This document shows, in pieces, positions 1-64,000 of a stretch of DNA of 64,000 nucleotides. The stretch lies in the IMG/VR virus record IMGVR_UViG_3300021963_000022. One strand, 5' to 3'. Position 1 is the stretch's first letter; each line of letters begins with the position of its first letter. The notes beneath the pieces are model-generated. The model had not been told where the DNA came from. It saw only the letters and a program-made list of their open reading frames with translations, and made no database searches. The DNA is from a virus (Duplodnaviria > Caudoviricetes). The position numbers and the translations under genes were made by a program.

Positions 1-1
1 T

Positions 2-199
2 CCGCAAACATTAAATGCATTGATGCAAATTGGACTTGTTCCACAAAATACAGTTCTATTAGAACAAAAAGATATTATGTTGGAATTAACTAATAACACA
101 TTTACAAATAAAGATGCAGATAGTAATTCTGATGATTATTCAATATATACAGAAGAGGGTGAATCTGACAGCCCTAATAATCAGATTCCCTTGCAATAA
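2..199 (+). CDS. 3' end of a gene truncated by the window edge (acidic C-terminus)
   Basis: Frame 2 is open from the window start (PQTLNALMQIG...PNNQIPLQ) to TAA at 197-199. Confidence 0.6.
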   Translation, partial: PQTLNALMQIGLVPQNTVLLEQKDIMLELTNNTFTNKDADSNSDDYSIYTEEGESDSPNNQIPLQ

Positions 200-203
200 A
201 ATA

Positions 204-292
204 CACACCTTAGGACCGGTATTAAGTTACCGTAGTGTGGGCCGGCTGCTGGCCTGATTTACGAATTCGCTACTCGAAAATCTAAAGTGAGC
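204..292 (+). ncRNA. Putative structured RNA (multi-stem junction with possible pseudoknot), family unassigned
   Basis: Intergenic and GC-enriched; closing stem 206-213/282-289, hairpins 217-232, 240-254 and 256-282 identified by manual pairing. Confidence 0.45.
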
Positions 293-305
293 TTTTACCA
301 TTTCT

Positions 306-313
306 GATAAATA
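306..313 (+). promoter_or_regulatory. T4-like late promoter motif GATAAATA
   Basis: 7 nt before the ATG at 321; the same motif recurs before other late-type genes. Confidence 0.55.
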
Positions 314-320
314 TATATAT

Positions 321-1094
321 ATGAGAGCATCAGAACTAGAAGAATCCGCCGCCGATGAGTTGAAACGTAAACTCCCAAGTCTTAACAAGACTGATTACTC
401 AACCATCGACCACTTAATGAAACGTATCAGTAAGCGTTTTAACATTAGTGGTAAAAAACTACATGACTTGTTCGTTAGCAAGTACGGTGAAACACCTGAT
501 CATTGGATTAAAAAATACAAAGATAAGTTAGATGAGGCACAACTTGCAGGAAATCCTATATATGTAATATATGTTGACGGTAAACCAGCAACAAAATATG
601 TTGATTCTAATGAAGCAAAACAAGACCTTCAATTACTAAAAAACAAGTTTCCTAATAAAACTTTTGTAATAAAACAACAAAATGATACGACTCCAGGTGG
701 TACTAATCTTATAGGTGAAGGTGTTGAATCGTCTGACGATGAACAAAAGATTAAAGATTTTATTGAATGGTCTTATAAAAAAGTAAACTTACAAAAGCCT
801 TATCCCAAGTTTACATTCAGTAGAAATACAGAAGAAGCACAAGAAGGTCATCACACCGGTCGTCATACGCACGACGGTGAAAACAGTCAAATATGGGTGT
901 ATATTGAGAATCGAAATCTAGTAGATATATTCAGAACTATATTCCATGAGATTGTACATGAAAGACAAATGCAACTTAATATGATTGGTCCTGATGATAG
1001 TTATCCAGGAAGTCCCGTTGAAGCAATGGCTGACATGATGGCTGGCAAATATATCAAAATCTACGGTAAAGAGCATCCTGAGATATTCCAATGA
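321..1094 (+). CDS. Putative virion internal protein with C-terminal HExxH metallopeptidase-like domain
   Basis: N-terminal MRASELEE leader; FHEIVHERQ followed by EAMAD. Confidence 0.55.
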   Translation: MRASELEESAADELKRKLPSLNKTDYSTIDHLMKRISKRFNISGKKLHDLFVSKYGETPDHWIKKYKDKLDEAQLAGNPIYVIYVDGKPATKYVDSNEAKQDLQLLKNKFPNKTFVIKQQNDTTPGGTNLIGEGVESSDDEQKIKDFIEWSYKKVNLQKPYPKFTFSRNTEEAQEGHHTGRHTHDGENSQIWVYIENRNLVDIFRTIFHEIVHERQMQLNMIGPDDSYPGSPVEAMADMMAGKYIKIYGKEHPEIFQ

Positions 1095-2365
1095 GAGCTA
1101 GAGAGTTTTTAATAGAATATAACAGAAACACCATGGTAAAAATGATGGGTAAGCAATTACTCAAATCATTTGCTCAGGGTAATGATATTAGATTAGCAAA
1201 TCAACCTCAATTCAGAACACCCGAGAATACATATGATACTAATAAAATGGTTGACTTTGTATTAGCAACATTAGAACAAGCTGACCCTACAACAAACAAA
1301 ATATATACTCCATGGTTAGCACGTGAGTATGTTAAAACTAATATAAAAAGATTAGAAGATGCATCAGCACACGCAACTCCTGCACTATCATTATACGATA
1401 CTTATAAAAGAAGCGGTGCGTTCCCTAGTGAATACAAAGATATCATGCGTATCACGTATAATCAATTGCTTACTTTTATCAGATCATATGATGCACCACC
1501 TACAGAGTTAAAAGATAAGGGTCGATCAACACAAGTTTATAGTGATAGTGAAGTACGTGTTATTGTACCAGAAGATCAAACTGCCGCATGTTATTATGGT
1601 CAAGGAACTCGTTGGTGTACAGCGGCTACTAGGGGTACTAACTATTTCAATCAATACTCACGTCAGGGTAAATTGTATATATTGCTTCCAACTAATCCAA
1701 GAGATGAAGGTGAAAAGTATCAATTACATTTTGAATCAGATCAGTTTATGGATAAAGAAGATGACCCAGTAGATATTGGTTGGTTATTAAGAACTCGTTT
1801 CCCTAGTCTACTTCCATTCTTTTTAAAAAATGAACCTGAATTAAAAACGTTTGTTGTTTTTAGTGACAATGCTATATTAGAAAAGGTCGGTAAACAGATA
1901 CATGACTTTGCTATGGACCGTGTAAATGAAATTATGATGGATTGGGAAACTGATGATGAAAGTTTTCGTGATTGGCAAACAGAACAAGCAATTAACAAAG
2001 GTTATGTTGATGCAGAAGGTAATATAGATTGGGATTTAGTACATGACGATGATTCCATTAACAACTATAGTGATTACAACTATGAAGTTAAAGACTTCTA
2101 CAAACAAATGGATAGAGCATTAAGCGTCAGTCCTGCTGAAATGCGTGATATGGCAGCAGGTGTAGAACAATACCTGGATAATGGTCCACTTAAAATTACT
2201 GAGTTAGATAGTATATACGAAACTGAGCTTGAAGAAACTTTTGGAAAAACAAGGGGCGGTGGTAGTAATGACTATGGTATAGGTGATTGGATAATGGAAC
2301 ACCTACAAGTTCAAAAAGATGGAACGGTCAAATTCTGGCCTGGATCTAAACATACACAAAGTTAA
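1091..2365 (+). CDS. Putative virion internal protein, PcfJ-like central domain (tentative)
   Basis: MRAREFLIE leader; AACYYGQGTRWCTA motif; ATGA overlap with the upstream gene. Confidence 0.45.
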   Translation: MRAREFLIEYNRNTMVKMMGKQLLKSFAQGNDIRLANQPQFRTPENTYDTNKMVDFVLATLEQADPTTNKIYTPWLAREYVKTNIKRLEDASAHATPALSLYDTYKRSGAFPSEYKDIMRITYNQLLTFIRSYDAPPTELKDKGRSTQVYSDSEVRVIVPEDQTAACYYGQGTRWCTAATRGTNYFNQYSRQGKLYILLPTNPRDEGEKYQLHFESDQFMDKEDDPVDIGWLLRTRFPSLLPFFLKNEPELKTFVVFSDNAILEKVGKQIHDFAMDRVNEIMMDWETDDESFRDWQTEQAINKGYVDAEGNIDWDLVHDDDSINNYSDYNYEVKDFYKQMDRALSVSPAEMRDMAAGVEQYLDNGPLKITELDSIYETELEETFGKTRGGGSNDYGIGDWIMEHLQVQKDGTVKFWPGSKHTQS

Positions 2366-2390
2366 TCGGGTAATATTCCTTGCAAAATAG

Positions 2391-2419
2391 TTGACTTTCT
2401 TGCACTGTGCATGTATACT
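2391..2419 (+). promoter_or_regulatory. sigma70-type promoter
   Basis: TTGACT-17 nt-TATACT upstream of the dsbA-like and polymerase genes. Confidence 0.7.
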
Positions 2420-2441
2420 AACTACTTCACAAGGAGAAACT

Positions 2442-2708
2442 ATGTCAGATTACAACAGAACCTTTAATGGTGAAGCTAAAATCAAACTAACACAATTGGT
2501 CAATGAAGGCATGAGTGTATTGCATGAAATTGACACATTGAATGGTGGATTGAACGACACTATTAAGGCAGTCGCAGAAGAACTTGAAATCAAAGCTTCT
2601 ACACTAAAAAAAGCAATTAAGATTGCACATAAAGCATCATTAGGTCAAACAAACAAAGACCATGATGAACTCAACACTATCTTGGAAACTGTCGGCAAAA
2701 CTCTATGA
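2442..2708 (+). CDS. DsbA/GapR-like dsDNA-binding protein
   Basis: 88-aa helical protein (IKAVAEELEIKASTLKKAIKIAHK); SD AAGGAG before ATG 2442; adjacent to the polymerase. Confidence 0.6.
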   Translation: MSDYNRTFNGEAKIKLTQLVNEGMSVLHEIDTLNGGLNDTIKAVAEELEIKASTLKKAIKIAHKASLGQTNKDHDELNTILETVGKTL

Positions 2709-5422
2709 GTTATGTGGATGCAATACACGCAAAAGATGAGGACCGTATCTACGTTGTAGAGAGGGATAATAACGGCAAGCGTCAGTACAAAGAGTATCCC
2801 ACTAACTATGTATTGTATTATCCCGATCACAAAGGTAAGCAACGCAGTATCTATGGCGATCCTGTAACTAGATTTTCAACTAGGAAAAGAACTGAGTTTG
2901 AAAAAGAAAGACGAATTCACGGTAACAAGAAACTCTTTGAGAGTGATGTTAACGTTGTATTCCGCTGTCTTTCAGAAAACTATTTAGGTGTCGATGCTCC
3001 TAAACTTCATACTTGCTTCTTTGACATTGAGGTAGACTTTGATCCTGTCAAAGGATTCAGTCCAACAGCAGACCCATTTAATCCAGTTACAGCTATCAGT
3101 TGTTACTTAGATTGGCTTGACCAATGTATTACATTAGTTATTGCTCCTAAGCATATGACTAGTGAAACAGCCAATGATATTGTAAATCAATTTGAGAATA
3201 CAATGCTTTTCAATTCAGAGAAGGAAATGTTTGATGTTTTCTTTCAACTGATTGAAGATGCTGATGTATTAACTGGCTGGAACTCAGAGGGATATGATAT
3301 TCCCTATATGGTCAATCGTGTTACTAGAGTGATGAGTAAAGATGATACACGCAAATTCTGTTTGCTAGGTCAACTTCCTAAACCTCGTAAGTATGAACGA
3401 TTCGGTAAAGAAGAAACTACATATGATTTAGTAGGTCGTATTCACATGGACTATTTGCAGTTGTATAAGAAATACAACTATGAATCTCGTCACAGTTACA
3501 AACTTGACTCTATCGGTGAGATGGAAGTAGGTGAGAACAAAACTGTATATGAAGGTACTCTTGACCAATTGTATAACAAAGACTTTAAAAAGTTTATTGA
3601 ATACAATAGACAAGATACTATGTTGTTGGTGAAGATTCACAACAAACTTAAGTTTTTAGAATTAGCTAATCAACTTGCACATGAAAACACAGTACTGCTT
3701 CCAACAGTTATGGGTTCGGTAGCAATGATTGAGATGGCTATTTTTAATGAAGCCCATGAACGTGGGGTTGTTGTTCCAGATAAAAAACGAAAGGTTGAAA
3801 ATGCAGAAGATGTCCAACAGGCAGCAGGTGCCTTTGTTGCTACGCCCAAGAAGGGAATGCACGAATGGGTCGGAGCAGTCGATATTAACTCACTCTATCC
3901 CTCGGTTATTCGTGCCCTCAACATGGCAGGCGAAACCATTATTGCTCAAGTCAGACAAACAATAACTGACCAATACATGAGAGACAAAGGATCACGTCTT
4001 GCCAGCGAAAAGAAATATTTCAAAGAAGGTGATGATGCTGTAACTGGTAGTATCTTGTGGGAGAATTTGTTTGGTGCATTAGAGTACACAGCAATTATGA
4101 ACCAAGAACGTGGTACTATGCTTACAGTAGACTATGAAGATGGTCGTTCAGTGGAAATGTCGGCAGCAGAAATCTGGAAAATGATTTTTGATAGTCACAA
4201 TCCCTGGATGTTATCAGCTAATGGTACAATTTTTACTTATGAAAAAGAAGGCATCGTACCTGGTCTACTAACACGTTGGTACACAGAACGTAAAGTAATT
4301 CAAAAACAAGCTAAAGAAGCATATGGTACAGATATGTATGATTATTATGACAAGCGACAACTTGTTCGTAAAATTTTACTTAACTCAGCATATGGTGCAC
4401 TATTGAATGAACATTGCAGATTCTATGACAAGCGTATTGGTCAAAGTGTTACATTGAGTGGTCGTCAGATTGTTAAGCATATGATGAGTATAATCAATGA
4501 AACAGTTGAAGGTGTGTATTCACACGAAGGAGAAGCAATTGTATACGGTGATACTGATTCTTGCTATTTTACTGCGTTTCCTACGCTTAAAAAGCAAATC
4601 GAAAACAAAGAACTAGACTGGAACAAAGAGACTTGTATCGGATTATACGATGGTATCGCTGACCAAGCTAATGAAAGTTTCCCAGCATTTATGGAGAAAG
4701 CATTTCATGCTCCAAGAAAGAATGGAGCAATCATTAAAGCAGGTCGTGAACTAATCGGTGATCGTGCTATCTTTATTACTAAAAAGCGTTATGCTATCAA
4801 TATCTTTGATAAAGAAGGTAAGCGTAAAGATAAAGATGGTCAAGGTGGTGATATCAAAGCAATGGGTCTTGACTTGAAACGTGCGGACACACCTAAGTAT
4901 GTACAAGAATTCTTAATGAATGTATTGTCAATGGTACTACAGCAAGGTAAAGGTCGTGAGGAAGTTATTACAGTAGTTAAAGACTTTAAACGAAATCTAT
5001 CAGCACAAGATAGTTGGACTAAAGGTTCACCCAAAGGTGTTAACAAACTTACGATGTATGGTGAGCTGGAAGCTCACAGTAAAACTGGTAGAGCTAACAT
5101 GCCCGGTCACGTTCGTGCGGCTCTTAACTGGAATTATTTGCGTAGAGTTTACAACGATAACTACAGTCAGAAGATTGTTGATGGCATGAAAATTGTTGTT
5201 TGTAAACTAAAACAGAATCCAATGGGATTTACTAGCGTAGCTTACCCGACGGATGAACTTAGATTACCCAAATGGTTTTGTGAATTACCGTTTGATGATA
5301 ATGCAATGGAACAAACATTAGTTGATGAGAAGATTGACAACTTATTGGGTGTATTAGATTGGGATTTGCGTTCTAATACTGATACAAAATCTACATTTGA
5401 TGAATTATTTACATTTGGTTAA
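2705..5422 (+). CDS. Family B DNA polymerase (gp43-like) with 3'-5' exonuclease
   Basis: DINSLYPS, KILLNSAYG, YGDTDS, KKRY; exonuclease motifs FDIEV, GWNSEGYD, YNRQD. Confidence 0.97.
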   Translation: MSYVDAIHAKDEDRIYVVERDNNGKRQYKEYPTNYVLYYPDHKGKQRSIYGDPVTRFSTRKRTEFEKERRIHGNKKLFESDVNVVFRCLSENYLGVDAPKLHTCFFDIEVDFDPVKGFSPTADPFNPVTAISCYLDWLDQCITLVIAPKHMTSETANDIVNQFENTMLFNSEKEMFDVFFQLIEDADVLTGWNSEGYDIPYMVNRVTRVMSKDDTRKFCLLGQLPKPRKYERFGKEETTYDLVGRIHMDYLQLYKKYNYESRHSYKLDSIGEMEVGENKTVYEGTLDQLYNKDFKKFIEYNRQDTMLLVKIHNKLKFLELANQLAHENTVLLPTVMGSVAMIEMAIFNEAHERGVVVPDKKRKVENAEDVQQAAGAFVATPKKGMHEWVGAVDINSLYPSVIRALNMAGETIIAQVRQTITDQYMRDKGSRLASEKKYFKEGDDAVTGSILWENLFGALEYTAIMNQERGTMLTVDYEDGRSVEMSAAEIWKMIFDSHNPWMLSANGTIFTYEKEGIVPGLLTRWYTERKVIQKQAKEAYGTDMYDYYDKRQLVRKILLNSAYGALLNEHCRFYDKRIGQSVTLSGRQIVKHMMSIINETVEGVYSHEGEAIVYGDTDSCYFTAFPTLKKQIENKELDWNKETCIGLYDGIADQANESFPAFMEKAFHAPRKNGAIIKAGRELIGDRAIFITKKRYAINIFDKEGKRKDKDGQGGDIKAMGLDLKRADTPKYVQEFLMNVLSMVLQQGKGREEVITVVKDFKRNLSAQDSWTKGSPKGVNKLTMYGELEAHSKTGRANMPGHVRAALNWNYLRRVYNDNYSQKIVDGMKIVVCKLKQNPMGFTSVAYPTDELRLPKWFCELPFDDNAMEQTLVDEKIDNLLGVLDWDLRSNTDTKSTFDELFTFG

Positions 5423-5429
5423 ACTGGTA

Positions 5430-5458
5430 TTGACATTCGTAATAAAACCCATCATAAT
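5430..5458 (+). promoter_or_regulatory. sigma70-type promoter
   Basis: TTGACA-17 nt-CATAAT. Confidence 0.65.
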
Positions 5459-5506
5459 GACACATATTGCTATATTAAATATTAGCACAAATTACAAAGG
5501 AAAAAC

Positions 5507-6241
5507 ATGAAAGATATTTTAAAAGAGTTAGTATTATACACAAAAAAATTAGGTTTCATTAACCTAATCAAAATTACAGGTACAGATAAAGATGTTACTA
5601 TCAATGCTATTGCTGATAACAAAACAGTTATTGTTAATGGTTTGATGAAGCAACCTGTACCGGGCTTTGATGGTGTATTTGGTATGCCTAACTTAGGCAA
5701 ACTTGATACTATCTTAAACTTAGATGTATATGATGAACTAAGTAACATTACAGTACAACCTAAGATTGAAGATGACGGTACTAGTGTTCCCGGTACTATT
5801 CACTTTGAAACAGTAAACAAAGACTTTGTTAACGATTATCGTTTGATGAGTAAGTCAGTTGTATCAGAGCAAATCAAGTCAGTAATTTTCAATGGTACAG
5901 TTTGGAATGTTGAATTCGAACCAACTATTGTAGGTATTCAACGTTTACGCCGTCAGTCTCAAGCTAATAGCGAAGAAGAATCTTTTATGACAAAAACTGA
6001 GAACGGTGATCTAAAGATTTACTTTGGTGATCATAGTACACACTCGGGTAACTTTATTTTTCAACATTCAGTTAATGGAACACTAAATAAAAGTTGGAGG
6101 TGGCCTATTAAAGAATTCTTAGCAATCGTAGATTTACCCGGCGATAAGAAGATTCGTTTTAGTGACCAAGGTGCGTGTGAGATTGTTATCGACAATGGCA
6201 CAAGCGTATATCAATATCTTTTCCCAGCACAAACAAAATGA
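5507..6241 (+). CDS. Probable sliding clamp (gp45-like)
   Basis: 244 aa, two-lobed alpha/beta pattern, directly after the polymerase; called mainly from size and context. Confidence 0.6.
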   Translation: MKDILKELVLYTKKLGFINLIKITGTDKDVTINAIADNKTVIVNGLMKQPVPGFDGVFGMPNLGKLDTILNLDVYDELSNITVQPKIEDDGTSVPGTIHFETVNKDFVNDYRLMSKSVVSEQIKSVIFNGTVWNVEFEPTIVGIQRLRRQSQANSEEESFMTKTENGDLKIYFGDHSTHSGNFIFQHSVNGTLNKSWRWPIKEFLAIVDLPGDKKIRFSDQGACEIVIDNGTSVYQYLFPAQTK

Positions 6242-6972
6242 CAATTAAAAGTATTTCAGGCGGAGTGGGTGTAGTAGTTAACGGCGGAACACCCGCATAT
6301 CCCGTCATAGACATGAAAGAAGTTAGCGCCGGTCTAGTTAGATATAATACGGATCACCTAGAAGTTTTTGATGGTACTGCTTGGAAGCCTCTTGGTTGGT
6401 CTGATTGTAACGTTGATTTGTCTAATCCTGCTATGGATTTACTATCCTGGGTACGTGAGAAGATGATTGAAGAACAATCAAAGGATACTACTAGTGTATT
6501 GTCTCCTGAAGCTATTGACTTACTAACATGGGTCAAGGCTAAAAGACATGAAGAAGAAAATGGTGTAAGTTTAATTACACCTGAGATGGAAGAACTGTTT
6601 GCTTGGGTTAGACTTAAGAAACAGGAAGATGATATCTTAGCACGTAAACGTCAGGAAGAAGAAGCGCAGAAAAGAAAACAAGCTGATTTGCGTAGACTTA
6701 TGGAAGAAGAAGCTAGAAAATCAATGTTGATTAAACAGGAAATTAAACCCGTACCTGTTCTATTTCCAGAGCCTGTACAACAGCCTGTACAACCTGTACA
6801 AGAGTTTGAGCCTGAGGTGATTGAAGAAGTAGTATCTGAAGTAGTTGAAGAAGTTATTCCAGAAACAACTACAAAAGCAACACCCAAAACAAAGAAAAAG
6901 AAAAAGATTGAACCAGTAGTGGTTGTAGTTGAGAAACCAAAAGAGATTCCACCAGAAGACAGGATGTGGTAA
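6238..6972 (+). CDS. Hypothetical protein with three helical W-V-R/K repeats and an acidic/Pro-rich tail; paralog of the next gene
   Basis: LLSWVREK, LLTWVKAK, LFAWVRLK; shared RYN...EVFDG..W segment. Confidence 0.7.
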   Translation: MTIKSISGGVGVVVNGGTPAYPVIDMKEVSAGLVRYNTDHLEVFDGTAWKPLGWSDCNVDLSNPAMDLLSWVREKMIEEQSKDTTSVLSPEAIDLLTWVKAKRHEEENGVSLITPEMEELFAWVRLKKQEDDILARKRQEEEAQKRKQADLRRLMEEEARKSMLIKQEIKPVPVLFPEPVQQPVQPVQEFEPEVIEEVVSEVVEEVIPETTTKATPKTKKKKKIEPVVVVVEKPKEIPPEDRMW

Positions 6973-7340
6973 TGATAAAAAGTATTCAGACTAATGGTCC
7001 GTTCTTAAGTGTAGCAGGTGGCTATCCATCTGCTACATATATCAGTAATGGTAGTGGACCAGGTGTAGGTAATATGCGATATAACCCCAACAGTCAAAAC
7101 ATTGAAGTATTTGATGGCAGTATTTGGGTTATTATGCAATCTAGTAATGCTTATATTAGTTTAGACCATGAAGCAGTTATATTGTTAGAATGGGTACGTA
7201 AGAAGCGTGATGAGGATCTTGAAGTAGAACGATTAGCAGAAACTAATTCAACTATCAAGGACCTTGTAAATCAAGTTAAAGAAAAACAAGAACAAATTCG
7301 TATTGTTCAAGCACTCGTAAAAGAAGAAGTAAAAGTTTAA
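6972..7340 (+). CDS. Hypothetical protein, paralog of 6238..6972
   Basis: MRYNPNSQNIEVFDGSIW...LLEWVRKK. Confidence 0.7.
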   Translation: MIKSIQTNGPFLSVAGGYPSATYISNGSGPGVGNMRYNPNSQNIEVFDGSIWVIMQSSNAYISLDHEAVILLEWVRKKRDEDLEVERLAETNSTIKDLVNQVKEKQEQIRIVQALVKEEVKV

Positions 7341-8896
7341 TGGAACAAGTAAATCTATCAAATCATCACAAAGATGATTGGGCGTTATTCCTACCAGCAG
7401 TCAGTAGCTTCTATATCTCTGGCTTAGGTAAGCAACGTAAAGGTGAAGAGTATTTTGAACAATCTCGTATACCTGCAGGCTTTAACAATGATGTAGAAAA
7501 ACTAAACTTTCTTAATAGCAAAGAAGGTCTCTATTATTATAAATGGGGCTTGTACTCTGCTGGTCATGCTAACTTAGATACTACTAAAGACGATCCTAGT
7601 GAATCAATCATTAGAGAACGTGAAGCTGGTACATTCATGTTGGGCGACTCTGGTGGATTTCAAATTCTTAAAGGTCAATGGCCGGCTGATTGGAAAGATC
7701 CTAACTGTCCTAAAGCTTTAGAAAAACGTCAAATTGTTTTGAAGTGGATGGATACATACATGGACTATGGTATGTGTTTAGATGTACCTAGTCAATCATT
7801 CTTAAACAAACCTGCTATCAAACTTCATGGCATTCATAACATCGAAGAAGCTATTACTGCTACACATATTAATAACGAATACTTTATTAACAATCGTTCG
7901 GGTAAGTGTAAGTTCTTAAATGTATTGCAAGGTACTACACATACTGAAAGTGATTCATGGTACAACGAAATGAAAAAGTATTGTGATCCAAACATCTATC
8001 CAGACAATCACTTTAATGGTTGGGCGTTTGGTGGCCAGAATAAAATTGATGTTGACTTGATGTTACGTAGATTTGTTGATATTGTATATGACGGATTGTT
8101 ACAAGAAGGTAAACATGATTTGGTTCACTGTTTGGGTGTATCAATCTTAGAGTATGCTGTATTGTTTACTGATATTCAAAAAGCTATTCGTAAGTATCAT
8201 AACCCAAGTTTGAAGATTACGTTTGATTGTGCAAGCCCATTCTTTAGTGCGGCCAAAGGACTTGCTTACTTTAATACAAACATTGAACATAATCAGAAGT
8301 GGTCATATCAAATGGAAAAGACTGCTGAGAAGAAGTCTTATGCTACTGATAATCGGACGTTTATTGATGCTGTTTTGGCTGATGGTATCCATAAACAGTT
8401 TACAAATAGTCCAGTAACTGATAAACTACTTATTAGAGATTTGTGTTATAGAGGGATAGGATTCTTAGGACAACATAACAAAGAAACAAAAACTAGCTGG
8501 GATACACTTAGCTATACATTGTTACAAAGTCATAATGTCTATACTCATATCAATGCTGTGCAAGAAGCTAATCGTAGATATGAGCAAGGAATTCATCCAG
8601 CAATGGTTAGAAATAAAAATACAGGTTTAACCTTTGGTCAGTTGATTGATAGTATTTTTGCATGTAAAACTAAACAAGAAAGTTTAGATATCATTACACA
8701 GTATGAACTATTCTGGACGCAAATGCAATCAGGTAGTCAAGGATTTAGTGGTAAGAAAACTATCAATTCACGTACACAATATAAAGAACTTTTTACAGAA
8801 GAAGAATCAGATTCTGAACTATATTTGTTAGAAGATATTAAACCTAACAAATATTCTTCTAATGAAAAGTTTAACGAACTATTTACACTTGAATAA
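7340..8896 (+). CDS. dpdA: TGT-fold DNA 7-deazaguanine transglycosylase (DpdA-like)
   Basis: DSGGFQ, MCLDV, VLQG, GWAFGG, HCLG, TFDCAS and SHN occur in TGT order; no CxCxxC zinc motif seen. Confidence 0.8.
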   Translation: MEQVNLSNHHKDDWALFLPAVSSFYISGLGKQRKGEEYFEQSRIPAGFNNDVEKLNFLNSKEGLYYYKWGLYSAGHANLDTTKDDPSESIIREREAGTFMLGDSGGFQILKGQWPADWKDPNCPKALEKRQIVLKWMDTYMDYGMCLDVPSQSFLNKPAIKLHGIHNIEEAITATHINNEYFINNRSGKCKFLNVLQGTTHTESDSWYNEMKKYCDPNIYPDNHFNGWAFGGQNKIDVDLMLRRFVDIVYDGLLQEGKHDLVHCLGVSILEYAVLFTDIQKAIRKYHNPSLKITFDCASPFFSAAKGLAYFNTNIEHNQKWSYQMEKTAEKKSYATDNRTFIDAVLADGIHKQFTNSPVTDKLLIRDLCYRGIGFLGQHNKETKTSWDTLSYTLLQSHNVYTHINAVQEANRRYEQGIHPAMVRNKNTGLTFGQLIDSIFACKTKQESLDIITQYELFWTQMQSGSQGFSGKKTINSRTQYKELFTEEESDSELYLLEDIKPNKYSSNEKFNELFTLE

Positions 8897-8905
8897 GGAG
8901 ATAAC

Positions 8906-9118
8906 ATGCCATATCGTAGTAGAATCAGTATATTAAAAGAATCACATCGTTTGATTGATGAACAGATTATAGTAATGGAAGCTAACAACGCTGATCCGTT
9001 GAAGATTTCAGAAATGAAAAAACAAAGACTAATTTACAAAGACGAGATCCGAAGAATGGAACGTATTCAATGGGAACATGATCATGATACTGTCGACCTC
9101 AGCGATGATGACTATTAA
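8906..9118 (+). CDS. DUF465/YdcH-like small coiled-coil protein
   Basis: LKESHRLIDEQI...MKKQRLIYKDEI pattern. Confidence 0.65.
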   Translation: MPYRSRISILKESHRLIDEQIIVMEANNADPLKISEMKKQRLIYKDEIRRMERIQWEHDHDTVDLSDDDY

Positions 9119-9125
9119 ATCAACT

Positions 9126-9311
9126 ATGACTGCCGAAACCGAAGAATCTACTATTTCATTTAGAGGTGGTTCTGATGAAATGCTACGTATAGCAAAAGAT
9201 GGGTTTTATGTACGTGGAGTTCGGGTAAATCAGGATGACAAAGAAGCTGAAATAGTGTATAATACATTTCATCAGTGGTTAACATGGGCCTCACTTAACA
9301 GGAAATATTAA
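9126..9311 (+). CDS. Hypothetical protein
   Basis: ORF track; start refined to ATG 9126. Confidence 0.5.
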   Translation: MTAETEESTISFRGGSDEMLRIAKDGFYVRGVRVNQDDKEAEIVYNTFHQWLTWASLNRKY

Positions 9312-9763
9312 TGGAACAACATATTCAAGCAATGAATGAAAAACGTGTACGCATTAAGCATTATGCTAAACGTATGATTTTTGTAACATTTCAAAAAGAG
9401 GGTATTCATATGTACCCGGCAGCGGCAACAGATCCAGCACTCGCAACAGGTGATGAATATGATGTTAGCTTTTTAGGAACTCCACATCGTCACATCTTTC
9501 ATTTTAGTGTGGCGATTGAAGTATTTCACAATGACAGGGATATTGAATTCATTCAATTTAAACGCTGGTTAGAAAATCTCTACAAAGGCGGAACACTTGA
9601 ATTGAATTACAAGAGTTGTGAAATGATTAGTGATGACCTCTATGAGCAAATCGCTACTCGCTATCCCGATCGTAACATTGAGATTACTGTCAGTGAAGAC
9701 GGTGAGAACGGTGCAACGATTTATTATAATACAAGCAAACCTTATCAACAACTCGCTATTTAA
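9311..9763 (+). CDS. QueD-like T-fold protein (DpdL-like)
   Basis: LGTPHRHIF (LxxxHRHxF), DRDIEF, SCEM, SEDGENG. Confidence 0.7.
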   Translation: MEQHIQAMNEKRVRIKHYAKRMIFVTFQKEGIHMYPAAATDPALATGDEYDVSFLGTPHRHIFHFSVAIEVFHNDRDIEFIQFKRWLENLYKGGTLELNYKSCEMISDDLYEQIATRYPDRNIEITVSEDGENGATIYYNTSKPYQQLAI

Positions 9764-9774
9764 AGGAAAATACA

Positions 9775-9981
9775 ATGGCAAAACATACTTTTCAACCTAA
9801 TCCTCGTGTACGTCAAATTTTCGAGGATCTAGAAAAGTACTTGGCATTCTGCCAAGATTATGGCTACAAATATGACGAATCCTCATTATACGATATGCGT
9901 AGTTACGTATATCGTCAACACACTAAACAGTTATCTGGAAAGTGGGCTAAAGATTCATGGGCTGATGCAATCGTCCGATGA
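9775..9981 (+). CDS. Hypothetical protein
   Basis: ORF with SD AAGGA; overlaps the glycosyltransferase start. Confidence 0.6.
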   Translation: MAKHTFQPNPRVRQIFEDLEKYLAFCQDYGYKYDESSLYDMRSYVYRQHTKQLSGKWAKDSWADAIVR

Positions 9982-11156
9982 GAAAATTATTCTATATGGG
10001 TCTCGAACCTTACAAAGCACGTTACACTCTACAATTACAAGAGTGGAATGAACGTGTATTTAAACGTAGAGGTATTAACTATGTTATCGTGCCTGGCGAA
10101 ACATTAAGTGATGACCAAGCTATTGTTACAGGTCAAGTACTAGACGCACATGGACGTACATACTTTGGTATGAGTCAACTAATGAATCTAGTACGTATGA
10201 TGAAAGCAGGAGAGTGTAGTGACCAAGATATTATCTATTTTGAAGATATGTTTCAACCAGGTATTGAGAGTTTGCCGTATATACTTAAGCAAGTACCTAC
10301 TAATCTTCGTCCTCGTATATTTGTCCGTTGTCTTGCTCAGTCAATCGATCCGGATGATTTCGTACATGTATGGGGAATGAGTGAATTCATGGGTCTCTAT
10401 GAGAAGATGGTAGATAGTTTTGTTGATGGCGTACTAGCTACTAACGAAGAAATGATTATGCATATGAAGATTGCAGGCTGGAAGTCACCTCTATATAACA
10501 TTAGTGGTCTTGCATTCGGTAAGAATGAGGTGCGTAGTCGTGTATTAGGACCATTGAAACCCTTTGAAGAACGTACTATGCGTGTAGCATTTAGTGCAAG
10601 ATGGGATCAAGAAAAACAACCTGATTTCTATATGGACTTAATTGAAGCGTTTTATTCTAGGTCAAATAAAAAAATTGAATTCTGTGTATTCAGTGGTAGT
10701 AAGTTAAAAAGCAATAACGAAAGTTATATGGAACGTACTCGCAAACTACAGAGCGAGGGTAAACTTGTCATCTATGAAGACTTGGAAAAGAATGATTACT
10801 ATGACCTATTAAACGATACTAGAGTATTGTTTAACTGTGCTTTACAAGACTGGGTAAGTAATACAGTTAGCGAAGCAGACACATTAGGTTGTAATGTATT
10901 ATATCCGGCATATCGTAGTTTCCCGGAAACGTTTGCTAATGATAATACACGACTGTATGTTCCTTGGAGTATTGATGATGCTATGTCTAAATTGCAAAAT
11001 TTGTTAATGGCACCGCACAATTTTCAAGGTCGTATTAGTGATTATACTGATAAAACTATTGACCGTATCTGTGATATCATGGAAGGCAATGGAGAACAAT
11101 ATTTACGCATGGGTAGTGACTATCGTAAATACACAAGAGAAACAAAATACTCATAA
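9978..11156 (+). CDS. GT-B fold glycosyltransferase
   Basis: AFSARWDQEKQP and NCALQDWVSNTVSEADTLG (variant of the GT4 donor-binding E-x7-E region). Confidence 0.75.
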   Translation: MRKLFYMGLEPYKARYTLQLQEWNERVFKRRGINYVIVPGETLSDDQAIVTGQVLDAHGRTYFGMSQLMNLVRMMKAGECSDQDIIYFEDMFQPGIESLPYILKQVPTNLRPRIFVRCLAQSIDPDDFVHVWGMSEFMGLYEKMVDSFVDGVLATNEEMIMHMKIAGWKSPLYNISGLAFGKNEVRSRVLGPLKPFEERTMRVAFSARWDQEKQPDFYMDLIEAFYSRSNKKIEFCVFSGSKLKSNNESYMERTRKLQSEGKLVIYEDLEKNDYYDLLNDTRVLFNCALQDWVSNTVSEADTLGCNVLYPAYRSFPETFANDNTRLYVPWSIDDAMSKLQNLLMAPHNFQGRISDYTDKTIDRICDIMEGNGEQYLRMGSDYRKYTRETKYS

Positions 11157-11171
11157 CATAAAGGAAATAAC

Positions 11172-11366
11172 ATGAGCGCACATAACGATATTAACACACA
11201 TTTAGAAGCATACTTGACCGAACATGAAAAGTTTGATAAAGGTAATGCGGCTGCAGGAACACGTGCCCGTAAAGCATTAGCTGAGATGGCTAAGGCAATT
11301 AAAGCACGCCGTAATGAAATTACAGCAGAAAAAGCCGCACGTGCAGAAGCAAAAGCTAAGGCTTAA
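11172..11366 (+). CDS. Histone H1-like (Hc1-type) small basic protein
   Basis: KGNAAAGTRARKAL motif. Confidence 0.7.
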   Translation: MSAHNDINTHLEAYLTEHEKFDKGNAAAGTRARKALAEMAKAIKARRNEITAEKAARAEAKAKA

Positions 11367-11368
11367 TC

Positions 11369-11599
11369 ATGGCAACTCGCAAGAAAATTCAACTTGAAGA
11401 AGTTAGTTCATTGCCAGACTCAATACAAGTAGGTAGTCACTTAACTGTGTCTACCTACTCTGATGGTCGTACTGAATTGGAATGGGATTGGGATGCATTA
11501 GTTAAAGAGGTACGTGAAGCCTGCGCTAGTGTTGAACTTGCCAATACAAAGCCCGCAGTTAAAGCTAAATCAAAAAAATCAGTTGCTAAATCAAAGTGA
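11369..11599 (+). CDS. Hypothetical protein
   Basis: ORF track; basic termini. Confidence 0.55.
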   Translation: MATRKKIQLEEVSSLPDSIQVGSHLTVSTYSDGRTELEWDWDALVKEVREACASVELANTKPAVKAKSKKSVAKSK

Positions 11600-11611
11600 T
11601 AAATACTTGTG
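11594..11611 (+). promoter_or_regulatory. Late promoter motif within an 18-bp sequence repeated at 32106-32123
   Basis: AAGTGATAAATACTTGTG is identical at both sites. Confidence 0.6.
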
Positions 11612-11665
11612 TTACACAACGGTAACACAATGTCAAAACAAAACCATCACAAAGGAAGGTTATCT

Positions 11666-12352
11666 ATGAGTTATAATAAAACAAAAACAGATCCAGAGTT
11701 GGGTCAAAAAGTTCATCTACATCTATTAAATATGGGCGTAGAAACGCCAATTGACGATACAATTGATTTAGGTGATCGTAAGGATCGTATTGAAAAGATT
11801 GAAGGTCATTTCAAAGCTATTATGGAAACAATGGGTCTAGACCTAGATGATGATAGTCTTATTGAAACACCTAAACGTGTTGCCAAGATGTATGTAAATG
11901 AAATCTTTTGGGGACTTGATTATGAGGCATTCCCTAAATGTACAACAGTTAACAACAAGATGCAATACAACGAAATGGTTGTAGAGCGTAATGTTAATGT
12001 TCAATCTAACTGCGAACATCACTTTGTAGTGATTGATGGATTGGCTACTGTAGCTTATGTCCCTAAACAAAAAGTATTAGGGCTTAGTAAGATCAACCGT
12101 ATTGTAGAATATTTTAGCAAAAGGCCTCAAATACAAGAGAGGTTAACAGAGCAGATATTTCACACCTTACAGTTCATCCTTGAGACAGAAGATGTTGCAG
12201 TTATGATTGATGCACAACATTATTGTGTAAAATCACGTGGGGTAGAAGATACAGGTAGTAGTACTGTTACTTGTCGCCTAGGTGGAGGCTTTAAAACTGA
12301 TCCAGCGGCAAGACAAGAGTTCTTACAGATTGCTAATAAAGGTTGCAAATGA
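11666..12352 (+). CDS. folE: GTP cyclohydrolase I
   Basis: [38 protein letters not shown]; start after SD GGAAGG. Confidence 0.95.
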
Positions 12353-12540
12353 AATTTAAATTAGGTGATATGGTTAAAAAAGTGTCTGGTTCAGAATGGC
12401 ACGGTAAAGTAGTGGGTACATATTCAACTGAGTTAACGCCTGAAGGATATGCAGTTGAGAGTCATACAGAAAAAGGGTCTGTGCAAATATACCCCGCTAA
12501 GGCTCTTGAACTTTGGGAGATTAATAATGGGAATGCGTAA
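12349..12540 (+). CDS. R67/DfrB-type (type II, SH3-fold) dihydrofolate reductase homolog
   Basis: [33 protein letters not shown]...GSVQIYP closely follows the R67 core; ATGA overlap with folE. Confidence 0.85.
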
Positions 12541-12763
12541 ACAAATGGACTACAATAGTGTGCATCATCAAATCTATATGAGTGGTGTAGAACTTCATAG
12601 TAATTACAATGATGGATACAACCAGTTTGAAATCAAAAAAGATTTACATCGTATTAAATGGTTACTTGATGAGATTATGGCTGACGCACCTACATTTACA
12701 GGTGAAGATGAATTCTTAAAAGAACACGAACAAACCAAGATGTGGAGAACACTTTCAAAATGA
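12527..12763 (+). CDS. Hypothetical protein
   Basis: ORF track; start refined to ATG 12527. Confidence 0.55.
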
Positions 12764-13233
12764 TTTTTAATCACATTAAAGAACTAAAAGCACAAGGTAA
12801 AAAGATTGGCATTACTTTCAGTACATTTGATTTGCTTCACGCAGGTCACGTTGCTATGTTAAGTGAGGCGAAGAATCATTGCGATTATTTAATTTGTGGC
12901 TTGCAAACTGATCCAACCATTGATCGTCCTGATACAAAGAATAAACCCATTCAAAGTATTGTAGAACGACAGATCCAACTTGCGGCTTGTCGCTATGTTG
13001 ATGAGGTAGTTGTATATCAAACTGAACAGGACCTTATTGACCTACTACTTATTCTTCCCTTAGATGTTCGCATTTTGGGTGTAGAATATGCTGAAAAAGA
13101 GTTTACCGGAAGATATGAAGGTGGGGAACGAGGTATTGAACTTGTATTCAATGGTCGTGACCATAGTTTCAGTAGTTCAAGTTTAAGAAAACGGGTAGCT
13201 GATGCCCAGATTATTAACACTCTTAATAAATAA
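12760..13233 (+). CDS. Cytidylyltransferase-family nucleotidyltransferase (TagD/RfaE-like)
   Basis: TFDLLHAGH (HxGH) and RDHSFSSSSLR. Confidence 0.85.
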   Translation: MIFNHIKELKAQGKKIGITFSTFDLLHAGHVAMLSEAKNHCDYLICGLQTDPTIDRPDTKNKPIQSIVERQIQLAACRYVDEVVVYQTEQDLIDLLLILPLDVRILGVEYAEKEFTGRYEGGERGIELVFNGRDHSFSSSSLRKRVADAQIINTLNK

Positions 13234-13236
13234 CTA

Positions 13237-13302
13237 TAGCGGTCTTTGGACATCATCCCGCTTTACAAATTCTGCTGCCTATGCTATAATACAACATAGG
13301 AG
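13237..13302 (+). promoter_or_regulatory. Structured leader of queD: preQ1-I-riboswitch-like stem plus SD-sequestering hairpin, overlapping an extended -10 sigma70 promoter
   Basis: AGCGG 13238-42 / CCGCT 13258-62; CCTATG 13278-83 / CATAGG 13295-300; TTTACA 13262-67, 17 nt, TGnTATAAT. Confidence 0.5.
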
Positions 13303-13308
13303 AAATTC

Positions 13309-13791
13309 ATGGCAAACAAAAAATTCTTTTCAACAAAAACATACAGACAAATAGGTCCTGTCGCTTATCGTCAATGGCGTGCTGACAGTCATTGTAACTT
13401 AATTCATGGCTACGCTATGAGTTTTCACTTTGAGTTTGAAGCTGATACACTAGATGCCCGCAACTGGGTAACTGACTTCGGTGGACTACGACCTCTCAAA
13501 GACAAACTAGAAGAATGGTTTGACCATACTCTACTAGTCGCACAAGATGACCCAATGCGTGAACATCTATTAGAACTAGGTCGATTGAAGCTAGCAAAGA
13601 TTACAGAAGTAGAACGTACTGGCTGTGAAGGTATTGCTGACTTCTTATACGAATATGTTAATACAATCTTTTTACCTAACTGCGGTAGTGAAGAAGCAAA
13701 GCGTGTATGGTGCTGTAGAGTAGAGGTTCGTGAGACTGATAGCAATATGGCAGGTAGAGGTGGTCATAGAGAAGATGGGGAGTTTGCATAA
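13309..13791 (+). CDS. queD: 6-carboxy-5,6,7,8-tetrahydropterin synthase
   Basis: HCNLIHGY, DFGGL, FDHTLL, TGCEGIA, VEVRET. Confidence 0.9.
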   Translation: MANKKFFSTKTYRQIGPVAYRQWRADSHCNLIHGYAMSFHFEFEADTLDARNWVTDFGGLRPLKDKLEEWFDHTLLVAQDDPMREHLLELGRLKLAKITEVERTGCEGIADFLYEYVNTIFLPNCGSEEAKRVWCCRVEVRETDSNMAGRGGHREDGEFA

Positions 13792-14222
13792 TGTTTAGTG
13801 TAATTAAATTCTTTTGGTTAGTGAGTCGTTCATCCTGGAACATCATGAACCCCAATCTAAATCCGTTGCGACATGCACCTGTATATATCAAATATTTTCT
13901 TAGCATCCTACTGGGGTGTTTTTGGAGCCTAGCATTTGGAATCTACATTGGTGAACTGTTAACAATTGGCTACAATATGCTAGGTCACATTGCCATCATC
14001 AGCATGGTATTTGCTACTTGGGCTGTATTTCGTTCAGTAGAAAATACTTATGGTCCACGTGGTGGTACAGTAGATTGGTTACGCATGCCAGACTATAGTA
14101 GTCGGTGTGATGAACTTACTGAAGATCAGCGTTTTGCTAAAATCCAAGAATGGAACAATCGGAATGTTTGGAACGAACCTAAACATTCTGAAAAAGATAA
14201 AGAAACTTATTACGGAGCATAA
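13791..14222 (+). CDS. Hypothetical membrane protein
   Basis: Two hydrophobic segments; TAATG overlap with queD. Confidence 0.55.
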   Translation: MFSVIKFFWLVSRSSWNIMNPNLNPLRHAPVYIKYFLSILLGCFWSLAFGIYIGELLTIGYNMLGHIAIISMVFATWAVFRSVENTYGPRGGTVDWLRMPDYSSRCDELTEDQRFAKIQEWNNRNVWNEPKHSEKDKETYYGA

Positions 14223-14224
14223 AC

Positions 14225-14326
14225 GTGACCATTAATGAAATTATTGCTATAGTACTAATGGTAGCCGTAGTGGGCATAGTGCTATGGGATATGAACAGGA
14301 ACAAAGAAAATAAACCAAAGGAATAA
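14225..14326 (+). CDS. Small single-pass membrane protein (33 aa), below the ORF-track cutoff
   Basis: GTG start after GGAG; IIAIVLMVAVVGIVLW followed by a basic tail. Confidence 0.4.
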   Translation: MTINEIIAIVLMVAVVGIVLWDMNRNKENKPKE

Positions 14327-14361
14327 AGAATTCTACGCAGAGAATTTTAAAAGGAAAATAA

Positions 14362-15012
14362 ATGTTAGAAACAATTTGCGATACATTAGTTGAAGCATAT
14401 AGACGCAACTGGATTACTAGTCGTGATGGCAATGTAAGTATTCGTCATCACGACCGTGATCACTTTTACATCACTCCTAGTGGTGTCCGTAAGCAGACAA
14501 TGCAACCTGATCAGTTTAAAAAGATTGGCATTGAACAAGGCTACTATGACCAACCTCCTAAACCATACTATTCTTGGAAAGAACTGGCATATACAGACAT
14601 TAGTGAGAAGCTAAAACCTAGCGGAGAAATACCACTGCACTTCGGCTTACAACGAGAAATGGGGCAACACAGTGATGATGTAAGAGTTGTAGTTCATTTA
14701 CACCCTACTTATTGTATTGCGGCAATGCACGCCGGTATTGATTTAAGCACTATTAGCAAAGCGTTTCCAGAATTGAATCGCTACACTAAGGTAGCACCCA
14801 ATGTAGGAGACGTGCCTCCGATTAGTCAAGAGCTTGCAGACCAGTGCCATAAGATGTTACAATTAGACAATAAAGGCAATATTGTTTACGACATTGTAGG
14901 TATCAAAGGACACGGAGTTGTTGCTATAGATACAAGTCCATGGCGTGCTTTTGAACACATTGAACGATTAGAACATATTTGTCAAATCGTATTAGCATCA
15001 AATAAATTTTAA
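14362..15012 (+). CDS. Class II aldolase/adducin family protein
   Basis: SRDGNVS, ITPSG, PSGEIPLH, HLHPTY, GHGV. Confidence 0.88.
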   Translation: MLETICDTLVEAYRRNWITSRDGNVSIRHHDRDHFYITPSGVRKQTMQPDQFKKIGIEQGYYDQPPKPYYSWKELAYTDISEKLKPSGEIPLHFGLQREMGQHSDDVRVVVHLHPTYCIAAMHAGIDLSTISKAFPELNRYTKVAPNVGDVPPISQELADQCHKMLQLDNKGNIVYDIVGIKGHGVVAIDTSPWRAFEHIERLEHICQIVLASNKF

Positions 15013-15022
15013 GGAGAAAACT

Positions 15023-15712
15023 ATGTTTGAAACAACTTATGAAAATGGAACGTCATATCGTTCCGCAAGCGAAATCAATTCAGCAATGGGTCGTGTCTAT
15101 GGACATATGAGTCTTGCTGTTATTGTATCAATGTTTGTTAGTTACTTTGTAGGCACTAGTCCAGAGTTATTGGCATTCTTTTTTACAGGCTGGATTAAAT
15201 GGATTGTAATATTATCACCACTTGCGGCTATCTTTGGTGTTGCTATGGTACTAGCCAATAACCCAAGTAAAAGTGTAGCACAACTATGCTTACATGGTTT
15301 TGCGGCATTAATGGGATTGAGCTTTGCTACAATCTTTGCTGTATTCACTATGGGTAGTATTGTGTCAGCGTTTATGGGAGCCTCGATACTTTTTGGTGTA
15401 ATGAGTGGATATGGCTACTTTACCAAACAGAGTTTAGACAATGTTGGTAAGTTTATGTTTGTCGGCCTAATTGCTATCATTATTGCTAGTATTGTTAATA
15501 TCTTTATTGGTAGTACAGTTATGCAAATGGTTATCAGTGCATTAGCTATTATTATCTTTTTAGGACTAACTGCTTATGACACACAAAAGATCCGTGAAGA
15601 ACTTAGTATGGAAACTAGTGATAGTGCAGAAGTGCGAGGTGCATTAACATTATATATGGACTTCATTAACTTGTTTATTAACCTATTACAACTGTTTGGT
15701 GATAGAAAATAA
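15023..15712 (+). CDS. Bax inhibitor-1/YccA family membrane protein
   Basis: Multiple transmembrane helices; TAYDTQKI and ALTLYMDFINLF. Confidence 0.88.
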   Translation: MFETTYENGTSYRSASEINSAMGRVYGHMSLAVIVSMFVSYFVGTSPELLAFFFTGWIKWIVILSPLAAIFGVAMVLANNPSKSVAQLCLHGFAALMGLSFATIFAVFTMGSIVSAFMGASILFGVMSGYGYFTKQSLDNVGKFMFVGLIAIIIASIVNIFIGSTVMQMVISALAIIIFLGLTAYDTQKIREELSMETSDSAEVRGALTLYMDFINLFINLLQLFGDRK

Positions 15713-15722
15713 TTAACAAAAC

Positions 15723-15914
15723 ATGAACAGTTTGGAAAAAATCTGGTCTAGAGCAACAGGTCATCTAATGGGTAATACTGATGATGACCGACCCGATGTA
15801 CCTATTCTTACATTACGGGAAGCAAAAATTGCATTGTTCCTAAAGACTTTCTGGGTGGTACTACATGTGATAACATGTTGTTTTATTATAGCAAATACTT
15901 TACATCATTGGTAA
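15723..15914 (+). CDS. Hypothetical small membrane protein
   Basis: ORF track; hydrophobic C-terminus. Confidence 0.55.
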   Translation: MNSLEKIWSRATGHLMGNTDDDRPDVPILTLREAKIALFLKTFWVVLHVITCCFIIANTLHHW

Positions 15915-15917
15915 TAT

Positions 15918-16124
15918 ATGAACAAAAAAATCAAAGAACTAGCAGAACAATGCGGTTTTAGACCAGGTGATAGCATATACGATAGAAATCAATCATTTGA
16001 TATTGAGAAGTTTGCAGAACTTCTAATCAGAGATTGTGCAAAGCAAGTTAATCACATTTACAAACAAGGTGGCGGCACATGGGGTGAAGTCATTCTTAAA
16101 ACTTACAATATAAAAATCAAATGA
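15918..16124 (+). CDS. Hypothetical protein, KFAxLIxxC paralog family
   Basis: DIEKFAELLIRDC. Confidence 0.6.
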   Translation: MNKKIKELAEQCGFRPGDSIYDRNQSFDIEKFAELLIRDCAKQVNHIYKQGGGTWGEVILKTYNIKIK

Positions 16125-16969
16125 GTCATTTAAAAGTAGCAGAATTATTTTATAGCATTCAAGGTGAAGGTAGATACATGGGTGTACCTTCAGTATTTCT
16201 CAGAACATTTGGCTGTAACTTCAAGTGTGCTGGATTTGGTATGCCTAAAGGTGAACTAAGTCGTGAGGTAGAAGACATTGCCGCACGTTCACATTACTAT
16301 GATGATTATAAGAAACTTCCTTTAGTTTCTACAGGTTGTGACAGTTATGCAAGTTGGGATCCTAGATTTAAACATCTTAGTCCTGTACTAACAACAGATA
16401 GTATTGTAGATAGCATTATGGATATGATTCCGCACAAACGTTGGATGGATGAGCATCTTGTTATTACAGGCGGTGAACCTTTATTAGGTTGGCAACGTGC
16501 TTATCCTGACTTGCTTTCACATGAAAAGATGAGGAGTCTTAAAGAGATTACATTTGAAACAAATGGTACTCAAGAACTAAGCCAAGACTTTTCAATATAT
16601 CTACAACAGTGGAAGATAAACAGAGAAAAAAATGCACTTACCTTTAGTGTAAGTCCTAAACTAAGCATCAGTGGTGAGAAGTGGGAAGAAGCTATTCGCC
16701 CTGAGATTATTCATCAATATGAAAGTGTTGGCTTTGTTTATCTCAAGTTTGTTATTGCTACTAAAGAGGATGCACTTGAAGCTGATGACGCAGTAAAAGA
16801 GTTTCGTAGTAGAGGATTCAGAGGTCCTGTATACTTTATGCCATGCGGTGGTGTAGAGTCTGTGTACAACTTGAATGCAAAGAATGTAGCAATTGAAGCA
16901 ATGAATCGTGGTTATCGTTACAGTGATAGACTACAAGTACCTTTATTTAAGAATGAGTGGGGTACATGA
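16121..16969 (+). CDS. queE: 7-carboxy-7-deazaguanine synthase (radical SAM)
   Basis: ELFYSIQGEG, FLRTFGCNFKC...GCDS, ITGGEP, ETNGT, SVSPK. Confidence 0.9.
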   Translation: MSHLKVAELFYSIQGEGRYMGVPSVFLRTFGCNFKCAGFGMPKGELSREVEDIAARSHYYDDYKKLPLVSTGCDSYASWDPRFKHLSPVLTTDSIVDSIMDMIPHKRWMDEHLVITGGEPLLGWQRAYPDLLSHEKMRSLKEITFETNGTQELSQDFSIYLQQWKINREKNALTFSVSPKLSISGEKWEEAIRPEIIHQYESVGFVYLKFVIATKEDALEADDAVKEFRSRGFRGPVYFMPCGGVESVYNLNAKNVAIEAMNRGYRYSDRLQVPLFKNEWGT

Positions 16970-17151
16970 TGGCACAAATAGTAATTACAAGAACACAGTT
17001 TGAAAAACTGAAAGAAGTATTTGAGATGTATGATCTTGATAGAGTGATTTGGACAGAAGATTCAACTAATGGTATAGGTTCAACTACTACCATTGAGTTT
17101 GATCCTAAATCTACTGTTAAGATGGATATTACTGATTTAGAAAGTTGGTAA
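16966..17151 (+). CDS. Hypothetical protein
   Basis: ORF track; ATGA overlap with queE. Confidence 0.5.
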   Translation: MMAQIVITRTQFEKLKEVFEMYDLDRVIWTEDSTNGIGSTTTIEFDPKSTVKMDITDLESW

Positions 17152-17375
17152 TGCCATTAGATCAAGTTCAATCATATGACTATTTCTATGAAAAAATAAT
17201 AGGTACTGAACTTAAGTTTGCTTGGTTACCACAAACTTGTGATATATCGGGTAAGCGTATTTGGTTTAAATGGGGCTATCGCATTACTAGAATTATTACA
17301 GGTCCGGGCGAATCTATCTTTGAATATAGATGGCATGAAAAGAATACCCATATTATATGGAAGCTAACGAGGTAA
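17151..17375 (+). CDS. Hypothetical protein
   Basis: ORF track; KFAWLPQTC...W pattern. Confidence 0.55.
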   Translation: MPLDQVQSYDYFYEKIIGTELKFAWLPQTCDISGKRIWFKWGYRITRIITGPGESIFEYRWHEKNTHIIWKLTR

Positions 17376-17379
17376 ATAT

Positions 17380-17553
17380 ATGTATGAATTAAGATATCTT
17401 GTCCGAAAAGGTTGGGACGGACTAGAAAAAGTGTTACAATATAGAACACAAATTGAAGTAACTGATTATAGTACAACCACTGATAAAGGTAGTTTTACTA
17501 AAAAACGTGAATGGACTGAATGGAAAGATGTACCGGTAGTAAAAGATGAATGA
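17380..17553 (+). CDS. Hypothetical protein (57 aa), not in the ORF track
   Basis: MYELRYLVRKGWDGLEKVLQYR...WTEWKDVPVV, after SD GAGG; fills the gap between neighbours. Confidence 0.55.
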   Translation: MYELRYLVRKGWDGLEKVLQYRTQIEVTDYSTTTDKGSFTKKREWTEWKDVPVVKDE

Positions 17554-17767
17554 TAAACTAAAAGAACTGGTAGCGGAATGCTACAATCCTTATTCAGACT
17601 TTGATTATGAAAAGTTTGCTAATCTAATTATTGAAGATGTACTCAGTATTATGGGTGACCCTAAAAACTATAACAGATGCACATATACTAATTTTGATTT
17701 AAATACCGCTTTGTGTATATCAACAGAACTATCTGATAAAATTAAAAAACTTTATGAGAACGTATGA
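17546..17767 (+). CDS. Hypothetical protein, KFAxLI paralog family
   Basis: DYEKFANLIIEDV. Confidence 0.55.
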   Translation: MNDKLKELVAECYNPYSDFDYEKFANLIIEDVLSIMGDPKNYNRCTYTNFDLNTALCISTELSDKIKKLYENV

Positions 17768-19088
17768 TAAACGTATTGGCTTCTTAGTAAGCTATCAAAC
17801 ACTTATCCCGCACGGGGGTATAGGTCAATTTGCTAAAAGCTTTTGTGAATTGATGGATAAGCACAATATCAAAGTTGATATCATTACTGATAAAGAACCC
17901 AAAGATAATGAGTTTGTCAAATCACTTAAAGCAAACATAATTGCTCCCACTGATTCACTATCATATACTACTCATAGTAATATCTTTATGTACGGTGATA
18001 CATTTTGCTATGAAAGAATGGCTAACTTTCGTAATAGTATCATTAAAGCATTAGAGCATAACTTGTATGATGCATTTGTATGCAACACCTACGAAACTGT
18101 ACAAGTAGCAAGCACTATGGGACTTGAAGATTGTATTCAAATCATTGCTTATACACACTTAGAAAGTCAAATCTTTAACGATACTAAAAATCCTTTTTTA
18201 AACAATACCAATGTGATGATGCGTCAACAATTAAGCACAACAAACATTGATATAGGAACTCAAAGTAAATTTAATCAAGTACACTTAGATGAATCATCCT
18301 ATCATCTTCCTATACCTATTACTGAGCGTGGATTGCTTGAAGAACATCACAAACAACGTGAAGGTATACTATTTGTCGGTCGTTGGGAAGAAGGTAAAAA
18401 TCCTGAGTTGTTCTTAGACTTGATTGAACAAACAAAGTTGCCTGCAAAAGTAATGACTAGTGCAAACGGTGCAAAGAAGTTTGAAGATAGACTAAAGAAG
18501 ATCGGTGTACCATATGAAATCAAAGTGGGCATCATCGGTAAAGAGAAAGTTGACTTTATGACAAGTGCTAGAATTTCATTCAACCCTAGCATTGTTGAGA
18601 GTTATGGTATGGCATTCTACGAACAACATATTCAAATGCCTACATTAGTATTAGAGAATCAGCGTTGGACTAATAACTTTAATAAAGATTTCTTTTACAC
18701 TTGCACTAGGAAAGATATGGCAAGTAAAGCAAAAGAGTTGTATGATATTTTTGAAAAAGCAGAAAGATGGTATAACTTAGGATCATTGAAACACGCACAA
18801 GAACAAGAAGCTACAGTCTTTCACAAATGGAATACATGCTTTAATGATTTTGAGCCTAAACAATCCAACAGCAATACTGCTAAAATTTTACAAAATGAAA
18901 CCATTAAGTATAATGATTTTATTGAAGGATTGGGACGTAGTATAATTTGTATTGATGACTGCCGTTCTGCATTGACTAATAAACATAAGTTTCGTACAAT
19001 CTATACAGATGAAGATACTTACTTAACAAAGGATCCTAGCTTTGAACCAGTTGAAGAAACAAGTCAATCGCTATTTACATTCGCATGA
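17754..19088 (+). CDS. GT-B (GT4-like) glycosyltransferase
   Basis: PHGGIGQ, LFVGRWEEGKNP, FNPSIVESYGMAFYE. Confidence 0.85.
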   Translation: MRTYDKRIGFLVSYQTLIPHGGIGQFAKSFCELMDKHNIKVDIITDKEPKDNEFVKSLKANIIAPTDSLSYTTHSNIFMYGDTFCYERMANFRNSIIKALEHNLYDAFVCNTYETVQVASTMGLEDCIQIIAYTHLESQIFNDTKNPFLNNTNVMMRQQLSTTNIDIGTQSKFNQVHLDESSYHLPIPITERGLLEEHHKQREGILFVGRWEEGKNPELFLDLIEQTKLPAKVMTSANGAKKFEDRLKKIGVPYEIKVGIIGKEKVDFMTSARISFNPSIVESYGMAFYEQHIQMPTLVLENQRWTNNFNKDFFYTCTRKDMASKAKELYDIFEKAERWYNLGSLKHAQEQEATVFHKWNTCFNDFEPKQSNSNTAKILQNETIKYNDFIEGLGRSIICIDDCRSALTNKHKFRTIYTDEDTYLTKDPSFEPVEETSQSLFTFA

Positions 19089-19930
19089 AAAAAGTTTTAA
19101 TTACAGGTAGTTCAGGATATATCGGTTCACATCTATGTAAGATGCTAGCCGGTAAATACGAAGTTCATGGACTTGATATTAATCCACCACAAACATTTGT
19201 AGATAAATTCTATGACCAAAACATCAATCGACTATTTGAAGCTGAACACGAATATGATGCAGTAATTCATTTGGCTGCATTGGTTCGTGTAGGTGAGAGT
19301 GAACTTATGCCAATCAAGTATTATATTACTAACTTGAATGGTACTATGAACATACTTAATCGTGTGAAAACAAAAAACTTTATCTTTGCTAGTACTGGTG
19401 CCGCACAAGATTGTACTAGTGCCTATGGTATCAGTAAACTTGCCGCTGAAGGTGTTGTTAAAGAATTCTCTACTCACCATCGTCAACAAGATTATACTAT
19501 TTTTAGATTCTATAATGTTGTAGGCAGTGATGGGTTTCCACCAACAAACCCAGATGGATTAATGTATAAACTGTTTGAAGCGACCGACACAGGAGTATTT
19601 ACTATCTATGGTAATGACTATACAGAATCAACTGACGGTACATGTGTCAGAGACTATGTTCATGTGAATGAAATATGTGAAGCTTTGAAAGAAGCTATTG
19701 AAAACCCATCTAATCAAATAGAATGTTTAGGGCATGGTGTTGGTCATACAGTTAAAGAGATTGTTAATAAGTTTCAACAAGTTAATAATGTTGATTTTGA
19801 AGTGACGTACGGCCCAAGAAGAAAGGGTGACTTACCTAGTTCTGTACTAGAAAATGTATCACCCTATATGCGTAATCTCTATACAATGGATCAGTTACTT
19901 ACCTTTAGCGTCCCGGAAAAAACTGAGTAA
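19085..19930 (+). CDS. NAD-dependent NDP-sugar epimerase/dehydratase (GalE-like)
   Basis: LITGSSGYIGSH, YGISK (YxxxK), RFYNVVG, RDYVHV. Confidence 0.9.
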   Translation: MKKVLITGSSGYIGSHLCKMLAGKYEVHGLDINPPQTFVDKFYDQNINRLFEAEHEYDAVIHLAALVRVGESELMPIKYYITNLNGTMNILNRVKTKNFIFASTGAAQDCTSAYGISKLAAEGVVKEFSTHHRQQDYTIFRFYNVVGSDGFPPTNPDGLMYKLFEATDTGVFTIYGNDYTESTDGTCVRDYVHVNEICEALKEAIENPSNQIECLGHGVGHTVKEIVNKFQQVNNVDFEVTYGPRRKGDLPSSVLENVSPYMRNLYTMDQLLTFSVPEKTE

Positions 19931-21419
19931 AGAAATTACTATTAGCACCTGCATCGATGATAACAGGTTTACCTTGATATAATCCCCAGTTTGCTTTTCT
20001 ATTAAGATCACCTAACTCAACCTCATATGATGAACTTAAATCAACCAACTTGTTTGCGTATTCATTAGCAGTGTCAATCTGTTCTTCTGACTTGCCTTTC
20101 TTCTTCATATGAGCAATCAATTGTTGATAATTATATAGTTTACTCTTACCAGACATTGCAGTAGCCAATTGAACTATTTCATTTAATGAATCAACACCCA
20201 TCAGTTCAGCAAGTTGTTTCTCAGTAGCTTTTTGTGCTAACTCAGTGTGTATCCAAGTAGGTTCACGATTCTGTTTATCATAGTCAATCATAGGTATTAG
20301 TATACCAAGCTGACTAGCATATCCATCATCCAGTATATCTACTTCTACATTGTTTTGTACTAAACCCATTCTATTTTTAGCTATTTTAAGAACAGTAGGA
20401 CGACCTTCATATTCAATATCAGTAGCAATACGACTAGATCCACTACCAATACGTTTAGCACGTTCTAATGCATAACCTAGTCGTTGTTTGAATGTAGAGC
20501 CAGGGCTATATTGACTTGCATCCCAATCAGCTGGTAAGGGTGCTTCAGTTATTTCATTGTTCGTTTTTACGATAGGAGGAACCCAGTTGTATAGTTCTAT
20601 TCGTGGTGCACCGGATTCATCGTGATAATAATTCGCTTTAAACGAACCATCATATTTAATAACGTTTTGAATTTCTTTTGGATTGCCACCTGTTAATCTC
20701 TTAAATGCATCTATTGCTTTTTGTTTTGTTAAGCCAACTTTAGTGTCACCGGTATCACCAATCGGCAAGATTAAGCCATCAGGTGTAACACTCCATAATG
20801 TATATCCATCTGGATTGTCTCTCCTTGCTACTATTTGAACTTCATTTGGCTTATAGTAATTTTTAGAATTCAATGGTGGTTTAGCTAACTTACGTGAGAA
20901 CGTGCCTTTATTAGTAGGATCATCTCTCATTGTAGTTAATTCTAAACCACTATCATTAATCAATTTCAATAGACCTTCTGGTACTTTATTCATTAGTTCT
21001 TTACGTATCTGTATGCCTAAAACATATGGTTTCTTAACAGGGATACCTATACCTCTTGGATGATAGATACGTTCTTCTGTTTCTTGTTTATACATTGGAT
21101 TACTAGCAGTAGGACCAGTACCGTCTGCTTGATTATAGAATTGCATATAAGAGAATGGCATTACTTTGAATCCAGCTTGACGTAATGCATTCCTATCTAA
21201 CACAAGTTGAATACTGCCACCACCATATGGGAATCTATAATATTGATTTCTACTTGCACTGATTACTGGTATTTCCCAACCACCTTCTTCATCTGTATCA
21301 GATAAGTGCGGTTGTATTACACCTTTTCTGAGTATATTCCAGATTTGATTAGGTTGTGCTACACTATGATAAATGTAATCGCCACCAACTGCTTCAGCAA
21401 TAAATTCTTTTGCTCTCAT
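19905..21419 (-). CDS. Putative virion protein: N-terminal ART-like domain fused to a C-terminal protein-kinase-like domain
   Basis: MRAKEFIAE leader; YIYH..ISASR..ETEE; IGSGSSR, VLK, NVE, GDL..NWG, IDAG. Confidence 0.6.
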   Translation of the reverse strand: MRAKEFIAEAVGGDYIYHSVAQPNQIWNILRKGVIQPHLSDTDEEGGWEIPVISASRNQYYRFPYGGGSIQLVLDRNALRQAGFKVMPFSYMQFYNQADGTGPTASNPMYKQETEERIYHPRGIGIPVKKPYVLGIQIRKELMNKVPEGLLKLINDSGLELTTMRDDPTNKGTFSRKLAKPPLNSKNYYKPNEVQIVARRDNPDGYTLWSVTPDGLILPIGDTGDTKVGLTKQKAIDAFKRLTGGNPKEIQNVIKYDGSFKANYYHDESGAPRIELYNWVPPIVKTNNEITEAPLPADWDASQYSPGSTFKQRLGYALERAKRIGSGSSRIATDIEYEGRPTVLKIAKNRMGLVQNNVEVDILDDGYASQLGILIPMIDYDKQNREPTWIHTELAQKATEKQLAELMGVDSLNEIVQLATAMSGKSKLYNYQQLIAHMKKKGKSEEQIDTANEYANKLVDLSSSYEVELGDLNRKANWGLYQGKPVIIDAGANSNFFTQFFPGR

Positions 21420-21901
21420 TTTCTATTTAGTAAATAAGGACTGTTAAGTAATTTTGGAAACCAAGGAACATCTTCATAGTCTTTTAATATATTTCTTCTG
21501 TTTGGATTAAAATAGAAACCCTTTATCTTACCACGAACTGGCATAGAACCTTTAGGTACAACAATTACTTCTTCATATTCATCACCAAATGTTTGTGTAC
21601 CTTGACTAGAACTAAACATTTTATATTGATTAGCAATAGAAGGTCTATCCAATACAAGAATTACTGCATTACCATCATATGTTAGATTTAAATTATCAAT
21701 AAATTCATCTGATTCAGCATAATGCCTCGAACGAGTTGTACTAATTGTGGGAGCATTGGTTCTTGCTATAGTTGCTTGTTGAGGACGATAGCTTGCTTTT
21801 AATAAGCCCTTGTCTAGTATATGCAACATTGCCGCTGGTTGCGTAGCATGATAAAGATAATCATTACCCACTGCTTCTACTATGAACTCACTTGCTCTCA
21901 T
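21416..21901 (-). CDS. Putative virion protein, stand-alone ART-like domain
   Basis: MRASEFIVE leader; YLYHAT, ISTTRS, EYEE; paralogous to the N-terminus of the next gene. Confidence 0.55.
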   Translation of the reverse strand: MRASEFIVEAVGNDYLYHATQPAAMLHILDKGLLKASYRPQQATIARTNAPTISTTRSRHYAESDEFIDNLNLTYDGNAVILVLDRPSIANQYKMFSSSQGTQTFGDEYEEVIVVPKGSMPVRGKIKGFYFNPNRRNILKDYEDVPWFPKLLNSPYLLNRK

Positions 21902-23649
21902 TAGTGCTTCAATAGTAAGGTAGACAACACATCCTGTCTGTTAGCACTGATATCACCCTCACCTGGAGCAATGATAACGTTCCATTTCTTAATGTTGTTC
22001 TTCTCAGGAATGGACATCATTTCACTATAGCTGATGATGCTTTCTCGTTTTAGATTATATTGATTTGCTAATCTATCTTTTAATTCTTCTAGTGCTGCAC
22101 CATCACGTGGTTGCCATGCACCGTCTTCAGTCTTGTCTAAGTTACCCTTCTCATCTTTCTTCAATAAGTCATAGAACAACTTACTTGGAACAATACGACT
22201 ATTCTTAGTTATATCTAATTGAGGATCTTGTTGTTTAACTTGTTTCTCTTGGCTTGTGCTTGCACCTTCACTCCAATTAACAATAAAGTTACTTGGTTTT
22301 TGACCTAATGCCGCATCTGCTATCTTTGTGTAAGCATAAAACTTAACATCAGGGTGTGCTGCCGCTAGCTTAAACGCTAGGTCTTGATATTCTGGACTGA
22401 AGAAATCACCAGCATCATGCCAACGAATAGTTAGATTGTAACCACCTTTTTGTGCTTTCTTTTCTTCTTTTGTAATATCACTACTTAGTTGATTAAAGAA
22501 TCCATCAGGATCATTCAACAAGAAAGTTAAAATTCTTCCATCACTTAACCAAGGACCTTCAAACTGAACTTTACCGCCCTTCATAGCAAAGCAATCTATT
22601 TTGCATGAACCAGCACCTGGACATGTATTAACTACAATTAGTTCATTAGTGTTTTCATCTAGTGCTATACCAACTAGAGCGGCAAAACCAATATTATAGA
22701 ATTGCTCTAGTTCACCGTTACTATGTTTCATCTTCTCATTTTGTTTAAGAAGTTTAGCTGGACGAACACCTAATGCTTGTTTGATTTTATCAGTATCGTA
22801 TTTCTTACCTTCTTCATTGTAGTATTTGACTACACTTGAACGGTGAATATATGGTAGTTTATATTTGTCTGTCTTACCTTTTTCACGATTACGAATTCTA
22901 TCTAAGTAGTCATCTAGTTCTTGACCTTTTAGTTCACGTGTTTGCGCAGGTAGTTTTGTTGCTTCATCTAAGTCTCGATATTTCTGTCTAAATTCTTTTA
23001 CTGCTAACTGAGTTAGTCCCTCTACTGTGTGGAGTAATGCTTCTCTTGAAGCCTCTGGGAATCTATCCATTACAAATTGTGATATACTATTAGCCCATAA
23101 ATACGTTTTTTGGTCATTGTAAAAATCTTGAGGTGTTGGCAACGAAACATAATAATGTTTATTGTTTTTATATTCTTTCCATAATCTTGCATACTGAGAA
23201 GTATCAAGTGGCCCTGTAACTTTACTCATCATACGCTGAAAAGCAAGTTGGTCGTCCTTTGTTTTGATTATTTTTTTACCTAAGACTCTTAATACAATTG
23301 ATTTTAATTTATTGTATGCATCACCCATAAAGCCTTCGTCTACTTCTTGTTTATGATTTGTAGATTGTTTACTACGTTTATCACTATCAGGAAACATTAT
23401 AGAAATGCTTTTACTATAAGCCTTATCAATTGAGTCGGGATTTAATTTTTTAATTTTATTATTTCTAGCATCACTAGTATAATGTGCTAATTGTTCAGGA
23501 GACATTTTATCTAATTCTTCTGAGGACATCTCATCTATCTTTTCGTCATTAGATTGGGCAAGGAATTGATCCATGCTCATTACTTTAATACCCTTAGTTG
23601 CTCCGGGTAATTTGGGTGTTGCACCTTCAAACAATTCTTGGAAATTCAT
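21901..23649 (-). CDS. Protein with C-terminal GP88-like domain and a spacer carrying Glu processing sites
   Basis: Start refined to MNFQELFE (ATGA overlap); TCPGAGSCKIDCFA, RWHDAGDF, FYAYTK. Confidence 0.65.
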   Translation of the reverse strand: MNFQELFEGATPKLPGATKGIKVMSMDQFLAQSNDEKIDEMSSEELDKMSPEQLAHYTSDARNNKIKKLNPDSIDKAYSKSISIMFPDSDKRSKQSTNHKQEVDEGFMGDAYNKLKSIVLRVLGKKIIKTKDDQLAFQRMMSKVTGPLDTSQYARLWKEYKNNKHYYVSLPTPQDFYNDQKTYLWANSISQFVMDRFPEASREALLHTVEGLTQLAVKEFRQKYRDLDEATKLPAQTRELKGQELDDYLDRIRNREKGKTDKYKLPYIHRSSVVKYYNEEGKKYDTDKIKQALGVRPAKLLKQNEKMKHSNGELEQFYNIGFAALVGIALDENTNELIVVNTCPGAGSCKIDCFAMKGGKVQFEGPWLSDGRILTFLLNDPDGFFNQLSSDITKEEKKAQKGGYNLTIRWHDAGDFFSPEYQDLAFKLAAAHPDVKFYAYTKIADAALGQKPSNFIVNWSEGASTSQEKQVKQQDPQLDITKNSRIVPSKLFYDLLKKDEKGNLDKTEDGAWQPRDGAALEELKDRLANQYNLKRESIISYSEMMSIPEKNNIKKWNVIIAPGEGDISANRQDVLSTLLLKH

Positions 23650-24599
23650 TTCTTGAGGTTCCTGATTTTTTGTTCTGCAATCATTACTAGTTCTTGCATT
23701 TGTTGAATAGATTCGCAGTTCCATCTACGTAGTGCTTTATTGATTGGACTATCAGGATCACGTTTAGTTTTAGCACTTGCATGTGCTTTCTTCATGCCTC
23801 CCATTCTAGCACAGAATGATTTGCGACGGTTAGCGGCTTTGCTGCCTTTTTTGAGTTTACTAGGCTTTGTAGTTACGGCAGTCTTTAGTTTACTACCTGG
23901 ATTTTCTCTACGATATGATTTAACAGCTTTACTACTCATGCCGTCAGTCTTGTCACTCTTGTTGACTTTCTGCCAGTCTTCATCTATACTCATGTCTTGA
24001 TACATTGGTCTACCTAATGATCGATTAATTAAATACGTCTGAGCATCTTTAAGGCTGTTATGCTTCATTTGTTTTATAAATTTACCAACTTTTCTTCTAG
24101 TTGTAAAGGGAGGTTGACCTGTCTGACTATATATGTGTCCTATTTTTTGACCATTGTGTATAAATTCATAATCTTTCCATGGGTCTTTTGCTTCAGCTAA
24201 ACCTTGCTGGCCATACATGTCAAGTATTTGTTTAACATAGAAATTATAAAAACCACGACGGTCATTATATTCTCTGTCCCCTAGAACAGTTTTTAATGCT
24301 AGTATAGCATCACTTATTTCAGGGCCCTTCATTATTTTTAATGCGTCGGTAACAAGCGAATCAACACGTTGTGAGCCTTCTGCTACACCTTGTTCTTTTT
24401 TTGCAATGGCAATAGCAGCCTGTCGTTTAGGATTAGCATCTTCAGTTGCGGCATCTTTAAAATTCTGTGCAGAAGGTGCTCCCTTGCTACCAGGTTTACG
24501 CATCTTTTCGCCCGAACCACGCTTGATACGGGCACGTTTAGCGTGAATGTTTGCCCATAAACCTTTTTCACCTTCAGTTATAATTTCTGTAAATTTCAT
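23646..24599 (-). CDS. Mosaic basic virion-associated protein (DUF6321-like C-terminus)
   Basis: MKFTEIITE leader; GLWANIHAKR..., RRKSFCARM, PINKALRRWNC. Confidence 0.55.
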   Translation of the reverse strand: MKFTEIITEGEKGLWANIHAKRARIKRGSGEKMRKPGSKGAPSAQNFKDAATEDANPKRQAAIAIAKKEQGVAEGSQRVDSLVTDALKIMKGPEISDAILALKTVLGDREYNDRRGFYNFYVKQILDMYGQQGLAEAKDPWKDYEFIHNGQKIGHIYSQTGQPPFTTRRKVGKFIKQMKHNSLKDAQTYLINRSLGRPMYQDMSIDEDWQKVNKSDKTDGMSSKAVKSYRRENPGSKLKTAVTTKPSKLKKGSKAANRRKSFCARMGGMKKAHASAKTKRDPDSPINKALRRWNCESIQQMQELVMIAEQKIRNLKK

Positions 24600-24617
24600 A
24601 TTAGTATCCGTAAATAG

Positions 24618-24646
24618 TTGACTTTATTGCGTAAATATGTTACACT
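24618..24646 (+). promoter_or_regulatory. sigma70-type promoter for the uvsE operon
   Basis: TTGACT-17 nt-TACACT. Confidence 0.65.
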
Positions 24647-24654
24647 ATATCTAT

Positions 24655-24662
24655 TATTTATC
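24655..24662 (-). promoter_or_regulatory. Late promoter motif GATAAATA for the minus-strand virion-protein operon
   Basis: TATTTATC on the + strand, 55 nt upstream of the start at 24599. Confidence 0.5.
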
Positions 24663-24675
24663 ACTTTGGACCCTT

Positions 24676-25701
24676 ATGCACTCTTTTGACACCAACATCA
24701 AACGTATCGGTTTTGCTTGTAAATGGGCAGAAATAAACAAAAAAGGAGAGATTGTATCCGCTGAAGGTCTCAATACCGGCGGTACTACACAAGCATGGGC
24801 AAAGCGTAATAGCCGCAATGTAGTAGAAGAAAAGATTATGGATGTTGCTAAAAGTAATATTCTTAATACACATGCATTGGTTAAGAAAGTAGCTACATTA
24901 GACCCTGAATTGCGTATGTTGCGTCTTACTAGTGATATGCTTAGTTTTTACACTATGGATGAGTACAAAGACTTTTGGCATTCAACTGATGTACAGAATA
25001 GTTTAGCACGATGGTTTGCACCTATTGGTGAAACAGCAAGAGCTAATGATGTTCGTTTGTCATTTCACCCTGACCAATTTGTTGTTTTAGCGAGTGACCG
25101 TGAAGAAGTAGTAAATAAGAGTATAGAAGAATTTGAATATCATTGTGACATGGCTCGTTGGATGGGCTATGGTCAAAAGTTTCAAGATATGAAAATCAAT
25201 GTACATATCTCTGGTAGAAAAGGTCCTCAGGGTATCAGAGATGTTTATGATAGACTTAGCCCCGAGGCACGAAACACACTTACATTAGAGAATGAGGAAT
25301 ACACACATGGACTTACAGACTGCTTATCATTATCTGACCTCGTACCTACGGTCATGGACATTCACCATAACTGGATTCGTGAGGGAGAATATATTTCCCC
25401 AACTGATGATAGGGTTAAGATGGTTATTGATAGTTGGCGCGGTATTCGCCCTACTTTACATTACTCCGTTAGCCGTGAAGACTTACTTGTCGGCCATTCC
25501 GGATCACAGTTACCCTCTCATGGTGCGTTGATTGAGTCGGGATACAGTAAACAAAAGCTTCGGGCACATAGTGATTACTATTGGAACGAAGCAGTTAATG
25601 ATTGGGCATTAACGTTCCGTGAGAACTTTGACATGATGTGCGAGAGCAAAGCTAAAAACCTTGCTAGTTTTAAACTACACGAATATGACAACAGAAAATA
25701 A
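24676..25701 (+). CDS. uvsE: UV-damage endonuclease
   Basis: RIGFAC, LRLTSD, LSFHPDQF, TLEN, DIHH, AHSDY, ESKAKNLA. Confidence 0.9.
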   Translation: MHSFDTNIKRIGFACKWAEINKKGEIVSAEGLNTGGTTQAWAKRNSRNVVEEKIMDVAKSNILNTHALVKKVATLDPELRMLRLTSDMLSFYTMDEYKDFWHSTDVQNSLARWFAPIGETARANDVRLSFHPDQFVVLASDREEVVNKSIEEFEYHCDMARWMGYGQKFQDMKINVHISGRKGPQGIRDVYDRLSPEARNTLTLENEEYTHGLTDCLSLSDLVPTVMDIHHNWIREGEYISPTDDRVKMVIDSWRGIRPTLHYSVSREDLLVGHSGSQLPSHGALIESGYSKQKLRAHSDYYWNEAVNDWALTFRENFDMMCESKAKNLASFKLHEYDNRK

Positions 25702-26158
25702 TTCTGCTAATGGTGTTAGTAGCTATGATAGCACTAGCACTGGTAATATAATTCACTTCTTTAATAGGAATGTGAGTGAGTATCCTACCGAGGCAGGAGG
25801 ACCTAAGTTTGATATGATTCCTGTAACCAAACAAAAAGATATAATGATTAATCATGCTAGGATGTATGCCCAGCAAGAGTATGATCGTATCATGGAATTG
25901 GTTGCAGTACTAGAAAAACAAGCACAAGATATTAAACGTAGACTAAAAGTAACGGATGCAGTACATGCCGCAGAATATCAGTTTCAAATTATAATGGGTA
26001 ATACATACTGGTTAGTTTGGGAAAAAAGAAAAGAAAAGACATTGCTAGTACATCTTGGGCCTAATGATTGGTCAACCGGTATACCAGAATTCTATGAGTA
26101 TATTACTCAAGTTAAATACATGGGTGATCATACATGGATGGAAATAAAAGAGGAATAA
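25685..26158 (+). CDS. DUF2452-like protein
   Basis: AQQEYDRIMELVAVLEKQAQ..., YQFQIIMGNTYWL. Confidence 0.6.
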   Translation: MTTENNSANGVSSYDSTSTGNIIHFFNRNVSEYPTEAGGPKFDMIPVTKQKDIMINHARMYAQQEYDRIMELVAVLEKQAQDIKRRLKVTDAVHAAEYQFQIIMGNTYWLVWEKRKEKTLLVHLGPNDWSTGIPEFYEYITQVKYMGDHTWMEIKEE

Positions 26159-26159
26159 T

Positions 26160-26582
26160 ATGGGAATATTTGATAAATTGTTTGGTAAAAAGGAAGTTGC
26201 TCCTACAGTAGTAGAAACCCCTAAAGTTAAAAAACCTGCTAAAGAAAAAAAGCCAGAACCAACAATTAGTGCTAAAGAAAAAGCTACGCTTGCTGGTGAA
26301 CCTTATGTTAATATACTAGGATTAGAAATAGATCCTAATGATATTCATAATGGTGCATTTGAACTAGATTGGAATGATAAGTTTATTGTTAACCTTATTC
26401 GTGCAGGCTACAAACAAAAAGATACCGATACAGACAATGTTATAGTTGAACGCTGGTTTCAACATGTCTGTAGAAATATTGCACTAGAGATGTATGAACA
26501 AAATCAAGCTGATCCAACCAACCGGGATCTTCGCCCAATTCAAACAAGAGATTTGGGTAACGGACGTACTGAAGTGAGCTAA
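26160..26582 (+). CDS. Hypothetical protein
   Basis: ORF with SD GAGGA; FELDWNDKF motif. Confidence 0.65.
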   Translation: MGIFDKLFGKKEVAPTVVETPKVKKPAKEKKPEPTISAKEKATLAGEPYVNILGLEIDPNDIHNGAFELDWNDKFIVNLIRAGYKQKDTDTDNVIVERWFQHVCRNIALEMYEQNQADPTNRDLRPIQTRDLGNGRTEVS

Positions 26583-26599
26583 ATTTTTACCCATTTCAG

Positions 26600-26659
26600 T
26601 TGAGTTTCCTAATTTGTAGTGTATAATACAAATTGTGCAGAGAATAAGATTACTGCACA
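26600..26659 (+). promoter_or_regulatory. sigma70-like promoter plus leader hairpin
   Basis: TTGAGT-16 nt-TATAAT; TGTGCAG 26634-40 / CTGCACA 26653-59. Confidence 0.5.
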
Positions 26660-26683
26660 GACATTAACTTATAGGAGAAAAAA

Positions 26684-27883
26684 ATGTCAAAGTCTAAAAC
26701 TTTTAAATTCGCATGGGTACCAAACTCAAAAACAGTAACTAAGAAGGATCTTCCAAATAATGAATTGGATCAGAAACCCGGTTACATTGAGCAAAACAGT
26801 ATTACTAATCTGGTAGATACTTTTAAGAAAAGTGATTTCTTCAAACAACTGAAAGATTTCTTAAAAACTGATGACTACAAAAATGAGTGCAAAGGCAAGC
26901 CTCAAAAATATAGTCAAATGCCCAAACTAGAGCAAATTCCGATTCTATATCTTTTTACTGCACTAGCAGTTCAACGAAAGATTGATTGGGATCATTTGTT
27001 TAGAATTGTCACTACATGGGATTCTCGAAGACCTGCAACCGTTAACGTAATTCGTTTGCCAGGCACAAATACTTACTATATTACAGATGGTCAACACACC
27101 GTATTAGCTATTGCTATTCGTGCAATGCTAGGGTTGTTTGATGATGTTGACAAGAATGATTGGATGAACGTCAAAGTTAATTGTCAAGTTGTTGAAACGG
27201 CTGACTTCAGTTTTGCACGTGAACACTTCTTGGGTATTAACGGTGAAGATAAGCTGCCAATCATGCCGTTTGACACACATAAGATTCATGTGTTTGGAAG
27301 TCGTTTGGATAACAGTTCACAAGAAAAATATGTGTTAGCCGAAAGAAAACAATCTGCATTTGAGTTGTACAACTTGTATCCAGTACACCCGGAGAGCATG
27401 GATCGATTTAAGCCCGGAGCAGTTGTTCACACTAACTTGATTAAAAAGTTAGATGTTGATGATATCAAGTTCTTTGGTGAGAATCATAATACTTACTGGT
27501 TCCAAGAACCACTAGATTCTATTGAAATGCTTCCGTTTCAGGAATTGCGTAAGAAACTTATTAAAGAAGGTGCAGATTTCAATGCTCCTGAATTCAAAGA
27601 GTTTATGCGTGATTTGAATGCATTAGTAAAAGAAGTAGCCGGAGGATGGGCAGAGTTTAAAAATCTTACACAACAATTGTATCCTAAATACTACGTTAAA
27701 GCATTCGGTGATAAGCCGGCTGGTTGCCCGAAAGACGCATCACTTGTATTACTCATGCAGTTGTATGTCAAGGCCGGCGGCACATATCAATATGTTCCCG
27801 CTAGTTTAACAACACGTTATTGCGAGAATAGGACTCAGATGTTTAATCATTTGACTTCTGCTAAGAAGGAGTTGTTCAAATGA
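26684..27883 (+). CDS. ParB/Srx-like (DGQH) domain protein
   Basis: QRKIDWDH...YITDGQHT. Confidence 0.6.
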   Translation: MSKSKTFKFAWVPNSKTVTKKDLPNNELDQKPGYIEQNSITNLVDTFKKSDFFKQLKDFLKTDDYKNECKGKPQKYSQMPKLEQIPILYLFTALAVQRKIDWDHLFRIVTTWDSRRPATVNVIRLPGTNTYYITDGQHTVLAIAIRAMLGLFDDVDKNDWMNVKVNCQVVETADFSFAREHFLGINGEDKLPIMPFDTHKIHVFGSRLDNSSQEKYVLAERKQSAFELYNLYPVHPESMDRFKPGAVVHTNLIKKLDVDDIKFFGENHNTYWFQEPLDSIEMLPFQELRKKLIKEGADFNAPEFKEFMRDLNALVKEVAGGWAEFKNLTQQLYPKYYVKAFGDKPAGCPKDASLVLLMQLYVKAGGTYQYVPASLTTRYCENRTQMFNHLTSAKKELFK

Positions 27884-28305
27884 TAAGTATGGCATTATAT
27901 ATTGCTGAGATATACAACAAAGTTAAACCCGGTCGATCTAACAATCTTAAATCACGTATTACTTCTTACACTAAAGGAAATAACGAAGCATATATGCATC
28001 ATTGTTATTTTGCTGTTGAAGGTTATGAGGAGCACGTAAGAAATTGTGAAAGCTACCTTTTTCGTCAGCTATTTCCTTTTTTGGAAAACCCTAACGGAAG
28101 TCATAAACCAAGTGAGTATGTTGACCCAAAATACACAGAGGTAAACTTTGAATATGTTAAGAATATTGTAGAGGACCGTATCAGAAGTCACCCACTGAAG
28201 ATTAAACGGTTAAAACAACAGTTCTTGCCCATTACAAGGTATAACATCAAATCTTTAATGGAAGGTATTAACAACTTCCCTGATAAGTATTTGGAAGATA
28301 TCTAA
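27880..28305 (+). CDS. GIY-YIG/T5orf172-like nuclease-fold protein (tentative)
   Basis: LYIAE..KVKPGRSNNLKSRITSY...E pattern. Confidence 0.45.
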   Translation: MISMALYIAEIYNKVKPGRSNNLKSRITSYTKGNNEAYMHHCYFAVEGYEEHVRNCESYLFRQLFPFLENPNGSHKPSEYVDPKYTEVNFEYVKNIVEDRIRSHPLKIKRLKQQFLPITRYNIKSLMEGINNFPDKYLEDI

Positions 28306-28306
28306 C

Positions 28307-28335
28307 TTGACAACAATTAGTGATGTGTGTATAAT
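28307..28335 (+). promoter_or_regulatory. sigma70 consensus promoter
   Basis: TTGACA-17 nt-TATAAT. Confidence 0.75.
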
Positions 28336-28367
28336 CTACACATATCACTCAACTTTATATACAAAAA

Positions 28368-29387
28368 ATGAAATATGCTCTCATAGATACTGCAAACACT
28401 TTTTTTCGTGCCCGTCACGTTGCGTCATATAACAGTGATGCATGGGAAAAAGTGGGCATGGCTCTACATCTAACACTTGCAAGTGTCAATCAAGTCGTAC
28501 GCAAGTACGGTGTTGACCATGTAGTCTTCTGCTTAGAGGGCAGAAGCTGGCGCAAAGACGTTTATGGTCCTTACAAAAAGAATCGTATTGTTGATGCACA
28601 ATCAGTTACTGAAGAAGAAAAAGAAGAAAACGAGATGTTCTGGGATACGTATGAGAAATTCACTACGTTTATCAAAGAGAAAACAAATGTATCGGTACTT
28701 AGGCATGAACGTGCTGAAGCAGATGACATGATTGCCCGATTCATTCACTTACACCCAAATGACACGCATTATATTATTAGCACTGATTCCGATTATGTTC
28801 AGCTTATTACTGATAAAGTGTTCCAGTACAATGGAGTCACAAATCAACTTATCAAACCCGAGGGATACTTTGACGACAAGGATCGATTGATTGTTGATAA
28901 GAAAACTAAAGAGCCTAAACTACTCGAAGATCCTGAGTACTTATTATTTAAAAAAATAGTTAGGGGAGACGCAGGAGACAACGTATTCACCGCATATCCC
29001 CGAGCACCCGAAAAAGGTAGTAAGAATCGTGTGGGTATTCGTGAAGCATTTGAAGACCGTAATCTGCAAGGCTTCAAGTGGAATAATTTTATGTTGCAAC
29101 GCTGGTTAGATCATAACGGTGAAGAACAACGAGTACGTGAATGTTATGAGCGAAACAAAATGCTTATTGACTTAAAGTCACAACCCGAGGACCTTAAGGT
29201 TTTATTTGATGACCGCATTAAAGAGTCTGTACGTATTGAAACTACTGCACAAGTAGGAATGCACTTTATGAAATTTTGTGGTAAATATGAACTTACTAAG
29301 ATTTCAGAACAAGCAGAGACATATTCCAAATGGCTGAATAGCTCATATAAAGGTGTATTACAACTATCAACTAAGGTTACTGCATGA
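28368..29387 (+). CDS. rnh: RNase H / 5'-3' exonuclease (T4 Rnh, FEN family)
   Basis: LIDTAN, FCLEG, EADD, ISTDSD, GDAGDNV. Confidence 0.88.
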   Translation: MKYALIDTANTFFRARHVASYNSDAWEKVGMALHLTLASVNQVVRKYGVDHVVFCLEGRSWRKDVYGPYKKNRIVDAQSVTEEEKEENEMFWDTYEKFTTFIKEKTNVSVLRHERAEADDMIARFIHLHPNDTHYIISTDSDYVQLITDKVFQYNGVTNQLIKPEGYFDDKDRLIVDKKTKEPKLLEDPEYLLFKKIVRGDAGDNVFTAYPRAPEKGSKNRVGIREAFEDRNLQGFKWNNFMLQRWLDHNGEEQRVRECYERNKMLIDLKSQPEDLKVLFDDRIKESVRIETTAQVGMHFMKFCGKYELTKISEQAETYSKWLNSSYKGVLQLSTKVTA

Positions 29388-29614
29388 GTAAGAAAACTAA
29401 AAAACTTGCCAAACAAGCAGGCTTTGTATTTTGGAAAAATGAATCATGGGGTCCAGGCAAAGGAAAGATTGATTGGTCAAGTGACTATGATAAAGAGTTT
29501 AAGGTTTATACTAAACTTGTAGTAGAAGAAACAGTTAAATGGGTTAACGATAATGTTGGTTTAATTACTGATGAAGCACGTAAAGACTTACATAAACATT
29601 TAGGTATAAAATGA
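29384..29614 (+). CDS. Hypothetical protein (divergent member of the KFAxLI family)
   Basis: KLAKQAGF...EFKVYTKLVVEET. Confidence 0.5.
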   Translation: MSKKTKKLAKQAGFVFWKNESWGPGKGKIDWSSDYDKEFKVYTKLVVEETVKWVNDNVGLITDEARKDLHKHLGIK

Positions 29615-29838
29615 CATTTACATTTCCTGACAAAACTATCAAAACGATTCGCAAAAGTGATCCTGATTTTACGATTATTAACGGGATAACTATGGCTCCG
29701 CGTGCCGGATTTGAAATTGCAAAAGAATGCCCTAGAGAATATAGGATGATTATCAGCACATGTATTAATAATGGATGGCTCAATCCTATAGCCTTTCTGA
29801 AAGAATCAGAATATACTTGGGAAAAATTAGGAAAATAA
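29611..29838 (+). CDS. Hypothetical protein
   Basis: ORF track; tandem overlaps with neighbours. Confidence 0.55.
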   Translation: MTFTFPDKTIKTIRKSDPDFTIINGITMAPRAGFEIAKECPREYRMIISTCINNGWLNPIAFLKESEYTWEKLGK

Positions 29839-29839
29839 C

Positions 29840-30100
29840 ATGAATGATGATGAAAAAGAAATTAAGTTTAATGTTGATGGTTACAGCCGAGAGCATATCC
29901 GAATGCTTGATACCATGTGGAGTAAAAAAACTACGGAAGAATATCAGGAATGGTTAAATGGTTTAACCACAAAAGAATTAGAAATGGCACTACAACTTAG
30001 CACAATACTATTGATGGAAATTATAGAACGTGATAAAATGAGTGACATTTCAGTAGCTAAGAACTACTTGAAGAAGTTTACATTAAAAGGAACACAATGA
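29840..30100 (+). CDS. Hypothetical protein
   Basis: ORF track. Confidence 0.55.
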   Translation: MNDDEKEIKFNVDGYSREHIRMLDTMWSKKTTEEYQEWLNGLTTKELEMALQLSTILLMEIIERDKMSDISVAKNYLKKFTLKGTQ

Positions 30101-30552
30101 ACTTAAAAGCTAAACCTATTATTAAAAATCAATACTGGGTAGTCACTGATGGTGAGAAAAAAGTAGGTAATGTTATTGCTGAAGGGAGTGGCTATGAGTT
30201 GAAGCTAGGGAAGAATTCACAACACTTTACAACTACTAAAGCTATTGAAAAGACTGCTAGTATTGAATTTGAGAACGTAAAGAAAGTAGTTAATCCTGAA
30301 CTACCTTTTTCAGTATTCCCCACTACGTCAAACAGGGTATATAACAGTGTATTAGATGTAAAACGTAAACTACATTTATTTACTGAAACACCTAAAAGCA
30401 AATGTTATCATGTTGCAGGTTGGTTTGCACTTAAACAAGATATTGAGTATGAAACAGTTTTTTGCCCAAAATATATATTTGTACAGCGTTATCCTTACAT
30501 CGGTCCGTTTAAAACTGAATCAGAAGCAAAAAGTAGCATAAATAGTATATGA
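30097..30552 (+). CDS. Hypothetical protein
   Basis: ORF track; ATGA overlap. Confidence 0.6.
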   Translation: MNLKAKPIIKNQYWVVTDGEKKVGNVIAEGSGYELKLGKNSQHFTTTKAIEKTASIEFENVKKVVNPELPFSVFPTTSNRVYNSVLDVKRKLHLFTETPKSKCYHVAGWFALKQDIEYETVFCPKYIFVQRYPYIGPFKTESEAKSSINSI

Positions 30553-30749
30553 TTCAAATTAAGCGTTTTATTGATAAAATAGCAGGTATTGACAGCAGGC
30601 AAGGTAAAGATGTAGTTTTACCTATATCTGATGCACGTGCATTACGTGATGAGATTACAAAATTGTTATTAGATCAAAAAGAAAACGCTACAACTTCAGT
30701 ACAAAATAATGAAACTATTGAAGTTGTGATGAGAGGTGGTAGTTTTTAA
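30549..30749 (+). CDS. Hypothetical protein
   Basis: ORF track. Confidence 0.55.
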   Translation: MIQIKRFIDKIAGIDSRQGKDVVLPISDARALRDEITKLLLDQKENATTSVQNNETIEVVMRGGSF

Positions 30750-31042
30750 TGAGTAGAACACAACCAAAAGTATTATTAGAGCATGTTGATAAAGAAACAT
30801 ACAAATCCGATCAAATTGTAGAAGCATCAGGAATTTGGGCTGTATTTTATGACGAACAACCTATCAATCTAAAAAGTCAGCACTACCTGGATAGTGAAGC
30901 TGTACCTAAGTATAAAAAGACAAGTTTTAGTAATCCAGGTCATGCACGTAATTTGTGCCGTAAACTTAACAAACAATTTAAAACAGACAAATTTTCTGTA
31001 GTGTTTATGAATAACGGTACCAAAGTGTACCCAGATGACTAA
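30749..31042 (+). CDS. Hypothetical protein
   Basis: ORF track; KYKKTSFSNPGHA motif. Confidence 0.6.
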   Translation: MSRTQPKVLLEHVDKETYKSDQIVEASGIWAVFYDEQPINLKSQHYLDSEAVPKYKKTSFSNPGHARNLCRKLNKQFKTDKFSVVFMNNGTKVYPDD

Positions 31043-31430
31043 GCCAAGTTATAAAGAACTTATCACAGAAACTGTACTTAACCAGTTAAAAGACAAAAAC
31101 TGGTCACAAGAAGAAGCAATGAAAAAATGGTGGATGACCGTGCGTAGTGACCGCGGTCTTCGCCTAACCGACATGGGTGATATGTGCTTCCGTTATGCTG
31201 ATTTAGAATTCTATGAGTATAAGCTAACAATGGACAAAGAACAAAGTATGTATTTTAATATACTTGAACTTAGTAAGAAAATAAAATGTCCTTATTATCT
31301 CGGTGTAAATAAAATTGAAGGAAAAAAGAGTGAGCCATATATAAGATTGTATGATAGTAGAATTGCTATTATGATTAGTTTATATGGAAATATCATGGAT
31401 TACTTAAAATCATTGAAAGAAAGAACATGA
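31035..31430 (+). CDS. Hypothetical protein
   Basis: ORF track. Confidence 0.6.
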   Translation: MTKPSYKELITETVLNQLKDKNWSQEEAMKKWWMTVRSDRGLRLTDMGDMCFRYADLEFYEYKLTMDKEQSMYFNILELSKKIKCPYYLGVNKIEGKKSEPYIRLYDSRIAIMISLYGNIMDYLKSLKERT

Positions 31431-31594
31431 CAGAAGAAAAGAAAAGTAAAAACCCGTTTATCAATTTAGCTAATGCCGCTAAGAAAGATAGTAAACATCC
31501 CGGTTTAGGTAAAGCTCCTAAATCACAAGGACCTAAGCCAACTAGAGGTTCAGGTGGTGCAACGATGGTAAGAAGAAGTGGACGTGGTGGTTAA
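31427..31594 (+). CDS. Small basic, Gly-rich protein (55 aa), not in the ORF track
   Basis: MTEEKKSKNPFINLAN...RRSGRGG; ATGA overlap. Confidence 0.55.
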   Translation: MTEEKKSKNPFINLANAAKKDSKHPGLGKAPKSQGPKPTRGSGGATMVRRSGRGG

Positions 31595-31675
31595 CATAGT
31601 GTCAACGAAACACTATACTACCGCGTTATATATATACACAATACAATATTGTGTTTAACCTAAAGGAAACTTAAA

Positions 31676-31921
31676 ATGAAAACATTAGCAATCGCCCTAA
31701 TCGCTACATTGTCAGTAGCAACAGCAATGGCTCAGGCTCCTGCCGCTAAGCCAGCAACACCTGCTAAAGCAGAAGCACCAAAAGAAGAAATGAAGTTAGC
31801 TAAGAAGAAAGCTGACAAAGACGCAGAAGCAAAGGCTAAGAAAGACGCTACTAAAAGCCCTGCCAAAGCAGAAGCTACATCGGCTGCACCTGCTAAGCCA
31901 GAAGCCAAACCAGCCAAGTGA
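31676..31921 (+). CDS. Small exported Ala/Lys/Pro-rich protein
   Basis: Signal-peptide-like MKTLAIALIATLSVATAMA; PAK repeats; SD AAGGA. Confidence 0.7.
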   Translation: MKTLAIALIATLSVATAMAQAPAAKPATPAKAEAPKEEMKLAKKKADKDAEAKAKKDATKSPAKAEATSAAPAKPEAKPAK

Positions 31922-31961
31922 AGTAGATGATGACTATGAACCTGATACATCTGATTCAGAT

Positions 31962-32096
31962 ATGCATCGTGGTTACGGTCGTCCTAGACTAACTAATCTT
32001 TGGGATGATGATTCTGAATTACCCGATCATATTACTAAACGACTAGAACAAATTAGAGACCAAGCTCTACAAAAATATAGAGAAGTTATGTTATAA
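31962..32096 (+). CDS. Small ORF of uncertain start (frame open from 31800)
   Basis: MHRGYGRPRL...ALQKYREVML; no SD before the ATG. Confidence 0.35.
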   Translation: MHRGYGRPRLTNLWDDDSELPDHITKRLEQIRDQALQKYREVML

Positions 32097-32105
32097 TCTA
32101 TATAC

Positions 32106-32123
32106 AAGTGATAAATACTTGTG
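32106..32123 (+). promoter_or_regulatory. Late promoter motif (second copy of the 18-mer)
   Basis: AAGTGATAAATACTTGTG. Confidence 0.6.
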
Positions 32124-32181
32124 AAGTTAGGGGTTCTTCATAAAAACCCACTTTTAAACACACACATATAGGAGATATAAA

Positions 32182-32469
32182 ATGTTTAACACAGCAACTT
32201 ACGCCCTTATTGACGGCGTTTCAGACTTCAAAAAGAAATTCGTAGAATCAACAGTTCAACACGATGGCATCAAAACAGCATTGAATGGTTTTATTGATGC
32301 ACAAACAAAATACACTAAAGCAGCCGCAGACGCAGGAATGCAATCAGCAATGGCTTTAGGCATGATTTTCACAAGTAAAGATTTTTACACAGAATTAGCA
32401 GACCAGTATAAAGCAATGGTTCCTGCTTTCAATAGTATTAAGTCTGCAAAATCTACAAAGGCTAAGTAA
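32182..32469 (+). CDS. Hypothetical helical protein (weakly phasin-like)
   Basis: 95 aa, amphipathic and Ala-rich; SD AGGAG. Confidence 0.5.
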   Translation: MFNTATYALIDGVSDFKKKFVESTVQHDGIKTALNGFIDAQTKYTKAAADAGMQSAMALGMIFTSKDFYTELADQYKAMVPAFNSIKSAKSTKAK

Positions 32470-32470
32470 T

Positions 32471-32638
32471 ATGAAGAAAATTCTAGGAATGCTAGTAGTG
32501 TTCCTAGGTTTCTCTACAGACACCTATGGCACTGAGTTAGAAAAATATATAGTCGGCCGAAATCCACAAGATATAGGCGACATTGAGCGATTGACCTACG
32601 AGTTCCATCGCAAACAATCAGATTGGAGATTTCTATGA
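32471..32638 (+). CDS. DUF3563-like small protein (55 aa)
   Basis: ELEKYIVGRNPQDIGDIERLTYEF. Confidence 0.5.
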   Translation: MKKILGMLVVFLGFSTDTYGTELEKYIVGRNPQDIGDIERLTYEFHRKQSDWRFL

Positions 32639-32870
32639 ACACACTTAAAAAACTATTTCAAAGCCTATTAGAGGCAATTCAGTCTATCAAAGACTACAAA
32701 GCGAGTAAGATGAAATGAATTTCATTAACGACCTAATTATGCTAATTAAATGGGCTAAAGAAGGTTGGGAAGTTCATCCAATCATTGACAATGAATTTAA
32801 GGGTTGGATATGATTAATTGGTGGCCTGTATCAGATGAAGAATGGGAGCAATTAAATTTTCCCGAAAGAT

Positions 32871-32899
32871 TTGAACAACCTAAAAAAATGTCATATACT
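32871..32899 (+). promoter_or_regulatory. sigma70-like promoter
   Basis: TTGAAC-17 nt-TATACT. Confidence 0.5.
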
Positions 32900-32929
32900 A
32901 TATGAACATTAACACACAAAGGAAATATA

Positions 32930-33202
32930 ATGTCAGACTTTACACCAAAACTACCCGAAGTTAAATTCAATAAAAATGGCTACGAAATTCGTACCGATAT
33001 TTTATCAATGGCTAAAGACCTAGTAGGTCAAGAGTATCATGCTAAATATATGGGATGGGAAGTCAGTGCCGAGCGTGATAAAAAAACTGGACAAATTGTT
33101 AACAAAGTGAACATGCCGGAGTTTCCAGGTCTAGACAAAATCCTAGAAACTGCTGAAAAAATGTACGGTTTTGTTAATCAAAGTACTAATACTAAAAAGT
33201 AA
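32930..33202 (+). CDS. Hypothetical protein
   Basis: NGYEIRTDILSMAK; SD AAGGA. Confidence 0.65.
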   Translation: MSDFTPKLPEVKFNKNGYEIRTDILSMAKDLVGQEYHAKYMGWEVSAERDKKTGQIVNKVNMPEFPGLDKILETAEKMYGFVNQSTNTKK

Positions 33203-33223
33203 TACTTTTAGTTCTCAAAAAAT

Positions 33224-33247
33224 GCCCCGTTTTTGGGGCTTTTTTTT
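33224..33247 (+). terminator. Rho-independent terminator insulating the first early island
   Basis: GCCCC-GTTTTT-GGGGC followed by T8 and preceded by an A-run. Confidence 0.8.
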
Positions 33248-33256
33248 ACCCAAAAT

Positions 33257-33300
33257 TTGACAATAAATGGATCTTCTGCTACAATAGAATCTTAGACAGT
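33257..33300 (+). promoter_or_regulatory. 44-bp early promoter cassette, copy 1
   Basis: TTGACAATAAAT-N11-TACAATAGAATCTTAGACAGT. Confidence 0.9.
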
Positions 33301-33317
33301 TAGATAAAGGAAACGAA

Positions 33318-33653
33318 ATGACTACATTCATCAAAGGCAATTTCTACGGTACTGAGTACGTTGATTACACAAACCCAGTTGACGGTACTACAAAGTTTGT
33401 AGCCCGTTTCAAATATGTTCGTGGTACTAAAGCAAGTTTCCTTACATTCCTTACAAAGAACTTTACAGTTGAGGAATACTTTGGTCGCTTAGAAAAGGGT
33501 GAAGCACCCCTTGAAATCGTTGGATCCAAGGGTTTTATTCAACCCCATATCAAAAAGATGTTGAAAGCACAGGGTTACCCAGTTTCCAAAGCAGGATTTG
33601 AGCAATTAGTCCAAGATAATGTTGCAAAAACGCAACAAAGATTGGCCGCTTAA
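33318..33653 (+). CDS. Early hypothetical protein
   Basis: ORF directly behind cassette 1 with SD. Confidence 0.7.
   Translation: MTTFIKGNFYGTEYVDYTNPVDGTTKFVARFKYVRGTKASFLTFLTKNFTVEEYFGRLEKGEAPLEIVGSKGFIQPHIKKMLKAQGYPVSKAGFEQLVQDNVAKTQQRLAA
33620..33637 (+). promoter_or_regulatory. Inverted-repeat operator candidate TGTTGC-AAAAAC-GCAACA
   Basis: Identical 18-mer at 49280-49297; both copies lie just upstream of a cassette -35. Confidence 0.55.
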
Positions 33654-33655
33654 AT

Positions 33656-33699
33656 TTGACAATAAATGGATTTGGGTATATAATAGAATCTTAGACAGT
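33656..33699 (+). promoter_or_regulatory. 44-bp early promoter cassette, copy 2
   Basis: TTGACAATAAAT-N11-TATAATAGAATCTTAGACAGT. Confidence 0.9.
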
Positions 33700-33716
33700 T
33701 AGATAAAGGAAACAAA

Positions 33717-33929
33717 ATGTCATACGGAATGTTTAGCGAAGAAGGCAACAAACAAATTGCCGATATCATTGAATTCCACAAAAATTACAAAAGCGACTGG
33801 GCCACAGTCTACCAAAATTTGCGTGACCTGGCTGATAGTGACTACGAGAAATTTGGCGAAGCAATGGATACTGAAGTCCGTGAAATTGTCTACACAAAAT
33901 TGGGTTTTAAGTCAGATTTCTATATTTGA
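33717..33929 (+). CDS. Early hypothetical protein
   Basis: Behind cassette 2; stop TGA lies inside the next -35. Confidence 0.65.
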   Translation: MSYGMFSEEGNKQIADIIEFHKNYKSDWATVYQNLRDLADSDYEKFGEAMDTEVREIVYTKLGFKSDFYI

Positions 33930-33969
33930 CAATAAATGGTTTCGGGTGTATAATAGAATCTTAAACAGT
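33926..33969 (+). promoter_or_regulatory. 44-bp early promoter cassette, copy 3
   Basis: TTGACAATAAAT-N11-TATAATAGAATCTTAAACAGT. Confidence 0.9.
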
Positions 33970-33988
33970 TAAACAACAGGAGTTAGAA

Positions 33989-34255
33989 ATGAAAGCATTG
34001 CAAAAATTCATTGACCAGAAGAATCACTGGAATAGTATTTTCAAAGGTGAGCAGTACGAAATCACCACTCATGCTGGTCGTCAGCGTGTTGCGGACATGA
34101 TTGATTCGGCTCTTAGCCCAGAGAATCTTACATGTGATGGTGAATTGCCCCGTGCAGAAGTTAACCGTCGCTGGAAAGAGTTGATGACTGCCGCTAAACA
34201 ATTGAAACAGTTGGACCCGTCTGTTAAGTTTTACGAATACGAATCTGAAATTTAA
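33989..34255 (+). CDS. Early hypothetical protein
   Basis: LSPENLTCDGE motif; SD AGGAG. Confidence 0.7.
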   Translation: MKALQKFIDQKNHWNSIFKGEQYEITTHAGRQRVADMIDSALSPENLTCDGELPRAEVNRRWKELMTAAKQLKQLDPSVKFYEYESEI

Positions 34256-34265
34256 GGAGAAGACA

Positions 34266-35009
34266 ATGCCTGGATTTGCTAATGTAACAAACATGACTAG
34301 CCGTCAAATTCAACGCATGGGTCATGCAGATGATACCGGTAGTGATTACTATCGTATCAAAACTAAAACACAAAAAGTTTCGGTAAATCATAATGCCGAT
34401 GATGTATGGAGTGCGGCATGTGCGGCACAACGTATCAACGGTAGTTATATCAAGTTAAGTAGAATTTCAGAAACACCGGATGTTACTAAGTTATCCAATC
34501 GTATGATTGTTGAACAACTGTTAGCTGATCCATTCATCATGACCGATGAGGATCGTGAGCAAGGTAAAAAGGTTCGTGCATTCTATCAGGCATTGACTTT
34601 CAAAATCTTGCAAGGTAAACAACTAAATGAGTTTGATAACAATGCAATGTTGATTGCCAATCGTGATATTATTACTAGCACCTATGATATTGCAGTTATT
34701 GCTAGTTTGCCATCATGCTATGAGCGTGGTGTTGAACGTCAATCAGTAGACCAGCGTGTCAATTTTGCACGTGGCGGATATATTAGTACTGTTGGTAACA
34801 AGATATCACTTACTGTTGAAGTATTGAAATCAATCTATTCACAAAAGTGGATGACACATTACATTACCGGTATTACTAGTGATGACCAAGTAGTGTTCTT
34901 TGCTTATAAAAGTGAATTGCCAGCTGGTAAGATGTTTGAAATTTATGGTACTGTTAAAAGTCATAGAGATAACACTACTCAACTTAATCGTGTGAAGGTT
35001 AATGTATGA
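34266..35009 (+). CDS. Hypothetical protein with probable C-terminal OB fold
   Basis: YISTVGNKISLTVEV...GTVKSH...TQLNRV. Confidence 0.55.
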   Translation: MPGFANVTNMTSRQIQRMGHADDTGSDYYRIKTKTQKVSVNHNADDVWSAACAAQRINGSYIKLSRISETPDVTKLSNRMIVEQLLADPFIMTDEDREQGKKVRAFYQALTFKILQGKQLNEFDNNAMLIANRDIITSTYDIAVIASLPSCYERGVERQSVDQRVNFARGGYISTVGNKISLTVEVLKSIYSQKWMTHYITGITSDDQVVFFAYKSELPAGKMFEIYGTVKSHRDNTTQLNRVKVNV

Positions 35010-35230
35010 ATATTCTATTTAAAGAATTTGCCGAAAAAGCTGATATTGTGTTTGGTGTTGACAAGAATGGTGATCCAGAGGTAATATGTGCTACAACTGA
35101 TATTGAAAAATTCGCACAATTGATTGTTCAGGAATGCAATCGTTATGCATGTAGTGCATGGGAACATGGTCCGTTGTTAGGTAGAGATTTGTTAATACAT
35201 TTTGGAATGGTGGAGTTGAATGATGAATAA
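35006..35230 (+). CDS. Hypothetical protein, KFAxLIxxC family
   Basis: DIEKFAQLIVQEC. Confidence 0.6.
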   Translation: MNILFKEFAEKADIVFGVDKNGDPEVICATTDIEKFAQLIVQECNRYACSAWEHGPLLGRDLLIHFGMVELNDE

Positions 35231-35453
35231 TGATGTTGAAAAACTTTTTAAACAAGCCAAGGGTTATGTTGAAGTAGACGGTGAAGGTAATCGTTCTACA
35301 TATACATATGATTTTGATCCTGATCAATTTGTTAGTTTGATTATAGAAAATTGTATTCAAACACTAGTCAATCATGGCTATACAGATGCGGCAACTCTGT
35401 TAAAAACAGAGAATGCTGAGGATTGGAAAAAATACGAATTTCCAAATATTTAA
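35220..35453 (+). CDS. Hypothetical protein, KFAxLIxxC family
   Basis: DPDQFVSLIIENC. Confidence 0.6.
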   Translation: MMNNDVEKLFKQAKGYVEVDGEGNRSTYTYDFDPDQFVSLIIENCIQTLVNHGYTDAATLLKTENAEDWKKYEFPNI

Positions 35454-35468
35454 TTAACGGAGAGTAAA

Positions 35469-35897
35469 ATGGGACTTGATATGTATGCTTATGTTGCCAG
35501 CAAGAAAGGTCAACAAAATGAGTATTATGACACTGCAGAGTTTGATCAAACAGTTAATGAATTTGTAAGTACAACTGTTACTAAGCCATACGAGATTGCT
35601 TATTGGCGTAAGCATCCTAACTTGCATGGTTGGATGGAACAGCTTTGGCGAAGCAAGGGTATGCCAGGTACAGGTAATAAAGATGCTACATTTAATGGCA
35701 TTGAGTTAGAACTAACTTGGGATGATTTGGATAAACTTGAACAAGCTATTCGTCATGGTCAACTTCCGAATACAACGGGTTTCTTCTTTGGCAATCCTGC
35801 AGACAATCATTACTATGAACAAGACCTTGAGTTTGTGAACAACGCTAAGGCAGAAGTGTTCTTAGGATTAAAAGTATTTTATAACAGTAGCTGGTAA
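35469..35897 (+). CDS. Phage hypothetical protein (MGLD..YWRK family)
   Basis: MGLDMY, AYWRKHPNLHGWM, GFFFG. Confidence 0.7.
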   Translation: MGLDMYAYVASKKGQQNEYYDTAEFDQTVNEFVSTTVTKPYEIAYWRKHPNLHGWMEQLWRSKGMPGTGNKDATFNGIELELTWDDLDKLEQAIRHGQLPNTTGFFFGNPADNHYYEQDLEFVNNAKAEVFLGLKVFYNSSW

Positions 35898-36010
35898 TGT
35901 ATATTACAAACAAATATCAGTCAGTGAGGTTACCATATAGCCCTGAGATGTTAGAGTGGCTATTGGTAACTTACCCTCATTCTAAATACTACATTGTAGA
36001 AGGAAAATAA
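35897..36010 (+). CDS. Small hypothetical protein (37 aa)
   Basis: MYITNKYQSVRLPYSPEMLEWLL...; TAATG overlap. Confidence 0.4.
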   Translation: MYITNKYQSVRLPYSPEMLEWLLVTYPHSKYYIVEGK

Positions 36011-36011
36011 A

Positions 36012-36536
36012 ATGGCAATACTATATCGTATTAAACCAGCAGATAAAAAATCAGTAGAAGCATTCTATGATGTTTATAAAAAAATGCCTGATGGCATTAT
36101 CCGTGGTTGGAGTGTAACCGAACTATATCGTTGGGGTCAAGGGTTTGTAGAAGATGAATCCGAGTTACCATATAGCGATGATCGGTATCATTCTGTCGAT
36201 CCTACAATTGGTTGGGGTTGTGAACTCGAGGACCTTTGTGCAGTAGACTTTGAGTTTGATGAATCCTTCACCGATGAAGAAAAAGAAGAAATTGAAGAAC
36301 TTTGGGCAAATGGCGACCCGAATGATGAATATGAACGTAGTGGTGCGGCATGGCTATATGACTATAGTGATTGGGAAGTAGAAGAAGATACTATTACTAT
36401 TTTGGGTCCGTTTGTTGTTGACAAAATTGATGAGGACGTGTATAATGAGAGCATAGAAACACTAGAACTTAAACCCCGTCCACCTTTTGTCGCAACAACA
36501 GCGTGGCCCTTTTCAACAGCACAGAAAGAAGATTAA
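36012..36536 (+). CDS. Acidic hypothetical protein
   Basis: ORF track; C-terminal AWPF. Confidence 0.65.
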   Translation: MAILYRIKPADKKSVEAFYDVYKKMPDGIIRGWSVTELYRWGQGFVEDESELPYSDDRYHSVDPTIGWGCELEDLCAVDFEFDESFTDEEKEEIEELWANGDPNDEYERSGAAWLYDYSDWEVEEDTITILGPFVVDKIDEDVYNESIETLELKPRPPFVATTAWPFSTAQKED

Positions 36537-37871
36537 ATGTCCGCTTCATGGATTAACAAACTGAATGAATCAGATAGTCGCCTGCACAAGGAAGATGTTA
36601 TTAAACAAGCATTAGAGGCAAGTGTCCTCGGTAGCACAAATGCTCAGATTTTTTTGGGTCTGACTAAGGCTTGTTACAATCCCTACGTTACATTTGGTGT
36701 ACGTAAAGTCCCTGATACTGTAGGCATTATTGATGCTGAAAATCCTTGGAGTGATTTTAATACATTGCTTACACTATTGTCACACCGTGATTTGTCAGGC
36801 AATGCCGCACTTGATGCTATCAATGAAATGAGTGAACGATTTGATAGTAGTGAATGGAATACATTTTGTGCCCCTATCATTCGTAGGGATTTACGTGCTG
36901 GAGTATCTGAAAAAACAATCAATAAAATCTGTAAAAAAACAGAATACGAGATTCCTGTATTTGGTTGTCAACTAGCAACTAATAGTGAAGGTCGTCCTGA
37001 GATGAAGGGCACTAAACGTTTAGAGCCTAAGTTAGATGGTGTGCGTGTATTGATGTTTGTAATACCCGGAGCAAGTGAGGGTGTCACTACTGTTTGTTAT
37101 AGCCGTAATGGTAAAGTGTTTGATAACTTTACACACATTGAAGAACAAATTAGTAGTAACTGGATTAAAATTGCTAGAGGTCATCAGAACGCATTGATTA
37201 ACGGATTTGTATTAGATGGCGAAGTGATCGGTAATACATTCCAAGAACTAATGCGACAAGCACGCCGTAAGACTGATGTACAAGCAGATGATAGTGTGTT
37301 TAATATCTTTGATATTATTCCTTTAAGTGATTTCCGTGAAGGACATTGGAATGCTCAACTACGTAAACGTATTGCTATACTTGAACACATTCGCCACGTA
37401 GTTGACACTATGCCTAACGTTGAACTACTACCACACATTATGGTTGACTTAGATACAGCCGCAGGTAAGGATCAACTTGAACGTTATGCTAAAGACAATG
37501 TGAACGCAGGGTTTGAAGGCATTATGATTAAAGAATTAGAAGCTCCATATATCTGTAAGCGTAGTACTGACTGGATGAAGTGGAAGCCAACGTTAACTGT
37601 AGACTTGGAGGTCGTAGGTGTTGAAGAAGGTACTGGTAGAAACTTAGGAAGACTTGGAGCATTAGTTTGTCATGGAGTTGACGACGGGAAAGAAATTACA
37701 GTCAATGTAGGTAGTGGCTTTAGTGATGGTGATAGGGATGACTATTGGACTAATCGTAATCTGGTCATTGGTCGAACTGCTGAAGTCTTATGTGATGTAA
37801 TTACACAGAACCAAGATGGTACTTACAGTTTGCGTTTCCCTCGCTTTGTTCGTTTTAGGGATGACAAATGA
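36537..37871 (+). CDS. lig: ATP-dependent DNA ligase
   Basis: EPKLDGVR, LDGE, FDI, EGIMIK, WMKWK, VGSGF, LRFPRF. Confidence 0.95.
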   Translation: MSASWINKLNESDSRLHKEDVIKQALEASVLGSTNAQIFLGLTKACYNPYVTFGVRKVPDTVGIIDAENPWSDFNTLLTLLSHRDLSGNAALDAINEMSERFDSSEWNTFCAPIIRRDLRAGVSEKTINKICKKTEYEIPVFGCQLATNSEGRPEMKGTKRLEPKLDGVRVLMFVIPGASEGVTTVCYSRNGKVFDNFTHIEEQISSNWIKIARGHQNALINGFVLDGEVIGNTFQELMRQARRKTDVQADDSVFNIFDIIPLSDFREGHWNAQLRKRIAILEHIRHVVDTMPNVELLPHIMVDLDTAAGKDQLERYAKDNVNAGFEGIMIKELEAPYICKRSTDWMKWKPTLTVDLEVVGVEEGTGRNLGRLGALVCHGVDDGKEITVNVGSGFSDGDRDDYWTNRNLVIGRTAEVLCDVITQNQDGTYSLRFPRFVRFRDDK

Positions 37872-38050
37872 ATGAACTAGAAACTGCATTAAAAGACCAT
37901 AACTGGGGTCATGAAGGATACACTACAAGACCTAAAGTAGACCAGTTAATGAAAAGTCACAGTGATCCTGCTGAGGCTAAACAACTTTGGGAGCAATATT
38001 GCCCTTGGAGTAATACTAATGGTGGCTATGTCAAATGGACGAAGAAATGA
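37868..38050 (+). CDS. Hypothetical protein
   Basis: ORF track; ATGA overlap. Confidence 0.5.
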   Translation: MNELETALKDHNWGHEGYTTRPKVDQLMKSHSDPAEAKQLWEQYCPWSNTNGGYVKWTKK

Positions 38051-38298
38051 ATGATTTAAAATTTACAACTGCAAGCGATTATATGAATATCGGTACTAAA
38101 TTTGATGATCTAATGTATCATGCAGGACTAACCGCACAGGGTTGCTGGGATGAAATGGATGAATATGACCGTAATGCTATACAAAAGTTCGCCGAGTTGA
38201 TTGTTCGGGAATGTGTTGAAATTAACAAGCAAGAACTGTCATTTAATGCATTTGAACGATTGATGAATAAATACCAAGATCATTTCGGAGTTGAATAA
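38047..38298 (+). CDS. Hypothetical protein, KFAxLIxxC family
   Basis: IQKFAELIVREC. Confidence 0.6.
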   Translation: MNDLKFTTASDYMNIGTKFDDLMYHAGLTAQGCWDEMDEYDRNAIQKFAELIVRECVEINKQELSFNAFERLMNKYQDHFGVE

Positions 38299-38537
38299 TG
38301 GCAAGTCTATCAGAATATTTTAAGATACATCGATATCAATCAAAATACAATATCGGTGATCGTGTTACAGGCAAATGGAACAAGATTCCTTTTGTGGGTA
38401 CAGTGGGCAATGATACTGAAATCAATCAGATTGAAGGCCCTCGTATTAGTGTGCATTTAGATTTACCAATCAAGTATCAGAACAAATTTCATACAATTAT
38501 ATTTGTTAAGCATAAGGATGTTAAATATTTCAAATGA
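38298..38537 (+). CDS. Hypothetical protein (SH3-like pattern)
   Basis: IGDRVTGKWNKIPFVGTV. Confidence 0.5.
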   Translation: MASLSEYFKIHRYQSKYNIGDRVTGKWNKIPFVGTVGNDTEINQIEGPRISVHLDLPIKYQNKFHTIIFVKHKDVKYFK

Positions 38538-39379
38538 TACGACATGATTGGACACAACCATTACCAAAATCTGAGATTTTAGATTTGTCCAATAATGTAT
38601 GCTATGATAAGTTTTTAGACAGAAACGTTGAACATAGCGTATCTACCTATCCGGATGATGCAGAAGCATATAGATTGTTATCTCAATACTATAGTATTTC
38701 TCCTTATAACATAGCTATAGGTTATGGGTCATCTGATATAATACTACGTATCTTAAAATTATATCAAGGTAACTCTTTAAAGATTGTTAGCCCAACTTGG
38801 CAACTGGCTCAACTATATGCACATCATATAGGGTATGAGATTAAAGATGATGCAGATATTTTATACATAGCAAACCCTAACGGCTTGACCGGTAAAGCCT
38901 TATCTAAAAATGAAATCTTGTCCCTATTACCCACTTACAAGTTAGTCATAGTAGATGAAGCCTATTGTGATTTTAGTGATTGCTCTGTACTGGATACTTC
39001 TATTACTGCTGACAATTTAATTGTAGTGAAAACACTAAGCAAAACGATAGCATCTCCTGGATTAAGATTTGGATACTGCTTTTCTAATTCAGATATAATT
39101 AATAGAATACAAAACGTAAGACCAGGCTATGTAACTACAAATGCTACTATACCTGCTCTTAACAAACTGTTACCTCAAATAGGTATGCATATTAGTCGTA
39201 TGTTAGAAACTAGAAACTACATTGAGGATAAGTATGATGTAGTACCTTCTGAAGGAAATTATGTATTGTTTAAAACTAGATATAGTTTACCTGTTAAGAT
39301 GAAGGAAGTTAACGAGTTGTTTAGAATGTCGTTAACTGATATTGATACATTCAAGAAATTCGAAAATGAACTCAGATGA
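38534..39379 (+). CDS. PLP-dependent aminotransferase class I/II (HisC/CobD-like)
   Basis: IANPNGLTG, IVDEAY, KTLSK..ASPGLRFGY. Confidence 0.88.
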   Translation: MIRHDWTQPLPKSEILDLSNNVCYDKFLDRNVEHSVSTYPDDAEAYRLLSQYYSISPYNIAIGYGSSDIILRILKLYQGNSLKIVSPTWQLAQLYAHHIGYEIKDDADILYIANPNGLTGKALSKNEILSLLPTYKLVIVDEAYCDFSDCSVLDTSITADNLIVVKTLSKTIASPGLRFGYCFSNSDIINRIQNVRPGYVTTNATIPALNKLLPQIGMHISRMLETRNYIEDKYDVVPSEGNYVLFKTRYSLPVKMKEVNELFRMSLTDIDTFKKFENELR

Positions 39380-40169
39380 GTTAAGACGCCTGCAAGAACA
39401 GGGTGCGGTTGATTTATATTCTGCATTACGTAGTGTAGAAATCAATCCTACGGAACTATGTAACAGAGCCTGTTCCTTCTGTCCTCGAGTTGATCCTAAT
39501 ATCTACAAGAATCAGAAAAAACATATTGATCCCGATCTATGTACACTATTAGGTGAGCAGTTATCAACATTTGGGTTTGATGGCAGGATAGGCTTTGTGG
39601 GTTTTGGTGAACCATTGTTACATCCTAATATAGCAGAATGTGTGCGTAATATCAAACAATCATGCCCAACAGCTAAATGGATAGAGATTAATACAAACGG
39701 TGATTTGTTAACTAGAGACATTGCTATTGATCTTGCTAATGCAGGATGTACTACTATAACAGTTAGTATGTATGACACAGATGCTACTACTTATTTTATT
39801 GAAATGTTAGATGGTGTAAAGATAGAGCTAGTGTTAAAACATCAATATGATATTGCTAACATAAAAATAATTAATAGGATAGATATCATACAACAGACCA
39901 AGGTACTAAACATATCTCGTCCTTGTTACATCCCGTTTTATAAAATATTTGTTGATTGGAATGGAGATTACTTACTATGCCAACAAGATTGGGGCAAAAC
40001 TACCAATGTGTATAACATAAAGAATACCCCGGTCATTGACTATTGGTTATCCAAATTGACTGAGTATAGAACGAATCTATCAATGGGTAATAGGATACAA
40101 AATCCATGTGACAAATGTGACATTGACGGGACTGTATATGGGAAATCTAGTTTTGATTTGTTCGTATAA
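39366..40169 (+). CDS. Radical SAM/SPASM(twitch) domain protein
   Basis: CNRACSFC, GFGEPLLHP, INTNG, C..PF...WNGDYLLC, PCDKC. Confidence 0.9.
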   Translation: MNSDELRRLQEQGAVDLYSALRSVEINPTELCNRACSFCPRVDPNIYKNQKKHIDPDLCTLLGEQLSTFGFDGRIGFVGFGEPLLHPNIAECVRNIKQSCPTAKWIEINTNGDLLTRDIAIDLANAGCTTITVSMYDTDATTYFIEMLDGVKIELVLKHQYDIANIKIINRIDIIQQTKVLNISRPCYIPFYKIFVDWNGDYLLCQQDWGKTTNVYNIKNTPVIDYWLSKLTEYRTNLSMGNRIQNPCDKCDIDGTVYGKSSFDLFV

Positions 40170-40233
40170 TGTGTGTCCAAACTAGTAGATGTTATACCAC
40201 AGTTGAGTTATAATAGATTCTAGAGGAATAAAA

Positions 40234-40365
40234 ATGACTTTAAACGAAGGCATATATTTTATCGCCGGTATATATTTGGGTGGATGGTTAGTTCGTCCAC
40301 TAGTAGATATAGTTAAGAAAATTTACCAGAACGCTAAGGAGGCACAAAATGGTAACAATAGTTAA
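40234..40365 (+). CDS. Small membrane protein (43 aa)
   Basis: SD GAGG; IYFIAGIYLGGWLV hydrophobic segment. Confidence 0.4.
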   Translation: MTLNEGIYFIAGIYLGGWLVRPLVDIVKKIYQNAKEAQNGNNS

Positions 40366-41848
40366 ACACGAATGGCATCAACATGATCGTCAATATGCTA
40401 TTGAAATTGATGAAGCACTATTAAGTGAAATCTATCCTGACAAGGAAGAAGATGAGATTAAAGTAATACTAGATGGTATTAGTGATGGTACATATGATTA
40501 TGAAGATGTTATTAATGATGCCTACGAGAATGATGTAGAGATTGAATGGGAGTTTCAATATGATGATTGTTGGACTGACCGTAAAGGTGGATACGATGTT
40601 ACCTACGAACTAGGTGATGAGTCTAGTTGGGTAATTGAGCCTGAACCGGCGCCACACACTCACAAATGCACTAAGTGTAAGTGGACTGGTTACAGTTATG
40701 ATGCTGACTGGGAATGGCCAGAAGATGATGAGACAGGAAAACTAGAAGCTAAGAAAGTATGCCCATACTGTGAGAGCGATACCTCTTTAACAGAAGCCGG
40801 TGTTGCAGACGAAGTAGCACGTAAAGAACGTGAAGCACGTTGGTCTAAGGAAGCGGCAGAGGAAGAAATTCCTTGTTTTAGTTGCGGTGCTATGCACAAA
40901 GAAAGTGAACTACCTGAAATCAAAGAGAGTGGTTACTATTGTCCTGATTGCAATGAAAGTTGGATTATGATGGAAGATCGGCCGACAGATGAAGAACCAG
41001 TTGATGAAGCTGATTTAGAAGCTGACTTGGAAGAGTTAAAACGAGAATTTGAACAACTAACAGTAGATAATCCTCCTGCTAAATGGCCATTTGAAAATTC
41101 TACATTGGAAGAAGATGAAAAAGATAGTAATCCTCCTGCACACTGGCCCACACCAAATAGTGATTTTGTAGAGACTGCTAAGTGGCCCTTTGAAAACGAC
41201 ACAGAAGATAACGACTCATTAAAAGAAAGTTATCCTGAAGATAGTTACACTATTCGTATCTGGGGTCGCACACGTGAGATTGGCGTACACAAGATTAAGA
41301 AACAACAATATGATTATTGGAGTGATGAGGATCACGAAGATGATTTAAGTGATGCTCTTAATGAGAGCTACGATTACGATGAAAATAATACTCCTAAAGC
41401 GGCACGATTTGATAGTCCTTACTATGAGTATCAGGACAAGATTTCATTCTGGGGCTTTGACCAAGATGATACTCACATGACTATTGAGAATAGTGAGGGT
41501 GAGATAATCTACGAAGGTGATTTGGAATCATTTGTTAGTGAAGCAAATGATGAAGATAGTTATTATGATGCTGTAGAAGAACAAGAAGAACTATATCCAC
41601 ATTACTTAGGTAAAGGTTATTGGTTGTATTGGACTCAAGGTGGTAAAGGCAGTTGTATTCAAACAACTATTGAGGGTGTGTTTGAGCCTAAGAAACTTAA
41701 AGTGTTGAACTGGGATGTTGAAGGTACTAGTGTTGTTACACGGTTAGTTTATAATGGTGTAGAACTTAATGACGAGGGTATGGATAGTGAACATGATAAC
41801 TGGCGTGGCCAGTGGAGTACATTTAGTGTACACCACAACACAAAATAA
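40349..41848 (+). CDS. Very acidic multidomain protein with Zn ribbons and WP(F) repeats
   Basis: CTKC/CPYC and CFSC/CPDC pairs; PPAKWPFEN, PPAHWPT, TAKWPFEN. Confidence 0.7.
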   Translation: MVTIVKHEWHQHDRQYAIEIDEALLSEIYPDKEEDEIKVILDGISDGTYDYEDVINDAYENDVEIEWEFQYDDCWTDRKGGYDVTYELGDESSWVIEPEPAPHTHKCTKCKWTGYSYDADWEWPEDDETGKLEAKKVCPYCESDTSLTEAGVADEVARKEREARWSKEAAEEEIPCFSCGAMHKESELPEIKESGYYCPDCNESWIMMEDRPTDEEPVDEADLEADLEELKREFEQLTVDNPPAKWPFENSTLEEDEKDSNPPAHWPTPNSDFVETAKWPFENDTEDNDSLKESYPEDSYTIRIWGRTREIGVHKIKKQQYDYWSDEDHEDDLSDALNESYDYDENNTPKAARFDSPYYEYQDKISFWGFDQDDTHMTIENSEGEIIYEGDLESFVSEANDEDSYYDAVEEQEELYPHYLGKGYWLYWTQGGKGSCIQTTIEGVFEPKKLKVLNWDVEGTSVVTRLVYNGVELNDEGMDSEHDNWRGQWSTFSVHHNTK

Positions 41849-41850
41849 TT

Positions 41851-42075
41851 ATGACACATGATTTAGTAGGTAAGAAGTATACGTTTGATGATGGTAATGT
41901 CATTGAAGTAATTCAAGTCAAAGAACGTAATATCAATGAAGACGGTGCTGTGTTATATGTTACATATTACATATATCAAGGTAGAAGCCTTCCTAGAAAA
42001 CTAGTAATGCATATGCCCGAGTTTGTTAACACATACGGGCACTTGTTTGGTTATCCCAATGAATACAATCAGTAG
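41851..42075 (+). CDS. Hypothetical protein
   Basis: ORF track. Confidence 0.55.
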   Translation: MTHDLVGKKYTFDDGNVIEVIQVKERNINEDGAVLYVTYYIYQGRSLPRKLVMHMPEFVNTYGHLFGYPNEYNQ

Positions 42076-42085
42076 ACATATTTTA

Positions 42086-42094
42086 GATAAATAC
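42086..42094 (+). promoter_or_regulatory. Late promoter motif GATAAATAC
   Basis: 4 nt before the ATG at 42099. Confidence 0.5.
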
Positions 42095-42098
42095 TAGG

Positions 42099-43589
42099 AT
42101 GTATAAAAAATATTTGTCCCTATCTTCCCTAACACTGTTAGTAGCACTAGCATTAAGTACAGTAGCAGCCTACTATAGTATTATTGGTTTAACTGCTATC
42201 TTTGCTGGTGCGGTTATTCCTGTTATTATAATGGGAGGTATACTAGAAATAGGCAAGATTACTACTACGGTATGGTTACGAAAATATTGGAATCGTTGTG
42301 GCTTCCTACTTAAACTCTATCTTGTACCTGCTGTTATTGCATTAGCATTACTTACTAGCATGGGTATATTTGGCTTCCTAAGTAAAGCACATATGGATCA
42401 AGGAATTACAACAGGGGATATACAAGCCAAAATTGCAATCTACGATGAGAAGATTAAAGTATCACAGGACACTATAGATGTTAATCGCAAAGCACTTAAA
42501 CAACTTGATGAGGCAGTGGACCAAGTTATGGGCCGCTCGACTTCAGAAGCGGGTGCAGATAAAGCCGTTGCTATACGCAAAACTCAAGCAAAGGAAAGGA
42601 CTAGACTCCTTACGGAAATTGCGTCCGAACAGAAAACAATTACTAGAATACGAGAAGAACGAGCGCCCATTGCGGCTGAAGTACGCAAGGTCGAAGCGGA
42701 AGTTGGCCCTATCAAATACATTGCCGCATTGATTTACGGAGACAATGCCGACAATAATATGTTAGAGTCGGCCGTACGTTGGGTTATTATTTTACTTGTA
42801 ATTGTATTTGACCCACTTGCTATCGCTTTAGTATTAGCTGCCAATGCAAGTAGAGAATGGGATAAAGAGGAGGGTGACAGCCCTCTAGGGACCGAAACAC
42901 CAACGACTCCCACTGTCACTGAACCAGCATATGAGCCTGATGATGGGCCTTTAACAGAAGAACAAATTGAAGAAATACAAGATTCTGCGGAACCACCTAT
43001 AGGCGAGGTAGTAACTAAAGACGAATTGTTTCCTGAAGAATCTGTCTTAGACAAACATCCTTACCTAGCCAAACCGTTTGTTCATTTTGAAAATCTAGAA
43101 CCTATTGTAGGAAAAAAAGAACCTGAACCAAAGAAATTTGACATAGATAATATAACAGTTGATTCTACTGAGATAATTGTTGCTACTATAAAAGAACCTG
43201 ATATTGTGACAACTGAATATTCAGTTACAGGAGATTACATCGAAGTTGAAGGTAAACAGATGCACAAAAGGATAGCAGGAGACTTATATCCCGACATGTT
43301 AAAAATTGTAGTAGATGGTGAGAATTCAATTAGTGTTAATTTTGGTACTGCATTCCCTAAATATGCAAAGCGAGGTGACCTGTTTACCCGTGTAGATTCA
43401 TTACCAAATCGTGTATACAAATTTGACGGATCACGTTGGTTAGAAGTTAACAAAGAAAATAGCATATCATATCTGACACAAACTAAGTATGTTGAATATC
43501 TTATCAACAAAATTGCAACAGGTGAATATGATCCTGAGTTATTAACTGACGCAGAAAATCAAGCCATCACAGAATTCATAAAAAAATAA
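42099..43589 (+). CDS. Membrane protein with periplasmic coiled coil and acidic tail
   Basis: Three N-terminal hydrophobic helices, a coiled coil, a fourth helix (IVFDPLAI), then a Pro/Glu-rich region. Confidence 0.7.
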   Translation: MYKKYLSLSSLTLLVALALSTVAAYYSIIGLTAIFAGAVIPVIIMGGILEIGKITTTVWLRKYWNRCGFLLKLYLVPAVIALALLTSMGIFGFLSKAHMDQGITTGDIQAKIAIYDEKIKVSQDTIDVNRKALKQLDEAVDQVMGRSTSEAGADKAVAIRKTQAKERTRLLTEIASEQKTITRIREERAPIAAEVRKVEAEVGPIKYIAALIYGDNADNNMLESAVRWVIILLVIVFDPLAIALVLAANASREWDKEEGDSPLGTETPTTPTVTEPAYEPDDGPLTEEQIEEIQDSAEPPIGEVVTKDELFPEESVLDKHPYLAKPFVHFENLEPIVGKKEPEPKKFDIDNITVDSTEIIVATIKEPDIVTTEYSVTGDYIEVEGKQMHKRIAGDLYPDMLKIVVDGENSISVNFGTAFPKYAKRGDLFTRVDSLPNRVYKFDGSRWLEVNKENSISYLTQTKYVEYLINKIATGEYDPELLTDAENQAITEFIKK

Positions 43590-43632
43590 CACATGATATA
43601 CTTTGATAAGTATTTCATATCTACCTTAAATA

Positions 43633-44832
43633 ATGACAGAAGAAACCAAATTAAAACATTGTAGCTTTTGCGGCAACAGTAAAGAAGCAGTTAAAAAATT
43701 AGTTGTAGGTGAGAATGTAGCTATATGTAGTGATTGTGTAGAGCTATGTCAAGACCTTATTGCTGATGAAGTAGGCGACACCAAAGAAGAATTACAACCC
43801 GAATATGATGCTGAAACTATTAAAAAGTTTTTAGATGAGCATGTTATTGGGCAAGATTCAGCTAAGATGGTTATGAGTGTTGCTATTGCAAATCACTATA
43901 AACGTATTACTAATCCTCCAAAGAACTTAGAGATTCAAAAGGGAAATGTTCTTATAGTAGGACCTACGGGTTCAGGTAAAACATTATTAGCTAAAACAGC
44001 TGCCAAGTATCTAAACGTCCCTTTCATAGTAGCTGACGCAACTAGCTTAACAGAAGCAGGTTATGTCGGTGATGATGTAGAATCAATGATTAGTATGCTA
44101 TTGAATGCCGCCGGTGGTGACAAAGACTTAGCAGAACGTGGAATCGTATTTGTTGATGAAATTGACAAGATTGCACGTAAGGGTGAAAGTACTAGTATTA
44201 CCCGTGACGTATCCGGAGAGGGAGTTCAACAAGCATTACTAAAGTTAGTTGAAGGTACTGTATGTCGTATTCCTAATAGTGGTGGAAGAAAACATCCTGG
44301 ATCTGATATGTCTGAGATTAATACTAAAAATATCTTATTCATTGCAGGTGGTGCGTTTGTTGGATTAAAAGAACTTATCACCAATCGTGTTAATGGTACA
44401 AGCATTGGATTTAATGCTAGTGTTAAAGACACTAGAATTGAAGGTGACATGCGTGATGTTCGCCCGGATGATTTAACTAAATTTGGTATGATTCCTGAAT
44501 TTATTGGACGTTTTACTACTACTGTCAGCATTGACAATCTTAATAAAGAACAATTAATAAGGGTCTTAACTGACGTTAAGAACAATTACATTAGCCAATA
44601 TAAATATCTATTTGAGTTAGATAATATTACACTAGAATTTACTGACAATGCGTTGGATCAAATTGCAGAAAACACTATCTCTCTTAAAACAGGGGCACGT
44701 GGACTTCATACTGAGATTGAAAGAGTATTGATGCCACATATGTTTAAAGTAAGAACGTATGCTAAAAACGGGATTAAAACACTAAATATAGATAGAGTTG
44801 ATGTAATTACACCAAAACCATTGTATGAGTAA
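43633..44832 (+). CDS. clpX: ATP-dependent Clp protease ATP-binding subunit
   Basis: CSFCG/CSDC zinc finger, GPTGSGKT, RDVSGEGVQQALLK, IGF loop, TGARGL. Confidence 0.95.
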   Translation: MTEETKLKHCSFCGNSKEAVKKLVVGENVAICSDCVELCQDLIADEVGDTKEELQPEYDAETIKKFLDEHVIGQDSAKMVMSVAIANHYKRITNPPKNLEIQKGNVLIVGPTGSGKTLLAKTAAKYLNVPFIVADATSLTEAGYVGDDVESMISMLLNAAGGDKDLAERGIVFVDEIDKIARKGESTSITRDVSGEGVQQALLKLVEGTVCRIPNSGGRKHPGSDMSEINTKNILFIAGGAFVGLKELITNRVNGTSIGFNASVKDTRIEGDMRDVRPDDLTKFGMIPEFIGRFTTTVSIDNLNKEQLIRVLTDVKNNYISQYKYLFELDNITLEFTDNALDQIAENTISLKTGARGLHTEIERVLMPHMFKVRTYAKNGIKTLNIDRVDVITPKPLYE

Positions 44833-45046
44833 AAAAGGCAGACGAATTTTTGTTACAGACGGAAATGTAGATAAAGCTCTACGCAAGTTTAAGAAAAAGA
44901 TAACCGAATTAGGTTTACTTCAAGAAGTCCGTGACCGCCAAGAATTTGTCAAACCTACTGTCAAACGTAAAATAGCAAAAAGCCAAGCTGTTCGCAGGTG
45001 GAAAAAGCACTTGCGTGACCAATCATTACCACCAAAACAGTTTTAA
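44825..45046 (+). CDS. rpsU: 30S ribosomal protein bS21
   Basis: VDKALRKFKKK...EVRDRQEFVKPTVKRK. Confidence 0.88.
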   Translation: MSKKGRRIFVTDGNVDKALRKFKKKITELGLLQEVRDRQEFVKPTVKRKIAKSQAVRRWKKHLRDQSLPPKQF

Positions 45047-45094
45047 CCTAAATACTATATTTTTTTACGTATTTGTGTTATAATAAATACATAT

Positions 45095-45155
45095 TGTAGA
45101 TGCCGATGGTCGGGTCTACACATAGTCATCTTGCTTAATAGGAGAAAAACATGAC
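45095..45155 (+). promoter_or_regulatory. ROSE-like RNA thermometer in the hsp20 5' UTR
   Basis: Hairpin 45095-45120; TCTTGCT 45129-35 pairs SD AGGAGA 45140-45 with a bulged G; GTCAT 45125-29 pairs ATGAC 45151-55. Confidence 0.7.
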
Positions 45156-45588
45156 AAAAACTTTAACCCTTCGTTCCCTCGACATTCCGTCAATTCACAA
45201 ATTTGGTATCGGTTTCGATAATATGTTTGATGAACTAATGCGAATTAACAATCAACAATCACTTAACTATCCCCCATACAACATTATAAAAACATCAGAA
45301 GATACCTTTTATATTGAAGTAGCAGTGGCTGGTTTCGGTGAAGGTGAAGTTGAAATTAACATTGACAATCAAGTGTTAGTTATCAAAGGTAAAAAAGAAG
45401 CAGAAATTATTGCTGAATATTTACATCAAGGGATCAGTAACAGGGACTTCATGCGTGAATTTACTTTAGCAGAACATGTTGAAGTAGTTAATGCTGTCAA
45501 TATGAATGGTATTCTTACTATCTATTTGGAGCGCAAACTCCCTGAAGAAAAGAAACCCAAGTCTATTGCAATTTCTTACACTAAATAA
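45151..45588 (+). CDS. Small heat-shock protein (Hsp20/IbpA-like)
   Basis: YPPYNI, EVAVAGF, YLHQGIS.R.F.REF.L, NGILTI. Confidence 0.93.
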   Translation: MTKTLTLRSLDIPSIHKFGIGFDNMFDELMRINNQQSLNYPPYNIIKTSEDTFYIEVAVAGFGEGEVEINIDNQVLVIKGKKEAEIIAEYLHQGISNRDFMREFTLAEHVEVVNAVNMNGILTIYLERKLPEEKKPKSIAISYTK

Positions 45589-45612
45589 TATAATAGTGTT
45601 TCGTTAAATAAA

Positions 45613-45636
45613 AGTGTGCGAGGAAACTTGCACACT
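45613..45636 (+). terminator. 10-bp GAAA-tetraloop hairpin between hsp20 and clpS (terminator or stabiliser)
   Basis: AGTGTGCGAG-GAAA-CTTGCACACT; U-tail is weak. Confidence 0.55.
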
Positions 45637-45653
45637 ACTTCAAGGTATAAATC

Positions 45654-45959
45654 ATGGCACAGACCGAATCAAAAATTAAAATTAAACCTAATCTTAAATT
45701 ACCAGAACCATCTATGTTCAAGGTAATTTATATGAATGATGAACATACTAGTATGGATTTCGTAGTGCGTAGTTTAGTAGATCATTTCGGTCACAATACT
45801 GATACTGCCGCACATATTACTACAGGTATACATGAGCAGGGCAGTGCTGTCGTAGCAGTTCTACCGTATGAAATTGCAGAACAAAAGGGTATTGAGGTAA
45901 CACTTGATGCACGTAACGAGGGATTTCCGTTACAAGTAAAGATTGAGCCAGAAGTTTAA
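45654..45959 (+). CDS. clpS: N-end-rule adaptor
   Basis: FKVIYMNDEHTSMDFV, IHEQGSAVV, EIAEQK. Confidence 0.9.
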   Translation: MAQTESKIKIKPNLKLPEPSMFKVIYMNDEHTSMDFVVRSLVDHFGHNTDTAAHITTGIHEQGSAVVAVLPYEIAEQKGIEVTLDARNEGFPLQVKIEPEV

Positions 45960-46651
45960 ACTTCTATTTCTATTCGTTTTGGCCAATATGGATTTTTGTT
46001 AAAACAAGCGTTATTAACATAGTTGATACCGTTAATATTGGTATCAACCATTTTGTTTGAGTTACCATATATCCAAGTAACTATCTTGTTTTCTGTATCA
46101 TTAATTAGAGCAGAGTTCAATCCAACGTAATCAGGTAAATTAGGTTCTTCCCCGTAGAATAAGTCAGCACAGGGAACACAACTAGACACAATTACAATCT
46201 TTTTTACATCCACGTGTAATTGCAATTTTTCTATAGTTGTGTGTAGATAGTCTTGATCACCGTGTGAGTGATACCCAAGACGTATTTCATCGTCGGGATC
46301 TATCGGGGTATAGTTGCCATACCAACCGTTAACTGCAACTAATGCTATACCATCTACGATAACAACATTGTTATGAAGATATACAACATTTTTTATTTTA
46401 CTGGCTATCTTAGCTATTTGGTCTATCCTAGATGCTTGTAACATTAATGACCCTATCTCCATAGAACCGTCAATGAAGAATACTCCATGATACTGGGCAC
46501 TTAAATGTTCTAAAGTTTCTTCTAAAACTTTAAAATCATCGGTTATATTGCCTGCTACAATACAAAATAAACTAGTTGGTTTTCCTTCCCAATCTAGTTT
46601 ATATTTGTAAGATAGTTCTAGGTCGCTAATTATATCGAAACCTACCACCAT
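45956..46651 (-). CDS. Degenerate calcineurin-like phosphoesterase
   Basis: ISDLEL, VAGNI, DGSME in place of DxH, GD, GNHE. Confidence 0.55.
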   Translation of the reverse strand: MVVGFDIISDLELSYKYKLDWEGKPTSLFCIVAGNITDDFKVLEETLEHLSAQYHGVFFIDGSMEIGSLMLQASRIDQIAKIASKIKNVVYLHNNVVIVDGIALVAVNGWYGNYTPIDPDDEIRLGYHSHGDQDYLHTTIEKLQLHVDVKKIVIVSSCVPCADLFYGEEPNLPDYVGLNSALINDTENKIVTWIYGNSNKMVDTNINGINYVNNACFNKNPYWPKRIEIEV

Positions 46652-46659
46652 GCAGTTTA

Positions 46660-46998
46660 TTACTGGGTAGCTTTTGGTGCTTTGGGTTTTGCTGGGGCTT
46701 TTTTAGCAACAGCTGGGGCTTTTGGCTTTGCTGGGGCTTTTGGCTTTGCTGGGGCTTTTGGCTTTTTAGATATCGGTGCTTGCTCAACTACCCCTGCAGG
46801 TACTACAGCTTCTGGAACAACTACAACGGTTTCAACAGCTGGTGCAGAATTGACAACCAAAGGAATTGGTGTAGTAGCTGCCGGCTCCGGTACTTTGTAC
46901 GGGGCTGACACGTTTGCCTCAGTTGTTTCTACAGGTTTGGCTTCAGGAACACCAAATAATTTTTTCAAAAAGTTTAACATAATTTTCTCCTTATACAT
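46660..46998 (-). CDS. Low-complexity protein with C-terminal KPKAPA repeats (H1-like tail)
   Basis: KKPKAPAKPKAPAKPKAPA. Confidence 0.6.
   Translation of the reverse strand: MYKEKIMLNFLKKLFGVPEAKPVETTEANVSAPYKVPEPAATTPIPLVVNSAPAVETVVVVPEAVVPAGVVEQAPISKKPKAPAKPKAPAKPKAPAVAKKAPAKPKAPKATQ
46683..46760 (-). repeat. 18-bp tandem coding repeat (TTTGGCTTTGCTGGGGCT-like) encoding KPKAPA
   Basis: Visible near-perfect tandem copies. Confidence 0.8.
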
Positions 46999-47054
46999 CT
47001 ATTTACTCTAGGAAAACCATAAAGATAAAATTTATAATCATAAATACAAGTACT

Positions 47055-47546
47055 ATGTTTCACGGATCACCTACTCTAAAAGAACTAATGGCTTTGCCAT
47101 TACCCACTATGCGTGAGCAAAAACGTCTAATGTTTAGGCCCTCACAATGGCAAGTTTCACACGTTTATACACTGATAAACGATAATGTTTTTCATAATAT
47201 GTTAAAAAAACCGGAACTCATACTAAAATCAAGATGTAGAAAATATTGGGGAATGTGTATAGGATCACATGACAAGTTAAAAAACGGTAGTTATTGTAAG
47301 ATTGAACTTATGGACAAGTGGATTAGTCCACAATGGATGATAGCTACATTGGCACATGAAATGGTTCATCAATATCAATGGGATATAGCAGGGCCTGAAC
47401 GTGAGGCAGAGGGATTAAATGCTATTATGAGTCATGGTCCAAGTTTCTTTCAGTTTCGTGATTTATTAAAAGAACACAATATCCCATTAAAAACGGCGCA
47501 TTCTCAGCGCCGTTGGTATAAGCATCAAAGCTTGTTCAAATGCTAA
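47055..47546 (+). CDS. SprT-like zinc metalloprotease
   Basis: TLAHEMVHQ and HGPSF. Confidence 0.82.
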   Translation: MFHGSPTLKELMALPLPTMREQKRLMFRPSQWQVSHVYTLINDNVFHNMLKKPELILKSRCRKYWGMCIGSHDKLKNGSYCKIELMDKWISPQWMIATLAHEMVHQYQWDIAGPEREAEGLNAIMSHGPSFFQFRDLLKEHNIPLKTAHSQRRWYKHQSLFKC

Positions 47547-48626
47547 TTACTTTTTGATATTAGGATTGTCTACTACATTCCCGTTAACATCAACAAGAAT
47601 AACATCTTTAGTACCCTTCTTACCGATAGCACGATTCAATACAGATGCCATTGGTCTGATACCTCGAATACCCAAAGCCTTACTTAAACGACCTTTGTTA
47701 TTACGTAATAACCAAACCATCATGTGACTTGTAGGGATATCTTCTTTACGAGTAATAACAGCATGACATTCAATACTAATGTTGTTCTCCACCTGATGAT
47801 AATGTTTAGGCTCAAAGTCTTGGATAACAATGCCACCATGAGGATTAATGTCACTACCAAAAATAGCACTCATTGCTTCTTCTTCAGTAGGTTCAATAAC
47901 AATCTCTTTACTTAGGAAATAACTTTTACCGTCAGGTTGTAATATAAGTTTAACTACTTTATCTTTTACTAATTTATCAATTATTTCACGTGCTTTGGCC
48001 CCAAACAATGAATCAGCAGATTCCCATGTTTCAGCACTTAGTTCTTTGATAGATACAGGTAATCTGCTCTTAGAGCTAGCTAATACAATATCTGCTTTCT
48101 TACGTTCAGCAACGTCAGAACCAGTTGGATATACTTGGTCAACGTTCTTAATTGTCATTGTTTTTCCACGTGGGTCTTTAAAAGTAACATTGATTAGTCC
48201 ATACTTCTCAACCATACTTGCTAAGTATGAAGCAATTTCAGCTTCATTGCCTACACCAGCACTCTTTTCACCCTGTTGACCTGCATCTTTAATAATAACT
48301 TGTACAGGGCTACCGTCACCAAAAACGACACCACCTAAGCTACTCTTGGCCGCTGCCGAATACTCTGGACCTGCATCTGGTAAATACTTTTTCAATATAG
48401 CCAAAACATCTTGTAGCAACGATGACCTAAACTCACCCTTTTTAGCACCGTCTGGTATCTGTGTAACTACGCCGATTACATTACCATTAGGTTTTAAGTC
48501 TTCATACCCTGCTTGACGTAATACTTGTTCAACCTGTGCCTTTGTAACGGGCGATGGTTCTTGCGAGTTCACTACTGTCGGGGCTTTTGCTTCAACCAAA
48601 GTGTTTGCAAATTCAATGTATCTCAT
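47547..48626 (-). CDS. Putative virion protein with PD-(D/E)xK restriction-endonuclease-like domain
   Basis: MRYIEF..LVE leader; GNEAE...KADIVL...VSIK. Confidence 0.55.
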   Translation of the reverse strand: MRYIEFANTLVEAKAPTVVNSQEPSPVTKAQVEQVLRQAGYEDLKPNGNVIGVVTQIPDGAKKGEFRSSLLQDVLAILKKYLPDAGPEYSAAAKSSLGGVVFGDGSPVQVIIKDAGQQGEKSAGVGNEAEIASYLASMVEKYGLINVTFKDPRGKTMTIKNVDQVYPTGSDVAERKKADIVLASSKSRLPVSIKELSAETWESADSLFGAKAREIIDKLVKDKVVKLILQPDGKSYFLSKEIVIEPTEEEAMSAIFGSDINPHGGIVIQDFEPKHYHQVENNISIECHAVITRKEDIPTSHMMVWLLRNNKGRLSKALGIRGIRPMASVLNRAIGKKGTKDVILVDVNGNVVDNPNIKK

Positions 48627-48675
48627 ATATAATATCTCAAATAGTTGATGAAGTGCTAATTATAGCACCGATTTA

Positions 48676-48684
48676 GTATTTATC
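48676..48684 (-). promoter_or_regulatory. Late promoter motif GATAAATAC
   Basis: GTATTTATC on the + strand, upstream of 48626. Confidence 0.5.
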
Positions 48685-48708
48685 GCAAATTTTTAATAAA
48701 GGAAAGAT

Positions 48709-49305
48709 ATGAGTTTAGTGCCTATCGTTGTTGAGACTACAAGTAAAGGTGAACGTAGTTACGACATTTATTCACGTTTGATGCGTGACCGTGTAATTTT
48801 GCTTGAAGGCGAAGTACATGACCAAATGGCAAATTTAATTGTTGCCCAACTATTGTTCTTAGAAAGTGAAGATAGTCATAAAGATATTTCAATGTATATC
48901 AATAGTCCAGGTGGTTCAGTTACTGCTGGTATGGCAATCTATGATTGTATGCAATTTGTTAGCCCTGATGTACAAACAATTGTTATGGGTCAAGCCTGTT
49001 CAATGGGTAGTTTGCTTGGTCAAGCAGGAGCTAAAGGTAAGCGTTTTATCCTGCCCAATGCACGACATATGATTCACCAGCCCTCAGGTGGCGCACGTGG
49101 TCAAGCTACTGATATGGAAATTCAGGTTAAAGAGATTTTAGCCATGAAAAAGACATTGACACAAATCTATGTAGACCATAATAGTGCAGGAAAATCGTTT
49201 GAGGAGCTTGCAAAAGACATGGAACGTGACTATTTTATGAGTGCAAGTGAGGCCGTAGCATATGGCCTAGCTGATAAAGTGTTGCAAAAACGCAACATGT
49301 CCTAA
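48709..49305 (+). CDS. clpP: ATP-dependent Clp protease proteolytic subunit
   Basis: YDIYSRL, YINSPGG, ACSMG (catalytic Ser), MIHQP (His), MERD (Asp). Confidence 0.96.
49280..49297 (+). promoter_or_regulatory. Inverted-repeat operator candidate, copy 2
   Basis: TGTTGCAAAAACGCAACA. Confidence 0.55.
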
Positions 49306-49307
49306 AT

Positions 49308-49351
49308 TTGACAATAAATGGGTTTGGGTATACAATAGAATCTTAGACAGT
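49308..49351 (+). promoter_or_regulatory. 44-bp early promoter cassette, copy 4
   Basis: TTGACAATAAAT-N11-TACAATAGAATCTTAGACAGT. Confidence 0.9.
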
Positions 49352-49368
49352 TAAATAAAGGACAGTAA

Positions 49369-49635
49369 ATGACTAAGAAAATTTCTATCAAAGTATTTGG
49401 TGACCCAGGACACGCTTGGGCACGTTTCCCCAAAGCTAAGTTGGTTAGTCTTGGTATTGCCGACAAGATTACTCCCTACAGCTATCAAAATGGTACTAAT
49501 GCTTTCCTTGAGGAAGACTGTGACCTGTCAACATTGTTGGCGGCTCTTAAAGCCAAGGGTTATGAAATAAAATTCAACGAAAGCTTTACCAATAAACAAA
49601 GCAAAATCCGTGGTTATTGCTCATACAGAATTTGA
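49369..49635 (+). CDS. Early hypothetical protein (DPGHAW motif)
   Basis: GDPGHAW...FLEEDCD; stop lies inside the next -35. Confidence 0.7.
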   Translation: MTKKISIKVFGDPGHAWARFPKAKLVSLGIADKITPYSYQNGTNAFLEEDCDLSTLLAALKAKGYEIKFNESFTNKQSKIRGYCSYRI

Positions 49636-49675
49636 CAATAAATGGTTTTGGGTCTATAATAGAGTCTTATTCAGT
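49632..49675 (+). promoter_or_regulatory. 44-bp early promoter cassette, copy 5
   Basis: TTGACAATAAAT-N11-TATAATAGAGTCTTATTCAGT. Confidence 0.88.
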
Positions 49676-49690
49676 CAAAAGGAGTTAGCA

Positions 49691-49978
49691 ATGGGTTTAC
49701 GATACGATACACTGGGCGAAATGATTACTCTAAATGAGCAAGAAAAACGTCAAGTCCGCATGTATGGCGTTACCGAAGCAGGTATGCGTCAGGCTGTAGA
49801 ACAAAGTATTACTTTTCGTCATTCTGGTCCTGCTATGATGGCCGCTAGTCTCATGTCCGATGCACAGGAAATGATTAATACCGAGTACGGTGACATTGAC
49901 TATATGCGAGCCGAAGACGCCCGGCAAGCCCTGAACCGTGCAAAATGGATACTTTTTGAGTATTGCGACAAACGTTAA
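49691..49978 (+). CDS. Early hypothetical protein
   Basis: Start refined to ATG 49691 after AGGAG. Confidence 0.65.
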   Translation: MGLRYDTLGEMITLNEQEKRQVRMYGVTEAGMRQAVEQSITFRHSGPAMMAASLMSDAQEMINTEYGDIDYMRAEDARQALNRAKWILFEYCDKR

Positions 49979-49981
49979 AAT

Positions 49982-50025
49982 TTGACAATAAATGATTTTG
50001 GGTATATAATAGAATCTTAAACAGT
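49982..50025 (+). promoter_or_regulatory. 44-bp early promoter cassette, copy 6
   Basis: TTGACAATAAAT-N11-TATAATAGAATCTTAAACAGT. Confidence 0.9.
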
Positions 50026-50041
50026 CAACTAAAGGACACAA

Positions 50042-50302
50042 ATGAAACAAGTTACAGCAATCAAAGTTATCCAAAAAGATGCAGAATTTTTGGGTATGAG
50101 TTTTATCTCAATGGTTAAGTTTATTGAAACTAACCCATTAGCACAAACCGCTAAGACTTTGGAAGCCTTCAAGGTTCTTAACCCTGGCTTTGTTTTTCCC
50201 AAGAAAACCGTCAAAAACTTGATGACCGGCAAACTTGTTCAAATTGATGCGGATACCCCCAACTGTTGCAACCCCGCTAGCGAGACTTACTGGTCTATGT
50301 AA
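50042..50302 (+). CDS. Early hypothetical protein
   Basis: KNLMTG...TPNCCNPASETYWSM. Confidence 0.7.
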   Translation: MKQVTAIKVIQKDAEFLGMSFISMVKFIETNPLAQTAKTLEAFKVLNPGFVFPKKTVKNLMTGKLVQIDADTPNCCNPASETYWSM

Positions 50303-50303
50303 T

Positions 50304-50347
50304 TTGACAATAAATGGGCATTGTGCTATAATAGAATCTTAGACAGT
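50304..50347 (+). promoter_or_regulatory. 44-bp early promoter cassette, copy 7
   Basis: TTGACAATAAAT-N11-TATAATAGAATCTTAGACAGT. Confidence 0.9.
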
Positions 50348-50364
50348 AAAGAAAAGGACTACAA

Positions 50365-50637
50365 ATGCGTACACCAACTATCATCGACGGATTCAAAAAC
50401 TCACAGAAATTCCGTGTAATTTTTAAGGGTGACGGATCCGAAAACGATATCGGTATGTATATGACCATCAAGCAAATGACCGAGCAATTTGCTACTGTTA
50501 CGGCCCGTACAGTTTGCTGGGAAGCATTGCTGAAATTGTCTTACATGCGTTACATGGAAAAGAAACATGGCGGACTTGTGCCCGTAGGTCTGTGTGCTAC
50601 TATTCGTGGCAAACAGGTTCAAGTTGATTTAGTTTAA
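50365..50637 (+). CDS. Early hypothetical protein
   Basis: Behind cassette 7 with SD. Confidence 0.65.
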   Translation: MRTPTIIDGFKNSQKFRVIFKGDGSENDIGMYMTIKQMTEQFATVTARTVCWEALLKLSYMRYMEKKHGGLVPVGLCATIRGKQVQVDLV

Positions 50638-50645
50638 GGATTTAT

Positions 50646-50849
50646 ATGGCGTATACTGTTTTCAAACACAATAAAGAATTCGGGCCACGTAAAGGTCTCG
50701 AAGGACCCTTTCACTACCCAAATGGTCAAGTGTTGTATTATGACAACAAACAAGGTGAGTATTACGACCCACTGACCGACTTCTACGTACCGGACGAGGA
50801 CGTGGCCCAGCTTCAAAATATGATTTTTGATGCACTACGAAAAGGTTGA
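50646..50849 (+). CDS. Early hypothetical protein
   Basis: GLEGPF..NG.VLYYD...GEYYDP.TD; stop lies inside the next -35. Confidence 0.65.
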   Translation: MAYTVFKHNKEFGPRKGLEGPFHYPNGQVLYYDNKQGEYYDPLTDFYVPDEDVAQLQNMIFDALRKG

Positions 50850-50889
50850 CAATAAATCACTTTGGGTATATAATAGAATCTTAAACAGT
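50846..50889 (+). promoter_or_regulatory. 44-bp early promoter cassette, copy 8
   Basis: TTGACAATAAAT-N11-TATAATAGAATCTTAAACAGT. Confidence 0.9.
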
Positions 50890-50908
50890 TAAATAAAGGA
50901 CTTACAAA

Positions 50909-51406
50909 ATGGCTACTCGTTCTACAATCGCATTAGAATTCGCTGATGGTACTATCGGTCAGGTATATTGTCACTGGGATGGTTACTTGGCTCACAACGG
51001 TAAAATGTTGATGGAGTACTATTCTAATCCCTTTATCTTGCGTGACTTGATTGACCTCGGTGACTTGTCAAGTTTGCGTCCACAAATTGGTACAAAACAT
51101 CCCTTCAGTCACTATGATGTGGAAGACATGACATTGGTTGAATATTCTCATTTGTATAAAGACATGACTACATTCTATGGTCGTGATCGTGGTGAAGTAG
51201 CTTGCGAGGCTCGCTATTACAATGATATCAATGATTATTTTAATAAGTGCGAACATCAGGAATATGACTATATCCTGCGCAACATTGATGGCAAAGCTGT
51301 TTGGTTTGTTTGTGACCACGACGGAGCCTTTGTTACGTTAGAGTCCGCAATTAAAGACGAAGAAGATCGTATTGCACAAGAAGAAACAGACGAGGTAGCT
51401 TATTAA
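50909..51406 (+). CDS. Early phage protein (YCHWDGY family)
   Basis: MATRSTI...VYCHWDGY. Confidence 0.7.
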   Translation: MATRSTIALEFADGTIGQVYCHWDGYLAHNGKMLMEYYSNPFILRDLIDLGDLSSLRPQIGTKHPFSHYDVEDMTLVEYSHLYKDMTTFYGRDRGEVACEARYYNDINDYFNKCEHQEYDYILRNIDGKAVWFVCDHDGAFVTLESAIKDEEDRIAQEETDEVAY

Positions 51407-51407
51407 T

Positions 51408-51737
51408 ATGGAAGCAGTAGTAGAAACAACAGTATGGAATGATAGCAACAATGCTAATCATACTTACTTGCTCGACGGTAGCAAAATGGTTGCATACATC
51501 AAGGTTGGTTCTACTACTCCTGTATATTTTAAAAACCCGATCACAATCGACAAGCGTGGTCGTAAGTTTGTAACAGCTAAACCCAATCCTTTCAAGGCAG
51601 TTAAAGAAAAGAGTACAATTATCAAAGTGACCGGCAGTAAAGGTAATATATATTCTATTGACACCGAAGATAAAACATGCACATGCCCTGGATTTATGTA
51701 TCGTGGTAATTGTAAACATATTATGGAGTTAGTATGA
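51408..51737 (+). CDS. SWIM zinc-finger protein
   Basis: CTCPGFMYRGNCKH. Confidence 0.8.
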   Translation: MEAVVETTVWNDSNNANHTYLLDGSKMVAYIKVGSTTPVYFKNPITIDKRGRKFVTAKPNPFKAVKEKSTIIKVTGSKGNIYSIDTEDKTCTCPGFMYRGNCKHIMELV

Positions 51738-51871
51738 AATACATTATCAATTGGTCACAAAGTTATACATCATGGGTGACACATGCTGAAAAACTTTTAG
51801 AGTTAAGAATTGAACTAAGTGGTCTAAAAGACGCAAAAAAAGTAATTGAGAATATTAAAAAGAATTTATGA
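51734..51871 (+). CDS. Small hypothetical protein (45 aa)
   Basis: ATGA overlaps on both sides. Confidence 0.45.
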   Translation: MKYIINWSQSYTSWVTHAEKLLELRIELSGLKDAKKVIENIKKNL

Positions 51872-52716
51872 AGATAGCATTGTGTAGTGACTTACACTTA
51901 GAATTCGAAGATATCAACCTCATCAATATAGAAAATGCTGAGGTTCTTATCCTTTCAGGTGACATTATGTTAGCGGAAGATTTACATAATCATCCTCCTA
52001 CTGTAGTTAGCCCATACGAATCTTATACTGAATTAGGTACAAGACAAAAAGCCGCACAACGATTCCGTAATTTTCTCAGTAGAGTAAGCAATGAGTTCCC
52101 TCATGTTGTTTATGTTGCAGGTAACCATGAATTCTATCACGGCAGATGGAATCAAAGTTTAGAACATCTACGTACTGAATGTGCCAGATATCCTAACGTT
52201 TACTTTTTGGAACGTGAGATTAAGGTTATCAATGAAGTGTCCTTTATTGGTGCTACACTATGGACTGATTGTAATAAAAGTGACCCATTAACATTACATG
52301 CATTATCCGACATGATGAATGATTACCGTGTCATTCGTAATGATGATTTAAATTACAGTAAATTACGTCCTGCACATACTGTAAAACGTCACCAAGAAAC
52401 ACTAGGTTATTTGAAAGCAGTTCTTCCTGATATTAAATACAATAAGATTGTATTTGTTGGGCATCATGCTCCCAGTGCAATGAGTACCCATGATAGATAT
52501 AAACACAACGTTCATTCTATAATGAATGGTGGTTATCATAGTGAATTGAGTGAGTTCATTTTAAATCATCCTGAGATTGTATTATGGACACACGGTCACA
52601 TGCATGACCCATTTGATTACATGATTGGAACAACAAGAGTGGTTTGTAATCCACGCGGGTATTTAGGGGCTGACCCGCAAGCAGAAGTTTTTAAATTAAA
52701 ATTTATTGATATATGA
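51868..52716 (+). CDS. Calcineurin-like metallophosphoesterase
   Basis: SDLH, SGD, AGNHE, GHH, HGHMH. Confidence 0.92.
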   Translation: MKIALCSDLHLEFEDINLINIENAEVLILSGDIMLAEDLHNHPPTVVSPYESYTELGTRQKAAQRFRNFLSRVSNEFPHVVYVAGNHEFYHGRWNQSLEHLRTECARYPNVYFLEREIKVINEVSFIGATLWTDCNKSDPLTLHALSDMMNDYRVIRNDDLNYSKLRPAHTVKRHQETLGYLKAVLPDIKYNKIVFVGHHAPSAMSTHDRYKHNVHSIMNGGYHSELSEFILNHPEIVLWTHGHMHDPFDYMIGTTRVVCNPRGYLGADPQAEVFKLKFIDI

Positions 52717-53420
52717 ACCATTTATTTGTTATTAGTAGTGCAATTAACACAAAGTTTGGTGTGTTTGATAGTAACCAAAGATTGCTTCAAACTTACCGAA
52801 CCTTTAAGTCGGTGTATGACAGAGTGCCAGGTGCTAGATTAGCAGTGATTGAGTCTAGCGGCTACCCTTTAGACAAGGAAATTGTTGACGCATTACACGG
52901 AGTAGTACATTGCTTAGTCGATATGAGCAAGAGCCCTGAGGTATACAGGATTCATAGCAGTACACCTAATTGGGATATTGTAAAAAACGCATGTGAGATT
53001 ATGTGTTTTAGTGAGGGGTTTAAGCTGATGGATAAAACCGGAGTGCTTGACGGTATTGATAGGATACATAAGTTGTCAGGAAGATACTTATTGACTGATG
53101 ATTTTGACCTATCTGTGTATGAGAAGTATCCAGATAAAATTATCATTACAGAAAAACTTCCCACACCATTTGGGGAACGTGTTAATATTCCACATCAATA
53201 TGTATCTAGATTATGGTCATGGCCTGTTCAACACCATGAACGAATTAAACAGTTTTATTTTGATGCTATCATTGAGTTAAAGGATCGTATTACCAACGGA
53301 AAATATGCTGATATTGAGCACCTTATGTACCTTCTGATTCCTCAGGACCTTATACAAGAGATTCCTGTAATAGGTGTTGAAGGATTGATCGGTGGAAATA
53401 GACGTTATGTTAGAAATTAA
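52713..53420 (+). CDS. Hypothetical protein (KLSGRY motif, possibly glycosyltransferase-related)
   Basis: VISSAI...ESSG...HKLSGRY...IEH. Confidence 0.45.
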   Translation: MNHLFVISSAINTKFGVFDSNQRLLQTYRTFKSVYDRVPGARLAVIESSGYPLDKEIVDALHGVVHCLVDMSKSPEVYRIHSSTPNWDIVKNACEIMCFSEGFKLMDKTGVLDGIDRIHKLSGRYLLTDDFDLSVYEKYPDKIIITEKLPTPFGERVNIPHQYVSRLWSWPVQHHERIKQFYFDAIIELKDRITNGKYADIEHLMYLLIPQDLIQEIPVIGVEGLIGGNRRYVRN

Positions 53421-53443
53421 TGGCTATATTGCTAACAAAAATC

Positions 53444-53495
53444 GGTTACCTAGGTAACCATATATCTTGAGATTTATTCGTAGTAGTGTTATAAT
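53444..53495 (+). promoter_or_regulatory. Perfect 16-bp palindrome next to a sigma70 promoter
   Basis: GGTTACCTAGGTAACC 53444-59; TTGAGA 53467-72, 17 nt, TATAAT 53490-95. Confidence 0.6.
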
Positions 53496-53538
53496 TCATG
53501 TACGTTGTGAAAACAACGAAATATTTAAAAGGAAAAAT

Positions 53539-53781
53539 ATGATGATTACTAAAAGCGAACGCCTAGTACAGGCACTTTCAAAAGGTGAGCAACTCACCGC
53601 AGCCCAAATTAAGTCACGATTTGGTATTGCTAATCCAACTGCTACTGTGAGCGATTTACGCTTGCGTGGTGGATTTGCAGTCTATGCAAACGAGACTAAA
53701 GGTACTGTGAAGTATCGTTTGGGTACTCCTAGTCGTGCAGTGGTTGCTGCCGGCTATCGTGCATTGTCACAAACTGTTTAA
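53539..53781 (+). CDS. Winged-HTH-like DNA-binding protein
   Basis: LTAAQIKSRFGIANPTATVSDLR...KYRLG. Confidence 0.65.
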   Translation: MMITKSERLVQALSKGEQLTAAQIKSRFGIANPTATVSDLRLRGGFAVYANETKGTVKYRLGTPSRAVVAAGYRALSQTV

Positions 53782-53799
53782 TCAACAGTAAAAGGTTTA

Positions 53800-53830
53800 G
53801 CGGGCACCTGAAGCCCGTTCAAAATTTTTA
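53800..53830 (+). terminator. Hairpin after the wHTH gene
   Basis: CGGGC-7 nt-GCCCG; displaced T-run. Confidence 0.4.
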
Positions 53831-53851
53831 ATATCTGTCTAAGGAGTTTCT

Positions 53852-54364
53852 ATGAGTTTGTTTCACAAGATTATGAATAAGTTAGGCAGATACCGCCTTA
53901 TCCCAGATCGTAGAACAGGTGCTGACTATATGCACCGTTATTATCTTTTTCTCAAAGACCGTATTTGTTTCCCCTTTAATGTCACATTACACAAGATTGT
54001 TCGTAGTGATGATCCTATTATGCATGATCATCCCTGGGCTTACATAACTATTATATTGAAAGGTGGTTATTGGGAGCATACACCTGTGTTTAATAATGAT
54101 GGCAAAATTCTTACAGAATTTCAAACATGGCGTGGTCCTGGTAGTATCATTAAACGTAGTGCAGGTGAATATCACTGGCTTGAACTTGATGAAAATGTAG
54201 GTCCTGTAACAACACTATTTTTTATGGGGAAGCAACAACGTGAATGGGGATTTTTAGTACAAACTAAAAAAGGCATACATCGTTGGATTAAACATACGGA
54301 CTATCTAAGTGATTGGAAATCCTATCACGAAAAATATGTAGTAGCTAAGTCAAAGAAAATATAA
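53852..54364 (+). CDS. Cupin-fold protein
   Basis: MHDHPW...ILKGGYWE...YHWL. Confidence 0.7.
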   Translation: MSLFHKIMNKLGRYRLIPDRRTGADYMHRYYLFLKDRICFPFNVTLHKIVRSDDPIMHDHPWAYITIILKGGYWEHTPVFNNDGKILTEFQTWRGPGSIIKRSAGEYHWLELDENVGPVTTLFFMGKQQREWGFLVQTKKGIHRWIKHTDYLSDWKSYHEKYVVAKSKKI

Positions 54365-54594
54365 TGTTCATATCACTAACAAATGCTAACGAAGCACACA
54401 AAGGCAATAAAATTGCAATAAACATTGACCTAATTGCTACTGTTTATAACACGGCCAATCTTGTTAAAAAACAAGATGGTATTATTGAAAACGTTACTTA
54501 CGTATTTTGCCCTCCTCATGGTACATGGGAAGTAGAAGAAACAGTTGAAGAAGTAATTTCAGAATTAAATAACTATCGATGGAATAAAAAATGA
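54364..54594 (+). CDS. Small FlbD-like protein (tentative)
   Basis: MFISLT...IAINIDLIATV...VEETVEEV. Confidence 0.4.
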   Translation: MFISLTNANEAHKGNKIAINIDLIATVYNTANLVKKQDGIIENVTYVFCPPHGTWEVEETVEEVISELNNYRWNKK

Positions 54595-54872
54595 ATGAAG
54601 AAACTAGAGAAGTATTATTGATTCTACAGGAAGAATGTGCGGAAGTAGCTCAAGCTATTAGTAAATGTTTTCGTTTTGGACCCGATCAAATGAAACCAGG
54701 TAAAGATTTTACAAACATAAATATGCTAGAAGAAGAAATTGGAGATCTATTTGCTATGGTAGAGTTGTTAACTGATTTGAACATTGGTGTGACAGTTACG
54801 GGAGTTCAAACAGCTAAGATGAAAAAGTTTGAAAAACTAAAGCAGTGGTCTAATCTGGAGATTAACAAATGA
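54591..54872 (+). CDS. MazG-like nucleotide pyrophosphohydrolase
   Basis: LQEECAEV...LEEEIGDL. Confidence 0.78.
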   Translation: MNEETREVLLILQEECAEVAQAISKCFRFGPDQMKPGKDFTNINMLEEEIGDLFAMVELLTDLNIGVTVTGVQTAKMKKFEKLKQWSNLEINK

Positions 54873-55213
54873 TTGAGATTATAGTGTGTTTGGTTGTAGG
54901 ATATATTATCGGCAATGTGCATACAATCTGGAAGTTACGTAAGATACTAAAAGATGAAAGAATTGATATTTTACCTACTTCTATTGAATTAGAAAAATCA
55001 AAAACTCTAGTACGTAAACTGAATATAGAAGAAATAGATAACATGCTATATCTATACGATAAAGAAACGGATGATTTTATTTGTCAAGCAAATTCTATTG
55101 AAGATTTAGCAAAGTCTTGTAATGAATATAAGAACATTACTGTTGCTACGGTAATACACGACACTAAAATTTTTATCTTTACTAACGGAAAGTATCAAGA
55201 GTATAACGGATGA
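54869..55213 (+). CDS. Hypothetical protein with N-terminal membrane anchor
   Basis: ORF track. Confidence 0.55.
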   Translation: MIEIIVCLVVGYIIGNVHTIWKLRKILKDERIDILPTSIELEKSKTLVRKLNIEEIDNMLYLYDKETDDFICQANSIEDLAKSCNEYKNITVATVIHDTKIFIFTNGKYQEYNG

Positions 55214-55749
55214 AAGTTAATATTAAACCTTTTCCCAAGAAAGGTGGTCGCAGAAAAATCAATGTTCAAATTGAACGACATGATACATGGAGCTTAGACC
55301 ACACTCTTGCAATTATAATCTATCCTGCATTAATTCAGCTTAAAGCTACTAAGCATGGTGTTCCTAGTGGCTTAGTAGATGATGTAGGTGGGGAAGATTG
55401 GAGTCAACAAGAATGTTTTGATTTCTATAAAGAAACACACAATGAATCATGGGAAATCGCTGCCAAACGCTGGGACGAAATACTAGACAAAATGATCTGG
55501 TCATTTCAGCAATTAGCCGAAGATGATTACTCAAAATTCTATCATCACGGTAAGGGTGAATATGATTGGTTGAAGACTGATAAACTATATCCAAACCCTA
55601 TTACAGGTAAGGATGAAGCAACTTGGCAAATGGTTGACAAGAATCCCAATGAACATTGGTATGACCATGTTGGTCATCAATTGCATGAGACACGTATCCA
55701 AGAAGGTTTAGAACTATTTGGTAAGTATTACAGAAGTTTGTGGGATTAA
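55210..55749 (+). CDS. Phage hypothetical protein
   Basis: HDTWSLDHTLA.II.P, WDEILDKMIWSF, GLELFGKYY. Confidence 0.7.
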   Translation: MKVNIKPFPKKGGRRKINVQIERHDTWSLDHTLAIIIYPALIQLKATKHGVPSGLVDDVGGEDWSQQECFDFYKETHNESWEIAAKRWDEILDKMIWSFQQLAEDDYSKFYHHGKGEYDWLKTDKLYPNPITGKDEATWQMVDKNPNEHWYDHVGHQLHETRIQEGLELFGKYYRSLWD

Positions 55750-55750
55750 G

Positions 55751-55990
55751 ATGTTTGATAAAATGGTAGATCAATTAAGAATACAGACATTAGGTAAAGG
55801 TAAAAAAGATTTTAAGATTAGTAAACAAGAGTTTGCTGATTTTTGCAAAGAGTTTCTATTTGAACAGATTAAAGGTGAGTACAAATTAGGTGAAGCTTTT
55901 TGTAAAAAATATGACGAACCAAATTATGTACTAAGTATTTTACCCGATCATAGTGCGAAGGCACATATTAAAAAATTCTACGTTAAATGA
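55751..55990 (+). CDS. Hypothetical protein
   Basis: Start refined to ATG 55751. Confidence 0.55.
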   Translation: MFDKMVDQLRIQTLGKGKKDFKISKQEFADFCKEFLFEQIKGEYKLGEAFCKKYDEPNYVLSILPDHSAKAHIKKFYVK

Positions 55991-56487
55991 AACAAAAATT
56001 TATAGACTATTATATGGATATAGCTGACCTAACTAGTAAGCTAAGTTCAGCTATCAGATTAAATGTAGGTGCTGTAATCGTTAAAGGCAATAAGATTCTA
56101 GGTACAGGTTACAACGGTATGCCAACTGGATGGACTAACGAATGTGAATATAAAGAATACATGCCGGGTGATACTTGGGATGGACAATTATATCCATTTG
56201 AAGAATATGATAGTTCTGTAGAAAGTAATCGTAGATATCGTTTAGTTACTAAGGATGAGGTATTACATGCAGAAATGAATGCAATTGCTAAAGTGTCCGC
56301 AAGTACAGAATCTAGCGAAGATGCTACATTGTTTGTTACACATGCACCATGCATACATTGTGCAAAAGCTATCTATCAATCTGGTATCAAAAATGTGTTT
56401 TATAGAGAAGCATACAGAGATACTAAAGGACTAGAGTTTCTTGAACAAGGTGGAGTAATTGTTAACAGATACCCAACACAAGATTGA
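55987..56487 (+). CDS. cd: dCMP deaminase
   Basis: GYNG, HAEMNAI, PCIHC. Confidence 0.92.
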   Translation: MKQKFIDYYMDIADLTSKLSSAIRLNVGAVIVKGNKILGTGYNGMPTGWTNECEYKEYMPGDTWDGQLYPFEEYDSSVESNRRYRLVTKDEVLHAEMNAIAKVSASTESSEDATLFVTHAPCIHCAKAIYQSGIKNVFYREAYRDTKGLEFLEQGGVIVNRYPTQD

Positions 56488-56659
56488 TCTCAATATAGGG
56501 TACGGTGGTCTTGGTCCTATAGTGGAATGGGCTAAAGAAAACTGTACAAATAATTGGAACTATGAGATAATAGAATCAGCTGGTAAAGATGCCGGTATCT
56601 ATCGTTTTTACTTTGTAGAAGAAATAGATTACATAAAATTTACATTATGGAAAACATGA
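56459..56659 (+). CDS. Hypothetical protein
   Basis: ORF track; start uncertain. Confidence 0.4.
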   Translation: MLTDTQHKIDLNIGYGGLGPIVEWAKENCTNNWNYEIIESAGKDAGIYRFYFVEEIDYIKFTLWKT

Positions 56660-56895
56660 GATACATAACTTTCTTCAGACAAAATAACGACTTTACTGAT
56701 ATAATAGCCGACCCCACTATTAAAAAAGCAATAGACGAAAAGATATCATTCCTTAATCATTTGATTTTAGGTATAACTGATGATGATAAAATATTCAGCT
56801 ACATTACATTAAAATACGGTGATAACATAGTCACTAACAATATTAAAGACTACAGACCTATACCACATGTAGACTATACACCCATACGTAGATGA
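56647..56895 (+). CDS. Hypothetical protein
   Basis: ORF track. Confidence 0.5.
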   Translation: MENMRYITFFRQNNDFTDIIADPTIKKAIDEKISFLNHLILGITDDDKIFSYITLKYGDNIVTNNIKDYRPIPHVDYTPIRR

Positions 56896-57263
56896 AAATG
56901 GAAACAGTAATTCTTCAACTTCTTATCTTACTTTATATCAAACACTGGTACATTGATTTTGTTAATCAGAACGATGCTGAGATAGCTAGTAAAGGTATCT
57001 ATGGTGACAAACTAGGTATATTACATAGTGCCAAGCATGGCATTCTCACAGCACTATGTGTATTTTTTGTCACTGGATATATGTATTTGATTTACGCAAT
57101 CATTTTAGGTGTGATTGACTTTGTTGCACATTATCATATTGATTGGGTCAAATCAAATTATGGTAACAATAACATCAAAACTAAAGAGTTTTGGAATCAT
57201 TTAGGATTAGACCAACTAGCTCACCAATTGGTTTATCTATTCATTGCTTACATGATAAGTTAA
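56892..57263 (+). CDS. DUF3307 membrane protein
   Basis: KHWYIDF..Q, HSAKHG, HYHIDW.K, GLDQLAH. Confidence 0.75.
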   Translation: MKMETVILQLLILLYIKHWYIDFVNQNDAEIASKGIYGDKLGILHSAKHGILTALCVFFVTGYMYLIYAIILGVIDFVAHYHIDWVKSNYGNNNIKTKEFWNHLGLDQLAHQLVYLFIAYMIS

Positions 57264-57505
57264 GTACTTGGTTTTCTAGTATAATCAACTAAATTAAAAT
57301 CTTCGCCAGAACCCACTAAACAAGTGATATCACCTTTAGTAGTGATTATAGACCAAGATTTAGTATTTGGATTAATCCACAAAGACATTATACTACGAGC
57401 TTGGTCTGCTGTTTTGCCAATCAACAGTGGGCTCTCTCTGTATTTCTCTTTGAGTTTACCTACAATTTCTTTTGTATCTGAACAATAAAGTTCAGCGGTA
57501 ATCAT
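57260..57505 (-). CDS. Hypothetical protein
   Basis: Start refined to ATG 57505 (SD GGAG; avoids a 56-nt overlap with the cyclase gene). Confidence 0.5.
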   Translation of the reverse strand: MITAELYCSDTKEIVGKLKEKYRESPLLIGKTADQARSIMSLWINPNTKSWSIITTKGDITCLVGSGEDFNLVDYTRKPST

Positions 57506-57515
57506 CTCTCCGGCG

Positions 57516-59567
57516 TTACTTTGTAGTGGCACGATAGACGCCATCCCAATCAGTAGGTAAATTGTTTTCACGTAGTTCTCCTATTCTTTCTATCATTATA
57601 TCATAATAGTCATCCATATGCGAATCAAATTCACCCTTTAGTTGGTCTATCATATGCAATGCCTGATCCCATTTCTGTTCACGGTAATAATCTATCATCA
57701 AATCATGTATCTCACGTGCTGATAGATATTCTGTAATAGTACTAGGATCAGTCTTTAATGGTGTGTAGATATTCAATCCAATTGTCTTACCCTTTACAGC
57801 AATACAATCTAACTCTAATGTAAAGATTTCATCTTTAACTTGCTCATTAGTATTAGGACCAATGATACATAACACACCATATCCTTTAGTCTGGCCTTCT
57901 AGCCTAGCCGCAGTAGATACACTATCACCTAATACGTCATAACCAAACTTAGTTTTAGCACCAATGTTACCGATCAATGTTTCACCTGTGTTAACACCGG
58001 CACCCATACCAACTGGTGGACGACCACTCGCTGTTAACTCTTTATTGAATTCTTCAATAGCATCAATCATTTGCATTGCAGTTATAACCGCTGTTACTGC
58101 ATGTTTAGGATCGTCTAATGGTGCACCATGTACATGTAAACTTGCATCACCGATGAACTTAATTAATGTACCATCGTTCTTTAATACAGGAACACTTAAT
58201 GCAGTCATGTAGTCATTCATAATCTGTGTCAAGCCTTCAACGTCATCTCCGAATGACTCGCCTAAACTAGTGAATCCACGCAAATCAGTCATAACAATAG
58301 ATAATTCTCTACGTTCTCCTCCTAACTTAATTAGTGAAGGATCTTTCTGTAATCTTTCAACTATAGTTGGATTGACATAACTTCCAAACTGTTTCTTAAT
58401 TTGTTGTTTCTGTAAGAATTCACTTACAAACTTGACAGTATAAGCATGAAGATAAACCAAACCAATCCCAGTAACAGGGGCGGTAATATCATAGAGCCAT
58501 AGATTGGATGTGAATAGATACGATGCAATAAAATGACTAGAACCAAGAACAATAATAACTGGAATAAAAGCATATGTCCACCTTGATAATAATATAACTA
58601 ATAAACCTAAAGCTAGTATAGCGATAAGTTCCACACCATCAGCATAATCAGGACGCACAATAACAACATTGTTAAGCATCGTTCCTATTATACTAGCTTG
58701 AACATCATGTGGCCATACTGATCCTTTACTTGTCGGTACAGGATTGTTTAATCCACTCGCAGTTAAGCCCACTATAACAATAGCACCACCAAAGTCTTTT
58801 GGTAGATCCATTAAACTTACTGGTTTGCTTTGTTGACTGTAATCAATCCAAATACGTCCTAAATTATCAGTAATAATAGTACCAAACTTTGGTATACGCA
58901 TTTTTTCTACACCATTCTCGTTAAGCTTAACTTGGAATGTTGTATCTCCTGCGGCCACTCTTAGTACTTCCATACTTAAACTTGGGTAGAGTTTACCATC
59001 TACACTAGCAATCAATGGGATACGTCTATTGACACCATCTATCTCTGGTAATGTATTAGCTGTACCTACACCATATGCACTGTTTTCTAATAGAGGAACG
59101 TTAGCAATGATTCCTGGATACTGAACTATTCTATCTAACCATTCAGGAGCTAATACTGCTGCACCTGGATTACGTGGAATATTCTTTGTTTTGTCACTAG
59201 GTATATTAGGAAGAATAACAGGATACTGTTTCATAATATATGCTAACTTACCATCTTGACCACTTCTATCACTATCAGGCATTAGTACGTTGAATACAAC
59301 AAGACCTGCATTACGTTTGTATAAGTCTTCTATTATTTTAGCGTATTCGTTGCGTGGTAATGGCCACTGACCATACTTGTCCAATGTTGCTTCATCTACA
59401 TTGACTGTGTAGATGTTGTTTTCTGTTGGAGCTTTATTAGTGATAAGAGTATCAAAATATCTTAATCTAACTGATTCTATGAATTGAGAATCTGCTACAC
59501 GAACCGAAAGAACTAGTACTAGCGTTAGTAGCGCCGACCAGGGACTGAGAATTATTTTTTTAATCAT
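57516..59567 (-). CDS. CHASE2-sensor class III adenylate/guanylate cyclase
   Basis: N-terminal helix, CHASE2 (WPLPR, DGVNRR, VWPH), three transmembrane helices, TDLRGFT, IKFIGDA, GVNTG, YDVLGD..AARLE. Confidence 0.92.
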   Translation of the reverse strand: MIKKIILSPWSALLTLVLVLSVRVADSQFIESVRLRYFDTLITNKAPTENNIYTVNVDEATLDKYGQWPLPRNEYAKIIEDLYKRNAGLVVFNVLMPDSDRSGQDGKLAYIMKQYPVILPNIPSDKTKNIPRNPGAAVLAPEWLDRIVQYPGIIANVPLLENSAYGVGTANTLPEIDGVNRRIPLIASVDGKLYPSLSMEVLRVAAGDTTFQVKLNENGVEKMRIPKFGTIITDNLGRIWIDYSQQSKPVSLMDLPKDFGGAIVIVGLTASGLNNPVPTSKGSVWPHDVQASIIGTMLNNVVIVRPDYADGVELIAILALGLLVILLSRWTYAFIPVIIVLGSSHFIASYLFTSNLWLYDITAPVTGIGLVYLHAYTVKFVSEFLQKQQIKKQFGSYVNPTIVERLQKDPSLIKLGGERRELSIVMTDLRGFTSLGESFGDDVEGLTQIMNDYMTALSVPVLKNDGTLIKFIGDASLHVHGAPLDDPKHAVTAVITAMQMIDAIEEFNKELTASGRPPVGMGAGVNTGETLIGNIGAKTKFGYDVLGDSVSTAARLEGQTKGYGVLCIIGPNTNEQVKDEIFTLELDCIAVKGKTIGLNIYTPLKTDPSTITEYLSAREIHDLMIDYYREQKWDQALHMIDQLKGEFDSHMDDYYDIMIERIGELRENNLPTDWDGVYRATTK

Positions 59568-59628
59568 ATGTTAGAATGTTTTCTAAGTCTGTCATTTTGT
59601 TTCCTTTGTAATAAATGTGTTTATTATT

Positions 59629-62600
59629 TTAAGTTGATGAATAACCTGCGGCTGCTAATTCAAATCTAGCAGTACCAACACCTGCAGTATCACCGGCTAC
59701 GACACCTGTATTACTTACTTTGTTGGTTATTGATGTTAGGCCAAGACCATATCCAAATATAGCTTTATCAGAGCCATAACCTGCGGCTGCTAAATTAGCC
59801 CTAGCAGTGCCTACACCGGTAGTATCAGTAGCTACAACTCCTGTGTTTGATACTTTGTTGGTTATTGATACATAAGCACCTGACGGTACTGTTACATGAC
59901 CATATCCAAATATAGCCTTGTCAGTACCATAACCTGCGGCTGCTAATCCACTTCTAGCAGTCCCTACACCTGAGGTATCAGTAGCAACTACACCGGTATT
60001 TGATACTAGGTTGGTTATTGAAGTGGACGGGCTGAACCCATATCCAAATATAGCTTTATCAGTACCATAACCTGCGGCTGCTAATAAAGTTCTTGCAGTA
60101 CCAACACCTGCGGTATCAGTTGCCACTACACCTGTGCTTGATACTAGATTGGTCATTGACACGTATTCGAAGGTTTCGCCATATCCAAAAATAGCTTTAT
60201 TACCACCATAACCTGCGGCTGCAAGACGATGCCTAGCAGTACCAACACCTGTTGTATTACTAGCAACCACGCCTGTATTTGATACTAGATTGGTTATTGA
60301 TTGATTCAAGGCAGAGTTATTACCACCATATCCAAATATAGCTTTATCACCACCATAACTTGCTGCCGCCAATCCATATCTACCAGTACCAACACCAGTA
60401 GTGTCTGTAGCAACTACACCGGTGTTTGATACTAGATTGGTCATTGAGACACCATCACCAGCAGACCCATATCCAAATATAGCTCTTTGAGTAGGAAGAG
60501 AAGCCGTACTAGTATCATTAATCGTCACAGTACTACTTGTGGCAACTATGGTACCACTGGTACTATCGGTTCTTAATGACACTGTAAATGTTTCTGCTCC
60601 TTCTGTTGTTGCATCATCTGTTGTAGTTACAGTAAATGAACCGGCATTAGAGGTTATTGTAAATGAACCTGAACTGGCTGAAAAATCATTTGCCGCAGTT
60701 GAGATATTATTAATTGACCAGTAATATGTTCCATTAATAATATTTGTTCCACCAACATTAAATGTCAATGTACTTACCTCATTAACACTTGAAGATGCCG
60801 GTGTTATGGTGTAAGTAGGTGTCAAACTAATATCATTAATTGTCACCGGAATACTTGTGGCAACTATATCACCACTAACACTACCGATTCGTAACGACAC
60901 CGTAAATGTTTCTGCTCCTTCAGTTAATTGATCGGCTGTCGGTGTTACTGTAAATGAACCGGCATTAGATGTAATTGTAAAAGATCCAGAGCTTGTTTCA
61001 AAATCACCGACATTTGAATTTATTGTCCAGTAATATGTTCCATTGATAATACCTATTCCACCTGCATTAAATGTCAATGCTGAACCTTCATTAACACTTA
61101 AAGATAGCGGTGTTATAACATAAATAGGCGGGTCCGATGTAGTAAATGTTATTGAGCCTGAGCTTGTAAATGTATAATATCTATATCCGTCACGTTGTAT
61201 TGTTGATACTGTACCGGTCGTTACTGATGCCGGTGCATATGAGTCCAAGTATCGAAGGACAACAGCTCCGGCAGCTCCGTTGAAACCATCGTAAGGTGCA
61301 CCGCCAGAACGTCCGCCGCCTCCGCCGCCACCGCTATTAGGAGACCCTGAACATCCTAATATAGTACCAGTATTGATATGAAAAATAGTAGCTTGACCAC
61401 CTCCGCCAATTCCACCGAGACCTGTTCCAGTACTAGTATTAGATTGTGCTCCACCACCGCCACCGCCGTAATATTTACCATCAAAGGCCTGCAATCCTGG
61501 ACCACCGTTGCCGGTGCCATCAAGAGGAGTGCCAGTACTATCCGATCCTGCCCCGCCCGCTCCACCACCGCCTCCGGTATCAACAGTCTGACCGGTGCCG
61601 CCATCATATCCTTGACCAATAGTGCCGGCACCGCCAGCTGCATAACCACTAACAGACGAGCCGCCACCGCCTGAACCACCTGCGCTTCCACTTTGGATAC
61701 TACCACCTCCACCTCCCCCTATAGCAGTAATAGATCCAAATACAGAATTGGATCCATTATTGCCAGGTTGAGTTGAATCTACTGACCCAGTACCACCTTC
61801 ACCAACTATCACTGTAATAGGTACACCGGGTGTAATGCTATATCCTGTTCCCGTCAAGAAGCCACCACCACCACCGCCACCGCCACCGCCGTAGCCACCA
61901 CCACCACCGCCGGCTACAACTACATAATCAATTGTTGTTGGTATTGTAGTTGATGTAACGACAGAAACTGAATTACTAGGAACACTAGTGCCTATACTAT
62001 TAGTAGCAGTTACTGTAAATGTATAAGTTGTGTCAAGGGTCAAATCACTAAACACTGTGCTACCACCATCTATACAATTGACAGTATTAATAATCCCTAA
62101 CGGATATTGAACATTGCCGGGAAGACGAGTTATACTATATGTAGTGATCGGTGAATTTCCATTACTGATTGGAGCAAGAAAATCAACTGTAGCTGTAGTA
62201 GCATTAATTAATGTTGCACTTAATATGATAGGAGCAGAAGGAGCAGTAGTAGTTCCTGCTATCGCCCCTACTACATCCCTAGCTGGAGAAGCTGGTAATA
62301 CATTTACCCAATTAGTACCACTACCTATTTGAGTTGGACTACTACGAGGGATGATATTGCTTAATCCCAGTATACCACCAGAATTAGAGCCCCAACTCCA
62401 CAATGTGCCGTCAGATTTAACACCTACAACAGAAGAATATCCTGCATTTACAATAGACCAATTGGTGTCGCTACCTATCTGAGTTGGACTACTTCTTTCG
62501 ATAGAAATTGAATTCAATCCGGTTTGGCCATGCCTAGAATCCCCACATACCCACAACGTACCGTCTGTTTTTATTAAAAAATTAGTATCTGATCCAGTCG

Positions 62601-63999
62601 ACTGGGTTTTAGATATTCTAGCCCATGTAGTTAATGAGCCAACTTGTACTGGACTACTTCTAGAGATTGTAGTATTATCACCTAAGGTACCAAATGTATT
62701 ATCTCCCCAAGACCATAATGTACCGTTTGTTTTAATTGCCAATACATTCTGCGTATTACCACCTATACTGATCCAATCAGTATCAGCACCGACTTGAACT
62801 GGACTACTTCTAGCTATTGTATTGTTTGTACCCAACTGACCAGCAGAATTATCTCCCCATGCCCATAATGTTCCATTTGTTTTTAGTGCAAAAGTAGAAT
62901 ATGGACCACTAAACACACTAGACCAATTTGTGTCAGACCCTAATTGCACTGGGCTACTTTTGTTTGTACTATTTGAGTTGCTTATTCCGGATATAGATAT
63001 AGGCTCGCCCCATACCCATAATGTACCATCTGTTTTAACAGCAAGTGAAACTGCGTCCTGACTTACTGCTGTCGCAGAAACTACTCTCCAATTAGTCAAG
63101 CTGCCAACTTGTACTGGACTACTTCTAGTCACATTATCGTTAACACCTAATTGACCAACACCATTGGGACCCCATGCCCACAATGTACCATCTTTTTTCG
63201 TTGCTAACACATGTTTATATCCTACACTAATAGTAGACCAAGTACTAGCACTACCGACTTGAACTGGACTACTTCTAGCTATTATATTATTTGTACCCAT
63301 TTGTCCGTTTGCATTCAGTCCCCAAGTATACAATTCGGTAGTGGGTATATTAGTTGTAACACTATTACTTGCACTACTAGGTAAGCTTTCACCGACACTA
63401 TTTGTTGCAGTAACTGTAAATGTATAAGTTGATTGTGGATTTAATCCAACTACAGTAATTGGTCCGAGCACAGTTGAGTAAGCTTTGATATTATCCGGAG
63501 TACTTGTTACCGTATATTGTACGATATCACTCCCGTTATCAGATAATGGTCTAGTAAATGATACACTGACTGTACTTATACCTGTAACTGTTGCGACTAC
63601 ATTTGTAGGAGCTGATGGTTTAGCTGCGGTACCTTTAATAAGCATTGCGGTACCTCCTGTGAATTCAGAACTAGCTCTTAACCAGTTAGTGTCACTACCA
63701 ATTTGTACCGGACTACTTCTGCTAACTACATCACCGAGTCCTAATTGACCAACACCATTGGGACCCCATGACCATATTGTACCATCAGTCTTGATGGCTT
63801 TTGTTGTACGGCCGGCACTAACCACAGTCCAGCTACTTGTACCAAGTTGAGTCGGGCTACTACGATGCACTGTATCATTTAATCCCAATACTCCGAATGC
63901 ATTCTCCCCCCATGTCCATAATGAACCATTATTTTTAATAGCGGCTGCATTGTATCTTCCTCTTGATATTTTTACCCACGTAGTTTCTGAACCTATTTG
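59629..63999 (-). CDS. Large adhesin/tail-fibre-like protein (RCC1 repeats, FN3, Gly-rich, Calx-beta-like, C-terminal six-repeat propeller); 5' end lies beyond the window
   Basis: Frame stays open from 63888 to the window end (QIGSETTWVK...); SSPVQVG..W repeats; YTFTVTATN FN3 motifs. Confidence 0.85.
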   Translation of the reverse strand, partial: QIGSETTWVKISRGRYNAAAIKNNGSLWTWGENAFGVLGLNDTVHRSSPTQLGTSSWTVVSAGRTTKAIKTDGTIWSWGPNGVGQLGLGDVVSRSSPVQIGSDTNWLRASSEFTGGTAMLIKGTAAKPSAPTNVVATVTGISTVSVSFTRPLSDNGSDIVQYTVTSTPDNIKAYSTVLGPITVVGLNPQSTYTFTVTATNSVGESLPSSASNSVTTNIPTTELYTWGLNANGQMGTNNIIARSSPVQVGSASTWSTISVGYKHVLATKKDGTLWAWGPNGVGQLGVNDNVTRSSPVQVGSLTNWRVVSATAVSQDAVSLAVKTDGTLWVWGEPISISGISNSNSTNKSSPVQLGSDTNWSSVFSGPYSTFALKTNGTLWAWGDNSAGQLGTNNTIARSSPVQVGADTDWISIGGNTQNVLAIKTNGTLWSWGDNTFGTLGDNTTISRSSPVQVGSLTTWARISKTQSTGSDTNFLIKTDGTLWVCGDSRHGQTGLNSISIERSSPTQIGSDTNWSIVNAGYSSVVGVKSDGTLWSWGSNSGGILGLSNIIPRSSPTQIGSGTNWVNVLPASPARDVVGAIAGTTTAPSAPIILSATLINATTATVDFLAPISNGNSPITTYSITRLPGNVQYPLGIINTVNCIDGGSTVFSDLTLDTTYTFTVTATNSIGTSVPSNSVSVVTSTTIPTTIDYVVVAGGGGGGYGGGGGGGGGGFLTGTGYSITPGVPITVIVGEGGTGSVDSTQPGNNGSNSVFGSITAIGGGGGGSIQSGSAGGSGGGGSSVSGYAAGGAGTIGQGYDGGTGQTVDTGGGGGAGGAGSDSTGTPLDGTGNGGPGLQAFDGKYYGGGGGGAQSNTSTGTGLGGIGGGGQATIFHINTGTILGCSGSPNSGGGGGGGRSGGAPYDGFNGAAGAVVLRYLDSYAPASVTTGTVSTIQRDGYRYYTFTSSGSITFTTSDPPIYVITPLSLSVNEGSALTFNAGGIGIINGTYYWTINSNVGDFETSSGSFTITSNAGSFTVTPTADQLTEGAETFTVSLRIGSVSGDIVATSIPVTINDISLTPTYTITPASSSVNEVSTLTFNVGGTNIINGTYYWSINNISTAANDFSASSGSFTITSNAGSFTVTTTDDATTEGAETFTVSLRTDSTSGTIVATSSTVTINDTSTASLPTQRAIFGYGSAGDGVSMTNLVSNTGVVATDTTGVGTGRYGLAAASYGGDKAIFGYGGNNSALNQSITNLVSNTGVVASNTTGVGTARHRLAAAGYGGNKAIFGYGETFEYVSMTNLVSSTGVVATDTAGVGTARTLLAAAGYGTDKAIFGYGFSPSTSITNLVSNTGVVATDTSGVGTARSGLAAAGYGTDKAIFGYGHVTVPSGAYVSITNKVSNTGVVATDTTGVGTARANLAAAGYGSDKAIFGYGLGLTSITNKVSNTGVVAGDTAGVGTARFELAAAGYSST
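59632..60490 (-). repeat. Six near-identical coding repeats (AIFGYG-loop-SITNLVSNTGVVATDTTGVGTAR..LAAAGYG)
   Basis: Protein- and DNA-level repeats visible. Confidence 0.85.
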
Positions 64000-64000
64000 C

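Follow-up and report, generated by a model that had tools for sequence, protein, structure and literature searches.

DfrB dihydrofolate reductases (DHFRs) are tetramers with one shared pore; they are intrinsically trimethoprim-resistant, and their origin is unclear. In R67 DHFR, four protomers enclose a 222-symmetric pore, which NADPH and dihydrofolate (DHF) enter from opposite ends, and the rings of the two ligands stack near Q67-I68-Y69. Both the phosphates of NADPH and the glutamate tail of DHF are bound by K32, which lies at the pore mouths. The R67 enzyme, also named DfrB1 (PDB 1vie and 2rk1), is plasmid- and integron-borne.

The fold is also encoded by phages. Moon et al. (2020; PMC7265639) reported DfrB2-like open reading frames (ORFs) on four contigs of a Han River virome, at 67.31% identity and 83% coverage. 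Two phage homologues were assayed by Lemay-St-Denis et al. (2023; PMC9835603), and the phage homologue DfrB-H4 proved trimethoprim-resistant. A later study (Lemay-St-Denis et al., 2025; PMC12486381) described 20 viral homologues together with their linkage to ThyA and the absence of FolA, validated three viral enzymes and proposed an essential role of DfrB in viral dTMP production. In that work, which tested 148 homologues, trimethoprim resistance was obtained from 114 of 123 homologues with a predicted tetramer, VQIY was the mark of cluster I and the LHIY pore motif that of cluster II, K32 was the most conserved residue of active homologues, and the enzymes were about 100-fold less efficient than FolA. 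In 2026, Vibrio phage vB_ValP-R39Z was described with an R67-family DHFR that is encoded together with ThyA and RNR and was read as part of a dTMP-supply module (PMC13749740). Thus, phage DfrB and a native function of it in making dTMP for the phage have both been published before, and the original prediction for the gene described here, that phages are a reservoir of the DfrB fold, is true but had been reached before (PMC7265639, PMC9835603, PMC12486381, PMC13749740).

Here we describe a DfrB gene in a 64-kb stretch of viral DNA (the window) whose 63-residue product is probably a type B DHFR with an accessory part in the thymidylate cycle of the phage. Like the published viral homologues of clusters I and II, which are stand-alone or embedded, it is a DfrB domain in Caudoviricetes, and its large-phage relatives have ThyA and no FolA-type DHFR. 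It differs from the published homologues in residing in a freshwater jumbo-phage clade, inside a FolE-QueD-QueE-DpdL region, as a cassette that is either present or absent, with thyA about 100 kb away from dfrB in relatives. The term "GTP cyclohydrolase" does not occur in the DfrB papers of Lemay-St-Denis et al., where the deazaguanine-region context is likewise unmentioned, and the deazaguanine literature makes no mention of DHFR in these clusters. The R39Z enzyme is similarly phage-encoded, but that phage is small and lacks deazaguanine genes near its DHFR; the two are likened by description only.

The 63-residue ORF is a DfrB homologue

The gene directly follows folE (Table 1). Its start codon (12349-12351) overlaps the folE stop codon TGA (12350-12352), and the Shine-Dalgarno-like word AAAGG just upstream may be its ribosome-binding word. 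Its GC content (38.5%) is close to that of the whole window (36.7%). A promoter and terminator scan returned sites no more frequently than in shuffled sequence, so operon limits were drawn from gene overlaps only.

The product passed the Pfam gathering score of PF06442 (DHFR_2) with 78 bits (cut-off, 25; E = 5e-22) over positions 24 to 75 of the 78-position profile, which makes it a member of the DfrB/R67-type DHFR family. A phmmer search of the PDB retrieved R67 DHFR chains (1vie, 2rk1, and others) at E of ~3e-17 in a gapless alignment of 52 residues, 33 of which were identical. This match is far beyond chance. In R67 numbering, which equals the query residue plus 21, the protein retains K32, W38, Y46, T51, S59, and S65-V66-Q67-I68-Y69 (K32 and S65-Y69 correspond to its K11 and S44-V45-Q46-I47-Y48). 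Eight of the nine R67 pore residues are identical, the exception being A36, replaced by serine. At the subunit interfaces, W38 and S59 are kept, whereas W45, H62, and P63 are changed to T, E, and K, respectively. The near-colinear R67 match, the retained VQIY motif, the altered W45 and H62 equivalents and the ATGA overlap with folE had all been read from the sequence in the original prediction, and the alignments and coordinates agree with it on each.

The protein differs from R67 DHFR in lacking the 20-residue N-terminal extension, and its gene is phage-encoded, AT-rich, and without integron context. It scored 87.3 bits against the NCBIfam model NF000331 (trim_DfrB), below the curated cut-off of 137. 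Thus, it is a DfrB homologue but not a member of the named clinical resistance alleles. The figures reported for the Han River ORFs would fit 35 of 52 identical residues and coverage of 52 of 63 residues, and these ORFs may come from the window's clade.

Table 1. Features of the dfrB locus, in window coordinates
Feature	Position	Strand	Basis or remark
518-aa protein, possible divergent DpdA-type transglycosylase	7340..8896	+	Syntenic with the PA5oct and ACP17 modules
Probable DpdL (proposed CDG decarboxylase), 150 aa	9311..9763	+	LxxxHRHxF signature as LGTPHRHIF; homologues in ACP17, Cellulophaga phages, and PA5oct
folE (GTP cyclohydrolase I), upstream neighbour	11666..12352	+	PF01227, E = 4e-62
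AAAGG, Shine-Dalgarno-like word	12338..12342	+	Within folE 3' end, 6 nt before dfrB ATG; read from sequence
dfrB-like gene	12349..12540	+	63 aa; cluster-I type B (R67-type) DHFR homologue with VQIY, K32, and W38
ATGA, overlap of dfrB start and folE stop codons	12349..12352	+	Sequence; same in relatives L001, L008-L013, and L039
dfrB cassette body, ~172 nt in window	12351..12522	+	Missing in L138 and L153; blastn junction mapping
78-aa ORF, no family match	12527..12763	+	ATG 14 nt inside dfrB 3' end; directly after folE in dfrB-less relatives
Cytidylyl/adenylyltransferase-like gene (RfaE domain II-like)	12760..13233	+	PF01467; phrog_7878; TIGR02199 below cut-off; ATGA overlap with 78-aa ORF
queD (6-carboxytetrahydropterin synthase family)	13309..13791	+	PF01242; phrog_2389, E = 7e-41
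queE (7-carboxy-7-deazaguanine synthase family)	16121..16969	+	phrog_2076, E = 1e-53; weak radical SAM match

Predicted fold, pore residues, and selection

The fold of the family is an SH3-like five-stranded barrel of about 58 residues. The AF2 model of the monomer (pLDDT, 87.8) has five strands, and with this model as the query, the top seven Foldseek matches in the PDB were all R67 DHFR (rmsd of 0.7 to 0.8 Å, TM of 0.86 to 0.96). The protein is thus predicted to form the family barrel. Catalytic DfrB proteins of clusters I and II are characterised by a positively charged residue 32 and by a pore motif on strand B4, which in cluster I is VQIY (PMC12486381); judging from the alignment, the window's protein carries both. 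Complex prediction with four copies of the protein gave a median score of 0.01, with one run reaching 0.43, and was given no weight for or against a tetramer. By analogy with R67, the protein would form a tetramer and be catalytic.

Among 48 distinct viral relatives, K32, W38, Y46, T51, and G64-P70 were invariant, part of this invariance being due to retrieval, since EKGSVQIY was one of the search words for the loci. The dN/dS ratio among relatives was ~0.03 at a dS of ~1.15; dfrB is under strong purifying selection.

The replacements W45T and H62E do not appear disqualifying for activity because the interfaces of active DfrB homologues are not conserved (PMC12486381) and because the probable DfrB-H4 carries Y45, E62, and K63. 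This protein, NVP1030O_25 of Vibrio phage 1.030.O, was matched to DfrB-H4 by context; it is 71% identical to the 63-residue protein and shares its E62 and K63.

It is conceivable that the SH3-like domain is mainly a noncatalytic module for binding or assembly, for instance, in replication or DNA-modification complexes, with DHF reduction being incidental. In the view of the authors of PMC12486381, the DfrB domain has its origin in a binding module, most homologues lie near replication and repair genes, and clusters III to V are noncatalytic. Many phage homologues are also fused to larger proteins, and most small DfrB-bearing phages lack ThyA. The window's copy, however, is a stand-alone domain of 63 residues with the cluster-I VQIY, K32, and W38, and the eight pore residues that it shares with R67 are invariant among relatives. 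Moreover, homologues of clusters I and II with a predicted tetramer are almost all catalytically active (PMC12486381). We therefore consider a mainly noncatalytic role unlikely and favour a functional DHFR.

dfrB lies in a putative deazaguanine module

The genes around dfrB look like the QueC-less FolE-QueD-QueE-DpdL route proposed for 2'-deoxy-7-deazaguanine (dDG) DNA modification. The probable DpdL was recognised by the LxxxHRHxF motif of this family (bioRxiv 10.1101/2023.04.13.536721). The 518-residue protein has no Pfam, NCBIfam, or PHROG match; it is 34% identical to EST35_0316 of PA5oct and weakly similar (27% over 177 residues; E = 3e-5) to a "TGT domain-containing protein" of Vibrio phage GR7B, and we tentatively regard it as DpdA-like. 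Profile searches of relatives found no QueC, no Pfam-recognisable TGT, and no DHPS.

Several other genes share this region. Those for two glycosyltransferases, a nucleotidyltransferase, a class II aldolase, and an epimerase are interspersed among the genes of the dDG-like locus. Within the module, on the positive strand (15023-15712), there is also a gene for a Bax-inhibitor-1 (BI-1)/YccA-family membrane protein (PF01027, 181 bits), which is placed elsewhere in four relatives (L003-L006). Just upstream of the folE unit, positions 11172 to 11366 of the same strand encode a 64-residue protein with a match to the chlamydial histone H1-like Hc1 (PF07432; E = 4e-13), which is kept in relatives. The 66-nt gap before folE contains a 24-nt near-perfect palindrome with nine pairs (11607-11630), which might act upstream of the folE-dfrB unit as an operator or as an RNA hairpin.

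dfrB is an optional cassette

We next evaluated how constant the neighbourhood of dfrB and folE is. With the 63-residue protein as the query, 80 IMG/VR loci were found, of which L001 to L044 form the window's clade. In these loci, dfrB always lies inside the deazaguanine region, the ~17 kb that hold the module, but at one of three sites: right after folE, between queD and queE, or after the 518-residue gene. Re-anchoring the search on the 518-residue gene rather than on dfrB yielded 26 relatives with a locus spanning folE through queE. dfrB was present in five of these and missing from the other 21.

The dfrB-less junction could be mapped in two relatives (L138 and L153) whose QueD is 98 to 100% identical to that of the window. 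There, the folE stop codon directly overlaps the ATG of the 78-residue ORF, without dfrB, and the same joint (12347 to 12523) is found on one metatranscriptome contig. Since the folE stop overlaps the next gene even when dfrB is missing, the ATGA-type overlap is generic in this slot. A further relative (L144) carries at 17378-17503, between folE and the 78-residue ORF, an unrelated ORF of 41 residues that is Cys-rich and hydrophobic. The slot between folE and the 78-residue ORF is thus a variable cassette site. Among clade loci, the BI-1 family protein, a 63-aa ORF, and the aldolase also move within the region.

Outside the window's clade, no DfrB-bearing viral contig encoded FolE, and the cultured phages sharing module genes (PA5oct, ACP17, and Phosso) had no DfrB homologue. 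A conserved folE-dfrB linkage is therefore not borne out by the synteny survey, and a co-occurrence of dfrB with 7-deazaguanine pathway genes across phages is not upheld. Rather, dfrB is an optional cassette; despite its suggestive look, the adjacency to folE is incidental and implies no functional pairing. Metatranscriptomes also contained one 143-nt contig piece at ~95% identity inside dfrB, although contigs from RNA libraries cannot prove transcription, nor does a lack of coverage carry any meaning.

A second DfrB type in the same phage lineage

The window encodes a T4-type family B DNA polymerase, a DNA ligase, ClpX, UvdE, and a 5'-3' exonuclease. Cultured phages include none that is closely related to it, folE alone matching at ~66%. 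The gene order of DNA polymerase, a 244-residue gene, the 518-residue gene, DpdL, and QueE is common to the window and the Pseudomonas jumbo phage PA5oct, and related IMG/VR contigs are up to 367 kb long. The stretch is present in DNA metagenomes of many studies, mostly labelled freshwater or lake water.

Two contigs related to the window (G082 and G087) lack the VQIY gene and carry a 63-residue DfrB-like ORF with the LHIY motif. This ORF scored 19 bits on PF06442, below the cut-off of 25, and shares 36% identity with the window's protein. Its place is directly after the DNA ligase gene, ~33 kb from the module, and its position was recorded as 1596-1787 in L178 (249095-249283 in G082 C1); it is also present in L179. 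VQIY-type and LHIY-type DfrB thus alternate as optional cassettes in one phage clade.

In the window, the DNA ligase gene is followed by a 79-residue ORF (38298-38537), which was considered as a hidden DfrB paralogue and rejected for want of any similarity. Also downstream of the ligase gene, at 38534-40169 on the positive strand, a class I/II aminotransferase-like gene and a radical SAM/SPASM gene are adjacent.

DHFR accompanies ThyA rather than the deazaguanine genes

In the role that we propose, four 63-residue SH3-like protomers would assemble into a tetramer with one central pore, as in R67 DHFR. NADPH and DHF would stack on the VQIY strands, anchored by K32, and DHF would be converted to tetrahydrofolate. 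DfrB would thereby recycle the DHF produced by the phage thymidylate synthase ThyA, in the role of the FolA-type "frd" enzyme of T4-like phages. The gene itself would be an accessory cassette in a shuffling-prone early region that also carries 7-deazaguanine genes, and its overlap with folE would be a product of tight gene packing. The proposed role, regeneration of tetrahydrofolate for phage thymidylate synthesis, is that of frd beside td (ThyA) in T4 and of the corresponding pair in PA5oct and Phosso. The two folds are unrelated, an SH3-like tetramer in one case and a Rossmann-like monomer in the other, and the relationship is one of nonorthologous replacement.

No ThyA gene was found within the 64-kb window, and a ThyA partnership in the window's own genome is suggested by relatives. 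The complete 367-kb genome of one of them (G001) has the same module with a DfrB 85% identical to that of the window. A profile search of this genome identified exactly one DfrB, its ThyA passes the NCBIfam equivalog cut-offs, and neither a FolA-type DHFR nor ThyX was found in the complete 367 kb. In the three clade contigs that reach far enough (G001, G081, and G082), ThyA lies ~100 to 112 kb upstream of the module. A FolA-type DHFR was absent from every clade contig searched. Two genomes, G001 and G082, thus have ThyA and no DHFR other than the DfrB type; in G082, the DfrB-like gene that accompanies ThyA is the one of the LHIY type, which lies next to the DNA ligase gene and not in the module. 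In a further viral contig (L069), ThyA is directly downstream of DfrB. The ThyA profile PF00303 had no match in 30 further small related contigs, which, as fragments of 2 to 20%, are uninformative on this point.

The cultured phages with the same module show a complementary pattern. PA5oct and Phosso have ThyA and a FolA-type DHFR but no DfrB, and ACP17 has ThyX and no DHFR at all. Judged by these patterns and that of G001, DHFR of either fold goes with ThyA rather than with the deazaguanine genes. The link is not universal: five of seven complete or near-complete viral records with DfrB have no ThyA, and no DfrB of either type was found in three large fragments (G083-G085). Thus, dfrB is auxiliary and dispensable rather than essential.

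In PA5oct (L095; 167093-169724), the gene order is thyA, a gene for a hypothetical protein of 103 residues, folE, and queD, with the FolA-type DHFR ~60 kb away. Here, thyA precedes folE-queD by two genes, so an intermingling of folate-cycle and pterin genes is in any case a feature of this phage family.

Alternatives to a thymidylate-cycle DHFR

The position in an operon of pterin and deazaguanine genes had originally been taken to suggest a native role in reducing pterins or folates. Reduction of folate has held up as the best reading; a pterin or deazaguanine role deduced from the operon position has found no support, dfrB being missing from 21 of 26 modules. In such a role, the protein would be a pterin reductase of the 7-deazaguanine pathway, re-reducing, for example, oxidised 6-carboxy-dihydropterin to CPH4, or a helper of the FolE-QueD-QueE-DpdL route. 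This would explain the adjacency to folE, queD, or queE, as well as the confinement of the VQIY-type gene to the ~17-kb module region of the clade at all three of its sites, and the heterologous expression of DpdL with DpdA gave no dDG, which led the authors to allow for further enzymes (bioRxiv 10.1101/2023.04.13.536721). However, the established route from GTP through H2NTP and CPH4 to CDG needs no external pterin reductase. The module also does without dfrB in L138 and L153, in spite of their near-identical QueD, and its homologues in PA5oct, ACP17, and Phosso do so as well, while FolE and DfrB occur together in this clade only. Unrelated genes (BI-1, the 63-aa ORF, and the aldolase) hop in the same region, and the second DfrB type of the clade sits by the DNA ligase gene. 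We consider a pterin reductase unlikely. If it were true, the VQIY-type DfrB would have been recruited to keep 6-carboxy-tetrahydropterin reduced, a second native substrate for the DfrB fold, and the landing of a mobile gene three times by folE, by queD/queE, or by the DpdA-like gene would be explained.

Least probable is that the gene is kept mainly for inhibitor insensitivity, letting infection proceed when natural or synthetic antifolates block host FolA. In its favour, trimethoprim insensitivity is intrinsic to DfrB enzymes (PMC9835603, PMC12486381), the patchy occurrence of dfrB as a cassette resembles that of an accessory fitness gene, and a similar idea was raised for phage R39Z (PMC13749740). 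Against it, nothing points to an exposure to antifolates in lakes, and PMC12486381 argues against trimethoprim as the cause of DfrB evolution. The same DHFR activity would be needed, which makes this idea a variant of the thymidylate-cycle explanation.

As a probable accessory DHFR of the thymidylate cycle, the gene brings in a widespread lineage of lake phages whose only DHFR candidate beside ThyA is a cluster-I DfrB and not a FolA-type enzyme. This supports the published view that the DfrB fold natively serves folate metabolism in phages and that genes for trimethoprim-insensitive DHFR are numerous in environmental viromes. The new part is modest, namely, a freshwater jumbo-phage lineage in which DfrB genes of the VQIY and LHIY types alternate as cassettes, with one type located in a dDG-type module; it opens no new mechanism.

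A maximum-likelihood tree built from 52 columns had little resolution; in it, R67 DHFR grouped with a viral contig (L070; support, 94/90) rather than with the window's clade. The family as a whole comprises 1,626 cluster representatives at E of ≤0.001 among 1.84 billion.
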